This document shows positions 1-64,000 of a stretch of DNA of 64,000 bases, piece by piece. Source of the DNA: an uncultured Verrucomicrobiae bacterium (GTDB lineage: Bacteria > Verrucomicrobiota > Verrucomicrobiia > Chthoniobacterales > Chthoniobacteraceae); NCBI GenBank assembly GCA_963769025.1, contig CAVYKI010000004.1, forward strand, positions 1 through 64,000. Direction: 5' to 3'. The position numbers and the translations under genes are program-made. Below the pieces are notes generated by a model. It did no database searches. It was not told where the DNA came from and worked only from the letters and a program-made list of their open reading frames with translations. Each line of letters opens with the position of its first letter. Position 1 is the stretch's first letter.

Positions 1-584
1 GCGTTGATCGTCGTGGTCCCGCTGTAGGTGTTCGCCGTGGAAAGCGTGAGCGTGCCCGCGCCATTCTTGGTGAGCCCGCCGGTGCCGCTGAGAGTGCCGG
101 TGTGGGTGGTGTTCGAGCCGCCCGTGACGGTCAGCAGATTCCCGCCATTCACGATGTTTCCGCTGAAGCTGAGATCGCCGGTCGCCGCATTCCATGTCTG
201 CGCTGTGCCGAGGGTGATCGCGTTGGTGATCGTCTGCGTGTTGCTGCTGTTATTCGTGATCCCGCCGCCCCGGACCGTGAGCGTGGAGCCGCCGACCGAG
301 CCGAGCGTAAAGGCGCCCGCGCCGCTGTTGAAGGCGAGCGAGAGGATGTTCCAGTTCGCATTCATGTCCGGCGTGAGCCGCGTGTTCCCGGCGAACCGCA
401 CGTCGGCGGTGCCATCGTTCGCCGGCGCGCCACCGGTCCAGTTGGTGCCGGTGCTCCAGAGATTCCCCCCGCTCCCCCCATTCCACGTGAAAGTCGCCGC
501 CTGCGCCCGAGGGCATGCAAGCGGGAGCAGATGGGCGAGGAGCAACCCCGCAAGCAGGGTCCGATATGGCGATGGCGATGGCAC
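1..584 (-). CDS. Autotransporter-associated beta-strand repeat protein, paralog of the adjacent PEP-CTERM protein (3' end outside window)
   Basis: Not in the ORF track because it runs off the edge. Manual translation from GTG at 584 gives MPSPSPYRTLLAGLLLAHLLPLACPRAQAATFTWNGGSGGNLWSTGTNW...GGLTKNGAGTLTLSTANTYSGTTTIN: signal peptide, autotransporter passenger repeat, and strong similarity to 699..1850. Confidence 0.85.
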   Translation of the reverse strand, partial: MPSPSPYRTLLAGLLLAHLLPLACPRAQAATFTWNGGSGGNLWSTGTNWTGGAPANDGTADVRFAGNTRLTPDMNANWNILSLAFNSGAGAFTLGSVGGSTLTVRGGGITNNSSNTQTITNAITLGTAQTWNAATGDLSFSGNIVNGGNLLTVTGGSNTTHTGTLSGTGGLTKNGAGTLTLSTANTYSGTTTIN

Positions 585-602
585 TATGTCGGGCCGACTA
601 AG

Positions 603-618
603 AGCAGCATCGGTGCCG
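603..618 (-). promoter_or_regulatory. Putative sigma54 (-24/-12) promoter
   Basis: Minus strand CGGCACCGATGCTGCT = GG-N10-GC with GGCAC and TGCT, 19 nt upstream of the GTG at 584. Confidence 0.65.
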
Positions 619-698
619 CCCCCTATTTTGTTCTGCCGTCGAGGCTGCTTCTCGATGGGGGAGCGGGCCCCGAACCGGCCGGACCAGCTGGCCTCCGG

Positions 699-1850
699 TC
701 AACTTCGCCACAGCGGGGCGAAGCGCCTGCGCTCGCGCCAGCCGAGGGTCAGCAGGAGGGCGGCGGCGCCGAAGATGGTCGCCGGCTCGGGGACCGGGGC
801 GATGGTGGCGACCGCCTCGACGGTGTTGCCATTCACGGATTTGAATTCCGCGCCGTAGAAGGTGCCGCCGATGTTGAAGAGAATCTGGTTGGTGCTGCTC
901 CCGGCGGCAAACGGGGAGTCGGTGAAGAGCAACTGGTCGGTTCCGCCGGCCACGCCGTTCGTGCCGCTCCAGTTGAGGATGGTGAGCGTGAAAGTGTCGA
1001 GGTCGCTGGCGCCATCGAATGCCAGCACGCTGCTGCCGGTGCCGAAATCGAACGTCGAATCCGCGCTGAGCGTCACCTTGCCCACCGCCTCGCTGAAGCC
1101 GCCGGTGTCGAACGTGCCGCCTGCAAGCGCGATCTCCGTGCCGTCGCCGATGCGGTCGCTGCCGGCTGCACTCACGCCGAGCATCACGGTCCCGCCCGTG
1201 TTGACGGTGACCTTGCCCGTGCCGCCGAGCGCGCCGTCGGCATTCGCGGCGAGCGTGCCGACATTCACGGTGGTCGCGCCCGAGTAGGTATTCGCCCCGG
1301 TGAGCGAGAGCGTGCCCCCGCCATCCGCGGTCAGCCCGCCCGTGCCGCTCACCACGCTGCTGATGACCGTGTTCGAGCTGCCGGTGACGGTCAGGAGATT
1401 TCCGCCGTTCGCGATGTTCCCGCCAAAGTTGAGATTGCCGGAACCCGCGCTCCATGTCTGCGCGGCGCCGAGCGTGATGGCGTGATTGATGGTATCGGTG
1501 CCATTGCCGCTCTTGGTGATTCCGCCGGACTGGATCGTCAGCGTGAAGTCCCCGGCCGAACCGAGCGTGTAGTCGAAAGAACCGCTGTTGAAGCTGAGCG
1601 AGAAAATGTCCCAGTCCGCATCCATGTCCGGAGTGAGCCGCGAGTTCCCGTTGAAGGTGACATCGGCCGTGCCGTCGTTTACCGGCGCGCTCGACCCGGC
1701 CCAGTTGGCGGTGTCGCTCCAGAGGTCGCCCGAGGAACTTCCCCCGTTCCAGTTAAAGCCCGCGGCGTCGGCGCGCTGGGGCGCTGCCAGTGGCAGCAGG
1801 GTGAGGAGCAGGGCGGGGAGGTGGCGTCGGAGTCGGGAATGACATGGCAT
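699..1850 (-). CDS. PEP-CTERM sorting domain protein with autotransporter-associated beta-strand repeat
   Basis: Signal peptide, Gly/Thr/Asn-rich repeat (GGGTLSLTGANTYSGATTVNVGTL), C-terminal VPEP + hydrophobic helix + basic tail (VPEPATIFGAAALLLTLGWRERRR). Confidence 0.93.
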   Translation of the reverse strand: MPCHSRLRRHLPALLLTLLPLAAPQRADAAGFNWNGGSSSGDLWSDTANWAGSSAPVNDGTADVTFNGNSRLTPDMDADWDIFSLSFNSGSFDYTLGSAGDFTLTIQSGGITKSGNGTDTINHAITLGAAQTWSAGSGNLNFGGNIANGGNLLTVTGSSNTVISSVVSGTGGLTADGGGTLSLTGANTYSGATTVNVGTLAANADGALGGTGKVTVNTGGTVMLGVSAAGSDRIGDGTEIALAGGTFDTGGFSEAVGKVTLSADSTFDFGTGSSVLAFDGASDLDTFTLTILNWSGTNGVAGGTDQLLFTDSPFAAGSSTNQILFNIGGTFYGAEFKSVNGNTVEAVATIAPVPEPATIFGAAALLLTLGWRERRRFAPLWRS

Positions 1851-1865
1851 AAGAAATTGGAAGGC

Positions 1866-3599
1866 TTACCGCGCGGAGAGACCCCCCGTGCCTGCGATCA
1901 GCTCGCGCTCTTCCGGCTTGAGCCGGGCGAGGTTGATGTCGCGGACCTGCGTGCCCGCGAGCGCCTGCTCGCCACATGCGGCGAGCACCGCGGCGTAAAC
2001 GGCATGCGATCCCGGCTTGGCGCTCCGCCAGTCGGTCTCGATCCCGTCATAGACCTTGCGCGCCGCGGCGGCATCGCCATTCCGCAGATGCGCCAGCGCC
2101 AGCGTGGTGCGATAGGCGAGCATGTCCGGATAGCGGTTCACGAGCTGCTCCGCACGCTTCAGCGCCGGGCCGGTGTTTTCATTCAGGAGCAGATCCAGGT
2201 AGGCCAGATCGTTCTGCGGCTCGAACTCATTGGGAAACCGCGATGCGAATTCCTTCATCTGATCCCGCAGCTTCCGCGTGTCGCCGGCCTGCTCGGTCAG
2301 CAGGATCAAACCCAGGTAGCCCGCGCGCTCGGCGCCGGCGATGCCCGTGAGCAGGCGGTAGGCCTTCGCGGCGTCGTCGCGCATGCCGAGCCGCTCCGCA
2401 TATTGCGCGACGTAGAGCAGGGTCTTCGGGTCGGCGCTCCGCATGGCCTTCATGACGTCGGCCCAGTGGTCGCGGGATTCCGCTTCGCGTCCCAGCGCGA
2501 GGGCGGTGCGGACTTCGTAAAGGTTCCGGATGGTCGGATCAATGGGCAGCGATGCCTTGCCTGCGAGCAGCAACTGGAGGTCCTGCCAGCGCCCGAGATC
2601 GGCGAGCGCATCGACGTAGATGAGGAAGAGATCCCTGTTTCCCATCGCAGCCGCCAGCGGGATGAGGCGCATGACGCGACGCGATTCCTGCTGCTGGACG
2701 AGCCAGCGTGAGATCGTCGCAAGGCGTGCGGGATCGCCGTCGCGGACGGAGGCGATGAGGTCGTCGAGGCTTTTCTCGCGGCGCGCCGGCTCGGCCCGCA
2801 GCTTCCACGTCAGGCCGAGCAGGCGCAGTTCGTCTCCGGCGAGCGGATGGCTGCCGAGGCGATTGCCGAGCCGCCGGGCCTCATCGGGCGAAGGCGCGGG
2901 CTTGCATGCTTCGTTGAGCAGCAGCAGCGCTTCGATCCCGGCGCGATCGTCACGGGCCGCGATTTCCCAAAGGTGTTGTTTCGCCTCTGCCTGCTGCCCT
3001 GCGTCGGGCGCGGCCGCCGGGAGCAAAAGGAGGCGGGCGAGGAGCAGCTTTGCGTCGCCGCTCTCCCGTGCATCGCGCGCATGGGCCAGCGCCTCGCGGG
3101 CAAACCCGGCCGCCCGGCGCCGGTCGCCGCAGCGCCCGTGCCACTCGGAGGCGAGGAGCAGCGTGTCGAAACGGTGCGCGGACTGCGGTGCCTCCAGCAG
3201 CGCGACGAGATGTTTTTGCACCGCGGTGAGCTGCCCGCCCCGCAAGGCGAGCCGGATCAGATCCACGCGATCCTGCGGTGTGCCGTCCGGGGATTGGATC
3301 AGCATTTCCAAAAAGGCGATGGCCTGGGGATCGGCGCGTTCGCCCAGAAGCCGGGCGGTGGCGCGGGTGATCCGGGTGTCTTCCGGGGCGAGCGAATTCG
3401 CCGCGTGGAGCGACTGGTAGGCATCCGTCCACTGTCCCTTTGCGCCCTGCTGCTCCGCTCGCTCGATCAGCCGCCCGGCACGCCACGCCTTCGCCGCGCG
3501 GTAGGCGGGCTTCCCCGTCACCAGCACCACGAGCACGAGTGTGGCCGCCGAGATGCCGATCAGTACACGGCGCGATATTGGGAAAATGGTCATGGGCAC
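1866..3599 (-). CDS. Membrane-anchored tetratricopeptide-repeat (TPR-like) protein
   Basis: N-terminal TM helix followed by Ala/Leu-rich helical repeats (QNDLAYLDLLL, YRTTLALAHLRNGDAAAARKVY); lies in the operon with PEP-CTERM genes. Confidence 0.75.
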   Translation of the reverse strand: MPMTIFPISRRVLIGISAATLVLVVLVTGKPAYRAAKAWRAGRLIERAEQQGAKGQWTDAYQSLHAANSLAPEDTRITRATARLLGERADPQAIAFLEMLIQSPDGTPQDRVDLIRLALRGGQLTAVQKHLVALLEAPQSAHRFDTLLLASEWHGRCGDRRRAAGFAREALAHARDARESGDAKLLLARLLLLPAAAPDAGQQAEAKQHLWEIAARDDRAGIEALLLLNEACKPAPSPDEARRLGNRLGSHPLAGDELRLLGLTWKLRAEPARREKSLDDLIASVRDGDPARLATISRWLVQQQESRRVMRLIPLAAAMGNRDLFLIYVDALADLGRWQDLQLLLAGKASLPIDPTIRNLYEVRTALALGREAESRDHWADVMKAMRSADPKTLLYVAQYAERLGMRDDAAKAYRLLTGIAGAERAGYLGLILLTEQAGDTRKLRDQMKEFASRFPNEFEPQNDLAYLDLLLNENTGPALKRAEQLVNRYPDMLAYRTTLALAHLRNGDAAAARKVYDGIETDWRSAKPGSHAVYAAVLAACGEQALAGTQVRDINLARLKPEERELIAGTGGLSAR

Positions 3600-3620
3600 T
3601 TGCCGCGGGCGGAGCCGCGA

Positions 3621-4406
3621 TTACCGGCTGACGACTGGCTGCTTGGGGGTGAGGAGCGGTTCGTTGGAATAGTTGCTGGTGCCCGCGTCGCCGACGCCGG
3701 AGGCCGCGCTCGGGCTCTGGATTTTGCGCATGAGCGTCGCGGGGTCCGAGAGCAGGGCGGCGTTCACCGCGGCCTGCAACTGGGCAAATGAAAGGCCGGG
3801 CAGCGCATCGAAGGCCGTGCGGGCGATCGCTTCCGCGAGCGTCATCGGCGTGCCGTTGTCGGGAAGGGGAGGCGGGGCGTCTTCCCGCGCGCCAGGTCCC
3901 AGCCTGCGGCTCGCGGCGATGGTGATGACGATGACATCCTCCGAGGGCTTGCTCACCCCGTCGCTCGCGAGCGCGGCGCCGGGTGCCTGGCCCGGTTCGC
4001 GGCTGTCGGCCTGCTTGCCGTCCGGACCGCTCTTGTAATCAGGCGCGGACCCCTTCGCCTTCGCTGGCGTGATGCGGCGGTACGTCACCTGTTTCCACGG
4101 ATTCGGGACGGCGGAGGTCGCCGCGGTCACGATCTCGGGAGCTGCGGCTTGCGGGGAAACGCGCACGGCGGCGTCCACGATCGGGAGCACGCTGTCGGGC
4201 GACGAGCGGACGGCCTTGAAGACGATCGTGGAGATTTGCTTTGTCGCAGGATTGGCGCCGAGCGCTCCGATGGCCGCGGCGACGCGTGCGCCGTTCTCAT
4301 CCGCGGCGGCCGTGGCGGGCGGCGGGGTTCCGGGTTTGTCGGTTGCGAGGGTGGCACCGCCGCAAAGGCAGAAGCTCAGAAAGGTGGAAAGGAGTTTTTT
4401 CTTCAC
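3621..4406 (-). CDS. Secreted hypothetical protein
   Basis: GTG start, signal peptide (MKKKLLSTFLSFCLCGGATLA), Ala/Pro-rich helical body; first gene of the minus-strand operon. Confidence 0.7.
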   Translation of the reverse strand: MKKKLLSTFLSFCLCGGATLATDKPGTPPPATAAADENGARVAAAIGALGANPATKQISTIVFKAVRSSPDSVLPIVDAAVRVSPQAAAPEIVTAATSAVPNPWKQVTYRRITPAKAKGSAPDYKSGPDGKQADSREPGQAPGAALASDGVSKPSEDVIVITIAASRRLGPGAREDAPPPLPDNGTPMTLAEAIARTAFDALPGLSFAQLQAAVNAALLSDPATLMRKIQSPSAASGVGDAGTSNYSNEPLLTPKQPVVSR

Positions 4407-4421
4407 GGCTCAAGGCAAGAA

Positions 4422-4438
4422 AGCATTTTCCCGGCCAA
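4422..4438 (-). promoter_or_regulatory. Putative sigma54 promoter for the TPR/PEP-CTERM operon
   Basis: Minus strand TTGGCCGGGAAAATGCT = TGGC...TGCT with exact GG-N10-GC spacing, 16 nt upstream of the start at 4406. Confidence 0.6.
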
Positions 4439-4466
4439 CAAAATAATTTGTCTGCACGGGAGGGCA

Positions 4467-4482
4467 TGGCACCGCTCCTGCT
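4467..4482 (+). promoter_or_regulatory. Putative sigma54 promoter for the barrel/OPX/Wzc operon
   Basis: TGGCACCGCTCCTGCT, a close match to TGGCAC-N5-TTGCW, 18 nt upstream of the TTG at 4500. Confidence 0.7.
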
Positions 4483-4499
4483 TTCTCATCCGTGAGATT

Positions 4500-5777
4500 T
4501 TGAAAGCCCACATTTCCCAACACTCCCGTTTTCCCGGAACGCTCTGCTCCTTCGCGCTAGCCTGCCTCGCAGGTGCCGCGGTGCATGCGCAGGACTCCAT
4601 CCGCCCCTCAGCCATCAGCGCGGCGGCCGCGGATACCCGGCAGGGCGCGGCGTCCACGCCTCAGAGCAATTTCATGCGGCTGGGCCCCGTCGGCGTGGAT
4701 GTGTCGGCCGGGGTGGGACTGGAGTTCAACGACAACGTCGGGATTTCCGAAACGAACCGGAAGAGCGACTTCATTTTCCGTCCCAATGTGAATGTGGACA
4801 CCCAATGGCAGGTGAGCCCGCTGAACACCATCCGGCTCGGCATCGGCGTGAGCTACGCAAAGTACTTCAACAATCCGAAGCTCGACACCCAGGCGCTGCT
4901 GCTCAGCCCCGGGACGCAGCTGACCTACGACATCTACGTCGGCGAGCATCTGCGGCTGAACCTCCACGACCGGATCCAGATCACGCAGAACCCGATCGAC
5001 GAGACTTCGCTGAGCAACGTGCAGCGCTTCGCGCGCCTGCAAAATTCCGCGGGCATGACCGCCTTCATCCGGTATCCGGATTGGGATTTCGTCCTCGGTT
5101 ACGACCACTTCAACTACAACACGCTCTCTTCCGAGTTCAATTACCTGGACCGGACGGAGGAGCAGTTCTTCGCCAGCGCGCGGCGGCGCGTGACGGACGC
5201 GCTGGGCGTCGGCGTCGAATCGAGCGCGGCGCTCATCAATTACTCGGAAAAGGTGAACAACGACGCGACGTCGTGGACCGTGGGCGGATTCGCCGACACG
5301 ACGCTCTCGGAATATTCCAAGATCCGTTTCAGCGGCGGCTACCAGAAGCTGCAATTCAACGGAAACGGCACGACGGGGGACCGGAGCAATTTCGGGAGCT
5401 GGTATGCGAATGTCGCCGCCGCGCAGCGCATCAACCAGTACTGGAGCCACACCATCTCGGCCGGACGCGAGGGCCGCCTCGGCCTCTCGGTGAATTACGC
5501 CGACTACGTCTTTGCCCGCTACGCCGCGACATGGCGGATGAACGCGGCGATGACCTGGAGTTTCGACGCCTTCGTCGAGGACGCGAAGGAATCGGGCGGC
5601 GCGAACCTGAATGCCGAGCGGGCATTCCGCTGGGGCGGCGGTGTCGGGCTCGCGTGGAAAATCGCCAACCGCATGACGCTCGGCCTGCACTACACCTACG
5701 TGGACAAGGACTCCGACCTGGCGCTGCGGAGCTATTTCCAGAATACCGCCACCATTAGCCTCAACTACCAGTTCTGA
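4500..5777 (+). CDS. Outer-membrane beta-barrel protein (polysaccharide export/PEP-CTERM-associated type)
   Basis: Likely TTG start at 4500 (ORF track extends to 4149); signal peptide ending AVHA-Q; amphipathic beta strands; terminal beta-signal ISLNYQF. Confidence 0.82.
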   Translation: MKAHISQHSRFPGTLCSFALACLAGAAVHAQDSIRPSAISAAAADTRQGAASTPQSNFMRLGPVGVDVSAGVGLEFNDNVGISETNRKSDFIFRPNVNVDTQWQVSPLNTIRLGIGVSYAKYFNNPKLDTQALLLSPGTQLTYDIYVGEHLRLNLHDRIQITQNPIDETSLSNVQRFARLQNSAGMTAFIRYPDWDFVLGYDHFNYNTLSSEFNYLDRTEEQFFASARRRVTDALGVGVESSAALINYSEKVNNDATSWTVGGFADTTLSEYSKIRFSGGYQKLQFNGNGTTGDRSNFGSWYANVAAAQRINQYWSHTISAGREGRLGLSVNYADYVFARYAATWRMNAAMTWSFDAFVEDAKESGGANLNAERAFRWGGGVGLAWKIANRMTLGLHYTYVDKDSDLALRSYFQNTATISLNYQF

Positions 5778-5780
5778 GAC

Positions 5781-6455
5781 ATGATCCCCCGACTCTTCCA
5801 TCTCTGTATCGCTGCAATGCTGACGCTCGGCGCGCCGGCGCGCCTCCACGGCCAGGCTGCCCTGCGCGAGCGGGCCGAACTGCCTTCCGCGGTCGGCATG
5901 GTCGCCGGCACCACCTCGATGGAGGCGCTGGATAACAGCCGCAGGCTCGGAGCCGGCGACCGGCTCAGCTACCGCGTCGTGCAGGAAAGGCGCGCGCCAC
6001 TTTCGCTCATGGTCACCGATGGCGGTGAGGTCGAAGTCCCGCTGATCGGCCGCGTGCGCGCGACCGGGCGGACGTGCAGGGAACTCGCCGAGACGATCAA
6101 GCCCTTGCTCCAGCGTGAATATTTCATCCGTGCGACGGTCATCATCGGCCTGGATGCCGCGAGCTCGAAATCGCGCGGCACGGTGTATGTGAGCGGCCAG
6201 GTCCGCGCACAGGGGGGCGTCGAGCTCCCGCCGGAGGATCGGCTCACGGTGAGCAAGGCGATCCTGAAGGCAGGCGGCTTCGCCGAATTTGCCGACAAGC
6301 GGAAGGTGAAGCTCGTCCGCGCCCGGTCCGGTGGCGGCGTGGAGACCACCGTCGTGGACGTGGACGCGGTGCTGACCAAGGGACAGATCGACAGGGATCC
6401 ATTCATCCAGCCGGACGACCGGATCATCGTCCCGCAGAAATTCATCAACCTCTAA
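5781..6455 (+). CDS. Polysaccharide export OPX/Wza-like protein (PES + one SLBB domain, short form)
   Basis: RLGAGDRL..V, DGGEVEVPLIGRVRATGRT, VYVSGQV, AILKAGGF, IQPDDRIIVP motifs; 224 aa. Confidence 0.88.
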   Translation: MIPRLFHLCIAAMLTLGAPARLHGQAALRERAELPSAVGMVAGTTSMEALDNSRRLGAGDRLSYRVVQERRAPLSLMVTDGGEVEVPLIGRVRATGRTCRELAETIKPLLQREYFIRATVIIGLDAASSKSRGTVYVSGQVRAQGGVELPPEDRLTVSKAILKAGGFAEFADKRKVKLVRARSGGGVETTVVDVDAVLTKGQIDRDPFIQPDDRIIVPQKFINL

Positions 6456-6461
6456 TTCCCG

Positions 6462-8615
6462 ATGCCAGGCCCTTCTTCCCAATCCGGATCCGATTCGGCG
6501 ATCGCCAGCCGTCACATTCGCGCGCGGTTCATCCGCTACCGGATGTTGCTGCGCAAATACTGGTGGGTCGTCGCCTTCGGGGCGGCGCTCGGCGTCGGCA
6601 TCGCGTCGTGGTTCATCGCCGCTCAGAAGGCGGTGTATGTCTCCACCGCGCGGATGATGGTGAGCGGAAAAATCAACCTCCCGGATGGCGGTACATTCTC
6701 GGAGGAAATGTCGCATTTCATGAACACGCAGGGCGAGCTGATGAAGGACGAGGCCGTGCGCAACCGCGCCGAGGGCCGCGTGCGGACGGCGTCGTCCGAC
6801 GCGCACGTCAGCCCCGTCGCCCTGACGGTCGCGGCGATTCCGCAGACCTCCATTTTTCTGCTCACCGCCGTCGGCGCGGAGCCGAACTACACCCGGCAGT
6901 TCCTTGACGCCATCCTCACCGAGTACATCGCCACGCGGCGCGAGATGCGCACGCAAAAGGGCGAGTTTGCCGCGGGTGCGATCGACGAGGAAATCGAGCG
7001 CGTCACTGCCGAACTCCGCAAGGAGGAGGACCGGATGCTGTCCTTCCAGCGCGAAAACAAGACGGGCTTCCTCGAGCAGGAAGGCAATGCGGCCGCCGCC
7101 TATCTTTCAAAGCTCAACACTCGGCTCGCGGAGCTGAAGAACGAATCGCAGCTGCTCGACCTCCTCGAGGTGGACCACCAGATCGCCCGCGACCGGAAGG
7201 GCGGGGCAGGGGATCCCAGCGACCTTCGCGAGGCCGACCCGCGCATGTCGGCGGGCGGCGGTCCGATGCTCGAATACGAGCGTGCGCGCCAGAAGATAGA
7301 AATGTTCCGCGCCGAGCGCGCCAGCTATGCGCGCGATCTCATGGCGAAACACCCGATCATGGTCGAGCTCGACGAACAGATCGCCCAGCAGCAGCACCTG
7401 CTCGACACATTCCGCAAGCAAAGCACCGAGGACCTCAAGCGCCGCCGCGACGCCGCCACCCTCGAAATCCGCAATCTGGAAACTACCATCACGGACTGGG
7501 AGACGAAGGCCGGCGCGAACAGCGAACGGCTGAACCAGTACGCGGGCATCCAGACCGGCATCGCGCGGTTGCGCACGCAGCTCGAGACGCTCGGAAAATC
7601 GAAAGGCAACATCGAGATCACCCGCAACGTGGATCAGGAGATCATTTCCATCCGCCAAAAGGCGAGTGCCGCGGTGCCGAAGCGCCCCGGCTTGCTCGTC
7701 ACCCTCGCGACGGGGCTCGGCCTGGGCCTGCTCGCGGGCATCCTCGGCCTGGTGGTCATCAATCCGTTCGATGACCGCATCGACTCCGTCGTGGATTTCC
7801 AGTCCTCCTTCCCCGATCGCCTCCTCGCGACCATTCCGAAGGTCTCCATCGAGGTCGGTGCAGTGGATGTCGCCCCGCTCATGCCCGACGACGAACGGCA
7901 CACCTTTGTGGAATCCATGCGTTCCATGCGATCGTCGCTCTTCTTCCTCCCGGTCGAGGGGCCGGCGCCGAAGATATTCCTCGTCACCAGCGCCGCGCCG
8001 AACGAGGGCAAGAGCACCGTCGCGATGAATTTCGCCATCACCATGGCGATGTTCGATGTGCGCGTGCTGCTCGTGGATGGCGACCTGCGCCGCGGAGAAC
8101 TGCATGCCGCCTTTGATCTCCCGAATGACACCGGCTTTGGCGATGTGCTCACCGGGGACTGCTCGCTGCAGCGCGCCGTGAAGCCCACTCGCATCCCCAC
8201 GCTTTCGCTGCTCACCCGCGGAACGACGGTGATGAATCCCGGCGAGCTTTTCCTGAGCTCCGACACGGACCGTTTCCTGAAGGCCGCCGCCGCGCAATAC
8301 GACTACGTCATCATCGACAGCGCGCCGGTCACCGCCGCGGACGACACCTCGTGCCTGGCCCCGAAGGTGGACGCCACGCTCTTCGTCTTCCGCTTCGCCG
8401 CATCGAGCATCCGCATCAGCACCAAGGCGCTCGACACGCTGCGCGAGCGGCAGGTGAATGTCATCGGCATCGTGTGCAACGCCGTGGACGAGTCGCTGCA
8501 GGACTACTACTACTACCGCTACTCGGAATACGGCAGCAACACCGACGCAGGAAAGGGCAGCCCCAAGCTCCGCATCAAGAACGGCGGCAAATCCGAAGGC
8601 GCCCGCGCGGCGTAG
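6462..8615 (+). CDS. Polysaccharide co-polymerase / tyrosine autokinase (Wzc-like)
   Basis: Two TM helices flanking coiled coils; Walker A SAAPNEGKST, LLVDGDLRR, VIIDSAP; C-terminal Tyr cluster DYYYYRYSEY. Confidence 0.93.
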   Translation: MPGPSSQSGSDSAIASRHIRARFIRYRMLLRKYWWVVAFGAALGVGIASWFIAAQKAVYVSTARMMVSGKINLPDGGTFSEEMSHFMNTQGELMKDEAVRNRAEGRVRTASSDAHVSPVALTVAAIPQTSIFLLTAVGAEPNYTRQFLDAILTEYIATRREMRTQKGEFAAGAIDEEIERVTAELRKEEDRMLSFQRENKTGFLEQEGNAAAAYLSKLNTRLAELKNESQLLDLLEVDHQIARDRKGGAGDPSDLREADPRMSAGGGPMLEYERARQKIEMFRAERASYARDLMAKHPIMVELDEQIAQQQHLLDTFRKQSTEDLKRRRDAATLEIRNLETTITDWETKAGANSERLNQYAGIQTGIARLRTQLETLGKSKGNIEITRNVDQEIISIRQKASAAVPKRPGLLVTLATGLGLGLLAGILGLVVINPFDDRIDSVVDFQSSFPDRLLATIPKVSIEVGAVDVAPLMPDDERHTFVESMRSMRSSLFFLPVEGPAPKIFLVTSAAPNEGKSTVAMNFAITMAMFDVRVLLVDGDLRRGELHAAFDLPNDTGFGDVLTGDCSLQRAVKPTRIPTLSLLTRGTTVMNPGELFLSSDTDRFLKAAAAQYDYVIIDSAPVTAADDTSCLAPKVDATLFVFRFAASSIRISTKALDTLRERQVNVIGIVCNAVDESLQDYYYYRYSEYGSNTDAGKGSPKLRIKNGGKSEGARAA

Positions 8616-8621
8616 CGCTAC

Positions 8622-8894
8622 TCACTCGCGAATCTCGAAGCCGAGCAGGCCGGGGGGCGGCGGGACGACGGCGACGTCCACCTTTTTGATGTGGCTCTTG
8701 AGCTCACTTTCCTCGATGGCCTCGATGAACGCGTCCACTTCCTCCGTCTCGCCGTTCGCCTGCATTTCGACGCGGCCGTCGGGCAGGTTCTTCACCCAGC
8801 CGGTGACGTCGTAGCCGCGGGCGAGATTTTTCACCGACCAGCGGAAGCCGACGCCCTGCACGCGGCCCTCGAAGAACACGTGGCGTCCCGTCAT
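8622..8894 (-). CDS. acyP: Acylphosphatase
   Basis: MTGRHVFFEGRVQGVGFR...GWVKNLPDGRVE signature; start overlaps the upstream stop (ATGA at 8891-8894). Confidence 0.93.
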   Translation of the reverse strand: MTGRHVFFEGRVQGVGFRWSVKNLARGYDVTGWVKNLPDGRVEMQANGETEEVDAFIEAIEESELKSHIKKVDVAVVPPPPGLLGFEIRE

Positions 8895-9895
8895 GGCGCG
8901 TCGGGCAGGGAGCGGAGGTAATCGGCGGCGACCTCGGGCCAGATGCCGTTCACGTGGCAGCCGGTGGCCGCGGGCAGCGCGTCCGGCGGATGCAGCACGG
9001 GCGTGATGGTGATGTGCCAGCGGAAATCTTCGTCGAGCGACGCCCAGTCCTCCGCGGATGCGACGCGCGAAGGGGCGGTGGTGAGCGTGAGGTGGTAGGG
9101 CGGATGGTTGATCGCGCGGTTGAGCCTTCGCAGCGCGAGGCCGAGGGACTGCGCGAGGCTGTCGGACTCCCCGTGCGTGATACGGTGGAAATCCGCGCCG
9201 TTCCGCTTTGGCCAGATGGCCAGTTCGAAGGGCGCTCGCGCCGCGTACGGGCAGAAGGTGAAAAAGTCCCCATTTTCGTGCACCACGCGGCTCGCGTTGC
9301 GGCGCTCGTGCTCGATGATGTCGGCAAACAGCGAGCGCTTCCTGAGCGCGAAGTGGTCCTCCGCGTGGCGGATTTTCCGGCGCAGGGAAGGCGGCACGAT
9401 CGCCATGGCCACGATCTGGCTGAGGCTGTGCGCCACGGTCTGCCCGGCGGCACTGCCGACGCTTTTCAACACGGTGAATGAACGCAGCCGGTGATCCCGC
9501 ATGAGGTCCTCTATCCGCACGGCCCACGCGCGGATGACCTGTGCGATGGCGCCGGCGGGAAGCTCGTCGAGCGTGCGCGAACCGGGATCCTCGATGACGA
9601 TCTCGTTCGCGCCGACCGCGTCGAGGTGCTCGTAGAGGCCGTCCGCCTGCGGCTGGCTGTCGCCTTCCACGCGGAGGACCGGCAGCCGGTTTGGCACCAC
9701 GCGCACCTGCCAGCCGGATTCGCCGGCGGAATGATGCAGCGCATGCGCCGCGAACGTTTCCAACCCCGCCCGGAACGGGCTCTCCGCGAGGACATCGTTG
9801 CGTACCGAACGCGTGGACGGCGGGAACGCGCGGCTTTCGTTAAAGATGGTCCAGTCCCGCGTGAGTGGGTCTAGGCGGAGTTCTGTTTTGTCCAT
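8891..9895 (-). CDS. GalT/ADP-glucose phosphorylase-like HIT-superfamily protein with degenerate active site
   Basis: ELRLDPLTRDW, WQVRVVPNRLPVL, FCPYAARAPFE, WHITITP, GCHVNGIWPEVAADYLR match the GalT family; the HxHxQ motif reads HSLSQ. Confidence 0.85.
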   Translation of the reverse strand: MDKTELRLDPLTRDWTIFNESRAFPPSTRSVRNDVLAESPFRAGLETFAAHALHHSAGESGWQVRVVPNRLPVLRVEGDSQPQADGLYEHLDAVGANEIVIEDPGSRTLDELPAGAIAQVIRAWAVRIEDLMRDHRLRSFTVLKSVGSAAGQTVAHSLSQIVAMAIVPPSLRRKIRHAEDHFALRKRSLFADIIEHERRNASRVVHENGDFFTFCPYAARAPFELAIWPKRNGADFHRITHGESDSLAQSLGLALRRLNRAINHPPYHLTLTTAPSRVASAEDWASLDEDFRWHITITPVLHPPDALPAATGCHVNGIWPEVAADYLRSLPDAP

Positions 9896-10103
9896 GGGCG
9901 GTGCGGGAGGCGACTGCTGTCTGTGGAAGCACACGGTGCGCCGGAGGGGAAGCACAGAGTCGCGGTGCTTCGTGACTGTTGGACGGAGCCGGTGGCGGAT
10001 TTTGCTGTGTGGTCAAAAACGGACAGCTGGGCGCATGGGAAACCGATGCGATTTTGGTGCGAAAAAGAAAAGTTCCCCTCTGTACACGCCCCGCAACCGC
10101 ACG

Positions 10104-10120
10104 TTGGCACAACGGGTGCT
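10104..10120 (+). promoter_or_regulatory. Putative sigma54 promoter with no conventional downstream gene
   Basis: TTGGCACAACGGGTGCT, GG-N10-GC, preceded by an A-rich tract at about 10060-10072. Confidence 0.6.
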
Positions 10121-10130
10121 AAAGGACCGT

Positions 10131-10256
10131 CTGTCCATGCAAGTGGACATCCGAAATCAATCACAGGGAGGCAGCCCGGCCAGTTACAGGGGTTGCTGCA
10201 ACGGTCCGGGGGGAACCGTTGCGGCAGGGTCTGGCCGGGTTGCCGAACTGTGATTC
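10131..10256 (+). ncRNA. Candidate structured small RNA (short 5' hairpin + long interrupted stem-loop)
   Basis: Hairpin 10132-10149; helices 10159-66/10248-55, 10170-83/10231-44 and 10193-205/10215-27 with G-U pairs on the + strand; starts at the position expected for a sigma54 TSS. Confidence 0.45.
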
Positions 10257-10357
10257 GCGAGCGGAGCGACGGGCCTTGAAAGTGGAAGGGAAATGCCCGC
10301 CGGGCGCGACTTTCCCGCGCCCCGCCGTTCAAGCACCGGCACCCGGAGCCGAACGCT

Positions 10358-10624
10358 TCACTCCAGTTCCTTCTCCAACCGTTCGCTGAGCCACTGTTTG
10401 ATCATGCTCTGGTAGTTCAGATAGCGGGAGCGGGCGATGCGCTTCAGGCGCGCGAGCAGGCGCGGGTCAAAGCGGAGCGTGATGGTCGTGCTTTCGCGGT
10501 TGTCGGCGCGGAGGAGCGCCTGGTTCATCAGGCGGACGTCGATGCGCGTGTCCATCCAGAACGCGGCCTCCTCTTCCTCGGACTCGAAGCGGGGGACCTG
10601 GCTCCATGCGGCGATCGATTTCAT
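10358..10624 (-). CDS. BrnA/CopG-family antitoxin (ribbon-helix-helix)
   Basis: PRFESEEEEAAFW N-terminus and TITLRFDPRLLARLKRIARSRYLNYQSMIKQWL RHH C-terminus; directly follows the BrnT-like gene. Confidence 0.85.
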   Translation of the reverse strand: MKSIAAWSQVPRFESEEEEAAFWMDTRIDVRLMNQALLRADNRESTTITLRFDPRLLARLKRIARSRYLNYQSMIKQWLSERLEKELE

Positions 10625-10627
10625 GTG

Positions 10628-10909
10628 TCAGATCAGTTCGGCGGTCTTGCGCTCGAAGAAGGATTGCTCCTCGGGCGTCATCTCTCGGGCGAGGATGCAG
10701 CGGATCTTTTTTCCGTCGCTCCAGAAGAGGGTGAAGATGGGGCGGCCCTCGACGCTCTTGCCCAGGTTGAAGTAGCGGGCGTGGCCCGTGCCGGCGATTT
10801 CCACGTCGGGCATGAGGCGCAGGCTGAAGGGATCCTCAAAGGACTCCTCGATTTCGCGCGGCGTGAGCTTCCTCAGGTCGAAAGGGGAATCCAGCCAGTC
10901 AAATTCCAT
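10628..10909 (-). CDS. BrnT (DUF497)-family toxin-like protein
   Basis: MEFDW start, EIEESFEDP, RYFNLGKS, KIRCILAREMTPEE; 93 aa; toxin-first order typical of BrnTA. Confidence 0.8.
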   Translation of the reverse strand: MEFDWLDSPFDLRKLTPREIEESFEDPFSLRLMPDVEIAGTGHARYFNLGKSVEGRPIFTLFWSDGKKIRCILAREMTPEEQSFFERKTAELI

Positions 10910-10910
10910 C

Positions 10911-11032
10911 GGAGTCGGGAGTGGGAAGTGGGGAGTGAGGAGTATGAATGGAGAGCGCGGCCCTCTTCGTTCCCGCGACGGCTCCGAATCGAGGCTTGCA
11001 CTCCGCGTTCCGCACTCCGCACTCCACACTCA
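10911..11032. repeat. Inverted pair of tandem heptamer arrays (GGAGTGG-like x5 / GCACTCC-like x5)
   Basis: 10911-10945 GGAGTCG GGAGTGG GAAGTGG GGAGTGA GGAGTAT; 10998-11032 GCACTCC GCGTTCC GCACTCC GCACTCC ACACTCA. Confidence 0.8.
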
Positions 11033-11410
11033 TTTCGGACGCTGGATGATCTCCACCTCGTAGCCCTCCGGCGCGTCCACGAAGGCGATGATGCTGCCGG
11101 TGCTCGTCTTGGTCGGTCCGTCGGAAAGCGGGCTGCCCTTCGCGGCTGCGTGGCGCGCGAATGCCTCGAGGTCTTCCACTTCAAAGGCGAGGTGCGTGAG
11201 GTCCGGGCCGACGATGACCGGGCCGCTTTCGGCGAATTCGCAGATCTCGATGAGTTCCTCGCTCTCCGGGGCCTTGAGAAAGACGAGCTTCGAGCCGCGA
11301 GGCGAGACCTTGCGGTCCACTTCCTGGAGACCGATGACGTCCCGGTAAAAGGCGATGGTCTTGTCGAGATCGGTGACGCGGTAACGGGTGTGCAGGAGCT
11401 TGGTGACCAT
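11030..11410 (-). CDS. gloA: Glyoxalase I / VOC family protein (lactoylglutathione lyase-like)
   Basis: LLHTRYRVTDLDKTIAFYRDVIG, HLAFEVEDL, IAFVDAPEGYEVEII; H/E/H/E metal ligands present. Confidence 0.8.
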   Translation of the reverse strand: MVTKLLHTRYRVTDLDKTIAFYRDVIGLQEVDRKVSPRGSKLVFLKAPESEELIEICEFAESGPVIVGPDLTHLAFEVEDLEAFARHAAAKGSPLSDGPTKTSTGSIIAFVDAPEGYEVEIIQRPK

Positions 11411-11503
11411 CTTATGGAAAGGGCTGAAAGTTTGCCCGTTATCGTCGCGGGAGCGCGGTGCGGCAACGCAAATGTGGTCCGTCCCGGTGCCGCAGGCCCG
11501 TCC

Positions 11504-13279
11504 CTATTTTTCGAGCGTGACCTGCACGTCGGCGATTTCGCAAAAACCCGAGTATTGATCGAGTTCGAACTTGAACTCGATGATCGCGAGCGTGGTCACA
11601 TCGAGCGACTTGATGGACTTGTCCCGGAAGCGGACAGGGAAACTCTTCTTCACCGTCTTCCATTGCGCGCTGTTGCTGAATTTCTCCGTCTCGTAGATTT
11701 CCTCGTGGGCTTCGTCCTTCACCGCCTTCATGCCGCGTCCGGCGACGGTGAACTTGGTCGGCGTGTTTTCATTCGCGCCGAGGTAGCCGACGGTCGCCTG
11801 CCCGTCGCGGATGCCGGCGCCCTTCATCGAGAAGCTGAGTGTGTAGTTTCCGCCGACCTTGAGCGGGGTAAGCGTCTGGCGGATGACGAACGAATTTGTG
11901 ACGCGTCCGCCGGCGCTCCAGTTGGCCGTCATCGGATACCACTGGTCCCACCAGTAGCGGAAGAAATCCACCGAGTCCGCGCCGTCCACGATCAGCGGGG
12001 TCATTTTGATGACCTTGTTCGGCGAAGGATAGTAGCCGGACTTGAGAACCTTTCCGCCGGCGGGGCCCGCGGTCTCTTGGACCGAGGTGTAGGCGTAGAG
12101 GTTGCCGCGGGTGGAACCGGCGTCGACGGTCCAGCTCGCAGGAAGGCGGATGTCGTTGCTCCAGAGGTTCACGCCGGGGATGTCGGTGGCTGGGCCGAAT
12201 TTCGACTCGGTCTTGGTGCCGATGTTCAGCGCGATCGCGATGCGGCCATTCGCCTTGCCGATGAGCAGGTCGAAAAGGCCGTCGGCATTGTAGTCGCAAG
12301 CGTGCGGCGCGACGGCGGTGCCGAGTTTTTCCGTGCCGCCGAAGGAAATCGTCTGCACGAGCGGCAACTCGACTCCCGGTTTCCATTTGCCGGGATTCAG
12401 GTAGGCGCCCACCGTGCCGAGGCGATCGCCCACGAGCACGTCGAGTTCGCCGTCGCCGTTGAAGTCCGCCACGGTCGGGACGAGCTGTTCGCGGCCGTCG
12501 CCGTAACAGAGGTAATGGCGGTGCTCGTCGGTGAACTTCGGCGCGGAGCCGCCGGACTGGTTCAGCAGCACGAAGACGGAATTTGCCGAGTAGGAACCCT
12601 CGCCGATGAGCAGATCGGGCCTGCCGTCCTTGTTCCAGTCCACCACGCAGGGCGCGAAAAGATTGCCCCACGGCTTCGCACCGACACTCACCCGCACGCT
12701 CGCGTATTTGTTCGGCTGCGGAAACGCCGGCGCGCTGGAACTGCCGGTGTTTTCCACCATGAAAACGTCACCGGTGTAGTTGCCGATGACGAGGTCCGGC
12801 GTGCCGCGCCGGTTCCAGTCGAAGAGCGTCATCTTCGGGATGCTGTGCGGCCACGTCCAGTAGCCGCTGCGGTCCCAGCGCTCGTCCTTTGCGACCTGCG
12901 GCGGGAAGATGGGCACGACCTCCGCGGTGGTGAACTTCGGCTCCGCCGGCGTGCCGCTGTTGAAATAAACCCGGACGATCCCCGTCGGATCGCAGCTCAC
13001 GATGTCCGGCCGTTTGTCGCCGTTCATGTCGGCGAAATACACGGTCACCGGCATCTGGAGGCTGCCCACTTTCCCGCTCTCGGTGACCGCGTAGGCGGCG
13101 ACCGGATTGCCCGCGAGGAAGTCCTTCGCATCGACGCCGTCCCAGAGATTTTCCTGCGCGGTGAACTTCGCAAAGTCGCCGTTCACGACCGCGTTGCCGC
13201 CCGGCGCGGGGACGGGCGTCTGGGCAAAGGCGGACGCCGCGAGCGCGATGCAGCCTGTGAGGATGGCCCGGTGGTTCAT
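11504..13279 (-). CDS. Secreted FG-GAP/VCBS repeat (beta-propeller) protein
   Basis: Signal peptide from ATG 13279; repeats DMNGDKRPDIV, DWNRRGTPDLV, DWNKDGRPDLL, DFNGDGELDVL, DYNADGLFDLL. Confidence 0.85.
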   Translation of the reverse strand: MNHRAILTGCIALAASAFAQTPVPAPGGNAVVNGDFAKFTAQENLWDGVDAKDFLAGNPVAAYAVTESGKVGSLQMPVTVYFADMNGDKRPDIVSCDPTGIVRVYFNSGTPAEPKFTTAEVVPIFPPQVAKDERWDRSGYWTWPHSIPKMTLFDWNRRGTPDLVIGNYTGDVFMVENTGSSSAPAFPQPNKYASVRVSVGAKPWGNLFAPCVVDWNKDGRPDLLIGEGSYSANSVFVLLNQSGGSAPKFTDEHRHYLCYGDGREQLVPTVADFNGDGELDVLVGDRLGTVGAYLNPGKWKPGVELPLVQTISFGGTEKLGTAVAPHACDYNADGLFDLLIGKANGRIAIALNIGTKTESKFGPATDIPGVNLWSNDIRLPASWTVDAGSTRGNLYAYTSVQETAGPAGGKVLKSGYYPSPNKVIKMTPLIVDGADSVDFFRYWWDQWYPMTANWSAGGRVTNSFVIRQTLTPLKVGGNYTLSFSMKGAGIRDGQATVGYLGANENTPTKFTVAGRGMKAVKDEAHEEIYETEKFSNSAQWKTVKKSFPVRFRDKSIKSLDVTTLAIIEFKFELDQYSGFCEIADVQVTLEK

Positions 13280-13287
13280 GCGGAAGG

Positions 13288-14631
13288 TCAGGGATTCCTC
13301 ATGCTCGTCTGCACGAAGCGCGTGTGCGCCTCCCACCGCGTGAGCAGGTGGATGATGATGTTCGTGCCGAACTTGTAGGTGTCCATCAGCGCCTTCGGCT
13401 CGACGTTGCGGAAGTAAATGTTGCGCCGGTGCCACATCGCTTCGTTGATCGCCACGAAGCGGCGCTTGTCGTCGCGTGACATGTCAAAGTCCCCGTTTTC
13501 ATCGAGCCCGAACTGCCACATGTCGCCGTAGTCGTTGGCCGTGTAGATGATCGCGATCTCATTCGCGAAACCCTTCAGCCCGTAGATCGGCTCCTTGTAG
13601 AAATTCATCCCCGGAACGACGCCCTTGATGTCCGTGTAGTAGGTGTTCGTGTAGATGGGATGGTTCGCCGGCAGCGGTTCCCACTTGTGATTCAGCTCGG
13701 GCAGAATGCGGAGCATTTCGCGCCGGAATGCGATGTCGAAGCGCGAGCGGTTCCCCGGCAGCGAGCTGTCGCCCCAGATGCAGCCGCCCGAGCGCAGATA
13801 CTCGCCGAGGTTCACGACTTCCTGGTCCGTCAGCACGAAATCACGGTGCCCCGTGAACCAGATGAAGGGCGGCTTTTTCTCGAAAATCTCGTTGCTCGCG
13901 AGGTCGAGCGGGATCGGCTGCGGGTCGGCGTGGATCTTTTTGTGCGAGAGCCGGGAGATGATGTAGAGCAGGTTGTGCAGGCTGCCGCCGCGGACGGTCT
14001 CGCCGTCGAGCCACACCGTGGAATCCCAGTCCCCGCCCGCGTATTTTGCGAGATAGGCGGTGAACTCAAACGCGCGGCTTTTCAGCGGCTGCCCCATCAT
14101 CGCCGATCCGCCCTTTGACCAGCGGCCAGAAAACGCCGCGATGCGCGACGCCTGCGCCTTGCTCAGCCCCGAGCCGATGGGCGCGCCCGCCGGGGCGGTG
14201 GCGGGCGTGGTCTGCGTGGTCTTCAGCGAGATGTTCGGCGCTGCGATCGACGCCATGGTGAAGCTGTTCGTGGATGGCGCGGAGGTGGTGATGGTCGCCA
14301 TTTGCGCCGCATTCGTGGACGCCACGGTCGCCGATGCCGCCGCCGTGGAAGACGACGAGGTCGCGGTCTGCGAGAGGTCGGGATTTTGAAGCTCCATGCT
14401 CAGCTCCGGCACCGGGAGCGCGATGTCGTCGGTGATCATCCCGCCTTCCGAGGCCATGAAATCCGGCGGATCGGAGTAACGCTGGTAGAGCACGGTGCCG
14501 CCGAGGGCGAGGACCAGGATCAGGTGCATCACCCCCGAGAGCGCCATGTAGCGCGCCCCATGGGCCCACGCGAGGATGAGCTGCGCGAAGGATCGGCGCT
14601 CGGTTTCGGGGGGATCGGGGTCTGCAGTCAT
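13288..14631 (-). CDS. DUF4159 domain protein with N-terminal TM anchor and Ser/Thr/Ala linker
   Basis: PFIWFTGHRDFVLTDQEVVNLGEYLRSGG, FRREMLRILPE, LPANHPIY, YKFGTNII are typical DUF4159 motifs. Confidence 0.82.
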   Translation of the reverse strand: MTADPDPPETERRSFAQLILAWAHGARYMALSGVMHLILVLALGGTVLYQRYSDPPDFMASEGGMITDDIALPVPELSMELQNPDLSQTATSSSSTAAASATVASTNAAQMATITTSAPSTNSFTMASIAAPNISLKTTQTTPATAPAGAPIGSGLSKAQASRIAAFSGRWSKGGSAMMGQPLKSRAFEFTAYLAKYAGGDWDSTVWLDGETVRGGSLHNLLYIISRLSHKKIHADPQPIPLDLASNEIFEKKPPFIWFTGHRDFVLTDQEVVNLGEYLRSGGCIWGDSSLPGNRSRFDIAFRREMLRILPELNHKWEPLPANHPIYTNTYYTDIKGVVPGMNFYKEPIYGLKGFANEIAIIYTANDYGDMWQFGLDENGDFDMSRDDKRRFVAINEAMWHRRNIYFRNVEPKALMDTYKFGTNIIIHLLTRWEAHTRFVQTSMRNP

Positions 14632-14814
14632 GAACGGGGTGCGTCGCGGGGGGACACTGACGCATTTGTCACACAGACACTACACCGAAGAATGGCCCGG
14701 CTTTGAAAAAAAGAGCGCGCCGGATCTGCGAGGGAAGCCCGCGGGCACGGCGTGCCGGGACAAACTTTGTCATTGAGCCGCGCCGCCCCGCCTGCGGAGG
14801 ATGGCGAAACGTCC

Positions 14815-16314
14815 ATGATAACTCTCGGCATTGATAGCGGCACGCAGAGCACCAAGTGCATCGCCCTTGACCTCGGCACCGGCAAAATCGTCGCCAGCGC
14901 GTCGCAGGCCTACGGCATGGTGCCCGGCCTCCCGCCCGGCCATCTCGAGCAGGAGCCCGAGGTGTGGCTGAAGGCCGTGGACCAGACTGTGCGGTCGTGC
15001 ATCGAGCAGCTCGGGAAGCGGAAGGATGACATCAAGGCCATCGGCGTCAGCGGCCAGCAGCACGGGTTCGTGCCGCTGGACAAAAAGAACAAGGTCATCC
15101 GCCCCGCGAAGCTCTGGTGCGACACGTCCACGACCGAGCAGTGCGCACAGTTCGAGGCCGAGTTCGGCGGTGCGGAGGGGCTCATCAAGCTCGGCGGAAA
15201 TGCCATGCTCCCCGGCTACACCGCGCCGAAGATTCTGTGGCTGAAGCAGCATGAGCCGAAGAATTTCAAGGCACTCAAGACCGTCCTCCTCCCGCACGAT
15301 TACCTGAATTTTTACCTCACCGGCGAGCGCACGATGGAATTCGGCGACGCCAGCGGCACCGGCCTGCTCGACGTGCGCGCGCGGAACTGGTGCAAGCCGC
15401 TCGTCGATTTCGTGGACGAGGGCCTCGAGGAATGCCTGCCGCTGCCGGGCAGCTCGCGACGCGCCATCGGCCTGCTCACCGACAGCCTCCGCGAAGACTG
15501 GGGCCTCGCAAAGAGCCCCGTCGTTTCCGCCGGCGGCGGCGACAACATGATGGGCGCCATCGGCACCGGCAACGTGGAGCCCGGCGTCGTCACCGTGAGC
15601 CTCGGCACGAGCGGGACCGTCTATGCCTACAGCTCCGAGCCGGTCGTGGACCCGGACGGCGAGGTCGCCGCATTTTGCGACAGCACGGACCGCTGGATGC
15701 CGCTCGTCTGCACGATGAATGTGACCGTCGCCACCGAGCAGGCGCGCAAGCTTTTCGGCTGGTCGCACGAGGAGATGGACAGGCACATCGCCGGCGCGCC
15801 CGCCGGAGCCGGCGGCCTGTTTTTCCTCCCGTATCTGAACGGCGAGCGCACCCCGAACCTCCCGCTCGGCAAGGGCGTCCTCTACGGCCTCACGCCCGAG
15901 ACCATGCAGCCCGGCCACATGGCGCGCGCCGTGATGGAAGGCGCCACGCTCGGCCTCGCCTACGGCCTGAACCGCTTCCGCCAGCTCGGCATCGAGCCCG
16001 CGGAAATCCGTCTCACCGGCGGCGGCAGCCAGAGCGCCGCGTGGCGGCAGATCTGCGCGGATGTCTTCGGCGTGCCCACCGTCTGCCTGCAAAGCGCCGA
16101 GGGAGCCGCGCTCGGCGCCGCGCTCCAGGCCGCCTACGCCTTCGCCGCCGCCGAGGGCAAGCCCGTGCGCTTCCGCGACCTCGCGAAAAAGCACGTGAAG
16201 CTCGACGAGTCCACCCGCTGCAAGCCCGACGACGGCAACAAGGAAACCTACGCCCGCCTCCTCGCCAAACAGAGCGACCTCACCAAGCGCCTGCACGCAG
16301 CGGGGTATCTGTAG
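14815..16314 (+). CDS. xylB: Xylulokinase (FGGY family)
   Basis: LGIDSGTQSTK, GVSGQQHG, AKLWCD, TAPKILWLK, GGGDN, SLGTSGT, LPYLNGERTP. Confidence 0.9.
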   Translation: MITLGIDSGTQSTKCIALDLGTGKIVASASQAYGMVPGLPPGHLEQEPEVWLKAVDQTVRSCIEQLGKRKDDIKAIGVSGQQHGFVPLDKKNKVIRPAKLWCDTSTTEQCAQFEAEFGGAEGLIKLGGNAMLPGYTAPKILWLKQHEPKNFKALKTVLLPHDYLNFYLTGERTMEFGDASGTGLLDVRARNWCKPLVDFVDEGLEECLPLPGSSRRAIGLLTDSLREDWGLAKSPVVSAGGGDNMMGAIGTGNVEPGVVTVSLGTSGTVYAYSSEPVVDPDGEVAAFCDSTDRWMPLVCTMNVTVATEQARKLFGWSHEEMDRHIAGAPAGAGGLFFLPYLNGERTPNLPLGKGVLYGLTPETMQPGHMARAVMEGATLGLAYGLNRFRQLGIEPAEIRLTGGGSQSAAWRQICADVFGVPTVCLQSAEGAALGAALQAAYAFAAAEGKPVRFRDLAKKHVKLDESTRCKPDDGNKETYARLLAKQSDLTKRLHAAGYL

Positions 16315-16327
16315 CCAGGTTGTCCAA

Positions 16328-16930
16328 ATGAGTGATTCGCCGCTTCACGAAAGGCTCGACGAAATCGTGCCTCGGCTTGATGAAGTTGTGGCGTTCCGCG
16401 AAACATTGGACGCAGAAACTGACCGAGGTTGTGCGCTTATGTCGGCGGCTTATCTCGATTCTCAGTTAGAGCAGCTTATTCGGGTGAGCATTGTGGATGA
16501 TGAGGATGTAGCTGACGAGTTGCTTTCCCAATCGAAGCCGCTCTCGTCATTTTCGTCGCGCATCGACTTGGCATACTTGCTTGGCCATGTTGGCAAAAAC
16601 GTGCGGCGCGACCTCCATCTGATCCGCAAGATTCGCAATGATTTTGGCCATACTTCCAGCCCGCTCGACTTTGGGCATCCTCCCATCGCCGCGCGATGCC
16701 GGGAGATGTATCATTGCTTTCTCGCTGATGCCGATCCTCCACGTAAGCGTTTCACGAATACAGTGATTTCAATTTTAGCGTTCATTCATGGTCCGATCCG
16801 TTTCAGCAATCGACCTCCTTTGAAGTCAGATGTGCCGATGACTCCGGAGCGTCGCAAACGTGTGCTAGGGTCAGTTGATGCGATTGGAGAAGCAATCGAA
16901 CAACGGAAACGCAAAAGGACAAAAACCTAG
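16328..16930 (+). CDS. MtlR/MltR-like (HEPN-fold) protein
   Basis: ETDRGCALMSAAYLD, PLSSFSSRIDLAYLLG, IRKIRNDFGH; visibly more AT-rich than its neighbours. Confidence 0.75.
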   Translation: MSDSPLHERLDEIVPRLDEVVAFRETLDAETDRGCALMSAAYLDSQLEQLIRVSIVDDEDVADELLSQSKPLSSFSSRIDLAYLLGHVGKNVRRDLHLIRKIRNDFGHTSSPLDFGHPPIAARCREMYHCFLADADPPRKRFTNTVISILAFIHGPIRFSNRPPLKSDVPMTPERRKRVLGSVDAIGEAIEQRKRKRTKT

Positions 16931-17000
16931 TTGGGGTCTGCGGTAAACCGAATGAGCGCCGCATTCACCATCGTGATTTAGAGTTCTTATCTACCTTGAC

Positions 17001-17555
17001 ATGAAATTCGTCATCGCCGGGACCGGGGCCAGTGGCGCGATTTATCTCCAGCGGCTGCTGGGGAAAATGGATGCGCGCACGCATGAGGTGCATCTCGTCC
17101 TGAGCACGTTTGCCAAGCAGGTCATCCACGAGGAAATCGGCGAACTGAAAATCCCCGAAGGCGTCCGCCAGCACGGCGACCGCTCGATGAACGTGCCGTT
17201 CGTGAGCGGCTCCACGCCGTTCGATGCGATGGTGATCGTGCCGTGCTCGATGGGCACGCTGGGCCGCATCGCCGCGGGCACGAGCGACACGGCGCTCCTC
17301 CGCGCGGCGGATGTTTTTTTGAAGGAGCGCCGCAAGCTCATCCTCGTCCCGCGCGAGACACCGTGGAATCTCATCCACGCGCGCAATGTGACCACGCTGA
17401 TCGAAGCCGGCGCGCTCGTGATGCCCGCGAGCCCCGGCTTCTACAGCCGCCCGCAGACCGTCGAGCAGGTCGCGGATACGGTGGTGGATCGCATCCTCGA
17501 TCACCTTGGGCTGCCGGTGCCGGGGGCGTTCCGCTGGGCGGTGGAGGGCGAGTGA
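17001..17555 (+). CDS. ubiX: Flavin prenyltransferase
   Basis: TGASGAIY, SGS, IVPCSMGTLGRIAAG, RAADVFLKERRKLILVPRETP, PASPGFY. Confidence 0.93.
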   Translation: MKFVIAGTGASGAIYLQRLLGKMDARTHEVHLVLSTFAKQVIHEEIGELKIPEGVRQHGDRSMNVPFVSGSTPFDAMVIVPCSMGTLGRIAAGTSDTALLRAADVFLKERRKLILVPRETPWNLIHARNVTTLIEAGALVMPASPGFYSRPQTVEQVADTVVDRILDHLGLPVPGAFRWAVEGE

Positions 17556-17684
17556 TGTTTGCGGGCGGATGTCGCGCGTGCGACGAGGCTGTGACTGGTG
17601 CGCGGGTTCACGCTTCGGACGATCGGGCGCTTTCCGCGTGCGCAGTCGGCAGTCACAGCGGCGCCGTACGCCGCCGCCCGAGTC

Positions 17685-19253
17685 CTAGATCCCGAAAAGC
17701 GAGCTGAGCTTTCTTCGGAATCCCGCGGCGTATTCCTTGCGCTTTTGGGCCACCATGTGCGGAGGTGTCTGCGCGGCGAGGATGCCTTCGGTTTCCAATT
17801 TCCGGTGGGCCAGGAGTTCGCTGAGCCTTTCCGCGAGCCCCGTGTTTTCATCGAGCAGCGGCTGGATGCCGGCGCGGTCGATTTCCCACACCTCGCAGTC
17901 GGTCTGCGCGCGGACCGTGGCGCTGCGCGTCTCCCCCGTGAGGAGGCACATCTCCCCGAATGCCTCCCCGGCGCGCAGCGTGGCGACGTGCGTGTCGCGA
18001 TGGTCCGCACGCACGATCACATCCACCTGGCCGTGGAGGATGACGAACATCGAGCAGCCTTGCGCACCTTGGTGAAGGATGTTTTCCCCGCGGCCGAACC
18101 GCAGGATCCGCCCGCATTCGAGGAGCCGGCGTTTCTGGTCTTCATCCAAGGGCGCGAACAGCTCCTGGCTGGCGATCGCGTGGTGTCCTGGCGAGGACGC
18201 GGGCTTCGCGGCGGGGGCCGGGCGGCGGATTTCCAAGGTGCGGATGGGATACGGGATGCTCAGGCCCGCGCGGCGGGCTGCGTACCAGATGTTTGTCCGG
18301 ATGGCGTCTTCGATGTCATTGCAGCGCCGCTCGTCATCGAGGCTGTATTTGATTTCATAGATGATGGCCGAATCCCCGAAATCGCGCAGGGCGACCTTTG
18401 GCGGCGGTGTGTCGAGCACCCCCGGGGCGTCCACGGTGGCGCGGGTCAGGAGGTCGCGAACGACGTTCGGCGGGGCGTCATACTCGAAGCCGACCTTGAG
18501 GTGGTTCGCGTGGACCTTGGTCGGATAGCTGAGGTTGATGATCGTGTGCGTGACGACCGCCTTGTTCGGGATGTCGAGATAGATCTCGTCGTTGGTGCGG
18601 AGCTTGGTCGAGCGCCAGTTCAGCTCCATGACTTCGGCGCGGTGATTGTCCAGGATCAGCCAGTCGCCGACACGGAAGGGTTTGCCGATTTGCAAGGCGA
18701 TCCCGGAGACGATGTTCGCGAGCGTCTCCTGCATCGCGAGGCCGATGACGATCGCGACGATCCCAGAGCCGGCGATGAACGTGTCTACCCGAAGCCCGTA
18801 CGTCAGCTTCAGCACGAGCGCGAGCGCCAGGCAGAAGACGGCGAATCCGAACACCTGCTGGAGAAGCTTGGGAGCCTCCGTTCCATGCCGCTTCGCGAAC
18901 CAGCGCTGCCAGTAGAAACATTGGAGCAGCTGGATTGCCGTGATCACCCCGAGCACCAGCAGCGCTGCCTGGAAATGACGGATGCCCACTGCCTGCCAGA
19001 TCCTGGTCGGGTCCTCCGGGCTCGCTGCGGAAGCCTGCACGGCGTAAAGCACGCGGAGCGGCACGTAGCAGGCGAGCGCGATGCAAAAGATCTGAAAAAC
19101 CAGCCCGAGTGGCGCCCCGTATTTCCGTTTTAGAAAACGCCCGATGGCGATCGCGCCGAGATAGATGAGCGGGGCAGCGCACAGTGCCAGGATCGCCGCA
19201 GGGTGACTCGTGACGGATGTCAGGCTGGAGACGGTGAACACGGGCCACTGCAT
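17685..19253 (-). CDS. MscS-family mechanosensitive channel with C-terminal cyclic-nucleotide-binding domain
   Basis: GLAMQETLANIVSG, KPFRVGDW, NWRST, IPN, IPYP; cNMP cassette GEAFGEMCLLTGETRSATVRA. Confidence 0.92.
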   Translation of the reverse strand: MQWPVFTVSSLTSVTSHPAAILALCAAPLIYLGAIAIGRFLKRKYGAPLGLVFQIFCIALACYVPLRVLYAVQASAASPEDPTRIWQAVGIRHFQAALLVLGVITAIQLLQCFYWQRWFAKRHGTEAPKLLQQVFGFAVFCLALALVLKLTYGLRVDTFIAGSGIVAIVIGLAMQETLANIVSGIALQIGKPFRVGDWLILDNHRAEVMELNWRSTKLRTNDEIYLDIPNKAVVTHTIINLSYPTKVHANHLKVGFEYDAPPNVVRDLLTRATVDAPGVLDTPPPKVALRDFGDSAIIYEIKYSLDDERRCNDIEDAIRTNIWYAARRAGLSIPYPIRTLEIRRPAPAAKPASSPGHHAIASQELFAPLDEDQKRRLLECGRILRFGRGENILHQGAQGCSMFVILHGQVDVIVRADHRDTHVATLRAGEAFGEMCLLTGETRSATVRAQTDCEVWEIDRAGIQPLLDENTGLAERLSELLAHRKLETEGILAAQTPPHMVAQKRKEYAAGFRRKLSSLFGI

Positions 19254-19301
19254 AGCCTCAGTCTGCGCCGTTCGTCGAGCGCCGAGCGCTGCGGCGCGCC
19301 G

Positions 19302-20261
19302 TCACTGCTGCGCGAGGAAGATTCTTTTCTCGCGGCGGCGGGCGCAGAGGCCGCCGGGAAGGTTCACCTTTGCGCCGCGTGATTCGAGCAGTCCTCGCAC
19401 GGCTTCGACCTCCGCGAAGCCGACGGTTCGGACGTTGTGACGCTGGAGCCAGAGGTGGATGAGCCGCCGCTGAAGGGCGAGAGGCAGCGAGCGGAGCAGG
19501 GGAGTTTGCAGCACGTCGGGCGCGCCGCGGAGTTCGGGCTGGGCGGAAAGGAATTCATCCTCGGCGCGCAGCAGCTCCGTGGTGCGCAGGAGCGCGGCGC
19601 GCACGTCGCGGCCGAGCGCGGCGGTGAGCGCGGGAATCGCCGCGTGCCGCAGCCGGTTGCGCGTGAAGCGAGGGTCGGCGTTCGATGCGTCGTCGCGGAA
19701 CGGCAGTTTGTGGCGCGCGATGTATCCGTCGATTTCCTCGCGCCACGTGCCGAGCAGCGGGCGCGCTACGAGCAGCGCGGTGCCGTGCATTTCGAAAGTC
19801 GAGACGGCGCTCATCCCGCAGAGCCCGGAGGGGCCGGCGCCGCGGAGGAGATTGTGCAGGAAGGTCTCGACCTGATCGTCGGCGTGATGCGCGAGAAAGA
19901 TGCGCGGGCACGCGCGCCCGATGGCGGTGCGGGCGAAAAATTCGTGGCGTGCATGGCGCGCGGCGGTCTCGATGGAAAGGCGTCCGCCGCTCGCGAGCGT
20001 GGCGACATCGGTGGAGCCGGTGATGCATTCGACGCCGAGCGAATCGGCAAATTTGCGGACAAATGCCGCGTCTTCGCCGCTCTCGGCGCGCAGGCGGTGG
20101 TCGAGATGGACGGCGATCAGTTTTTCAAATCCGTGCGCGTGCAGCCAGTGGAGCAGCGCGATGGAGTCGCGCCCGCCGGAGACGGCGACGAGCTGCGGAT
20201 CGCCGGGGGGAAACGCGTCGGGGATGGCGAGCGTCGAGAGCGGTTCGGTGGCGCGGCGCAC
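19302..20261 (-). CDS. tilS: tRNA(Ile)-lysidine synthetase (short form)
   Basis: VAVSGGRDS, HLDHRLR, LAHHADDQVET, RPLL, DASN..RNRLRH; GTG start at 20261 is approximate. Confidence 0.9.
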   Translation of the reverse strand: MRRATEPLSTLAIPDAFPPGDPQLVAVSGGRDSIALLHWLHAHGFEKLIAVHLDHRLRAESGEDAAFVRKFADSLGVECITGSTDVATLASGGRLSIETAARHARHEFFARTAIGRACPRIFLAHHADDQVETFLHNLLRGAGPSGLCGMSAVSTFEMHGTALLVARPLLGTWREEIDGYIARHKLPFRDDASNADPRFTRNRLRHAAIPALTAALGRDVRAALLRTTELLRAEDEFLSAQPELRGAPDVLQTPLLRSLPLALQRRLIHLWLQRHNVRTVGFAEVEAVRGLLESRGAKVNLPGGLCARRREKRIFLAQQ

Positions 20262-20305
20262 GGCTTTTGCGGAGGGGAAAAGTGGGCGCTTTCGGCGAAA
20301 GCGCC

Positions 20306-22913
20306 CTACCCGATGACGATGTTCACGAGGCGGCCGGGGACGACGATGAGCTTTTTGATCGTCTTGCCGGCGAGGGCTTCGGCGATTTTTGGCGCGGACT
20401 TGGCGATGGCTTCGATGTCGGCCTGCGTGGCGTCTTTCTTCACGACGATTTTGTCGCGCACTTTGCCGTTCACCTGCACGGGCGAGTTCGATTTCGTCCT
20501 CGATGAGCAGCGCGGGATCGTAGGCGGGCCACGGCTGTGTCGGCGAGCGAGCGTCGTGCCGCCGAGGATGGCGCTGCAGTTCCTCGGTGAGGTGCGGGGC
20601 GAAGGGATTGAGCACTTGCAGCAGCAGCGCGGATCGCGGCGAGCGGGCGCGGGGTCGCGCCGGATGAGCGCATTCGTGCAGACCATCATCTGCGAGATGG
20701 CGGTGTTGAAGCTGAGCGTCCTCGATGTCTTCGCCGACTTTCTTGATCGTCGCGTGGACGACCTTGGCGACCGCCTTGTCCATCGGCACGTCCTGCACGG
20801 CGGCGGCGCGCACCCACTCGCCGGCCTGATTTTCCTCCATGACCAGGCGCCAGACGCGGGCGAGGAAACGGAAGACGCCTTCGACGCCGTTCATGCTCCA
20901 CGGCTTCGTCGCTCGAGCGGGCCCATGAACATCTCGTAGCAGCCGCAGCGCATCGGCGCCGTATTCGCGCGATGACGTCGTCGGGGTTCACCACATTGCC
21001 GCGCGACTTGGACATCTTCTGCGCCGTCCTCGCCGAGGATGAGGCCCTGGTTGACGAGCCGCTGGAACGGCTCGGGCGTGGAGACGTGGCCGAGGTCGAA
21101 GAGCACCTTGTGCCAGAAGCGCGCGTAGAGCAGGTGCAGCACGGCGTGCTCGGTGCCGCCGACGTAGAGATCGACGCCGCCCGGGCTGTTGCTCGGTCGT
21201 GCTGCCCATCCAGTAGCGCTCGGCGTCCTTCGCCGACGAAGCGCTCGGCGTTTTGCGCGATCGCAGTAGCGCAGGTAATACCAGCACGAGCCGGCCCACT
21301 GCGGCATGGTGTTGGTCTCGCGCGTGGCGGTGTCGGTGTAGCGCGACCCAGTCGCGTCGCCTTGGTCAGCGGCGGCTCGGGGGTGCCGGTCGGCTTGAAA
21401 TCGGCGAGCTCGGGCGGGACGAGCGGGCAGTTCGCTTTCGCTGAAGCGCGCGGTGCCTGCCGTCTTCCCAGACGATGGGGAACGGCTCGCCCCAGTAGCG
21501 CTGGCGGGAGAAAAGCCAGTCGCGCAGCTTGAAGTTGATCGTCTTTTTGCCGAGGCCCTGCGCTTCGAGCCAGGCGGATGATTTCGGCTTTCGCCTCGGC
21601 GGTGGGCAGGCCGTCGAGCGGACCGCAGTGGATGGCGAACCCTTCGCCCGCGAAACATTCGAGCGGCTCGGCGTCGCACACGCCGCCGCCGCCGAGTCCG
21701 AGGCGCGGCGTCGGGCGAGACGACTTCGCGGATGGGCAGAGCGAACTTTCTCGCGAACTCCCAGTCGCGCTCGTCGTGCGCCGGCACGGCCATGATCGCG
21801 CCGGTGCCGTAGCCCATCAGCACGTAGTCGGCGATCCAGATCGGGATGCGCTCGCCGTTGACGGGATTGATCGCAAACGCGCCGGTGAAGACGCCGGTCT
21901 TGTCCTTCGCGAGTTCGGTGCGCTCGAGGTCGCTCTTGCGCGCGGTCTTTTCGCGATACTCCTCGACGGCGGCGCGCTGCTCCTCGGTGACGATTCGATC
22001 GACGAGCGGATGCTCCGGCGCGAGCACCATGTAGGTCGCGCCGAAGAGCGTGTCGGGCCGCGTGGTGAAGACGCGTGATCTTTTCCGCCGCGTCGGCGAC
22101 GCGTGAAATGCACCTCCGCGCCTTCGCTGCGGCCGATCCAGTTTCGCTGCAGCAGCTTGATGCCCTCCGGCCAGTCGAGGCCGTCGAGTTCGTCGATCAG
22201 CCGCTGCGCGTAGGCGGTGATGCGCAGCATCCACTGGCGCATCGGGCGGCGCTCGACGGGATGGCCGCCGACTTCGCTCTTTCCATCGATGACTTCCTCG
22301 TTCGCGAGCACGGTGCCGAGTTCGGGGCACCAGTTCACGGGCGCTTCGCTCACGTAGGCGAGGCGGACGCTGTCGGCGTCGTCGCCATTGTAAGTGGCGA
22401 TCGGCTCGGCGCGCTGCGTCTCGGGGTTGAACCACGCAGCCGTAGAGCTGGAGGAAAATCCACTGCGTCCACTTGAAGTAGCCGGGATCGGTCGTGTTCA
22501 CCTCGCGCTCCCAGTCGTAGCCGAAGCCGAGGCGCTTGGAGCTGGCCGCTTGAAGTTCGCGACGTTCTTCGCGGTCGTCGACGCGCGGGATGCTGGCCGG
22601 TCTTGATCGCGTACTGCTCCGCGGGCAGGCCGAAGGCGTCCCAGCCCATCGGGTGCAGCACGTTGAAGCCGCGCATCCGCTTGTAGCGCGCCGATGATGT
22701 CCGTGGCCGTGTAGCCCTCCGGATGGCCGACGTGCAGCCCCGCGCCGCTGGGGTAGGGGAACATGTCGAGCACGTAGTATTTCGGCTTCGCGGCATCGAA
22801 GCCGGGCTCGCCGGGATTCGGGGTGTGAAAGGTCTGCGCTCTCCTCCCAGCACGCGCTGCCACTTGGGCTCGAATTGGTCGAAGGGAAATGGTTTGCGGC
22901 GCTCGTTGCTCAT
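20306..22913 (-). CDS. leuS: Leucine--tRNA ligase (multiple apparent frameshifts, probably sequencing errors)
   Basis: Fragments in alternating frames: [84 protein letters not shown]. Confidence 0.95.
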
Positions 22914-23010
22914 GGTCGAAAGGGCGCGGAATGTGGCGTCCCGGGGCTGCGTCGGCAATGAAGGAATCGGAGTTGCGCCCGGGACACGGAACTGGACACT
23001 GCGCACGCCC

Positions 23011-23610
23011 ATGCCCCGCCTTCTCATCGCCACAAAGAACGCCCACAAGACCGAGGAGATCCGCGCCATTCTCGGCGGGACATGGGAGGTCAGCGACCTC
23101 ACGGCGCATCCGGAGGTGCCTTCGCCGGAGGAGACGGGAGTGACTTTCGAGGAAAATGCGCGCATCAAGGCCGAGGCTGCATCGCTCGTTTTCCTGGGGA
23201 TCGTGCTGAGCGACGATTCGGGGCTGGAGGTGGACGCGCTCGGCGGCGAGCCCGGCGTGCAGAGCGCGCTGTATGCCGGGACCCATGGCGACAACGCCGG
23301 GAACCGCGCACGGCTGAAACGCGAACTGCTCGCTTTGCGGAAAAGCGGAACCGTGGACGGCGCGTTTCCGGTGCGCGATGGCGGTCGCGCGGGCCGGTCG
23401 CACGGAGGCGGCTTGCGACGGGCGCGTGGAGGGCCGTGTGATTGCGGAGGAACGTGGGACCGGGGGCTTCGGATATGACGGGATGTTCATTCCGGAGGGC
23501 TATTCCGAGACGTTTGGGCAACTTTCGCCGGAGGTGAAAAACACGCTGAGCCATCGTGCTCGCGCCCTGGCGAAGATCGTGGAGTTCCTCGCCAGATGCG
23601 GCCTCGTGAA
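23011..23610 (+). CDS. rdgB: Non-canonical purine NTP pyrophosphatase (RdgB/HAM1), frameshifted
   Basis: [39 protein letters not shown], then in another frame GGFGYD and [11 protein letters not shown]; 3' end approximate. Confidence 0.9.
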
Positions 23611-23915
23611 TGCCTTGGGAGGTCGCGGAGGTTCTGATGTGGCGAAATTCACCCGTCCACACATCGCGCGGCACAGGCTGAAGCTTCGAACAGGGATAAA
23701 AGACGGTGTCGCGCAAGACCGCATCCTCCTGGAAACTCGGACAGAAAATGCTCCGTTCACATTTTTGCACCCAATGCTTCACGGGCGGACGAATTCCGTG
23801 CGTGACAATCGCGTTACAGCAAAAGCAAGGTGTTGCAATACCCGGACACGACCAGTAGTAATCCCGAAATATCCCCCTCCCGCCCGCCTAGGACCGTTCC
23901 TGATTTTTCCCAACC

Positions 23916-25475
23916 ATGAAGTCGCTCAGTTTTTATCATCTCCTCCCTAGCAGCCGGAATGCCTCCCTCGCAATAATTGTGGTTGCGGGCTGTTCCTGGG
24001 CTAATTTGACCTTTGCGCAGGATACGGCCCCGGGAGCGGCTCCCGGAGGGGTCGATGCGACCGCGACCACGGAATCGGGCACTGCGCCGGATGCAGGGAC
24101 GAGCGAAACCAAGCAATCCCTTCCGAACCGGTGCATCCCCCCGCGGCACCGGTGCCGGCACTGGCCGCAGTTCGCCATTTGCCTACGACAGCGGCGATAC
24201 GGACACATCGCGCTCGAAAACGCGCAAAGTGAGTGCCATCAATGAGGACGCCGAGACCGAAAACGCGGGAGCACAGGGGACAAGGGAAGAGGGAACCGAA
24301 TCCCGGTTTATCGTTCCCGGACTTTACGGGCGCGGACCGCAGGTGGTCACGCCTGGGCAGGGGCAATATGCGCGGCCAAAGTTCCGCTATGGAGTCTCTG
24401 TGGGCATCGGGTACGACGATAACCCGAATCAGTCCACCTCGAACGCCACGACGGCGGTCGCCACGCCGCGCAGCCGGAGTGGTTTCACGTGGGTGAACGG
24501 ACACTGGGACGCCCAATGGCTGAAGCCGCGGACTGCGTTTACCGTAAACGTGGAGGCCGGTGGTGACTTTTACTGGGACCGGCCCGGCAACAGCTCGGAC
24601 TTCAACGCGCGGCTCGGGATGATGTATGTCCATAAGGTCGATCCCCGCACGCAGGTTTCTGCCAACGCGAGCCTCGCATTCCTCTCGCAGCCGGATTACT
24701 CGAACATTTATTCACCGACGAACCAGTCGGCAGGCGATTACTTCACGGGCTCCACGAAATTCGACCTTAGCCACCGTTGGACGCCGCATTTCAGCACGAT
24801 CACGAGTGCTTCCGTGAACCTCCTGAAATATGTCAACGAAGGCGCCGCGACACTTTCCAACAGCTACTGGAGTTTCATTTTCGGCAACGAGTTCAGGTTC
24901 CAGTCTTCCCCGCGCTATACGTGGGTGGCCGAGGGACGCTACGGGCTGGATGAGTATGTCTCCAACACAGCGCTCAATGCGCAGACGGCCTACCTCCTTG
25001 GCGGTCTGGACTGGATCGCATCGCGGCGCGTGACGGCGACCTTCCGCAGCGGCGCCTCCATCCGCAGCTACGACGCCGGGGGCAGCAGCACTGCTCCATA
25101 CGCAGAGGCATCCGTGAACTATCGCGCCGGACGCCATTCCACACTCAGTGTCAACGGCCGGTACGGATTTGAGCAGGCGACGAATGCGGGCGACGAGAAT
25201 CTCTCCTACCGGTTCGGCCTGCTCTACCAGCGGGCCTTCACTTCGCGTTTCTCCGGCAATGCCGGTGTCAATTTCATCCACACCGATTACGAAGCGCGTT
25301 CCGGCACGAGCAGCAGGTCGGATGTCTATGATTTGAATGCGGGCCTCCAATACCGGCTGAACCGCCACTTCACACTCGGGCTGAGGTACAATTATACCTT
25401 GCAGAATAGCACGAGCGGGTCGGGGAGTTACGACCGGAACCGGGTGCTTTTCTCCGCCCAGTACCGAGTACCTAG
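23916..25475 (+). CDS. Outer-membrane beta-barrel protein (second paralog), apparent frameshifts near 24120 and 25465
   Basis: Signal peptide in the ORF from 23916; barrel strands in the ORF from 24013 ([27 protein letters not shown]); corrected end ...QYEY then TAG at 25473-25475. Confidence 0.75.
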
Positions 25476-25592
25476 GCGAACGCCGGGGATTCCCGCGGAT
25501 GGCGCGCAATCTCCCGTTGCGAACGGGCATCGTGCATGGTTACGTGAGTTCCCCATCCCGGCAATATTTCGCACCGTTAATCCCCACCTCAC

Positions 25593-27731
25593 ATGACTGA
25601 ACCCACCGAGGCAAAGCTTCACTTTTTAGACTACTGGCGCGTCGTCAAACTGCGCCTTGGTTTGATCCTGCTCACCTTCTTCTTGGTGATGGTATCGGCT
25701 GGCGTTTACGTCTTCTTCCTTCCCCGCCAGTACTTTTCCCAGGTGACGGTCGAAATTAAACCCGACACCTTAAACCGCGGGACCGACGTGAATTCGGCCG
25801 CCTCGACTGGGAGGACCGACCCTCAGTTCCTCGCCACTCAGTTCCAGGTGATAAAGAAGTCGGAAATCCTCAATCCGGTCATCGAAAAACTCGATCTGGT
25901 GAAAAAACTGTCGCCTCCGGGAATGACGATGCCCATGCAGTGGGTCACCGAGGTTCTCTCGCGGAGTGTCGTCGTGGCGGAGCAGAGGAACACGACTCTG
26001 ATCGAAATCGGCGTTTACAACACCGACAGGCAGCTCGCCGCCGACATCGCGAATACGATCGCCATCACGTATCGGGACAAGCGCATCGAGGAATTGCGCA
26101 AGAACATGGACCAGACGCTCGCCGAGATGAAGGACGAGCTGAAAACCAAGGAAGACGAGATGAACAAGCTCTTCCAGGAAGCGTCGAAGATTCGCCAGGA
26201 GGACAACATCGTGGACCCGGATCCCGAAAGCTCGAACGCTGTCCTCTCCATCAGCTCCGAAGGAGGGCTCCGCGGCATCGAGTCACTTTCCATCGAGAAG
26301 CGCGCGCTCGTGGATCAATTTCGCAATCAGCTCGCACGCATCGAACTGCTCAAGCCCGAGGAACTGATGGAGGCGATGCGGATATTGAACATCAGCGACC
26401 AGACCGTGGAGAAGACGCTCCCGCTTTTGCAGGATGCGAAGGCCGAGGAGGCAAAGTATTTCAGTGCGGGGCTCGGTGAAAACCACCCGCGGATGAAGTC
26501 CCTTCGCGCCCAGCGCGAGGTTTACTCCAAGCAGCTCGATGACCAGCTCGAGAGCATCCGCCGATCGCTGAAGACCAAGCTGGCCATCGAGGAAAACACC
26601 CTCAAGACCTACGAGGAGCAGATGAAATCGCGGCGCGATGTGCAGATTCACGAGAAGACGGTGATGAATCGCTACGTCGAGAAAAAGTCCGCCTACCTGA
26701 TGACCAAGCAGCTCCTGCTCACCATCCGCCAGCGGTACGACGCAGCGCGGTTCGACAACATGATCTCCCAGGTCCCCGTGAAGATCTGGCAGCGCGCGCT
26801 TCCCGGCCTGTATCCGGCAAAGCCGAGCGTGGCCCTCTATATGGTTCTCGCAGCCGTCGTCGGTGTTCTGGCGGGCATCTCCCTCGCTTTCTTCGTCGAG
26901 TATCTCGACACCTCGGTGAAGACCGTGGACGACATCGAGCGGCATCTCGGGCTTCCCGTGCTCGCGGTCATCCCGACCGACATCGTCATTCTCCTCAAGC
27001 AAAAGCGCGACACCGCCGACGCCGAGGCCTACCGCATCCTGAAGGGCAACATCGAACTCAACCTCCCCGACCGGACGGCGAACACCTACACCCTCGTGTC
27101 CGGAGGTCCCGGCGAAGGCAAGAGCACCACGCTTTCCAACCTCGCCTACACCTACGCCAAAGGCGGCGCAAACGTCCTGGTCGTGGACGCCGACCTTCGG
27201 CGGCCCTCGCAGCATCGCTTCTTCGATTTGGACAACAGCGTCGGCCTCGTGGACTACCTCCATGGGCGCCTCACCATCGAGGAAATCACCAAGCCTTCGC
27301 GGCTCGACAATCTCTCCATCATCCCGAGCGGCAATCTTTCGATGGAGGATGTCGGCATCCTGAATGGCCCACGGATGAGCGAACTGATCCGCCAGCTCAA
27401 GCAGCACTACGACATCGTCTTCTTCGATTCGCCGCCGATCCTCGGCGTCTCGGACGCGAGCATCCTCGTCTCCGAGGTGGATAATACGATCATGGTCGTC
27501 CAGTACCGCCGTTTCCCGCGCAACATGCTCCAGCGCGTGAAGACCACCGTCACCCATGTCGGCGGCAACCTGATCGGCGTTGTCCTGAACAATGTGGACG
27601 TCCGGCAGGACGACTCGTACCGCTACTACTCGAACTACAAGGACTACTACGGCCCCAAGCGGCCGCAGCTCGAGGCGCCCAAAAAGCCGGAGGCTGCCGC
27701 CACGACAGGGGACAACGAAGACGCATACTAG
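25593..27731 (+). CDS. Polysaccharide co-polymerase / tyrosine autokinase (second Wzc-like)
   Basis: LHFLDYWRVV, two TMs, SGGPGEGKST, VVDADLRRP, FFDSPP, Tyr cluster SYRYYSNYKDYY. Confidence 0.93.
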   Translation: MTEPTEAKLHFLDYWRVVKLRLGLILLTFFLVMVSAGVYVFFLPRQYFSQVTVEIKPDTLNRGTDVNSAASTGRTDPQFLATQFQVIKKSEILNPVIEKLDLVKKLSPPGMTMPMQWVTEVLSRSVVVAEQRNTTLIEIGVYNTDRQLAADIANTIAITYRDKRIEELRKNMDQTLAEMKDELKTKEDEMNKLFQEASKIRQEDNIVDPDPESSNAVLSISSEGGLRGIESLSIEKRALVDQFRNQLARIELLKPEELMEAMRILNISDQTVEKTLPLLQDAKAEEAKYFSAGLGENHPRMKSLRAQREVYSKQLDDQLESIRRSLKTKLAIEENTLKTYEEQMKSRRDVQIHEKTVMNRYVEKKSAYLMTKQLLLTIRQRYDAARFDNMISQVPVKIWQRALPGLYPAKPSVALYMVLAAVVGVLAGISLAFFVEYLDTSVKTVDDIERHLGLPVLAVIPTDIVILLKQKRDTADAEAYRILKGNIELNLPDRTANTYTLVSGGPGEGKSTTLSNLAYTYAKGGANVLVVDADLRRPSQHRFFDLDNSVGLVDYLHGRLTIEEITKPSRLDNLSIIPSGNLSMEDVGILNGPRMSELIRQLKQHYDIVFFDSPPILGVSDASILVSEVDNTIMVVQYRRFPRNMLQRVKTTVTHVGGNLIGVVLNNVDVRQDDSYRYYSNYKDYYGPKRPQLEAPKKPEAAATTGDNEDAY

Positions 27732-27734
27732 ACC

Positions 27735-28284
27735 ATGAAGCGAATCCTCCTCTGCCTGCTTTCGTTGCTCGTCCTCGTCTGCCGCAGACTTACGCGGACA
27801 CCGCGTTCCGCGACGGAGACGTCTTTGAAATGCGACTCAGCGGCCCCCCCGAGGAATTCACCCGTGAGTTCAACCTCGTGCTCACCGTGGACGAAGGTTC
27901 CGTGAATCTTCCCACTCATCGGCCGCATCCCGGCGCGCGGCCTTTCGAGTTCGCAGCTCGCCACCGTCATCGAGACACGCCTGAAGCAGGCGAAGATTTT
28001 CACGATCGCGAATGTCAACATCACGGTGAACACGAGCCAGAATCAGCGCACGATCATCGTCGGCGGTTCCGTGCGATCGTCCGGGCGGCAGCAATGGTTC
28101 GAGGGTCTTACGCTGACAGGCGCCATCAGCGCCGCAGGCGGCCGCGGGGATTTCGCGGGCGACGGCATCAAGGTCATCCGGGCTGGCAAGGCAGCGCGGT
28201 ACAGCTGGAAGACGCTCAAAAGGGATCCCGCGAGCGATCCGAAGAGTCCAGCCCGGCGACATCGTTGACGTCGAAGGGGACTAG
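27735..28284 (+). CDS. Short OPX/Wza-like polysaccharide export protein (frameshifted)
   Basis: Signal MKRILLCLLSLLV; fragments VDEGSVNLPLIGRIPARG, IIVGGSV, AISAAGG, PGDIVDV. Confidence 0.75.
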
Positions 28285-28302
28285 CCTGCCGGTCTGCGCG
28301 GA

Positions 28303-28939
28303 TTATTCCGCGAGCAGGTCGCGGTGCTTCAGCAGGTAGCCGATGCCGGAATAGAGCGTCAGCACCAGCGTCACGGCGGCGAGCGTCCAGCCGCCGTAGT
28401 GCCAGGCCTGCCACCACCAGTCGGCCACGCGCAGCGAAACCCAGCCCGCGCGTTCCCATTCCATCATCGCGAGCAGCAGGAGAAAATACCCGGCGGTGAG
28501 GATCTGCCAGAGCGCCTTGTGCTTTCCGAGACGCTCGGACTGGAGGATCACCCCGCGGCCCGCTGCGAGAAGCCGGCAGCCCCGTGATGAGGAATTCCCG
28601 GCCCACGATCACGATCGCCACCCACGCGGGAATCGCCTTCAGCGGCACGAGGCAGATGAAAGCCGCGGCGATCATCACCTTGTCGGCGAGCGGGTCCATC
28701 AGCTTTCCGAAATTCGTCACGATGCCGAGCTTCCTCGCGTAGTAGTCCGTCGAGATAGTCCGTCGCGCTCGCCGCGAGAAACAGCAGCAGCGCCGCGGTG
28801 TAGGCAAAGCTCCAGCCGCCTGTGTCGCGCTGCGGCCCGGCGCGTGCAGTCTCCTTCCACTCCGGCCCATCGTCATCGCCGCGACGAATGCCGCCGTCAT
28901 CACGAAGCGTGAGATGGTGAGTTTGTTCGGGATGTTCAT
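28303..28939 (-). CDS. pgsA: CDP-diacylglycerol--glycerol-3-phosphate 3-phosphatidyltransferase (frameshifted)
   Basis: MNIPNKLTISR, ARKLGIVTNFGKLMDPLADK, REFLITG, GKHKALWQ. Confidence 0.9.
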
Positions 28940-29078
28940 GCGGTCGGCCTCCGCAGGCGCGGGCCGCGCAGTGTCACCGCCGCGCGCTTTCCCACAAACC
29001 AAAAATGAAACTGATTGCCACGACGTCGGGTGACCGGCGCGCTTGTCGCACCCGCCGCGCGACGCGTAGCTTCGCGTG

Positions 29079-30660
29079 ATGCCGCCCGGTTGCCTCGCCT
29101 TGATTTTGCACGCGCACCTCCCGTGCGTGCGGCATCCCGAGCATGAGGAATTTCTTGAGGAGGACTGGCTCTTCGAGGCGATCACCGAGACATACCTGCC
29201 GCTGCTGGATGCGCTGCACGGGCTCGCCGACGCTGGCACGCGCTTCCGTCTCGCGATGTCGCTGACGCCGACGCTGGGGCACATGCTTTGCGACGAACTG
29301 CTCCGTTCGCGCTACGAGCGGCACCTCGATCGGCTCATCGCCATCACCGAAAACGAACTGCAGCGGAGCAAGGGCCGCCGTGCGGAGCAGCAGGCCGCGC
29401 GCTTTTACCTGCTGCGCCTGATGCGTGCGCGCGAATGGTGGACGCACCGGTGGAAGCGGGATCTCGTCTCCGCGTTTCGCGCGCTCCAGGAGAGCGGGCA
29501 TTTGGAAATCATCGCGTGCGCCGCGACCCACGGCTACCTGCCGCTGATGCTCCGGACGGAGTCCGTGCGTGCGCAAATCACACTCGGCATCGACGCATAC
29601 CGCGCGATGTTCGGCTGCGAGCCGCGCGGAATCTGGCTCCCGGAATGCGGCTGGCGACCGGGCGTCGATCGCATTCTCGCGGAGGCGGGCATCCGCTGGT
29701 GCGTGCTCGATTCGCACGGGCTGATGCTCGGCAGGCCGCGCCCGCAACGGGCAATCTACGCGCCGGTGTTCGCTCCGGCGGGCGTCGCCGCATTTGGCCG
29801 CGATCAGGAATCCGCGCGCCAGGTGTGGAGCGCGACCGGCGGCTATCCGGGCGATCCGTGGTACCGCGAATTTTACCGCGACGCCGGCTGGGACATGCCG
29901 GAGGAGGAGTTCCGCCGCTTTTTCCCGGACGGTCCGCGGCGCTTCACGGGGTTCAAGATGCACCGCGTCACCGGCGCCGAGCCGAAGCAGTGCTACGACC
30001 GCGCGATGGCGCTCGGCCGCGCGCGGGAGCACGCTCGGCATTTTCTCGATGCGCGAATCCGCCAGCTCCGCCACGTGCGCACATTGATGCCGGTGCCGCC
30101 GGTCGTCGTGAGTCCGTTCGATGCCGAGCTGTTCGGCCATTGGTGGTTCGAGGGTCCGGAATGGCTGGCGGCGGTCCTCGATGGAGCCGCGCGCGTGCCG
30201 TCGGACATCCGGCTCGTCACGCCCGGCGAATACCTTCGCGAGTCCGACACCCACGAAGTGATCGAGCCCGCGACCTCCTCGTGGGGCGACGGCGGATTCC
30301 ACGCCGTGTGGCTCGATCCGTCGAATGCGTGGATTTATCCCGAGCTCCACGCTGCGGAGGAGAAGATGGTCTTCAGCGCGCGCCATTTTTCCAGCGGAGC
30401 CCCGGCCACGGAATTGGAAGAGCGCTGCCTGCGCCAGCTGGCGCGCGAGCTTCTCCTCGCGCAGTCGAGCGACTGGGCGTTTCTCATCCGCAACGGCACG
30501 GCACGGGAATATGCCACGCGCCGCGTGCGCGAGCATCTCGATTGGTTCGTCCGCCTGCATTCGCAACTCCACGCCGGATCGCATCGACACTGCGCTCTTG
30601 GAAAGTTGCGAGGAACGCGACAACTTCCTCCCGCGCCTGAACTGGCGCATCTATGCCTGA
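29079..30660 (+). CDS. GH57 1,4-alpha-glucan branching enzyme (DUF1957), frameshift near the 3' end
   Basis: LHAHLP, EAITETYLP, ATHGYLP, GIWLPECG, PFDAELFGHWWFEG, ELLLAQSSDW. Confidence 0.92.
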
Positions 30661-31953
30661 CCGCCGATTCGCCCCAGTTGCCTTGCTGCTCGCCCTCGCC
30701 CTCGGCGCGTTCGCGCAGGAAAGCGTGCCGATCATGTTCCTCCCGCCGCCGATGGAGGGCACGCTGAGCATCGGCATTTACAACGGCGCGGGGAAGCTCG
30801 TCCGCGTCCTCCATCACGAGGCCGCGCAGGAGGAATTCAAGGTCGGCGAGAACGGACTCGTGACGCGATGGGATGGCCGCGACGACGCGGGCCAGCCTGC
30901 GCCGCTCGGGAAATACAGTGTCAGCGGCTGGATGACGGGCAATCTGGGTGTCGAGGGCGTGGCCTTTCACGGCAATGACTGGATCAAGGAGGAGTCGCCG
31001 CGATTTGTCCGCGTGCTCGCGGTGAAAGGCGTGGGGCGCGACGAGGTGCAGGTCACGTTGCGCACGGAGGACGGCAAGGAGGAGACGCTCGGCTGGAAGC
31101 TTTCGCGTCCCGGCGATCCGCCCGTGCCGAATGATGTCGAGGCGGCCATCGAGGATGGGAAACTGATCGTCCGTCACGCCGGTGAAAGCGCGCCCGTGCT
31201 GTTCGCCGAGGGCGAAAGGCCGCTCACCTGCACGACCGGAAGCGGTGGCCGGGTCTGGGCGATCGTCGAGACGCCCGCTGGCCGCGAGGTCCGCGCGTAT
31301 TCGCCGGACGGCGAATTCCTCCGCCGCCTCCCGTATGAAAAAAACGAGCCGCAGCCGGTGCAGATCGTGGCCTCGCAGTGGAGCGAGATGATTTTCCTGC
31401 TCGATGAAAATGCCAGCGAGCAGCGGCTCCGCTCGCTCGCGCTCGGCACATCGGACCAGCAGTCCGCCGCCACCACGCAGGCGCCGGCGAAGTCCGCGTG
31501 GCGCATCACGTATCTCAAGCGCATCATCAAGTCGGACACCTTTGACGCGATCGCCCCGTTCCTCGGACGCGCGAAGGCCACCCAAATCCGAGCCCGTGGT
31601 GAAATTCCAGGTGCGCGCAAACCCGCTGCTCGGCGAACGCGAAGCCGGAGATTGCGCTGAAGATTGTCGTCGATGCGGAGGGCGCGGTCTTGAAAACGGC
31701 GGACGACCTTCCGCTCTCGCGGCTGACGATGGCCACGAACTTGAAATGGGCGACACTCGTGAAGGACGGGACTTCACTCGCGCTTTTTCAGGGCGACGGC
31801 GTCGTCGTCGAGGAATTCAAAATCGCACATCCCGAGAACCTGATGGCCTTCGACGCCGGCGATGTGGAACTCCGCCCGCCCGGCACCAAGCCGCGCACAT
31901 CGGCCAGCGCTCCCAAGCGCAAGAAGCCGCTGCGCCCCGGCGATGATTTGTAA
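30653..31953 (+). CDS. Secreted hypothetical protein with N-terminal FlgD-Ig-like domain (frameshifted near 31590-31660)
   Basis: Signal peptide; SIGIYNGAGKLVRVL...WDGRDDAGQPAPLGKY FlgD-type motif; continues into ORF 31690..31953. Confidence 0.65.
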
Positions 31954-31960
31954 TTCACGC

Positions 31961-32390
31961 ATGAGCACGCCCAATCCCCGCCGATTCGTCACCGCCGCAG
32001 AGAAGGTGGATTTCCAGTCACCGTGGACCATCGAGGAATGGCTCTCCCGCAGCGACATCGTGGACAACGAGCAGCTCATGCTCGTCCGCGCCAACATGGA
32101 GCCGGGCCGCATGCCATCCCTTCCACACGCATCCGACGCGCGAGGAACTCATCTACATCATCTCCGGCCGCGCCGAGCAATGGGTCGGGCGCGAACATCG
32201 CACGCTCGGTCCCGGCGAGATGGCGTTCATCCCGATGGGCGAACCGCACGGCACCTACAATCCGTTCCGCGAGCGCCTCGTCTTCCTCGCGATCCTCTCG
32301 CCGTCGAACGCCGCGGAGCCGGGCATCGTGGACGTATCCACCGAGGAGCCGTGGGCCTCGGTCCGCGCGGGCTTTCCGCCCTGCACGTAG
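31961..32390 (+). CDS. Cupin domain protein (frameshifted near 32112)
   Basis: HPFHTHPTREELIYIISG and GEMAFIPMGEPHGTYN after correcting one indel. Confidence 0.8.
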
Positions 32391-32393
32391 CCG

Positions 32394-34370
32394 CTACTCG
32401 GGCGCGAGCACTTCGTCCCAGCTCTTCAGCCCGACGATGGGCAGGGCAAACCGGAATGCCTCCTCCTGCGCCGGCGTGCCCGCCGCCTTGAAGCACTCGT
32501 AGATTGGGCGCTTCGTGTCCGGCGTCGCGATGCTGTCCGGTTTGCGGCGCCACAGTCCGAGGTTCAGCCCGCCTTCGTGTTGGTGATCCACGTGCCGGTG
32601 CAAAATGAACGCTTCGATCTCCGGCAGGCGCGCGATCTTTTCCCACGCGTAGCAAAAGCCCGCGGCCTGCTCGAGGTCGCCGCGCTCCGTGCCGTTCGAG
32701 TGAAATCCCTGCTCGCTCAAAATGATGCTGCGGCGCTGGCCGCGAAAGAGCAGTTCGGGCCGCCGGAAAAATGCGGCGAGCTGCTCGAGATTTTTGAACG
32801 TGATCCGCTTTGCGTCGGGTGATTGCGGCGCGGTTTTGTCCAGCCATGTGCGCGGGTTCCCGAGGTTTTCGGGATATGGATGATGCGCGAGATGCCAGTC
32901 GAAGTCGCCGCCCGTGCGCGCCACCCGCGCGAATTCCTCGATGAAGTAACGCCCCGGCATCGAGCGCCAGTGATCTGCATCGGGATCGATCGTCCAGAAA
33001 TGCGTGAGCGACATGTACACCCGCGCGCTGCTGCTCGCCCTGCGAATCGCGGTGTGCGCCAGCCTCACCTCGCGCTCGTATTCCGCGACCGCCGCGGAGC
33101 GCGGCATGCGCCCGAAATTGTGCCACTGCCAGTGCACGTTCACCTCGTTGCCGATGATGTAGCCGACGACACGTCCATGCTCGTCGTCCGCGCGCGAAAA
33201 CCAATCCGCGAGAAACTCGAACGCCGCGCGCCAGAGCCGCGCACCCTCGGGCGTCGAGAGATTCGGTGCGGCGATCCCGTTCTGCAGTTTCGTGTCGCGT
33301 CCTGGGTGCAGCATGCGTCCGTCGCGCTCGGCATTTTGCGAATGGATGCCCAGCATGATGAGATACACGTTCACGCCAGCGTCGCTGAGGCGCTTCACGC
33401 CGAGGCTGTCGAGGTAGCCGCGGCGGAATGCAAACGTCTCGCCGTCCACCTTCCACACCGGGCTGCCCGGCTTTTTCTCCCAGTCGAACAGCGCGCCCAC
33501 GCTCACATTCAGCGTCGCGTGCCGGATGCCAAGCGCGAGGGCGTCGTCCGCCATCTGCACTTGGATGCCTTTCTTGCTGCCGGGCTGTGGGAACGCCCGC
33601 GTGTCGCGCGAGATGGTGCCGAAGGCCTCCACGTAACGCGCCGCACCCACGGGCACGCGGCCAAGCACCCCGTGCGGTGTGAAAGCAACGAACCCGCTCG
33701 CGAGCCTGTCATGCTTCCTGTCAAAGCGGGGAAGGCTGACCTCATCCGTCGCGTCGCCCTTCCAAACCACCCGTGCAGCCGCTGCATCCGTGAAGGTCTG
33801 GTGAGGCTGGAGTTCCGCGATCTCCACCGGTCCGGACAGCCCGCGCAGCTTCAGCAGCAGCCGATCCCGCTCCGCGCGCACGGTTGCCACGCCGCGCGCG
33901 CCCGCTTCCTCGACAGCCGTTCGCGCAAGCACGCATTCGCCGGAAGTCGCGGGGAAATCCAGCCTCAGCCGCCAGCCCGCGCCCATCGGCGGCAGCGGCA
34001 CGCAGACGTGATTCCAGCCTTCTCGCATTTGGAAATGGACCGACTGCCTCTCGGTGTCCGGCCCATTGGAATAGAAAACCTGTCCCCAGCCTGCCACCGG
34101 ACTCCGAACCGTCGCTGTGAAGATCAACTGGCCCGTGCCGGAGTAATCCCCGCGGGGCCCGTGCATGAAGGGGTCCGCGCCGGAAATATTTACCACGAGC
34201 CCCTCGCGTGACGGCGTGAGCGCGCCGATGTCGTGCGCGGCGGTCCAGCCTTGCGCGTCCTTTTCATCGGTAAAATCGAATGCCGGAAGACCGGCAATCA
34301 CCTGCACCGGCAGGAATGCAAAAAGCAAAAACGTGATGAGCTGGAGCGGGTGCGCGACAGTCGGTTTCAT
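32394..34370 (-). CDS. DUF5722-like secreted protein, probable clan GH-A glycoside hydrolase fold
   Basis: SKKGIQV, YIIGNEVN, AHHPYP, ITFKNL, IILSEQGF, FILHRHVD. Confidence 0.75.
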   Translation of the reverse strand: MKPTVAHPLQLITFLLFAFLPVQVIAGLPAFDFTDEKDAQGWTAAHDIGALTPSREGLVVNISGADPFMHGPRGDYSGTGQLIFTATVRSPVAGWGQVFYSNGPDTERQSVHFQMREGWNHVCVPLPPMGAGWRLRLDFPATSGECVLARTAVEEAGARGVATVRAERDRLLLKLRGLSGPVEIAELQPHQTFTDAAAARVVWKGDATDEVSLPRFDRKHDRLASGFVAFTPHGVLGRVPVGAARYVEAFGTISRDTRAFPQPGSKKGIQVQMADDALALGIRHATLNVSVGALFDWEKKPGSPVWKVDGETFAFRRGYLDSLGVKRLSDAGVNVYLIMLGIHSQNAERDGRMLHPGRDTKLQNGIAAPNLSTPEGARLWRAAFEFLADWFSRADDEHGRVVGYIIGNEVNVHWQWHNFGRMPRSAAVAEYEREVRLAHTAIRRASSSARVYMSLTHFWTIDPDADHWRSMPGRYFIEEFARVARTGGDFDWHLAHHPYPENLGNPRTWLDKTAPQSPDAKRITFKNLEQLAAFFRRPELLFRGQRRSIILSEQGFHSNGTERGDLEQAAGFCYAWEKIARLPEIEAFILHRHVDHQHEGGLNLGLWRRKPDSIATPDTKRPIYECFKAAGTPAQEEAFRFALPIVGLKSWDEVLAPE

Positions 34371-34474
34371 TCGCCGGCATTTCGCAGGGCTCGGTGTCGT
34401 CCGTCAAAGGCGGACCGCGCAAACTTTCCCTCGACACCCTCTGTCGTGCGAAGCAACTTTCCGCCGCTTTATGT

Positions 34475-34551
34475 GCAGCCGTAGCTCAACTGGATAGAGC
34501 GTCGGTCTCCGAAGCCGAAGGTTGTGGGTTCGACCCCCGCCGGCTGCACCA
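34475..34551 (+). tRNA. tRNA-Arg (anticodon CCG)
   Basis: Cloverleaf: acceptor GCAGCCG/CGGCTGC, D arm GCTC/GAGC, anticodon stem TCGGT/GCCGA with loop CTCCGAA, T loop TTCGACC, encoded CCA. Confidence 0.97.
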
Positions 34552-34572
34552 GCTTACTCCCGGTCGAGTCCG

Positions 34573-35689
34573 TTACTTGCCGAGTCCGAGTTCCGAGGTG
34601 CGGTGGAGTGTCAGGCCGTGGGCCTCGGCGACTCCGGAATGGGTGACTTTGCCGTCGAAGACATTCAGCCCGCCGAGGAGGGTCGGATCCTTTTTAAACG
34701 CACCGGGGATGCCGTTGTCGGCGAGGGTTTCGATGTGACGGTAGGTGACGTTGGTGAGCGCCTGCGTGGCGGTGCGCGCGTAGGCGGCGGGCATGTTGGC
34801 GACGCAGTAGTGCGTGACATCTTCATCGACGAAAACGGGATCGAGATGCGTGGTCGGGCGCGAGGTTTCCGCGCAGCCGCCCTGGTCGATCGCGATGTCC
34901 ACGAAGACGCTGCCGGGTTTCATGACGCGCATCATTTCGCGGTTGATGAGCTTCGGCGCCCGCGCGCCGGGCACGAGCACGGCGCCGATGAGCAGGTCCA
35001 CCTCGGGGAGCATTTCGAGGATGTGCGCGGGGCTCGAGTAGAGCGTGTGCGCGGTGTGGAGCGTGATGTCGAGGAAGCGCATGCGCTCGAGATCCACGTC
35101 GAGAATCGTCACGTCCGCGCCGAGTCCCTGCGCCATGCGCGCGGCGTTCACGCCCGCGGTGCCGCCGCCGATGACGACGACCTTTCCCGGCAGCACTCCG
35201 GGCACGCCGCCGAGCAGCACGCCGCAGCCGCCGGTGTGCTTTTGCAGAAAATATCCGCCGACGAGCACGCTCATGCGGCCGGCGATTTCGCTCATGGGCT
35301 CGAGGAGCGGGAGGCGGCGGTTCACCTCGACGGTTTCGTACGCGATGCCGGTGATTTTCGAGGCGAGCAGCGCCTCGGTGAGCGGCTTGCTCGCGGCGAG
35401 GTGGAGGTAGGTGAAAAGGATCTGCCCGGGGCGCAGCAGCGGCCATTCGTCCTTGAGCGGCTCCTTCACCTTCACGATGAGGTCCGCGCGCTCGAAGACC
35501 TCCGCGTGCTTCGCGACGAGCTCCGCGCCGGCGCTGGCGTACTGTTCGTCCGGAAAACCCGAGCCGGCGCCGGCGCCTGCCTCGACGATGACCTTGTGTC
35601 CCGCGGCCCGCGAGCTGGTAGGCGGCGCTCGGGAGGAGGGCGACGCGATTTTCCTGCGCTTTGATTTCCTTGGGGACGCCGATGTTCAT
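34573..35689 (-). CDS. ald: Alanine dehydrogenase (frameshift near 35600)
   Basis: MNIGVPKEIKAQENRVAL, VKVKEP, LFTYLHLAA, PMSEIAGR, DIAIDQGGC, YCVANMP. Confidence 0.95.
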
Positions 35690-35778
35690 CCGAGAAGTTT
35701 ACCACGGCGGCGCGCCCGCTGCGAGAGTTGCATGAGTGCAGCGCTGGCAAAGTGCGCGGATCGGGTGAATATGGGTGG

Positions 35779-38272
<2,494 letters not shown>

Positions 38273-38279
38273 GCGGGAA

Positions 38280-38559
38280 CTCCCAGCGCCGAGTTGCCGT
38301 CGGATACGACGCGACGATGCGCACCCGTGCTTCTGCGGTGCGCAGGTTTGCGAGTTGCAGGACTTTGTCGCGGGACGTTTCCCCGGAAATGAGCGCGATG
38401 GCGCTATGGCGGTTTTTTTAGCGACAAATTCCAGCAGCGCCTCGTTTGCCTTTCCCTCCACCGCGGGTGCGGCGACCTTGATTTTCACTGCGTCACGGTG
38501 TTCGCCGACCACCTCGTTGCGCTTCGCATTCGGTGATGCGGAGCTTCAGCCGGCTTCAC
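38280..38559 (-). CDS. DUF167 (YggU/UPF0235) protein, several indels; ends approximate
   Basis: VKIKVAAPAVEGKANEALLEFVAK and ISGETSRDK fragments. Confidence 0.75.
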
Positions 38560-38561
38560 GC

Positions 38562-39237
38562 TCAGGGCTTCACGTAAACGCCGATGAGCGGACGTTTGGA
38601 AGGCTTTAGCGTGGTGAAGTCGCTGACGAAACCGGTCTTTGTCCGAAACTCGACGTGTCCGGCACCTTTTCCGCCATAGACGAGCACGCTGCCGAGCGGC
38701 GCCTTGAACGGGTCGCTGCAGGAAATCTTCCGGAAACCGTAATCGTTGGTCAAGTTCGGCCGCGGCTTCCTTGGCGTAACCGGTCTTGGGCCGGGAGTCC
38801 ACGACACCGGCGTCGAGCAATGCGTTCTTCACGTAGCGCCAGCAGGTGCCGCGGGAGTGGGCAAAGGCGCGCGCCGAGGCGATTTCCGCAGCGCGGAGCA
38901 TGCGGCTGTCGTAATTGCGAGTGGATGCGAGCGAACCGAAGAAGGAGAGGCTGCGCGATGGCGGCGCGACCGCTTCGCTCTTCTTGTAAAGGGATTCGAC
39001 CGGCTGAAGCTTTGCGATGTCGATCTTCTTCGGCGGAGTCTTCGCGTAGGACGTTTTCGATGCGGTGCGGGTGCTCGCCGTCTTTTGTGGTTGGGGCGTT
39101 TTCTTCGACGAGCTCGAGGTGGAGCTCTTCTTGCTCTTGCTTGGCGCGGTGGCTGCTTCCACCTGAGCAGCCTGAAGGACCAGTGCGGCTGCGGCTGCGA
39201 CAACGAAGAGTCTGATATGGCGGAATAAACGCATCAA
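38562..39237 (-). CDS. Secreted protein with Lys/Ser-rich linker and putative Cys/His (CHAP/NlpC-P60-like) catalytic domain; frameshift near 38750
   Basis: Signal peptide; GTCWRYVKNAL and APLGSVLVYGGKGAGHVE. Confidence 0.6.
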
Positions 39238-39349
39238 AAGGGCAATTTCGAGGCCGGAGGCTAGCGTTCTGGTTCAGGTCGTCAAAGCATTTGATCGGCC
39301 TTGCGGAAAATTGTTCCCGCCCCCATATCCGCACCGCTACGGTCCGCGC

Positions 39350-41432
39350 GTGCAATTGGAGACCCCATTGGCCGAACTTGAAGTGGTGCCGCCGAACCGT
39401 GCGCGCCAGCTCGAGCGTTTCGGCCTGTCGACGGTGGGCGCGCTGCTCATGCACTTTCCACGGCGCTACGAGGATCGCACGCAGTTCGACCGTTTCCCCG
39501 CCGAGACCGGCGACCGCGCGGTGTGCGTGTGCGGCATTGTGAAAAAGGCGACGCTGCGGCGGATCCGCGGCGGGCAGCGGATGTTCGACGTCTTGCTGGA
39601 GGAGGAAAACGCGGGTGCGTTCGGCGGGCGGCTCGTGTGCCGGTGGTTCAATTCGCCGTGGGTGGAGAAAATGATCGCGCAGGGGCACACGCTCGTCGTC
39701 CACGGGCGGCCGAAGCTCTCCGGCTCGAATGTCGTCATCGCGCATCCGGAGTTCGAAGTCGTCGAGGACGACGCGGAGCAGAGCATCCATCTCAAGCGCA
39801 TCGTGCCGATCCATCGCCGCGACGGAGGGGCTTTCGCCGCGACTGCTGCGGCGGATCATCTGGGACGTGCTGGAGCGGCTGGAGGACGATGTCGTGGAGC
39901 AGCTGGTCCCGCCTGCGCTCGACCGGATGCCGCGCGCGTGGGCGCTCCGGCAGATGCATTTTCCAAAATCGTGGGAGGATCTCGCCAAGGCGCGGAAGCA
40001 TCTCGTGCTGGAGGAATTTCTCGCGATGCAGCTCGCCGTGAGCGCGAAGCGCGCGGAGCTGAAGTCCGAGCGCGGCGAGCCGCACTGCGGGCCGGGTGAA
40101 CTCATGCGCCGCCTGCACGGTTCGCTGCCGTTTCCGCTCACCGGGGCGCAGCAGCGGGCCATCGCGGAGGTCCGCGACGATCTCGCGTCGGCGCGCCCGA
40201 TGAACCGCCTGCTCCACGGCGACGTCGGCTCCGGCAAGACGCTCGTGGCGATGAGCGCGATGCTGCTGTGCGTGGAGGCAGGCTTCCAGGCCGCGCTGAT
40301 GGCGCCGACGCAGATCCTCGCCGAGCAGCATTACCTCAATTTCCGCCGCCTGCTCGAACCGCTCGGCATCCGCGTCTCGCTGCGCACCGGCGCGCGGCGG
40401 GAGGACTCGGCGGACATGCCGCTGTTTTCGCCTCAAGGCGAAGGCGACGATTCACAGCCGCAGATTTTCGTCGGCACCCACGCGCTTCTGTATGAAGGCG
40501 CGGGGTTTTCGCGGCTCGGGCTGGTGGTGATCGACGAGCAGCACAAGTTCGGCGTCATGCAGCGCGCGCGGCTGCGCGATCAAGGCGACGGTGCCCGATG
40601 TGCTCGTGATGACCGCGACGCCGATCCCGCGCACGCTGACGATGACGCTTTACGGCGACCTCGATGTCTCCACGCTCGATGAAATGCCCGCCGGGCGCGG
40701 ACGCATCGTCACCGTCGTGCGCGTCCGCGGAAAAGCTGCCGGACGCGGTGAAATTCATCCGCGAGCAGCTCGACGAGGGACGGCAGGCGTACATCGTCTA
40801 TCCGCTCGTCGAGGAAAGCGAACGGCTGGAGGCCAAGGCGGCGACGGCGGAGTTTGCGAAATGGCGCGAACTGCTCGCGCCGATGCAGTGCGAGCCTGCT
40901 CCACGGGCGCGTGCCGCCGGAGGAAAAGGACGCCATGATGGCAGCGATTCCGCCGCGGCGAGACGAAGGCGCTCATCGCCACCACGGTGATCGAGGTCGG
41001 CATCGATGTGCCGAATGCGAACATCATGCTCATTGAGAACGCCGAGCGCTTCGGCCTCGCGCAGATCCACCAGCTCCGCGGGCGCATCGGCCGTGGCGCG
41101 CACAAGAGCTACTGCGTCCTCCTCACGCACCGGCAGACGATGCCGAGGCGCTCGAAAAGCTCCGCATTCTCGAGAAGACCGGCGACGGCTTCGAGATCGC
41201 CGAGGCCGACCTGCGGCTGCGCGGCCCGGGCGATCTGCTCGGCACGGCGCAGAGCGGGCTCGCGCCGCTGCGGCTCGGCGACCTCTTTGCCGACGCGGAC
41301 CTGATGAAGCTCGCCCGCAATCACGCCTTCCTCATCTTTGAGCGCGACCCGAAGCTCGAACTCCCCGAGAATGCCGGCTGCCGGACATTGCTCGCCGAAA
41401 ACCGCCGCGCCATCCTCTCCCAAGTCAGCTGA
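39350..41432 (+). CDS. recG: ATP-dependent DNA helicase RecG (multiple indels)
   Basis: [85 protein letters not shown]. Confidence 0.95.
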
Positions 41433-41434
41433 CC

Positions 41435-42586
41435 ATGCTCGATCCCCGCCGCCTTCTCCTGCTCCTCGTCATCGGCATTCTCGCCGGCTACGCGTGGTGG
41501 CGCTACGACCACCGCGACACACGGTACGTGAAGGAAAAATTCACGCCGGTGACCAAGCCGAAGCTCAGCCTCGACGACGTGAAGGTGCTCGCCGCGATCG
41601 ACGCGGAATACACGAAGCTCGTGCAGTCCGTCGTGCCGGGCGTGGTGAGCATCACGAGTTCGCGCACCGTCACGCAGCTCGCGCCGCTCACCATCGAGGA
41701 TCTGCTCATTGGCCGCCAGCGTTCGCAGCGCGCGAAGAGCACCTCGCTCGGCAGCGGCGTGATCGTCTCGAAGGAAGGCCACATTCTCACGAATCACCAC
41801 GTCATCGCCGGAATGACGGAGATCCGCGTGCAGCTCACCGACGGGCGCAATTTTCCCGCCGCGTTCATCGGCAGCGATCCGGCGACGGACATCGCGGTGC
41901 TTCGCATCGAGGCGGCAAAGATCGAGCCGCTGCCGCTCGGCGACAGCGATCAGCTGCGCGTGGGGCAGCAGATTTTCGCCGTGGGAAATCCGTATGGACT
42001 CGAGGAAAGCGTCACGCGCGGCATCATCAGCGCGAAGGGCCGCCAGACCGCGAGCGACATCTCGATCGAATACATCCAGCACGACGCCGCGGTGAACGAG
42101 GGGAACTCCGGCGGCCCGCTGCTCAACGTGCACGGCGAGATCGTCGGCATCAATTCCGCCATCTTCAGCCGGACCGGTGGATGGCAGGGAATCAGTTTCG
42201 CCATCCCGGTGAACTCCGCGCGCCGGGTGCTCGAAGCGATCATCAACCGCGGGCGCATGGTGCGCAGCTATCTCGGCGTGGTGATGCAGGAGATCACGCC
42301 GGCGCTCGCGCATAATTTCGGACTCGAGGACATGGATGGCGCGATCATCACCGAAGTGTCACCGGAGACGCCGGCTGCGCGTTCCGGACTGCGGCCTGGC
42401 GACGTGGTGCGCACCATCGACGGCAAGCGGGTGAAAGGCGTGCAGCAGTTGCGCCAGATCATCGTCAGCACCGATGTCGGCAAGGAATTGGAAATCGGTT
42501 TCATCCGCGGCGGAACTGAAATGACGACGAAGGCGAAGGTCGCCGAAATGCCTCCGGAAGTGAATCTCATGACCCCCGGCCGCTGA
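41435..42586 (+). CDS. HtrA/DegP-family serine protease (S1C) with one PDZ domain
   Basis: ILTNHHV, TDIAVL, GNSGGPL catalytic triad; C-terminal PDZ; N-terminal TM. Confidence 0.93.
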   Translation: MLDPRRLLLLLVIGILAGYAWWRYDHRDTRYVKEKFTPVTKPKLSLDDVKVLAAIDAEYTKLVQSVVPGVVSITSSRTVTQLAPLTIEDLLIGRQRSQRAKSTSLGSGVIVSKEGHILTNHHVIAGMTEIRVQLTDGRNFPAAFIGSDPATDIAVLRIEAAKIEPLPLGDSDQLRVGQQIFAVGNPYGLEESVTRGIISAKGRQTASDISIEYIQHDAAVNEGNSGGPLLNVHGEIVGINSAIFSRTGGWQGISFAIPVNSARRVLEAIINRGRMVRSYLGVVMQEITPALAHNFGLEDMDGAIITEVSPETPAARSGLRPGDVVRTIDGKRVKGVQQLRQIIVSTDVGKELEIGFIRGGTEMTTKAKVAEMPPEVNLMTPGR

Positions 42587-42673
42587 CGATCCGCGATTCC
42601 GGATCACAATCGTTTTACAACCCCCCCAGAAAATCCTGACAACCCCCGTCGCCTCCCGGCGAGACTCCCCACC

Positions 42674-45600
42674 ATGAAAGCGATCCGCACCATCCCGATT
42701 CTCCTCTCCTTTTTCCTCCTCTCGCTCTCGGTCCACGGTGCGGGAAAACGCGATGCGCAATGGAAGGAGGTCCAGGTCGCCGAGAACCAGGGACTGCCGA
42801 AGACGGCCATCGAGAAGCTCGGGCCGATCATCGATGCCGCGGTGAGCGAGAAGGCGTGGCCGGAGGCGATCAAGGCGATCGCGCGGAAGATCGCGTTCGA
42901 GGGGCAGATCGAGGGGAACAAGGCGGAGGAAAAAATCACGCGGATGGAGGCGGAGATCGCGAAGGCGCCGAAGGAAATGGTGCCGGTGATGGACGCGATT
43001 CTCGCCAACTGGTATTGGCATTACTTCCAGCAGAACCGCTACCGTTTCCTGCGCCGGACGGCGACGGCGGAGGCGCCGGGCAAGGATATCACGACTTGGG
43101 ATCTGCCGCGGCTCTTTGCGGAGATCGACAAGCAGTTCACCAAGGCGCTCGCGGCGGCGGATGAGCTGAAGAAAATCCCGGTGGCAGACTACGACGAACT
43201 GCTGCTGAAAGGCACGGTGCCGGACAGCTACCGGCCGACGCTGTACGATTTCATCGCGCACGAGGCGCTGACGTTTTACGCGTCCGGAGAGCAGGCGGCG
43301 TCGAAGGCGGAGGACTCCTTCGAGCTTGCGGCGGAGGGCCCGATCTTTGCGACGGCGGAGGAGTTTCTGAAATGGGAGCCTGCGGCGACGGACACGGACT
43401 CGATCACGCTGAAAGCGGTGAAGCTTTTTCAGGACCTGATGCGCTTCCACGCGGAGGATGCGGACAAGTCGGCGCTTCTGCATGCGGATCTGTCGCGGCT
43501 GATTTTCGGGAATAACCGGGCCTTCGGCGAGGAGAAGGCGACGCGCTACAAGGCGCGCGCTGAAGCATTTCGTCGATCAATGGGCGGACCACGAGATTTC
43601 CGCATGGGCGCGCTTTGAATGGGCGCATGTGCTGCACAAGAGAACGAACTGGTGGAGGCGCACAAGATCGCGAAGCAGGGCGAGCAGACCTACCCGAACA
43701 GCATCGGCGGAAAGCTGTGCTTCAACCTCGTGAGCAGATCGAGGCGAAGTCCTCGCGGATCGAGACCGAGCGCGTGTGGAATGCGCCGCTGCCGACGATC
43801 GACGTGCATTACCGCAATCGTGACGGAGATCCATTTCCGCATCGTGCGGCAGGATTGGGCGGAGCGGATGAAACGCGGCAGCGATCGCCCGGAGTGGATG
43901 GAACAGAATGAGCGCAAGTCGCTGCTGGGGATGAAGCCCGAGCTGGAGTGGTCGGAGAAGCTGCCTGCGACGGACGATTTCCGCGAGCGTGTGGAGCAGC
44001 TGCCGGCGCCGAAGGATCTGAAGCCGGGCTACTACTTCCTCATCGCGAGCCACGACAAGGGATTCACGGACAGGAACAACGTCGTGTCCTTTTCAGACAT
44101 CTGGGTGAGCGACCTCGCGCTCGTGATGCGGTGGCATTACGGCGACGCAAAGCTCGGCGGATTCGTGCTCGATGCGCGCTCCGGCGATCCGATTCAGGGC
44201 GCGAACGTGCAATTCTGGCCGCGGAACAATCAGGGCAAGTATTTCGCAGGGGAAAAGACCACGACGGATGCGAATGGCGCTTCTCCGGCCAGCCGGGGCT
44301 GAACGGAGCGGTCTTGTGCACGTCGACTTTCAAGGAGCAGCGAACTCGCGACGGGGAACGACTATTCAAATCATCGGAACAACCCGAGGCCGGACGTATT
44401 GATGCAGACGATCTTTTTCACGGATCGCTCGCTGTACCGGCCGGGGCAGACGGTGCAGTACAAGGGCATCTGCATCCGCGGCGGATCGGGACAAGGACGA
44501 CTACAAGACCCTCGGCGGGCAGACGCTCACGGTGGTTTTTCAGGACGTGAACGGGAAGGAAATCGCGCGGCAGGCGCACCAGGCGAATGACTACGGATCG
44601 TTCAGCGGGAGCTTCACCGCGCCGCGCGACCGGCTCGCGGGGCGGATGATGATCCGGGTCGGCGGACGCGCCGGCGGGCGGTGCGTCGTTCAACGTCGAG
44701 GAATACAAGCGGCCGAAATTCCAGGTGACGCTCGATGCGCCGAAAGACCGCGGCGAAGCTCAATGCGAAGGTCGAGGTGAACGGCAAGGCGACATCGTAC
44801 ACCGGCGCGGCGATCGGCGGGGCGCAAGGTGCGCTACCGCGTCGTGCGCGAAGTGCGGTTTCCGATCTGGTGGGGCGCATGTTTTTGGTGGCGGCCCATG
44901 CCGTCGAGCCCGAGCCAGGAGATCGCGCACGGCACGGCGATGACGAAGGACGACGGCGCGTTTGCGATCGAGTTCACCGCGAAGCCCGATGCGTCGGTGT
45001 CTGGAAAAGGACGAGCCGACTTTCCAATACACGGTGTATGCCGACGTGACCGACACGACCGGCGAGACGCGCTCGGCGCAGCGCGCGGTGAATGTCGGCT
45101 ACACGGCGCTGCAAGGCATCGCTCGCCGCGGACGAGTGGCACACGGATGAGAAGGCGGTGGAGATCCGCATCGCGACCGAGAGCCTCGACGGCGAGGGCC
45201 GGAGCGCGAAGGGCGTGGTGAAGATTTACCATCTGCAAGCAGCCGGACAAAGTGATGCGTCCCTCACTGTCCGGCCCGAGGCCGATGCCGTATCGCGGGA
45301 AAGTCACGGTGGCGGCGGGGACAAGCCGAAGCCCGATCCGGCGAATCCGAATTCATGGGAACTCGGCAAGCTCGCGGCGGAGCGTGATTTTGCGACGGAC
45401 GGCGCAGGGAAGGGGATCGATTTCCGCAAAGCTCGCCGCCGGGCCTTACCGCGCGATGCTGGAGACGAAGGACGCCTTTGGCAAAAAGGTCACCGCGCAA
45501 GTGCAGCTCCACGTGCTGAAGCTCGACAACAAGAGCCTCGCCGTGAAAATCCCGAACCTCGTCGCCGCGCCGAAGTGGACGCTGGAGCCGGGCGACGGAA

Positions 45601-48600
45601 TTCATGGCGCTGTGGGGCACGGGCTACGACGCAGGGGCGCGCATTCATCGAGATCGAGCATCGCGGGAAAATGCTCCAGGCGTTCTGGACGGAACTCGGG
45701 CTGGCGCAGCAGCAGGTGAAACAGAAGGTGACCGAGGCGATGCGCGGCGGCTTCACGCTGCACGTGACGATGGTGCGCGAGAACCGCGCCTATCTCACCT
45801 CGCGCCGCGTGGACGTGCCGTGGAGCAACAAGAAGCTCACGGTGAAATGGGAGCACTTTGTCTCCAAGCTGGAGCCTGCGGCGAAGGAGACGTGGACCGC
45901 GGTGATCACCGGTCCGGATGCGAAGAAGGCCGTCGCCGAGATGGTGGCGGCGCTCTACGACCAGTCGCTCGATGCGTATCTCCCGCACCACTGGCAGCAG
46001 GCGTTCGGCGTGTTCCGGCAGGATCACTCACGCGCTGCAAAAGCAGTTCGAGAATTCGCTGAAGCAACTCCAGCACCTGCAGGGACGGTGGCCGATGGCG
46101 CAGCAGTCCGTGCCGGTGACGCTACCGCAGGTATCCGGAGGCGATTTCCGCGAACATCTGGAACGCGTATTTCGGGCATGCGCAACCGGGGGTTCGCGCC
46201 ATGGCCGGCGCGCCGATGCCGGCCACGGCCGCGCCGATGGCAGCGGCCGCCGCGCCAATGGAACGCAGATGATGCGCAAAGGGCGAAGGCAGTGAATGCG
46301 ATGCGCAAGGCCGCACACCGCCGGCAGCGACAAGCCGGACGCAAGCGACGAAGGCGGCGCCACCGCCCGCCGCCTCCCGGCCCCGATTTGAGCAAGGTCT
46401 CGGCGCGGAAGAATCTGAACGAAACGGCGTTCTTTTTCCCGCAACTCCTCGCGCGCGATGACGGCTCGGTGGCGATGGAGTTCACGATGCCGGAGGCGCT
46501 CACGACTTGGAAATTCATGGGCTTCGCGCACGACCGCGATCTGCGCTCGGGCTTCATCGAGGACAAGGTGATCACCTCGAAGGACATCATGGTGCAGCCG
46601 AATCCGCCGCGCTTTCTGCGCGAGGGCGACGTGCTGGAATTCACGGTGAAGGTGTCGAACCAGTCCGCCGACGCAAGCAGGCCGGCACGGTGCGGCTCAC
46701 GCTCGCCGATGCGCGCACGGGCAAGCCCGTGGACGCAGCAGTTCGGCAACACGACCGACCGATCAGACGCTTCGATCTGCCGGCGAGGAAGTCGCGCAGC
46801 TTCTCGTGGAAGCTGAAGGTGCCCGATGGCGCGGACCCGCTGAGCTACAAGGCCGTCGGCTCGACGGGCCGGCTCTCGGATGGCGAGGAAGGACTGCTGC
46901 CCGTGCTCTCGCGTCGCACGCTCGTGACGGAGTCGCTGCCGCTGCCCATCCGCGGAGCGCAGACGAAGAAGTTTGAGTTCACCAAGCTGATCGAGTCCGG
47001 CAAATCGGACACGCTGAAATCGCAGAGCCTCACGGTGCAGATGGTGTCGAACCCCTCGTGGTATGCGGTGATGGCGCTGCCGTACCTCATGGAGTTCCCG
47101 CACGAATGCACGCGAGCAGACATTCAACCGGCTCTACGCGAACTCGCTCGCGCGCCACATCGCGGCGTCCGATCCGAAAATCCGCCACATCTTCGACCAG
47201 TGGAAAGGCACGCCAGCGCTCGACAGTCCGCTGGAGAAAAACCAGGACCTCAAGTCGGTGATCCTCGAGGAGACGCCGTGGGTGCGGCAGGCGCAGGCGG
47301 AGAGCCAGGCGCGGCGGAATGTCGGCATTCTCTTCGACGACAACCGGCTCAACGACGAGACCGCGCGGCTGCTGCGCAAGCTCGGCGAACAGCAACTCGG
47401 CGACGGCATGTGGCCGTGGTTCCCCGGCGGTCGCGGGAACGAATACATCACGCTCTACATCACCACGGGCTTTGGACGCCTGCGGCATCTCGGCGTGAAA
47501 ATTGACACGACGCCCGCGGTCAAGGCGCTCGGCTCGCTGGATCAATGGATCGACCGAACACGTATCGCGAGATTCTGAAACACGGGCACAAAGACGGCAA
47601 TCATCTCAGCCCGACGATCGCGTTCTATCTCTATGGCCGCAGCTTCTTCCTCGGGGAAAAACCGATCGCGCCGCAGCACAAGGAGGCCGTGGATTATTTC
47701 CTCGGCCAGGCGCGCAAGTATTGGCTGAAGCTGGATCGCCAGTCGCAGGGGCACCTCGCGATTGCGCTGAAGCGCTTCGGCGACAAGCCGAGCGCCGAGG
47801 GCATCGTGCACTCGATCAAGGAATTCTCCGTGGAGAACGAGGAGATGGGGATGTTCTGGCGCGACACCGAGCAGTCTTGGTGGTGGTACCGCGCGCCCAT
47901 CGAGACGCAGGCGCTCATGATCGAGGCCTTCGACGAAGTGATGAACGACGCGAAGGCCGTCGAGGACTGCAAGGTGTGGCTGCTCAAGCAAAAGCAGACG
48001 CAGGATTGGAAGACGACGAAGGCGACCGCCGATGCGATCTACGCGCTGCTGCTTCGCGGCGACAACGTCCTCGCGTCCGACGAACTCGTGCAGCTCACGC
48101 TCGGCGGCGAAGACGATCAAGCCCGAGAAGGTCGAGGCCGGCACCGGCTTCTACGAGCAGAAATTCGTGCGCGGCGAGATCAAGCCCGAGCAGGGACACA
48201 TCACGCTGAAGAAAGTCGACAAGGGCGTCGCGTGGGGCAGCGTCCACTGGCAATACCTCGAGGACATGAGCAAGGTGACCGCCTACGAAGGCACGCCGCT
48301 GAAGCTCACGAAGACGCTTTTCACCCGCCAGCTCACGAAGAAAGGCCCGGTGCTCGAACCCGTGAAAGGCGCGGTGAAAGTCGGCGATGAACTGGTCGTG
48401 CGCATCGTCCTGCGCACGGATCGCGACATGGAATACATCCACCTCAAGGACTACCGCGGCAGCGGCACCGAGCCGGTGAATGTGCTCTCGCGCTACAAGT
48501 TCCAGGACGGTCTCGCCTACTACGAGACGACCCGCGACACCGCGAGCCACTTCTTCATCGATTACCTGCCGAAGGGAAACTACGTCTTCGAATACATCAC

Positions 48601-48709
48601 ACGCGTCGTCCACAAGGGCCGCTACCAGACGGGCTTCGCCGACATCCAGTGCATGTATGCCCCGGAATTCAACAGCCACTCGGAAAGCATCTGGGTCGTG
48701 GCGGAGTAG
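42674..48709 (+). CDS. Bacterial alpha-2-macroglobulin family protein (many indels)
   Basis: FTDRSLYRPGQTV (MG2), VEEYKRPKF, RKNLNETAFFFP, PNPPRFLREGD, ECTEQ thioester region, WLLKQKQTQDW, MYAPEF. Confidence 0.92.
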
Positions 48710-48848
48710 TTCGAGCGCCTGAAGAACGCCAATCAACACGTTCGCTCCGGCTTACGATGGCCGGTGGGATTTCATTGCCGACAAGATGGGGCAACCTTTC
48801 GCCAATCGGCGGCAAGCCATGCCGCTTGGAGCGACGGAGTGTAAGCTT

Positions 48849-49259
48849 ATGAAAACGCGATTTGTTTTGATTCCGATGGTCGCGGCCCTCGTTGCGCTGA
48901 CCGGCACATGGTTCAGCCACGCACAGACCACGAACGAGGCCACGACGAGAGAAATCATGAAGCTCAAGTTGGACTACGCCCAGAGCCTCCTGACCGGGAT
49001 CGCCACGGAAAACTACGACCTCATTTCCCTCAACGCGGACAGCCTCAGCAGACTCAGTCAGGCAGCGGCGTGGCGTGTGCGTCAGACTCCGCAGTATGAA
49101 TTGTTCAGCGCGGAATTCCGCAGGCACGTGGAAGCCGTATCCAAGGCTGCCAAGGATCGAAATCTGGACGCCGCGTCGCTCGCATATGTCCAGATGACCC
49201 TGAGCTGTGTTCAGTGCCACAAATACATGCGCGGCGCGAAGACGGCGAGTCTGCGGTAG
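48849..49259 (+). CDS. Secreted helical c-type cytochrome (C-terminal CxxCH, cytochrome c'-like)
   Basis: Signal peptide; helical body; MTLSCVQCHKYMR near the C-terminus. Confidence 0.75.
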   Translation: MKTRFVLIPMVAALVALTGTWFSHAQTTNEATTREIMKLKLDYAQSLLTGIATENYDLISLNADSLSRLSQAAAWRVRQTPQYELFSAEFRRHVEAVSKAAKDRNLDAASLAYVQMTLSCVQCHKYMRGAKTASLR

Positions 49260-49558
49260 GCTGACAAGCGGCTGCCGGGATTCTGTTTGAATCGCGACGC
49301 AGCGACGGGTGCGAAGGACGAGGCAGGCACTTCGCCTCCCTTTTTTCCCGTAGCGGATACGCCTGCCCTGTCTCGACACTGGCAGCGTTGCACACCGCGG
49401 CGCTCCGATGCCTCGCGGGGTGCGCCGCGATCATGCGGATCCGAAAAGTGCGATCGCAGATCAAAACGGACGGCAGCACTTGCGGTTCGCTTCTCGGGAT
49501 ATCGTGACTTGTTCTCGCCGGAGCGCGCATCTTCCATCGTGCCCCCTATCCTTTTTCC

Positions 49559-52378
49559 ATGAATCGACGCTTCCTCTCTCCGTTCGTTGCGATGTCGTGC
49601 TGGCTCTCCTGCGGTATCCCCGGCGCGGCTGACGGCGCGGATTTCCCCGCGATCTTCAACACCGAGAAGACGCCCGGCGGGCCGATGCCGGCGGAGGAGG
49701 CGGCGCGCACGATGGAACTGCCGCCGGGATTTTCGTGCAAGGTCTTCGCGGCGGAGCCGGATGTGCAGCAGCCGATCGCGATGGCTTGGGATGCGCGCGG
49801 GCGGCTGTGGGTCGCGGAGTGCTACACCTACGCCGAGAATCCCGCGCGCTGGAACACGGACCTGCGCGACCGCATCGTGATCTTCGAGGACACAGACAAT
49901 GACGGGCGTTTCGACAAGCGGACGGTTTTCTGGGACGAAGGCGTGCGGCTCACGAGCATCGAGCTCGGCAATGGCGGCGTGTATGCGCTGTGCGCGCCGA
50001 ACCTGATTTTCATCCCGGACAAAAATGGCGACGACAAGCCCGATGGTCCGCCGGAGGTGCTGCTCGACGGGTTCAATTTCAAGACGATCGGCCACAACAT
50101 CGTGAACGGCCTGCGCTGGGGGCCGGATGGGTGGCTCTACGGGCGCCACGGCATCACGGACACCTCGGCCATCGGCGCGCCCGGTACGCCGGGCAAGGAT
50201 CGGACGCGCATGAACTGCGGGATTTTCCGATACGATCCGGTGCGACGGAAATTCGAAGTCGTGCTCCATGGCGGCACGAATTCGTGGGGCATGGATTGGG
50301 ATGCAAATGGCGAGCTGTTCTGGATCAACACGGTCATCGGTCATCTTTTTCACGGCATTCCCGGGGCCTACAATGATCGGATGTTCGGCACGCACCTGAA
50401 TCCGCACGTCTATGAAACGATCAGGCAGACGGCCGACCACTACCACTTTGACCAGGGCAAGGAAAAGTGGGCCGACATCCGGAAAGGAATGAGCAGCACG
50501 ACGGACGACACTCGGCGGCGGACACGCGCACGTGGGTTGCGTCATCTACAACGGCGGCGTGTGGCCGAAGGAGTACGCGGGACGGCTCTTCACGTGCAGC
50601 CTGCACGGGAACCGCATCAACATGGACATCCTGGAGCGCGAAGGCTGCGGCTTTGTGGCGAGGCACGGCGCGGATTTCATGAAGTCGAAGGACACGTGGT
50701 TCCGCGGGATCGATCTCAGCACGGGGCCGGATGGGAGTGTGTTCGTGATCGACTGGAGCGACGCGGGCGAGTGCCATGACAACGACGGCGTGCATCGGAC
50801 GAGCGGGAGGATTTTCAAGGTCAGCTACGGGGCGGACCAGCCGGCGCGGACATTCGACCTCTCGAAGATGGACGACGCGGCTCTCGCGAAGGAAGCCGCC
50901 GCGCATCCGGGAAACAACTGGTGGCCTCGGATGATCGCCCGTGTCCGTGCGGACCGGGGCGCGCAGCCCGCGTTGCCGGCGGAACCGAAACTCGCGGATG
51001 CGAGCAGCAGCGACGGCCTCGTCCGTCTTCACACCGCGAGCGCGATGCAACGGCTCCCGCTCGAAGCGCGTTTTCCATTCGCCAGCGCGCTCGCCTCGCA
51101 CTCGGAGGACGCGAACGACCGGCAGCAGCCGCTCATGATTTGGTACGGCATCGAGCCCGCAGTGACGGCGTATCCGGACAAGGCGATTGGGCTCGTGATG
51201 GCGTCAAAGATTCCCACCGTGCGGCGGCTCGTGACCCGCCGGCTCACCGAGGAAATCGAGAAGACGCCCGGACCGGTGGACTCCCTGCTCGCCGCCGCGC
51301 TGGAGGACGGAAATGCGGACGCGCGGGAGGACATCGTGCGCGGGATGAGCGAGGCGTTGAAAGGCTTCCGGCAGGTCGCGAAGCCGGCGCACTGGGATGA
51401 GTTCGCGAAGGCGGCCGGCGCCGGGCAGGCCGACATGGTCCGCGATGTCTCACTCGTTTTCGGAAGCGGACGCGCGATGGACGAACTCGTCGCGCTCGTC
51501 CGAAAACCGATGGCGATCCGAATGCCCGGCAGAGCGCCTTCGCGTCGCTGCTGCGGAATCCGCAGCCGGAACATTTCCCGCTCGCACGGAGCATGATCAA
51601 CGACAAGGTCCTCGGCACCGCCGCGCGGCTCGGGCTCGCGAAGTTTGCCGATGACGACGTGCCGAAGACGCTGCTCGCCGCATGGCCCGAGCGAAGCCAG
51701 GAGTGGCGCGCCGCCAACGTCACGACCCTCGCGTCGCGCGCTGCGTGGGCGAAGGAACTGCTCGCCTACATCGCGAAACATCCGGCTGCGCGCGGCGACA
51801 TCACGCCATTCCACGCCCGGCAGATTCGCAACCTCGGCGATGAGGGAGTGAACGGGCAGCTCACGAAAGTCTGGGGCGAACTGCGCGACACGCCCGAGGC
51901 ACGGAAGGCGGAGATCGCAAAGTGGAAGTCGTTGCTCACCGCGGACTCGATTGCGAAAGCGGATGCCGGCAAAGGCCGGGCGCTTTTCGCCACCGCGTGC
52001 GCCTCGTGCCACAGGATGTATGGCGAGGGCGCGGCCATCGCCCCGGAACTCACCGGCAGCGACCGGCACAACCTCGATTACCTGCTGGAAAACATCGTCG
52101 ATCCGAACGCCGTGGTCCCCGCCGACTACCGCATGACTGTCGTGAAACTCAAGGATGGCCGCACGCTTAGCGGGGTGCTCCCCGAGCAGAACGATCGCGT
52201 CGTCACCGTGCAGACGCCTGCGGAGCGCGTGGCGGTCCCGCGGAGCGACATCGCGGAGATGGAGGCGCTGTCGCAGAGCTTCATGCCCGAGGGCCTCATG
52301 GCCGCGCTCGGCGAGGAGAACGCGAAGCACCTCATCGCCTACCTGATGGGCAACGGCCAGGTGCCGCTGCCGAAGTAG
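49559..52378 (+). CDS. PVC-type membrane-bound dehydrogenase-domain / heme-binding CxxCH protein (indels near 50510 and 51505-51575)
   Basis: FAAEPDVQQPIAMAWDARGRLWVAE, GLRWGPDGWLY, GPDGSVFVIDW, CASCH, PELTG, IVDPNAVV, SFMPEGL. Confidence 0.88.
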
Positions 52379-52426
52379 CGGGGCGGGAAGCTCCGAAGGT
52401 GGCGCGCTGGGGAATGGGCGGACGAA

Positions 52427-55400
52427 TTGGCGTCGAACGGCGCTTGCGGTCGGGGCCGTTCCCGCGACATTCCGGACCGTTTGACACCCCTCAGAACAAT
52501 CCTTTTCCGGCTGGGCATCCTGCTCGGCCTCGTGCGCGGCGCGGTCGCGCAGGAAACGCTCGCGGACTGGCTGAATGCGCCAGACGCGCGGCTGGCCGAC
52601 CCGGTGCACCGCGCGCAGGTGGTGGAAAAGGCGCGCGCATTTTCCGGGCAGCGCAAGGCGGCGGCGCACGCAAAGGCGGCGCAGCTCGGGCTGCCTCTGC
52701 GGCGGGTGCTGCCGAATGGCCGGGTGAGCGAGCTCATGGATTTCAAGGGGGAACGGCCGCTCTATTTCATCACGCACAATGTCAGCGCGGCGATCTCCTC
52801 GGGCGCGAACCTGCTGCAGGCCGCACCCTACTCGATGAATGGCGCGGGGCTGACCGTCGGCGTGTGGGACGGCGGCGGTGCGTGCTCCACGCATCAGGAA
52901 TTCGGGACGCGCGTCACGATCCTCGACGGCGGCGCGCTGGTGGATCATGCCACGCACGTCACGGGGACCATCGCGGCGGCGGGCACGGTCGCGTCGGCGA
53001 AGGGCATGGCGCCGGCGGCGCGCGTGGACTCGTATGAATGGACGAGCGACAAGAGCGAGATGACCGCGCGCGGGGCATCGTATCCCGGGGAAGCGGGGAA
53101 GATCTACCTCAGCAACCACAGCTACGGGTTCATCAGCGGCTGGAATTACACGGGGCTCAGCTCGCCACGCTGGAACTGGTACGGCTCGGGCACCACGGTC
53201 GCGAGCATCGAGCCCGATTTTGGAAAGTACGACACTAATGCGCGCGACACGGACTCGCTCGCCGCGGGCCTTCCCTATTACCTGATCTTCCGGAGCGCCG
53301 GGAATGACCGCCAGGATAACCCCGTCGCCGGCGAAGGGGTGTCGCTGACCACCGGCACCACGAGTGCCGTCGCCTACGATCCGGCGGCGCATCCGGCGGG
53401 CGATGGCGTTTATCGGAGCGGCTACGACACGATCGGCTACGACGCGGTGGCGAAAAACGTCGTCACGGTCGGCTCCGTCGGCGACGCGGTGAGTGGCGGC
53501 CTCCGGCAGGTGGCCAACGCGTACATGTCGTCGTATTCCTGTTGGGGGCCGACGGACGACGGGCGCATCAAGCCGGACCTCGTCGCCAACGGTGAGTCGC
53601 TTTACTCCGCATTTTCCGGGGCGAACAATGCGTACGGAACCTACAGCGGCACGAGCATGGCCACGCCGAGCGTGACGGGTTCGGCCGCGCTGCTGGTCAA
53701 TTGGTGGAACCAGCTTTTCCCCGGGCACGTGATGCGCGCGAGCACACTGAAAGCGCTGCTCATCCATACGGCGGATGATCGCGGCACCCCGGGGCCCGAC
53801 TACCAGTTTGGCTGGGGGCTCATGAACGTGAAGGGCGCGGCCGATCTCGCGCAGGCTTACAAGAACAGCCCCGGCACACGGCGGATCATCGAGGATCAGA
53901 TCACGACGACCGCCACCGCGCGCAGCTACAGCTTCACGTGGGACGGCAGCAGCCCGATCCGCGCGACCCTTTGCTGGACGGATCCCGCTGGAAGCGCGAC
54001 GACCACGAGCGACCTGCGCACGGCGCGGCTCGTCAACAATCTCGACCTGAAGATCAACGGCCCGACCGGTACGCTGCATCAGCCGTATGTGATGCCCTTC
54101 GTGGGAACGTGGACGACGGCGAATTTTTCCGCGGCTGCGACCACGGGGGTGAACAACACGGACAATGTCGAGCAGGTCCATGTTTCCGCACCGCCCACGG
54201 CGGGAGTGTACACGGCGGTCGTGACGTATTCGGGGGCGCTTACGAACAGCGCCCAGAATTTTTCGCTGATCCTCAGCGGTGGCGTGGCCAGCGCGACCGC
54301 CCCGGCGCCGACGGCCTCCGCGATTTCCCCAATCGTGGGAACCACAGGGACGATGGTCCTGACGCTGACCGGCGCCGGGTTCATGCCTGGTGCCAACGTG
54401 AAGCTCACGAAGAGCGGACAGGTGGACGTGCCGGCGACGGGGCAGGAAATCATCGGGAACAGTGCGAAGGTTCGCGTCAATGTGAACGGCATGGCCGCGG
54501 GACTGTGGAATGTGGTGGTCACAAATCCTGACGGGCTGGGTGTGACTCTCCCGAATGCCTTCACCATCGTCGGGCCGATCTGGCAGGAGGATTTCGAGAG
54601 CGGCGCAGCGGGATGGACGCACAGTGCCTCACCGACGTACACCATCGACAACTGGGCGCTGAGCACTGCGAAGAGCCACTCGGCGACGCAGTCGTATTTT
54701 GCCAGCGGGCCGGCGTCGAAAAATATCGAAGATCTGTATTCGCCAGTGTTCGCGATCCCGGCGGGATCCTCGAATCTTCGGCTCACTTTTTACCACGACT
54801 ATGATCTGCAAAGCACCCGCGATGGCGGCGTGATGGAGTTTTCCATCAACGGCGGCACGTGGTTTGATGTGATATCACCCAGTTCCGGCGCGGCGTTTTC
54901 CACCGGCGGCTACAATGCCACGCTCGCCAATACCAACCCCTCCTCTTCCCGCAACCCGCTGGCCGGACGCCCGGCGTGGACCGGAGTGAAGACGGGCTTC
55001 TCGCAGGTCGCCCTCGATCTCACCGACGCGGCCAAATACGCAGGGAAGAACCTGCAGGTGCGCTGGCGGCTTGCCACAAACGCCAGCACGGCCAGCAACG
55101 GCTGGTACATCGATGACATCGCCCTGGCGGGGGCCACATCTTCGAACCTCTCGCCGAGCATCGTCACTTCCGCCGCTGCGACTCCGTCGCCGGTGCCGGG
55201 CACGAGCACGGTTCTCACCGTGGAAGCCAGCGACGACGGCGGTGAGCCTGGTCTCACCTACACTTGGTCGGCCACGGGCGGCACATTCCAGCGCCCGGTG
55301 ACCTTTAGCGAAAACGGCACCAACGCCGCCAAGACAACCACCGCCACCTTTGCGATCGCCGGTGACTATACGTGCACGGTCACGGTCCGCGATGCGGCGG

Positions 55401-56932
55401 GGCTCACGGCTACCGACACCGTGGATGTCACCGTCGATCAGACAGCCACCAGCATCGCCGTCTCGCCGTCCAGTGCGACCGTTCCCTATGGTGGCACGCA
55501 GGCGTTCGGTGCCAGTGTGCTCGATCAGTTCACCGATCCGCTGGCTGTGCAGCCGGGCGTCACGTGGAGTACCAGCGGTGGAGGGAGCATCAGCGCGGGA
55601 GGGGTCTTCACGGCGGGAACAGTCGGCGGCCCCTACACCATCACCGCCACGAGCGGCAGCATCAGCGGCACCGCCAGCGCCACCGTTACCAAAGCCGGGG
55701 CGGCCGTGACGCTCGGGAATCTCGCGCAGGCCTACACGGGGACGGCGAGGACCGCGACGGCCACGACCACGCCCGGCGGTCTTGCGGTGAACATCACGTA
55801 TGACGGCTCCGCGACCGCGCCGGTGAATGCCGGCAGCTACGCAGTGGTCGCGACGGTGAACGATGCGAACTACAGCGGCAGCGCGAGCGGGACGCTGGTC
55901 GTTTCGAAAGCGGCTGCCAGCGTGACGCTCGGCAGTCTCGCGCAGACCTACACGGGGACGGTGAGGGCGGCGACTGCGACGACCACGCCGAGCGGCCTTG
56001 CGGTGAACATCACCTACGACGGCTCCGCGACGGCACCGGTGAATGCCGGCAGCTACGCGGTGGTCGCGACGGTGAACGATGCGAACTACAGCGGCAGCGC
56101 GAGCGGGACGCTCGTAGTCTCGGAAGCCATCGCGACTGTGACGCTCAACGATCTGGCGCAGACCTACACGGGAACAGCGAGAACGGCGACGGCGACGACC
56201 ACACCGGGCGGTCTTGCGGTGAACATCACCTACGACGGCTCCGCGACAGCGCCGGTGAATGCGGGGAGCTACGCCGTGGTCGCGACGGTGAACGATGCGA
56301 ACTACAATGGCAGTGCGAGCGGGACACTGGTGGTGTCGAAAGCCACGGCGACGGTGACGCTCGGCAGCCTCACCCAGACGTATTCCGGCACAGCGAGGGC
56401 GGCGACGGCGACGACGTCGCCCGGTGGGCTGGGCGTGAGCTTCACTTACAACGGATCAGCGACGGTACCGGTGAACCACGGGAGCTATGCAGTTGCTGCG
56501 ACCGTGAACGACGCGAACTACACCGGCTTTGCCAGCGGGACTCTGAACATCACCGGCCAGCCGCTGGCGGACTGGAGCGCCCTGCACTTTACTCCTGGGG
56601 AAATCGCGGCGGGCCTCGCCGACGACATCGCCGATCCCGATGACGACCGGCTCAGCAATCTCGCGGAGTACACGCTCGGGACCGATCCGCGCGTGCCCAA
56701 CCCGCATCCCGGCTTCACGCTGGATGGCGACGGCCTCACGCTGACATTCACGCGGCCGAAAGCGTTGCCCGACGTCGGCTATTTCGCCGAGTGCGCCTCC
56801 GACTTTGGAACGTGGGATCCGCTCTCGCTCGAACTCCTCGCCGATGGTCCCGTGCAAACCCTCCGCGCGCGCGACCCGCTGACCTCCGGCGATCCCGCGA
56901 GCCGCTACATCCGGCTACGCTTCGAGCGATAG
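52427..56932 (+). CDS. Large S8 (subtilisin-like) serine peptidase with Ig/PKD-like and MBG-like repeats
   Basis: Triad motifs VGVWDGG, DHATHVTGT, SGTSMATP; SAGND; DGRIKPDLVANG; true start may be slightly downstream. Confidence 0.92.
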   Translation: MASNGACGRGRSRDIPDRLTPLRTILFRLGILLGLVRGAVAQETLADWLNAPDARLADPVHRAQVVEKARAFSGQRKAAAHAKAAQLGLPLRRVLPNGRVSELMDFKGERPLYFITHNVSAAISSGANLLQAAPYSMNGAGLTVGVWDGGGACSTHQEFGTRVTILDGGALVDHATHVTGTIAAAGTVASAKGMAPAARVDSYEWTSDKSEMTARGASYPGEAGKIYLSNHSYGFISGWNYTGLSSPRWNWYGSGTTVASIEPDFGKYDTNARDTDSLAAGLPYYLIFRSAGNDRQDNPVAGEGVSLTTGTTSAVAYDPAAHPAGDGVYRSGYDTIGYDAVAKNVVTVGSVGDAVSGGLRQVANAYMSSYSCWGPTDDGRIKPDLVANGESLYSAFSGANNAYGTYSGTSMATPSVTGSAALLVNWWNQLFPGHVMRASTLKALLIHTADDRGTPGPDYQFGWGLMNVKGAADLAQAYKNSPGTRRIIEDQITTTATARSYSFTWDGSSPIRATLCWTDPAGSATTTSDLRTARLVNNLDLKINGPTGTLHQPYVMPFVGTWTTANFSAAATTGVNNTDNVEQVHVSAPPTAGVYTAVVTYSGALTNSAQNFSLILSGGVASATAPAPTASAISPIVGTTGTMVLTLTGAGFMPGANVKLTKSGQVDVPATGQEIIGNSAKVRVNVNGMAAGLWNVVVTNPDGLGVTLPNAFTIVGPIWQEDFESGAAGWTHSASPTYTIDNWALSTAKSHSATQSYFASGPASKNIEDLYSPVFAIPAGSSNLRLTFYHDYDLQSTRDGGVMEFSINGGTWFDVISPSSGAAFSTGGYNATLANTNPSSSRNPLAGRPAWTGVKTGFSQVALDLTDAAKYAGKNLQVRWRLATNASTASNGWYIDDIALAGATSSNLSPSIVTSAAATPSPVPGTSTVLTVEASDDGGEPGLTYTWSATGGTFQRPVTFSENGTNAAKTTTATFAIAGDYTCTVTVRDAAGLTATDTVDVTVDQTATSIAVSPSSATVPYGGTQAFGASVLDQFTDPLAVQPGVTWSTSGGGSISAGGVFTAGTVGGPYTITATSGSISGTASATVTKAGAAVTLGNLAQAYTGTARTATATTTPGGLAVNITYDGSATAPVNAGSYAVVATVNDANYSGSASGTLVVSKAAASVTLGSLAQTYTGTVRAATATTTPSGLAVNITYDGSATAPVNAGSYAVVATVNDANYSGSASGTLVVSEAIATVTLNDLAQTYTGTARTATATTTPGGLAVNITYDGSATAPVNAGSYAVVATVNDANYNGSASGTLVVSKATATVTLGSLTQTYSGTARAATATTSPGGLGVSFTYNGSATVPVNHGSYAVAATVNDANYTGFASGTLNITGQPLADWSALHFTPGEIAAGLADDIADPDDDRLSNLAEYTLGTDPRVPNPHPGFTLDGDGLTLTFTRPKALPDVGYFAECASDFGTWDPLSLELLADGPVQTLRARDPLTSGDPASRYIRLRFER
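55691..56554 (+). repeat. Four tandem 216-bp (72-aa) MBG-like domain repeats inside the S8 gene
   Basis: Units start at 55691, 55907, 56123 and 56339; consensus KA.A.VTLG.LAQTYTGT.R.ATATTTP.GLAVNITYDGSATAPVNAGSYAVVATVNDANY.GSASGTLVVS. Confidence 0.92.
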
Positions 56933-57004
56933 CACCGCACCGCGACGGAAACGGCTCTTGACCCTTTCCGTTTTCTCCGGCGAATGGCGGCTCGCATTTC
57001 CCCC

Positions 57005-58034
57005 ATGAAAGCACTCGTCAAAGCCAAGTCTGAACCCGGTCTCTGGCTGCAGGATGTCCCGGAGCCGACGATCGGAATCAACGACGTGCTCATCCGCGTC
57101 CACAAGACGGGCATCTGCGGGACGGACCTGCACATTTACAAATGGGACGCGTGGGCGCAGAAGACGATCCCGGTGCCGATGGTCGTGGGGCATGAGTTCG
57201 TCGGCGAGGTCGTGGAGGTCGGATCGAACGTGAACGATTTCCACAAGGGCGACATCGTCAGCGCCGAAGGGCATGTGGTGTGCGGGCGCTGCCGGAACTG
57301 CCTCGCGGGCCGGCGGCATCTCTGCGCGGACACGAAGGGCATCGGCGTGAACCGCACGGGCGCGTTTGCGGAATACATCAGCGTGCCGATGACGAATGTG
57401 TGGCATCACCAGCCCGGCGTGGATCCGGAGGTCGCGGCGATTTTCGATCCGTTCGGCAATGCGGTGCACACGGCGCTGAGCTTCGACCTGCTCGGCGAGG
57501 ACGTGCTGATCACCGGCGCGGGGCCGATCGGCTGCATGGCGGCGGCGGTGGTGAAGCACGCGGGCGCGCGCTTTGTCGTGGTGACGGATGTGAACGACCA
57601 CCGGCTCGGCCTCGCGAAACGCATGGGCGCCGACGTGACGGTGAACGTGACGCGGGAGAAAATCGACGACGTGCAGCAGCGGCTCGGCATGCACGAGGGA
57701 TTCGACGTCGGGCTGGAGATGTCGCGGCGATCCGTCGGCGTTCCGCGACATGATCGGCCACATGGCGCACGGCGGAAAAATCGCGATGCTCGGCATTCCC
57801 ACCGAGGAGATCGCGATCGATTGGAACAAGGTGGTTTTCAACATGCTCACGATCAAAGGCATCTACGGCCGCGAGATGTATGAGACGTGGTACAAGATGA
57901 CGGTGATGGTGCAGGGCGGCCTGGACATCACGCCGATCATCACCCACCGGTTTCATTTCACCGAGTTCGAGAAGGGCTTCGAAGTCATGAAGTCCGGCAT
58001 GAGCGGCAAGGTGCTGCTCGACTGGAAGTCGTGA
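57005..58034 (+). CDS. tdh: L-threonine 3-dehydrogenase (frameshift near 57725)
   Basis: [65 protein letters not shown]. Confidence 0.96.
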
Positions 58035-58085
58035 GCGGCAGTTGCGCCGGTAATTTCGCCCATCCGTCGGCAGCGTAATTTTTGG

Positions 58086-58176
58086 AACCCCGGCGGTCTC
58101 GGCGGATTCAAGGTGCGGTGCATGGATTTCGCCGCGCCCGCCGCGCCCGCCGCGGTTCAATCCTCCGCCCTTTTTA
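58086..58176 (+). terminator. Possible GC-rich stem-loop / 9-mer repeat after tdh
   Basis: AACCCCGGCGG (58086) is partly complementary to (CGCCGCGCC)2-CGCCGCGGTT (58130-58157); a T-run follows at 58171. Confidence 0.3.
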
Positions 58177-58244
58177 AAATGGCGCATCCGTGCGTGCGTC
58201 CCGGCTCTTGACAGCGCCAGCCTGTCCGCAGAGCGTTCCGGCAG

Positions 58245-58400
58245 TTCTTTGTCAGTGCTCAATGGCTCCGCGGGTGCGGAGCCAGCGGGGGACCCACTTC
58301 GTTTGCCACAGGGCGAACTCGGGGCGCACGGCGCTACACGCCGGGAGGACTTCATGCCTCCAGCCCGACAGCTAACCTCGTCAGCAGCCATGGAGAGGCA
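58245..58400 (+). ncRNA. ydaO/yuaA-type cyclic di-AMP riboswitch
   Basis: TGCTCAA, perfect hairpin TGGCTCCGC-GGGT-GCGGAGCCA, GCGGGGGACCCA, GGGGCG, and CCCGACAGCTAACCTCGTCAGCA in the order of the ydaO consensus; TTGACA at 58208-58213 upstream; precedes a KimA-like transporter. Confidence 0.88.
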
Positions 58401-58472
58401 AACGGACGGATCCTCATGCGTTTGGATAACTCTCGTGTTCCCGACCTCCCGGAACGCCCACGCATCCAAAAC

Positions 58473-60275
58473 ATGACCACCTCCGCATCCAACCGTCCGC
58501 GCAACGTGGACGCGCCCCGCGCCGCCGCGATCCTCTACGGCGACTGGGGCACCAGCAAAGCATACGTCATCGGCCTCGCCTTCGCGGTCGCGGGCTACAG
58601 CTCGTTCTGGCTCATCGCCGCCATGTGCGTGCTCACGACGATCGTGGGCATCAACTACCTGGTGATCTGCCGCCACTACCCGGACGGCGGTGGCGTGTAC
58701 GCCAGCGTCCGGGGCCGTTCGGAAGTGGTCGCGATCGTCGGTGCCTTCCTGCTCATCGCGGACTACGTGGTGACGGCCGCCATCAGCGCCCTCTCGGCAT
58801 TCCAGTACCTCCACGTCCCGCACCCCGAATATTTCGCGGCGGGCGCCATCACGATCATTGGTGCGCTGAACTACTTCGGCCCGCGTCACACCGGCGGCCT
58901 GGCGTTCCTGATCTCGGTGCCGACGGTGATCGTCGTGGTCACGCTCGGGGCGTTCGCGATTCCCCACCTCGGCGACGCAATCCACAACCTCCAGCCGCTC
59001 ACGGGCGGCTTTGGGCACAACTGGAACGCGTTCGTCGGCATCGTCCTCGCGCTCTCAGGCGTCGAGGCGATCGCAAATGCGACGGGCGTGATGAAATTGA
59101 ATCCCGGCAGCGAGGGCCGGCCATCCGTCTCGAAGACGAGCACTCCCGCGCTGGTATGGGTGATGGTCGAGGTCTGCTTTTTCACCGCACTGCTCGGCCT
59201 GGCGATGCACGCCCTGCCGGGCCTCGTCTCGCAGAACAATGAAGTGGATGCGCCGGGCGCGGAAAATGTGCGCGACTACATGCTGCACTACATGGGCCAG
59301 AATTTCATCGGCCATGCGCTCGGGGCCACCGCGGGAGTCATCGCCGGCTGGACGGTTAGCATTGTCTTCGGCCTGCTGCTGCTTTCCGCGGTGAACACCG
59401 CCATCGGCGCGCTCGTGTCGCTCACCTTCCTCATGTCGCGCGACGGTGAGCTGCCGCCGCAGTTTCAGCGGCTGAACAAATTCGGCGTACCGACGCTGGG
59501 GCTGATTCTCGTCACCGCGATCCCGCTCGGACTCGTCATCGCCGTGAGCGACATCTCGGGGCTCGCGGACCTCTATGCCGTCGGTGTCGTCGGGGCGATC
59601 GCCGCAAATCTCGGTGCGAGCTCGACGGACAAAAAGCTGCACCTGAAAAAATGGGAGCGGGTGATGATGTTCGCGACGTTCCTCGTGATGCTGGCCATCG
59701 AGATCACGCTGTTCGTCCACAAACCGAATGCGCGCGTTTTTGTCGTAACCATGCTCACGGTCGGACTCATCATGCGGGGCCTCGCCGTGGAGGCTGCCAC
59801 GCGGCGCAAACAGCGCGCGGAAGCCGCATCGGGTGCCGTCCCCGCACCCATCGTGCCCGCAGGCGAGCTGTCCGGCACTCCCATTCTCTGCGCCGTGCGC
59901 GGCATTGGACGCACGCTCGATTTCGCAGTCGAGGATGCAAAAAGCCTCTCCCGTCCGCTCTATCTCCTCTTCATCCGCGAACAACCCGTGGTGACCACGG
60001 AGGATCGCCGCCGGAAATGGCAGGATGACCCAGAGGCGCGTGAGATTTTCGAATACGCCTTTGCCAAGGCCGGCGGCCATCCGGTGCTCCCGTGCTATGC
60101 GGTGAGCGACGCGACGGATGCGACCATCGTGGACATCGCGGCGACCATCGGCGCGAACCGTCTCATCCTAGGCGCACCTCGCCGCGGTGCGCTCGTGCGC
60201 CTGTTGCGAGGCAACCTCATCCGGCACGTCTCGGAGGAACTCCCCGAGGACATCGGCATCGTCGTGTACGTGTGA
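58473..60275 (+). CDS. APC-superfamily KUP/KimA-like potassium transporter with C-terminal USP-like domain
   Basis: About 12 TMs; YGDWGTSKAY (cf. KUP YGDIGTSPLY), YPDGGGVY, ADYVVTAAIS, LSGVEAIAN; C-terminus LILGAPRRG..LLRGNLI is USP-like. Confidence 0.82.
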   Translation: MTTSASNRPRNVDAPRAAAILYGDWGTSKAYVIGLAFAVAGYSSFWLIAAMCVLTTIVGINYLVICRHYPDGGGVYASVRGRSEVVAIVGAFLLIADYVVTAAISALSAFQYLHVPHPEYFAAGAITIIGALNYFGPRHTGGLAFLISVPTVIVVVTLGAFAIPHLGDAIHNLQPLTGGFGHNWNAFVGIVLALSGVEAIANATGVMKLNPGSEGRPSVSKTSTPALVWVMVEVCFFTALLGLAMHALPGLVSQNNEVDAPGAENVRDYMLHYMGQNFIGHALGATAGVIAGWTVSIVFGLLLLSAVNTAIGALVSLTFLMSRDGELPPQFQRLNKFGVPTLGLILVTAIPLGLVIAVSDISGLADLYAVGVVGAIAANLGASSTDKKLHLKKWERVMMFATFLVMLAIEITLFVHKPNARVFVVTMLTVGLIMRGLAVEAATRRKQRAEAASGAVPAPIVPAGELSGTPILCAVRGIGRTLDFAVEDAKSLSRPLYLLFIREQPVVTTEDRRRKWQDDPEAREIFEYAFAKAGGHPVLPCYAVSDATDATIVDIAATIGANRLILGAPRRGALVRLLRGNLIRHVSEELPEDIGIVVYV

Positions 60276-60335
60276 CGCGGCGCGGCGCGGAGTCGCCTAT
60301 TGAATGCGCGGTGCCGTCAGTGCAGCCTCTGCACC

Positions 60336-61527
60336 ATGCTTGGCCGGTTCAAAGATCACCTTACGCAGCAACTCGACGCTATCCGTGACGCCGGGACTTG
60401 GAAGGGCGAGCGTTTCATCGCCACGCCGCAGGGCGTGCGCATCCAGCTCGCCGACGGGCGCGAGGTGCTGAACCTTTGCGCCAACAATTACCTCGGCCTC
60501 GCGCAGCATCCCGAGGTCCGTCGCGGCGGCGCACGCGGCGCTCGACCGCTGGGGCTACGGGCTTGCGAGCGTGCGCTTCATCTGCGGCACGCAGGGAGTC
60601 CACAAGCAGCTCGAAGCAGAAGCTCAGCGAGTTTCTCGGCACCGAGGACACGATCCTCTACGGCTCGTGCTTCGATGCGAATGGCGGCCTCTTCGAGACG
60701 CTGCTCGGCGCGGAGGACGCGATCATTTCCGACGAGCTGAACCACGCCTCGATCATCGACGGCATCCGTCTCTGCAAGGCGCAGCGGCATCGCTACAAGA
60801 ACAACGACATGGCCGACCTGGAGGAAAAGCTGAAGGCCGCGAGCTGGCGCGCGTTTCCGGCTCATCGCGACGGATGGCGTCTTCTCGATGGACGGCTTCA
60901 TCGCGAACCTCGCCGGCGTCTGCGATCTCGCGGAAAAATACGACGCGCTCGTGATGGTCGACGATTCGCACGCCGTCGGCTTCATGGGCCGCACGGGCCG
61001 CGGCACGCACGAGCACTGCGGCGTGATGGCGCGCGTGGACATCCTCACCGGCACGCTCGGCAAGGCGCTCGGCGGCGCGAGCGGCGGCTACACGAGCGGG
61101 CGCAAGGAGATCGTCGAACTGCTCCGCCAGCGCTCGCCGCCCGTATCTTTTCAGCAACACGCTCTGCCCCGAGCATCGCCGGCGCATCGCTGAAAGTGCT
61201 GGAGATGCTCGGCGGCTCCACCGCGCTGCGCGACAGACTCGCCGAGAACACGCGCTTTTTCCGCGAAGCGATGACGCGCGCCGGTTTCCAGCATCCTGCC
61301 CGGCGAGCACCCCATCGTGCCCGATCATGCTCGGCGACGCCGCGCTCGCCACGAAGTTCGCCGACGCGATGCTCGCGCAGGGCGTGTATGTCGTCGGCTT
61401 CAGCTATCCCGTCGTGCCGCAGGGCCAGGCGCGCATCCGCACGCAAATCTCCGCGGCGCACAGCCGGGAGGATTTGGAGTTTGCGGTCGGTGCATTTTCC
61501 GCGGTGAAGAAGGAACTCGGCCTCTGA
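60336..61527 (+). CDS. kbl: Glycine C-acetyltransferase (2-amino-3-ketobutyrate CoA ligase), multiple indels
   Basis: [69 protein letters not shown]. Confidence 0.95.
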
Positions 61528-61610
61528 GGCGGAACGGCGAAGAATGGGCTCCGCGCCGCGAGGGATGAAATCCATTGCGCTCTCTCCAAGGCGGTCCCTA
61601 TCCTCCCGCA

Positions 61611-62643
61611 ATGCTGCAGACCAGTGATGTCGCGCTCGCTGAGCCAAAAAATGACGGGCGGCGTGAGCGCTACTTGAGCGCTTTCCGTTGGATGCTTCTC
61701 GCCCGGATTTCCGAGGAGAAACTGGCGAGTCTCTATCGTGGCGGGAAAATCATCGGCGGCGTCTTTCTCGGCAAGGGGCAGGAAGCGCTCAGCGCTGCGC
61801 TCGGCCGTCGCGCTTCGCAAGGGCGACATCTTCGCGCCGCTCATCCGCGATCAGGCCGGACGCTCGCCTTTGGCGAAAGCCTGCTCGACTGCACCGCGCA
61901 CCTACATGGGCTCGCGGCTCGGGCCGATGCGCGGCCGCGATGGCAACGTCCATCGCGGCCGACCGCGCGAAGGCTACTCGCGATGATCAGCCACCTCGGC
62001 GCGATGATCTCGACCGTCGCCGGGGCGTTGATGGCGCGGCGGTTTCAAGGCGCGACCGACGTCGTCGGCGCGACCTGCATCGGCGACGGCGGCACCTCGA
62101 CCGGCGCTTTCACGAGGGGCTGAATCTGGCGGCGGTGGAAAAGCTCCCGCTGGTCGTCGTCGTCGCGAACAATCAATACGCCTACTCCACGCCGACCTCG
62201 CGGCAGTTCGCCTGCGCCGATCTCGTCGATCAAGCGCCATCGGCTACGGCGTGCGCGGTCACAACGTCGACGGCACCGACCTCGGACGCCTGCTTCAATG
62301 TGGTCGGCGAAGCCGTCGCCCGCGCGCGCGCCGGGGACGGGCCGCAGCTCGTCGTCGCGGCTCTGCTGCGGCTCGTCGGCCACGGCGAACACGACGACGC
62401 GCATTACGTCGAATCCCGCGTTGAAGGTCTCGCCTCGGCCGCGACTGCCTCGAGGTCGCCCGCGGGCAGATCACCGCCGAGGGGCTGGATGACAGCCGCG
62501 GAACTCGACGCACTCGCGCGAGAAGCTTTACGGGGAGGTCGAGGCGGCATACGCCATCGCCCTGCGCGAACCGCGCCCCGGACCCGAGCCATGAGGACTG
62601 GTGCGCGCTCTCGACGAAGTCACTCTCCGAGGGGCACGAATGA
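61611..62643 (+). CDS. 2-oxoacid dehydrogenase E1 alpha subunit (TPP-dependent), multiple indels
   Basis: GKGQEA, CIGDGGTSTGAFHEGLN...NNQYAYST TPP motif, RLVGHGEHDD. Confidence 0.88.
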
Positions 62644-62677
62644 CCGTGGTCCGCGCCTCAGATTTTTCATCACGCTG

Positions 62678-63648
62678 ATGTCCATCACCTACCTCGAAGC
62701 GATCCGCGAAGCCCAGGCAAAGCGCCTCGCCGACGATCCGCGCGTCTTCATCTACGGCCAGGACGTCGGCGAATTTCGGCGGCGCATTCAAGGCCACGAA
62801 AGATCTCGCGCAGGAATTTCCCGGCCGCGTCCTCGATTCGCCGATCAGCGAGGACGCGCATGATCGGCTCGGCCATCGGCGCGGCGATCGAGGGAATGCG
62901 CCCGATCATCGAGATGCAGTTCGCCGACTTCTCGACCGTCGGCTTCAACCAGATCGTCAACCACGCCGCGACGCTGCACTGGCGCACGCATGTCCCGTGC
63001 CCCATCACCGTGCGCCTGCCGAGCGGCGGCACCGCGGGCGGCGGGCCATTTCACAGCCAGAGCATGGAGGCGCTCTACGCGCACTATCCCGGGCTCATCG
63101 TGCATGACTCCCGCGACCGTCGAGGACGCCTACTCCATGCTGCTCGAGGCCGTCGCCATCGATGACCCGGTCATCTTCTGCGAGCACAAGTATCTCTACT
63201 ACCACCTCAAGGCCGACGCGCTGCCGACCGAGGCGCTGCCGACGGCAAGGCGCGCATCGCCCGCCCCGGGCGCGACGCCACGATCGTCGACCTACAGCGC
63301 GATGGTCCACGAGGCGCTCGCCTGCGCCGAGGAGCTCGCCGACCGAGGGCTGGGAAATCGAAGTCATCGATCTGCGCATCGATCAAGCCGCTCGACACCG
63401 ACACCGTGCTCGCCAGCGTCGCGCGCACCGGCCGCCTGCTCGCGGTCGGCGAGGCGTTCCCGTGGGGCGGCGTCACCGCCGAGGTCGTCGCCCGCGTCGC
63501 CACCGAGGGCTTTGGCCTGCTCGATGCGCCGCCGATGCGGCTCAATGCGAAGGACACGCCGGTCCCATATCACCCGAATCTCTGGGGCACGCACCGCCCC
63601 ACCGCGCGCACCATCATCGCCGCGATGCGCCAACTGCTCCACGCCTGA
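62678..63648 (+). CDS. 2-oxoacid dehydrogenase E1 beta subunit, multiple indels
   Basis: TYLEAIREA, GQDVG, DSPISE, GMRPIIEMQFADF, GGPFHSQS, DLR, DTPVPY. Confidence 0.9.
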
Positions 63649-63662
63649 CCCACTTTTCATCC

Positions 63663-64000
63663 ATGCCCCGCATTCCCATCATCATGCCGCAGCTCGGCGA
63701 ATCGATCGCCGAGGCCACCATCGTCCGGCTTCCGTTCACCGTCGGCGACGACGTCGAAGCGGACCAGGACATCATCGAGGTCGAGACGAACAAGGCGACG
63801 ATGGGCGTGACCACGCCGTGCGCGGGCAAGCATCGCGGAATTGCTCGGTGGAGCTGCGAGCAGAGCTATCCCGTCGGCACGACGCTCGGCTACCTCGAGG
63901 TCACCGAGGAGGACGCGACGCGGCGTCGGCGTCGATGCGCCGCCGCGCTCGAAACCGGCCCGGCGAAAATCGATGGCGTCGCCCGAGCCCGACCTCGCAG
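63663..64000 (+). CDS. Dihydrolipoamide acyltransferase E2, lipoyl domain (partial)
   Basis: IIMPQLGESIAEATI...EVETNKAT lipoyl-lysine motif; follows E1 alpha/beta. Confidence 0.85.
   Translation, partial: MPRIPIIMPQLGESIAEATIVRLPFTVGDDVEADQDIIEVETNKATMGVTTPCAGKHRGIARWSCEQSYPVGTTLGYLEVTEEDATRRRRRCAAALETGPAKIDGVARARPR

Follow-up and report, generated by a model that had tools for sequence, protein, structure and literature searches.

The window, a 64,000-nt stretch of contig CAVYKI010000004.1 of an uncultured Verrucomicrobiae bacterium, holds between two minus-strand genes a plus-strand region that we interpret as a small RNA (sRNA) gene. A preliminary description of this DNA had placed here a sigma-54 promoter element, a small hairpin, a long rod with an asymmetric internal loop and a 38-aa ORF (10137-10253), and each of these features is present at those positions (see the table). 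The gene brnA lies ~100 nt downstream of the rod in convergent orientation. We consider it likely that the locus is an unannotated, stand-alone sRNA gene whose promoter, at 10105-10120, is read by sigma-54 RNA polymerase. Its transcript would begin with a 5' hairpin, which an A-rich linker joins to a long rod, with helix P2, the G-rich internal loop and an apical run of 5-8 G as the conserved parts. The gene probably extends from ~10131 to ~10256 (+), with a predicted transcript of ~125-135 nt; we infer start, end and expression alike from the sequence. Neither a sigma-70-like promoter nor a canonical U-tract terminator occurs in the interval 9850-10450. As no U-tract follows the rod in this genome, transcription may run on past it into brnA in the antisense direction.

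Table. Positions of the promoter, upstream and RNA features of the sRNA locus, numbered from the first nucleotide of the window
Feature	Position	Strand	Remarks
-24/-12 sigma-54 element TTGGCACAACGGGTGCT	10104-10120	+	GG at 10106-7, GC at 10118-9
Sigma-54 (RpoN) promoter TGGCAC-N5-GTGCT, TGGCACAACGGGTGCT	10105-10120	+	Strict match conserved in homologs
Candidate enhancer (UAS) GCTGT-N14-ACAGC around TGGTCAAAAACGG	10004-10027	+	~95 nt upstream of the promoter
Promoter-proximal conserved element TTCCCCTCTG	10073-10082	+	32 nt upstream of the promoter
Predicted transcription start	10130-10132	+	Inferred from the usual sigma-54 geometry, ~11-13 nt past the -12 GC
5' hairpin P0	10132-10149	+	7 bp, loop GCAA; folded computationally
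A-rich single-stranded linker	10150-10158	+	Unpaired in the MFE fold
Rod, 97 nt	10159-10255	+	P1, P2, internal loop and P3
Rod helix P1	10159-10166/10248-10255	+	MFE fold
Rod helix P2	10170-10183/10231-10244	+	Conserved GCAGCCCGG/CCGGGCUGC
Rod helix P3	10193-10207/10212-10227	+	MFE fold
Apical element CC-GGGG-GGA	10206-10214	+	Near-invariant G-run; likely functional site

The plus strand folds with -79.1 kcal/mol (z -7.4), a value that none of 200 shuffled sequences equals, and the minus strand with -67.5 (z -7.0). In the MFE fold the rod has three non-Watson-Crick pairs, each of them G-U on the plus strand (G10174-U10240, U10193-G10227 and U10197-G10223), as had been noted before. The asymmetric internal loop opposes TTACAGGGG to GGT (9/3), and AGGG on its 5' side and GGG on its 3' side are both conserved. 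Homologs (102 covariance-model matches minus six opposite-strand echoes, leaving 96) establish the strand: the sense strand is the more stable one in 92/96, with 5.5 G-U pairs in the sense vs 2.0 in the antisense orientation. Compensatory changes in 25 of the 31 modelled pairs bear out the fold, and the structure as a whole is 88.6% paired vs 24-45% when the partner strand is slid (0/500 shuffles match). At the level of single helices, compensatory changes affect 3/6 modelled pairs of P0 (97% of cells paired, 18 sequences), 11/13 pairs of P2 (98% of cells paired) and 11/12 pairs of P3, and all 26 homologs that were folded individually adopt the same architecture. Together with the conserved promoter, the single copy and the lack of an Rfam match described below, these results strongly support the earlier proposal of a novel, sigma-54-driven structured sRNA on the plus strand.

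Parts of the RNA differ in how strongly they are kept. P0 is missing from the shorter ‘type B’ members and is thus probably a stabilising 5' cap rather than part of the functional core; most homologs of type A have a linker rich in A. Conserved sequence lies mainly in P2 and in residues of the internal and apical loops, while P3 varies freely. The apical G-run, 5-8 residues long within the pattern YYY|G5-8|A, is found in 94/96 homologs; in 84 it falls in a hairpin loop of the MFE structure, and within the genus it is invariant. A U-tract follows the rod in 63/96 homologs, in which the rod thus doubles as an intrinsic terminator.

None of the known RNA classes that we searched for matches the locus. 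At the gathering threshold of Rfam 15 the whole window yields only a tRNA and a c-di-AMP riboswitch, both elsewhere, and at E ≤ 10 the region 9850-10400 yields only three chance-level eukaryotic models (best score 22.1 bits vs a gathering score of 69); that the RNA is not a tRNA, SRP RNA, 6S RNA or riboswitch, as previously suggested, agrees with this result. The long near-perfect inverted repeat could be read as a repeat or mobile element of the REP/MITE type, and the absence of any match to the 6S model (RF00013) in the 83%-complete genome, as at the locus itself, could be taken to leave room for a divergent housekeeping RNA. We regard both as extremely improbable. The sRNA matches only itself in the 5.3-Mb genome and occurs in 1-3 copies per genome in relatives, where some genomes have 2-3 sibling copies including a tandem pair, so that a dispersed REP/MITE-type repeat is rejected. 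The bacterial small SRP RNA (RF00169) is encoded elsewhere in this genome (contig C10, 21258-21352; 57.5 bits), and the locus itself matches neither the SRP nor the 6S model at E ≤ 10. The RNA resembles SRP and 6S RNA in its rod-like fold and in that both its asymmetric internal loop and its apical loop are conserved, but its size (97 nt with a 9/3 internal loop, about half of the 187-position 6S model), its promoter type (the locus has a sigma-54 promoter of its own) and its patchy distribution are wrong for either. Membership of the NrsZ family was also rejected, since the RNA is a single rod without repeats and has no Rfam match at E ≤ 10, a search that presumably included a model for NrsZ.

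The promoter carries, at 10105-10120, the GG and GC doublets of sigma-54 promoters in the spacing of TGGCAC-N5-TTGCW. In this genome alone the match is no better than chance, as the promoter pattern occurs 33 times genome-wide vs ~37 expected from composition; its significance comes only from its conservation in homologs. The strict pattern ([TCG]GGCA[CT]-N5-NTGC[TA]) is present at the 5' edge of 91/96 homologs vs 0/96 mirrored control windows, a count that is not built into homolog detection because the covariance model leaves the promoter out, and among the 70 matches outside the training alignment 66 have it. Four of the five homologs that lack the strict element have one- or two-base variants of it in place, and the fifth is a tandem second copy. 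The genome encodes the corresponding machinery, with one Sigma54_DBD gene (rpoN) and five intact plus two apparently split Sigma54_activat genes; rpoN is present in 147/151 genomes of the order and does not discriminate carriers of the sRNA. The promoter may also serve as a reporter-grade sigma-54 promoter for Chthoniobacterales.

The covariance model detects the sRNA in 82 of 151 sampled Chthoniobacterales genomes, representing 12/16 families, and essentially nowhere else in our sample of the phylum. The sRNA thus probably founds an RNA family that is confined, as far as sampled, to the Chthoniobacterales (Verrucomicrobiota). One match in another order (G260, 33.8 bits) has neither the sigma-54 element nor P2 and was not counted as a member; five weak matches (L045, L047, L048, L049 and L050) in coding-like sequence without the promoter were dropped. 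Within its own genus the sRNA is present in 8/30 genomes and missing from the other 22, so it is dispensable or often lost. Comparative support for the family is unusually clean (covariation, a promoter as conserved as the RNA, sibling copies); it is a ready candidate for Rfam. Chthoniobacterales are abundant soil bacteria known mainly from metagenome-assembled genomes, and our literature search found no characterised sRNA regulator in the order or, for sigma-54, in the Verrucomicrobiota.

Genes flanking the sRNA differ between homologs and are mostly divergent or convergent, which indicates a stand-alone sRNA gene. This bears on the possibility that the rod is a cis element of the convergent brnTA toxin-antitoxin operon, acting as an antisense RNA to brnA or as a bidirectional terminator. 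Such a role would suit the position of brnA in this genome and the missing terminator 3' of the rod, and the convergence on the brnA 3' end to which the preliminary description drew attention is real here and recurs, with a BrnA-type gene at the equivalent position in several genera of two families. Elsewhere the downstream gene is a different one: among 27 loci searched with Pfam it is a CopG/BrnA gene in 4 and a glyoxalase in 6, with cyclophilin and RNase HII genes among the others, and these varied neighbors make a BrnA-specific antisense role unlikely. The U-tract of the 63 homologs lies before the neighboring gene, promoter and fold are conserved whatever that gene is, and the minus strand is the poorer folder nearly throughout (92/96). 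We therefore give the brnTA reading very little credence.

A second reading of the locus, also raised at the outset, is that of a dual-function RNA that encodes the 38-aa peptide. The ORF exists and an SD-like GGAGG lies inside the RNA; even so, neither the start codon nor the frame is constant between species within the genus. In congeners the ATG is replaced by GTG or GCG and indels of 1-2 nt in the internal loop shift the frame, and the longest ORFs in the eight genus homologs have a different start, frame and peptide. ORFs of ~38 aa are the median for such stop-poor, G-rich sequence, and the peptide has no Pfam match. Translation of this ORF as a conserved function is thus highly improbable.

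Evidence on the control of the gene comes from the region upstream of the promoter. The candidate enhancer at 10004-10027 is kept within the genus and can be recognised in other families, and a position weight matrix (PWM; consensus gcTGgcCAAAAatcGcCA) built from 91 sRNA upstream windows, as a greedy fit seeded with a motif first spotted by eye, scores 19.3 bits there. Upstream of the sigma-54 promoters of ammonium transporter (amt) genes, the same matrix falls in the top 5% of controls (empirical p ≤ 0.05) in 6/7 genomes; the amt promoter of G072 does not match. These amt genes were located by Pfam family search, as a single-protein search at E ≤ 1e-40 gave none. Among the 33 sigma-54-pattern sites of this genome, matrix scores above 10 bits are confined to those of the sRNA, amt, two NMT1-family transporter genes and one unknown gene. 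Two motifs common to the sRNA and amt promoters of this genome were defined post hoc: AAACG{2,3}ACAG, which has only 10 genomic occurrences, two of them before these promoters, and TTCCCCTCTG, which is conserved in 6/7 aligned genus sequences and has a counterpart, TTCCTCTG, at the same -32 offset from the amt promoter. TTCCCCTCTG may be an IHF-like site or a second activator site. The first regular expression for the upstream element had one extra match, which lies upstream of an NMT1 gene within divergent coding sequence (PWM 15.8 bits). A perfect palindrome, CTGTCCGAAACGGACAG, precedes a CheB/CheR-like ORF without a sigma-54 promoter and was judged unrelated, and a 13-nt identity between the 5' strand of P2 and an NMT1 gene leader was set aside as too weak, as its 12-mers occur ~10x genome-wide.

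The distribution of sigma-54 activators gives a candidate regulator. Small sRNA-positive genomes encode exactly two true activators and small sRNA-negative genomes one, and the extra activator clade (EBP-a) is found in 6/6 sRNA-positive vs 0/5 sRNA-negative genomes; this assignment is from a quick tree in which the row G156_a is faulty (branch length 10), and G156 does have an EBP-a ortholog. EBP-a of this genome (G000, contig C3, 200593-202017) is an orphan NtrC-like response regulator with neither a kinase nor gln genes next to it; in NCBIfam it matches ntrC best (TIGR01818, 453 bits, short of the cut-off of 558.6). Its orthologs are cleanly separable across the order (≥ 564 bits vs ≤ 360). 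The sRNA is present in 81/123 genomes with an EBP-a ortholog vs 1/28 without, counts that among related genomes amount in effect to three lineages that lost both plus scattered incomplete genomes. EBP-a is thus found in 81 of the 82 carriers, the exception being the incomplete G094 (89% complete). Likewise, amt has a sigma-54 promoter in 7/7 activator-positive vs 0/4 activator-negative genomes.

From the upstream motif shared with amt and the co-occurrence with an NtrC-like activator, the sRNA probably belongs to the nitrogen regulon and would be switched on with the ammonium transporter under nitrogen scarcity. EBP-a is the activator that we favor, with some reserve: it would act on the sRNA promoter through the candidate element at 10004-10027, an element of the same kind would precede the sigma-54 promoters of amt and of two NMT1-family binding-protein genes, and the sRNA would then be made under nitrogen limitation. 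Regulator and signal are both testable, through the NtrC-like orphan response regulator and co-regulation with amt. A rather unlikely alternative is that another activator (‘EBP-b’ or a lineage-specific one) drives the promoter and that the RNA is unrelated to nitrogen, the likeness to the amt promoter stemming from a general feature of sigma-54 promoter architecture in the order (a bending or IHF-like site, for example). All 11 genomes compared have EBP-b, the sRNA is undetected in 42 genomes that have EBP-a, and the A-tract core of the PWM may mark a bend; the unmatched amt promoter of G072 and the isolated position of the EBP-a gene in this genome also suit such an activator. Against it, EBP-a, the sRNA and the sigma-54 promoter of amt were lost together in separate lineages, and high PWM scores are confined to the few sigma-54-pattern sites named above. 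The shared regulon with the PEP-CTERM locus that had been proposed earlier finds no support; what the upstream motif and the activator profile suggest is the ammonium-transporter/nitrogen regulon.

How the RNA might act is constrained by the proteins available to it. Hfq and CsrA are both absent from this genome; within the order Hfq was found in 1/151 genomes and CsrA in 31/151, with CsrA in 0/8, 1/15 and 0/15 genomes of the three families in which the sRNA is universal. An Hfq-dependent sRNA and a CsrB/RsmZ-type CsrA sponge were rejected on these grounds, and the rarity of both proteins in carriers suggests that the sRNA acts without them. This sets it apart from the Qrr sRNAs of Vibrio, which are Hfq-dependent and have a linear conserved seed, whereas the conserved residues of the present RNA sit in the loops of the rod. 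The Qrr sRNAs are described as one to several siblings driven by sigma-54 and a response-regulator activator (PMC10162802). For a phylum largely without Hfq, the family gives a way into nitrogen control at the post-transcriptional level.

Our tentative model, which we hold at somewhat less than even confidence, is that the sRNA acts in trans through the exposed G-run loop, without Hfq or CsrA. The G-run, perhaps together with the G-rich strands of the internal loop, would form loop-loop or loop-strand pairs with C/U-rich mRNA sites, as proposed for NrsZ. In this genome, complements of the apical loop with ≤ 1 mismatch occur at 117 sites, none near a start codon, and exact complements are limited to the sRNA gene and one position far inside an ORF. 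This search gave no convincing target, which would suit a less probable reading in which the same sigma-54-dependent sRNA is a protein-binding decoy or scaffold in the manner of GlmY, CrcZ, 6S or Y RNA, with a partner that is neither Hfq nor CsrA. P2, the asymmetric internal loop with its G-rich strands and the loop of the G-run would then form a docking site. Conservation in P2 and in loop residues of a rigid rod, with P3 free, is the typical pattern of an RNP scaffold, no conserved single-stranded stretch exceeds ~10 nt, and sibling copies are known from decoy systems; the strongly conserved P2 sequence and the G residues of the internal loop resemble a platform for protein binding no less than a seed for pairing. 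Set against this are the want of a known candidate protein, of anything conserved adjoining the sRNA gene, and of Hfq and, in most carriers, CsrA; loop-exposed motifs also fit kissing-type pairing, as in the account of NrsZ in PMC4253122. In a more specific and still more doubtful form, the rod would not be a pairing sRNA and could instead be the RNA component of a new ribonucleoprotein switch, independent of Hfq and CsrA, in the verrucomicrobial nitrogen response. Through the invariant G-run loop, the G-rich internal loop and the conserved sequence of P2 it would dock and titrate a protein, which might be an RNA-binding or signalling protein or even part of the sigma-54 transcription machinery (a feedback decoy), with a logic analogous to that of GlmY, CrcZ or 6S. 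If the G-run rod does bind a protein, a new type of riboregulatory partner would be defined.

Returning to pairing by the G-run loop, NrsZ of Pseudomonas aeruginosa is most likely the known system whose workings the sRNA resembles. NrsZ is described as a stand-alone sRNA gene that is switched on through the NtrB/C-RpoN cascade when nitrogen is limiting, and a conserved motif exposed in a stem-loop provides its function, with a kissing-complex model for the target 5' UTR (PMC4253122). According to the same source it is ~226 nt long and processed, with three repeated stem-loop modules and the motif ACAGGCAG. A stand-alone gene, RpoN dependence and a loop-exposed motif would be common to both, as would the presumptive nitrogen control of the present sRNA; the two RNAs have no detectable homology, and ours, from another phylum, forms a single rod whose apex carries the G5-8 run. 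Strings resembling ACAGGCAG occur in some homologs and are not conserved. GlnZ, which like other nitrogen-stress sRNAs serves the NtrC response to nitrogen, is processed out of the 3' UTR of glnA (PMC9731577), whereas the present sRNA has its own promoter and, as far as that account of GlnZ extends, no sequence relation to it. The GlmY and GlmZ genes of Enterobacteriaceae are reported as sigma-54-dependent sRNA genes with upstream activator sites, one sibling base-pairing and the other serving as a protein decoy (PMC3045617, PMC4152352). By these accounts they differ from the present sRNA in their unrelated fold, their activator GlrR and their target glmS, and no RapZ-like partner is known here; the sigma-54 promoter is a common trait, an upstream activator site may be another in view of the candidate enhancer, and the GlmY/GlmZ pair covers both mechanisms weighed above.

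The locus comprises a sigma-54 -24/-12 element, a 5' hairpin and a rod of three helices (P1, P2 and P3), and all three of the rod's non-canonical pairs are G-U on the plus strand; promoter, hairpin, rod, asymmetric loop and G-U pairs are present where the preliminary description placed them. The plus strand has a minimum free energy (MFE) of -79.1 kcal/mol (z -7.4; 0/200 shuffles as good), compared to -67.5 kcal/mol for the minus strand. No Rfam family matched the locus, and a search of the region at E ≤ 10 returned three chance-level eukaryotic models and nothing else. At the gathering threshold, the sole matches in the whole window are a tRNA and a c-di-AMP riboswitch, both outside the locus. 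The SRP RNA gene of this genome sits on another contig, and the 6S RNA model had no match in the genome; the locus fits no Rfam family, consistent with the initial view that it is not a tRNA, SRP, 6S RNA or riboswitch. It is single-copy in the 5.3-Mb assembly, which speaks against a dispersed repeat. Elsewhere in the window lies a tandem array of a 216-nt unit, its copies 60-85% identical to the reference one; the array probably encodes a repetitive protein domain.

Coordinates of features in the window, the source genome (G000) and other compared genomes (remaining G-numbers); C-numbers are contigs
Feature	Location	Strand	Details
Sigma-54 -24/-12 element	window 10104-10120	+	TTGGCACAACGGGTGCT; GG 10106-7, GC 10118-9
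5' hairpin	window 10132-10149	+	7 bp, loop GCAA
Rod	window 10159-10255	+	P1, P2, P3 and asymmetric internal loop
P1	in rod 10159-10255	+	AAUCACAG/CUGUGAUU
P2	in rod 10159-10255	+	GGCAGCCCGGCCAG/CUGGCCGGGUUGCC
Junction before P2	window 10163-10175		ACAGGGAGGCAG
GalT/HIT-like gene	window 8891-9896	-	one border of sRNA gap
CopG/BrnA antitoxin gene	window 10358-10624	-	other border of gap; BrnT-like gene behind
brnTA	window 10358-10900	-	CopG/BrnA and BrnT
tRNA	window 34475-34548	+	66.8 bits
216-nt tandem unit	window 55692-56639		four copies
c-di-AMP riboswitch	window 58246-58402	+	58.6 bits
Tandem sRNA pair (locus L105)	G144:C326 251-511		copies 4 nt apart
Sigma-54-pattern trio	G000 C12, offsets 84639, 85255, 85886	-	reverse-complemented contig; ~620 nt apart
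Split Sigma54_activat matches	G000 C2:31040-31541; C3:677364-677865		two adjacent pieces each
Ammonium transporter gene (amt)	G000 C3:758724-759898	-	aligns in three pieces, different frames
NMT1-family leader (locus L249)	G000 C3:466000-469700		holds GGCAGCCCGGCCA
Activator upstream of rpoN	G081 C1:1145878-1148903; G037 C1:573042-576097		sRNA- and EBP-a-negative family

BLAST against 41 related genomes recovered six full-length relatives (79-83% identity) and one 36-nt partial match, with promoter, hairpin and rod all kept. An initial covariance model detected the RNA in 8/30 genomes of the same genus and 25/151 of the order (E ≤ 0.1); a second, trained on 26 diverse members with the promoter left out, found it in 82/151 order genomes (E ≤ 0.001), spanning 12 of 16 families. 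Most genomes compared are metagenome-assembled, and related genomes in the counts are not independent. The RNA is universal in three families (8/8, 15/15 and 15/15 genomes), occurs in 5/15 genomes of the source family and was found in no genome of four families, absences that are soft because the searches scored a limited number of prefiltered candidates. In a phylum-wide sample (151 genomes) the matches were the source genome, one further member of the order and a doubtful one from another order, lacking promoter and P2. Scanning 185,579 species genomes for an exact pattern yielded 15 loci, 14 titled as Verrucomicrobiota or Chthoniobacterales lineages and one only as ‘uncultured bacterium’. 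Some genomes of one family have 2-3 copies, including a tandem pair with a promoter before the first copy only; second copies occur at loci L100-L104 and L106, and three non-tandem ones have degraded -24 elements.

The fold is supported by covariation among the collected homologs, in which base pairing is conserved. In the 26-sequence alignment, 88.6% of cells are standard-paired, versus 24-45% after shifting the 3' partner by 1-3 columns; 25 of 31 modelled pairs have changed on both sides, and 0/500 shuffles reached the observed pairing values. Covarying pairs make up 11/13 of P2 and 11/12 of P3, and every sequence folded alone gives the common architecture. Two forms exist: type A has the 5' hairpin, and the shorter type B lacks it. 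Of 102 model matches, six were opposite-strand echoes; in 92 of the remaining 96 sense homologs the sense strand is more stable than its complement (mean difference 9.5 kcal/mol), with 5.5 G-U pairs against 2.0 on the opposite strand. The loop residues (AGGG, G-run, GGG) and the P2 helix are conserved; the G-run is flanked as YYY|G5-8|A in 94/96 homologs and lies in the MFE hairpin loop in 84. A U-tract directly follows the rod in 63/96, and the rod is therefore an intrinsic terminator in most relatives; the source genus has no U-tract at this position.

A single sigma-54 match proves nothing alone, since the GC-rich source genome contains 33 regex matches versus ~37 expected from composition. 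The covariance model begins 3' of the promoter, so the upstream sequence provides an independent test. A strict element ([TCG]GGCA[CT]-N5-NTGC[TA]) borders the 5' edge in 91/96 homologs, including 66/70 outside the training alignment, and in 0/96 equivalent opposite-strand windows; four of the five misses are one- or two-base variants in the same place and the fifth is a second tandem copy. The sigma-54 drive proposed at the outset is thus predicted across the family. The presence of rpoN in the source genome and in 147/151 order genomes is consistent with this dependence yet does not discriminate. On contig C12 of the source genome, three evenly spaced sigma-54-like elements may be the individual promoters of tandem genes.

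Flanking genes were scanned against Pfam at 27 homolog loci. The upstream neighbor is usually divergent (ligA, sometimes with an intervening VanZ gene, at 8/27; a GalT-like gene in the source genus) and the downstream neighbor usually convergent (glyoxalase 6, CopG/BrnA antitoxin 4, cyclophilin 2, RNase HII 2). As neighbors vary and are mostly divergent or convergent, the RNA is probably neither a leader nor an antisense RNA. The suggested convergence on BrnA is real here and recurs elsewhere, but is no general feature (4/27 loci by Pfam, with further cases by sequence). The brnTA pair occupies the same convergent place in several genera of two families (L021, L027, L030 and others), unusually stable for a toxin-antitoxin locus; either the pair was inserted into this intergenic site long ago or there is a functional connection. 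The idea of a dual-function RNA with a 38-aa peptide did not hold: the ATG is GTG or GCG in congeners, internal-loop indels shift the frame, and the longest ORF varies in start, frame and peptide among eight genus homologs, which speaks strongly against a peptide gene. A 38-aa ORF is the median for such stop-poor sequence.

The source genome encodes five intact sigma-54 activators and two split ones, apparently frameshifted or broken genes. Among small genomes, each of four sRNA-positive ones has exactly two true activators, and each of three sRNA-negative ones has one. A quick tree places the extra activator in a clade, here termed EBP-a, set off by a branch of 98% support (the G156 row is faulty; its ortholog was confirmed separately). 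This clade was found in 6/6 sRNA-positive and 0/5 sRNA-negative genomes compared. EBP-a has receiver-AAA+-HTH_8 domains and ntrC as its best NCBIfam match (453 bits, below the 558.6 cut-off); in the source genome it is an orphan flanked by purA/uppS and an aminotransferase gene. In the order sample, orthologs (≥564 bits, ≥60% identity) are distinct from paralogs (≤360 bits, ≤44%) and occur in 123/151 genomes. The sRNA is present in 81/123 genomes with EBP-a versus 1/28 without, the exception being 89% complete; the 28 comprise all 15 genomes of one family, 7 from a single genus, two of 0.9 Mb and four scattered genomes (three only 84-89% complete), and thus represent few independent losses. 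The family that lacks both sRNA and EBP-a has another activator gene within ~2.5 kb on the upstream side of rpoN.

A 2.4-Mb carrier genome has 27 sigma-54 pattern matches versus 5 for a reversed control, one preceding amt; amt of the source genome, with an apparent frameshift or assembly error, also has an upstream element. Two motifs, both defined post hoc, are common to the sRNA and amt there: AAACGG(G)ACAG at ~-88 and ~-100, respectively (AAACG{2,3}ACAG has only 10 copies in the genome), and TTCCYCTS at exactly -32 before both promoters. Because of this post hoc definition, a position weight matrix (PWM) was fitted as a fairer test to 91 sRNA upstream windows (consensus gcTGgcCAAAAatcGcCA; seed from our own inspection), and amt upstream regions, which lie outside the fit, were scored against 3000 control windows. 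They fell in the top 5% in 6/7 genomes (p = 0.008 to 0.049, conservative since the control pool holds true sites) and failed in the other. Five of the 33 pattern matches in the source genome exceed 10 bits: the sRNA, amt, two NMT1-family substrate-binding-protein genes and one unknown gene. A sigma-54 element precedes amt in 7/7 EBP-a-positive genomes examined and in 0/4 EBP-a-negative genomes having amt. Given EBP-a co-occurrence combined with the PWM/amt promoter evidence, the best reading, held with moderate confidence, is that the sRNA would belong to an NtrC-like nitrogen regulon.

Literature on small and structured RNAs of Verrucomicrobia, Chthoniobacter and Chthoniobacterales, and on sigma-54, yielded no published description of this RNA. 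With no Rfam match, a covarying fold and a conserved promoter, the unannotated sRNA predicted earlier from sequence is a new RNA family; sigma-54/response-regulator sRNAs as such are already known. Its logic (a response-regulator activator with sigma-54 driving sRNAs, sometimes as sibling copies) resembles that of NrsZ, GlmY/Z and Qrr, but it is no member of any by sequence or structure. The Hfq search was positive in 1/151 order genomes and the CsrA search in 31/151, neither in the source genome, and CsrA is nearly absent from families with universal sRNA. Loop-mediated pairing with C/U-rich sites, by analogy, may be the mode of action, at slightly below an even chance; for NtrC/RpoN-dependent NrsZ a kissing model of pairing is proposed (PMC4253122), which this would match. 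The conserved loop residues and P2 helix fit such pairing and also a protein-binding scaffold, which we consider somewhat less likely. A simple complement search found no target. The junction before P2, which reads ACAGGCAG in one homolog (e.g., L039), resembles the functional loop motif ACAGGCAG reported for NrsZ (PMC4253122); it varies across the family and the likeness is probably coincidence. In the NMT1-family leader, GGCAGCCCGGCCA is identical to the P2 5' strand and complementary to the P2 3' strand, and sits just 3' of a second, weaker sigma-54-like element. Its 12-mers occur ~10 times genome-wide, so the match may be chance, or it could point to pairing by P2, whose sequence is conserved.
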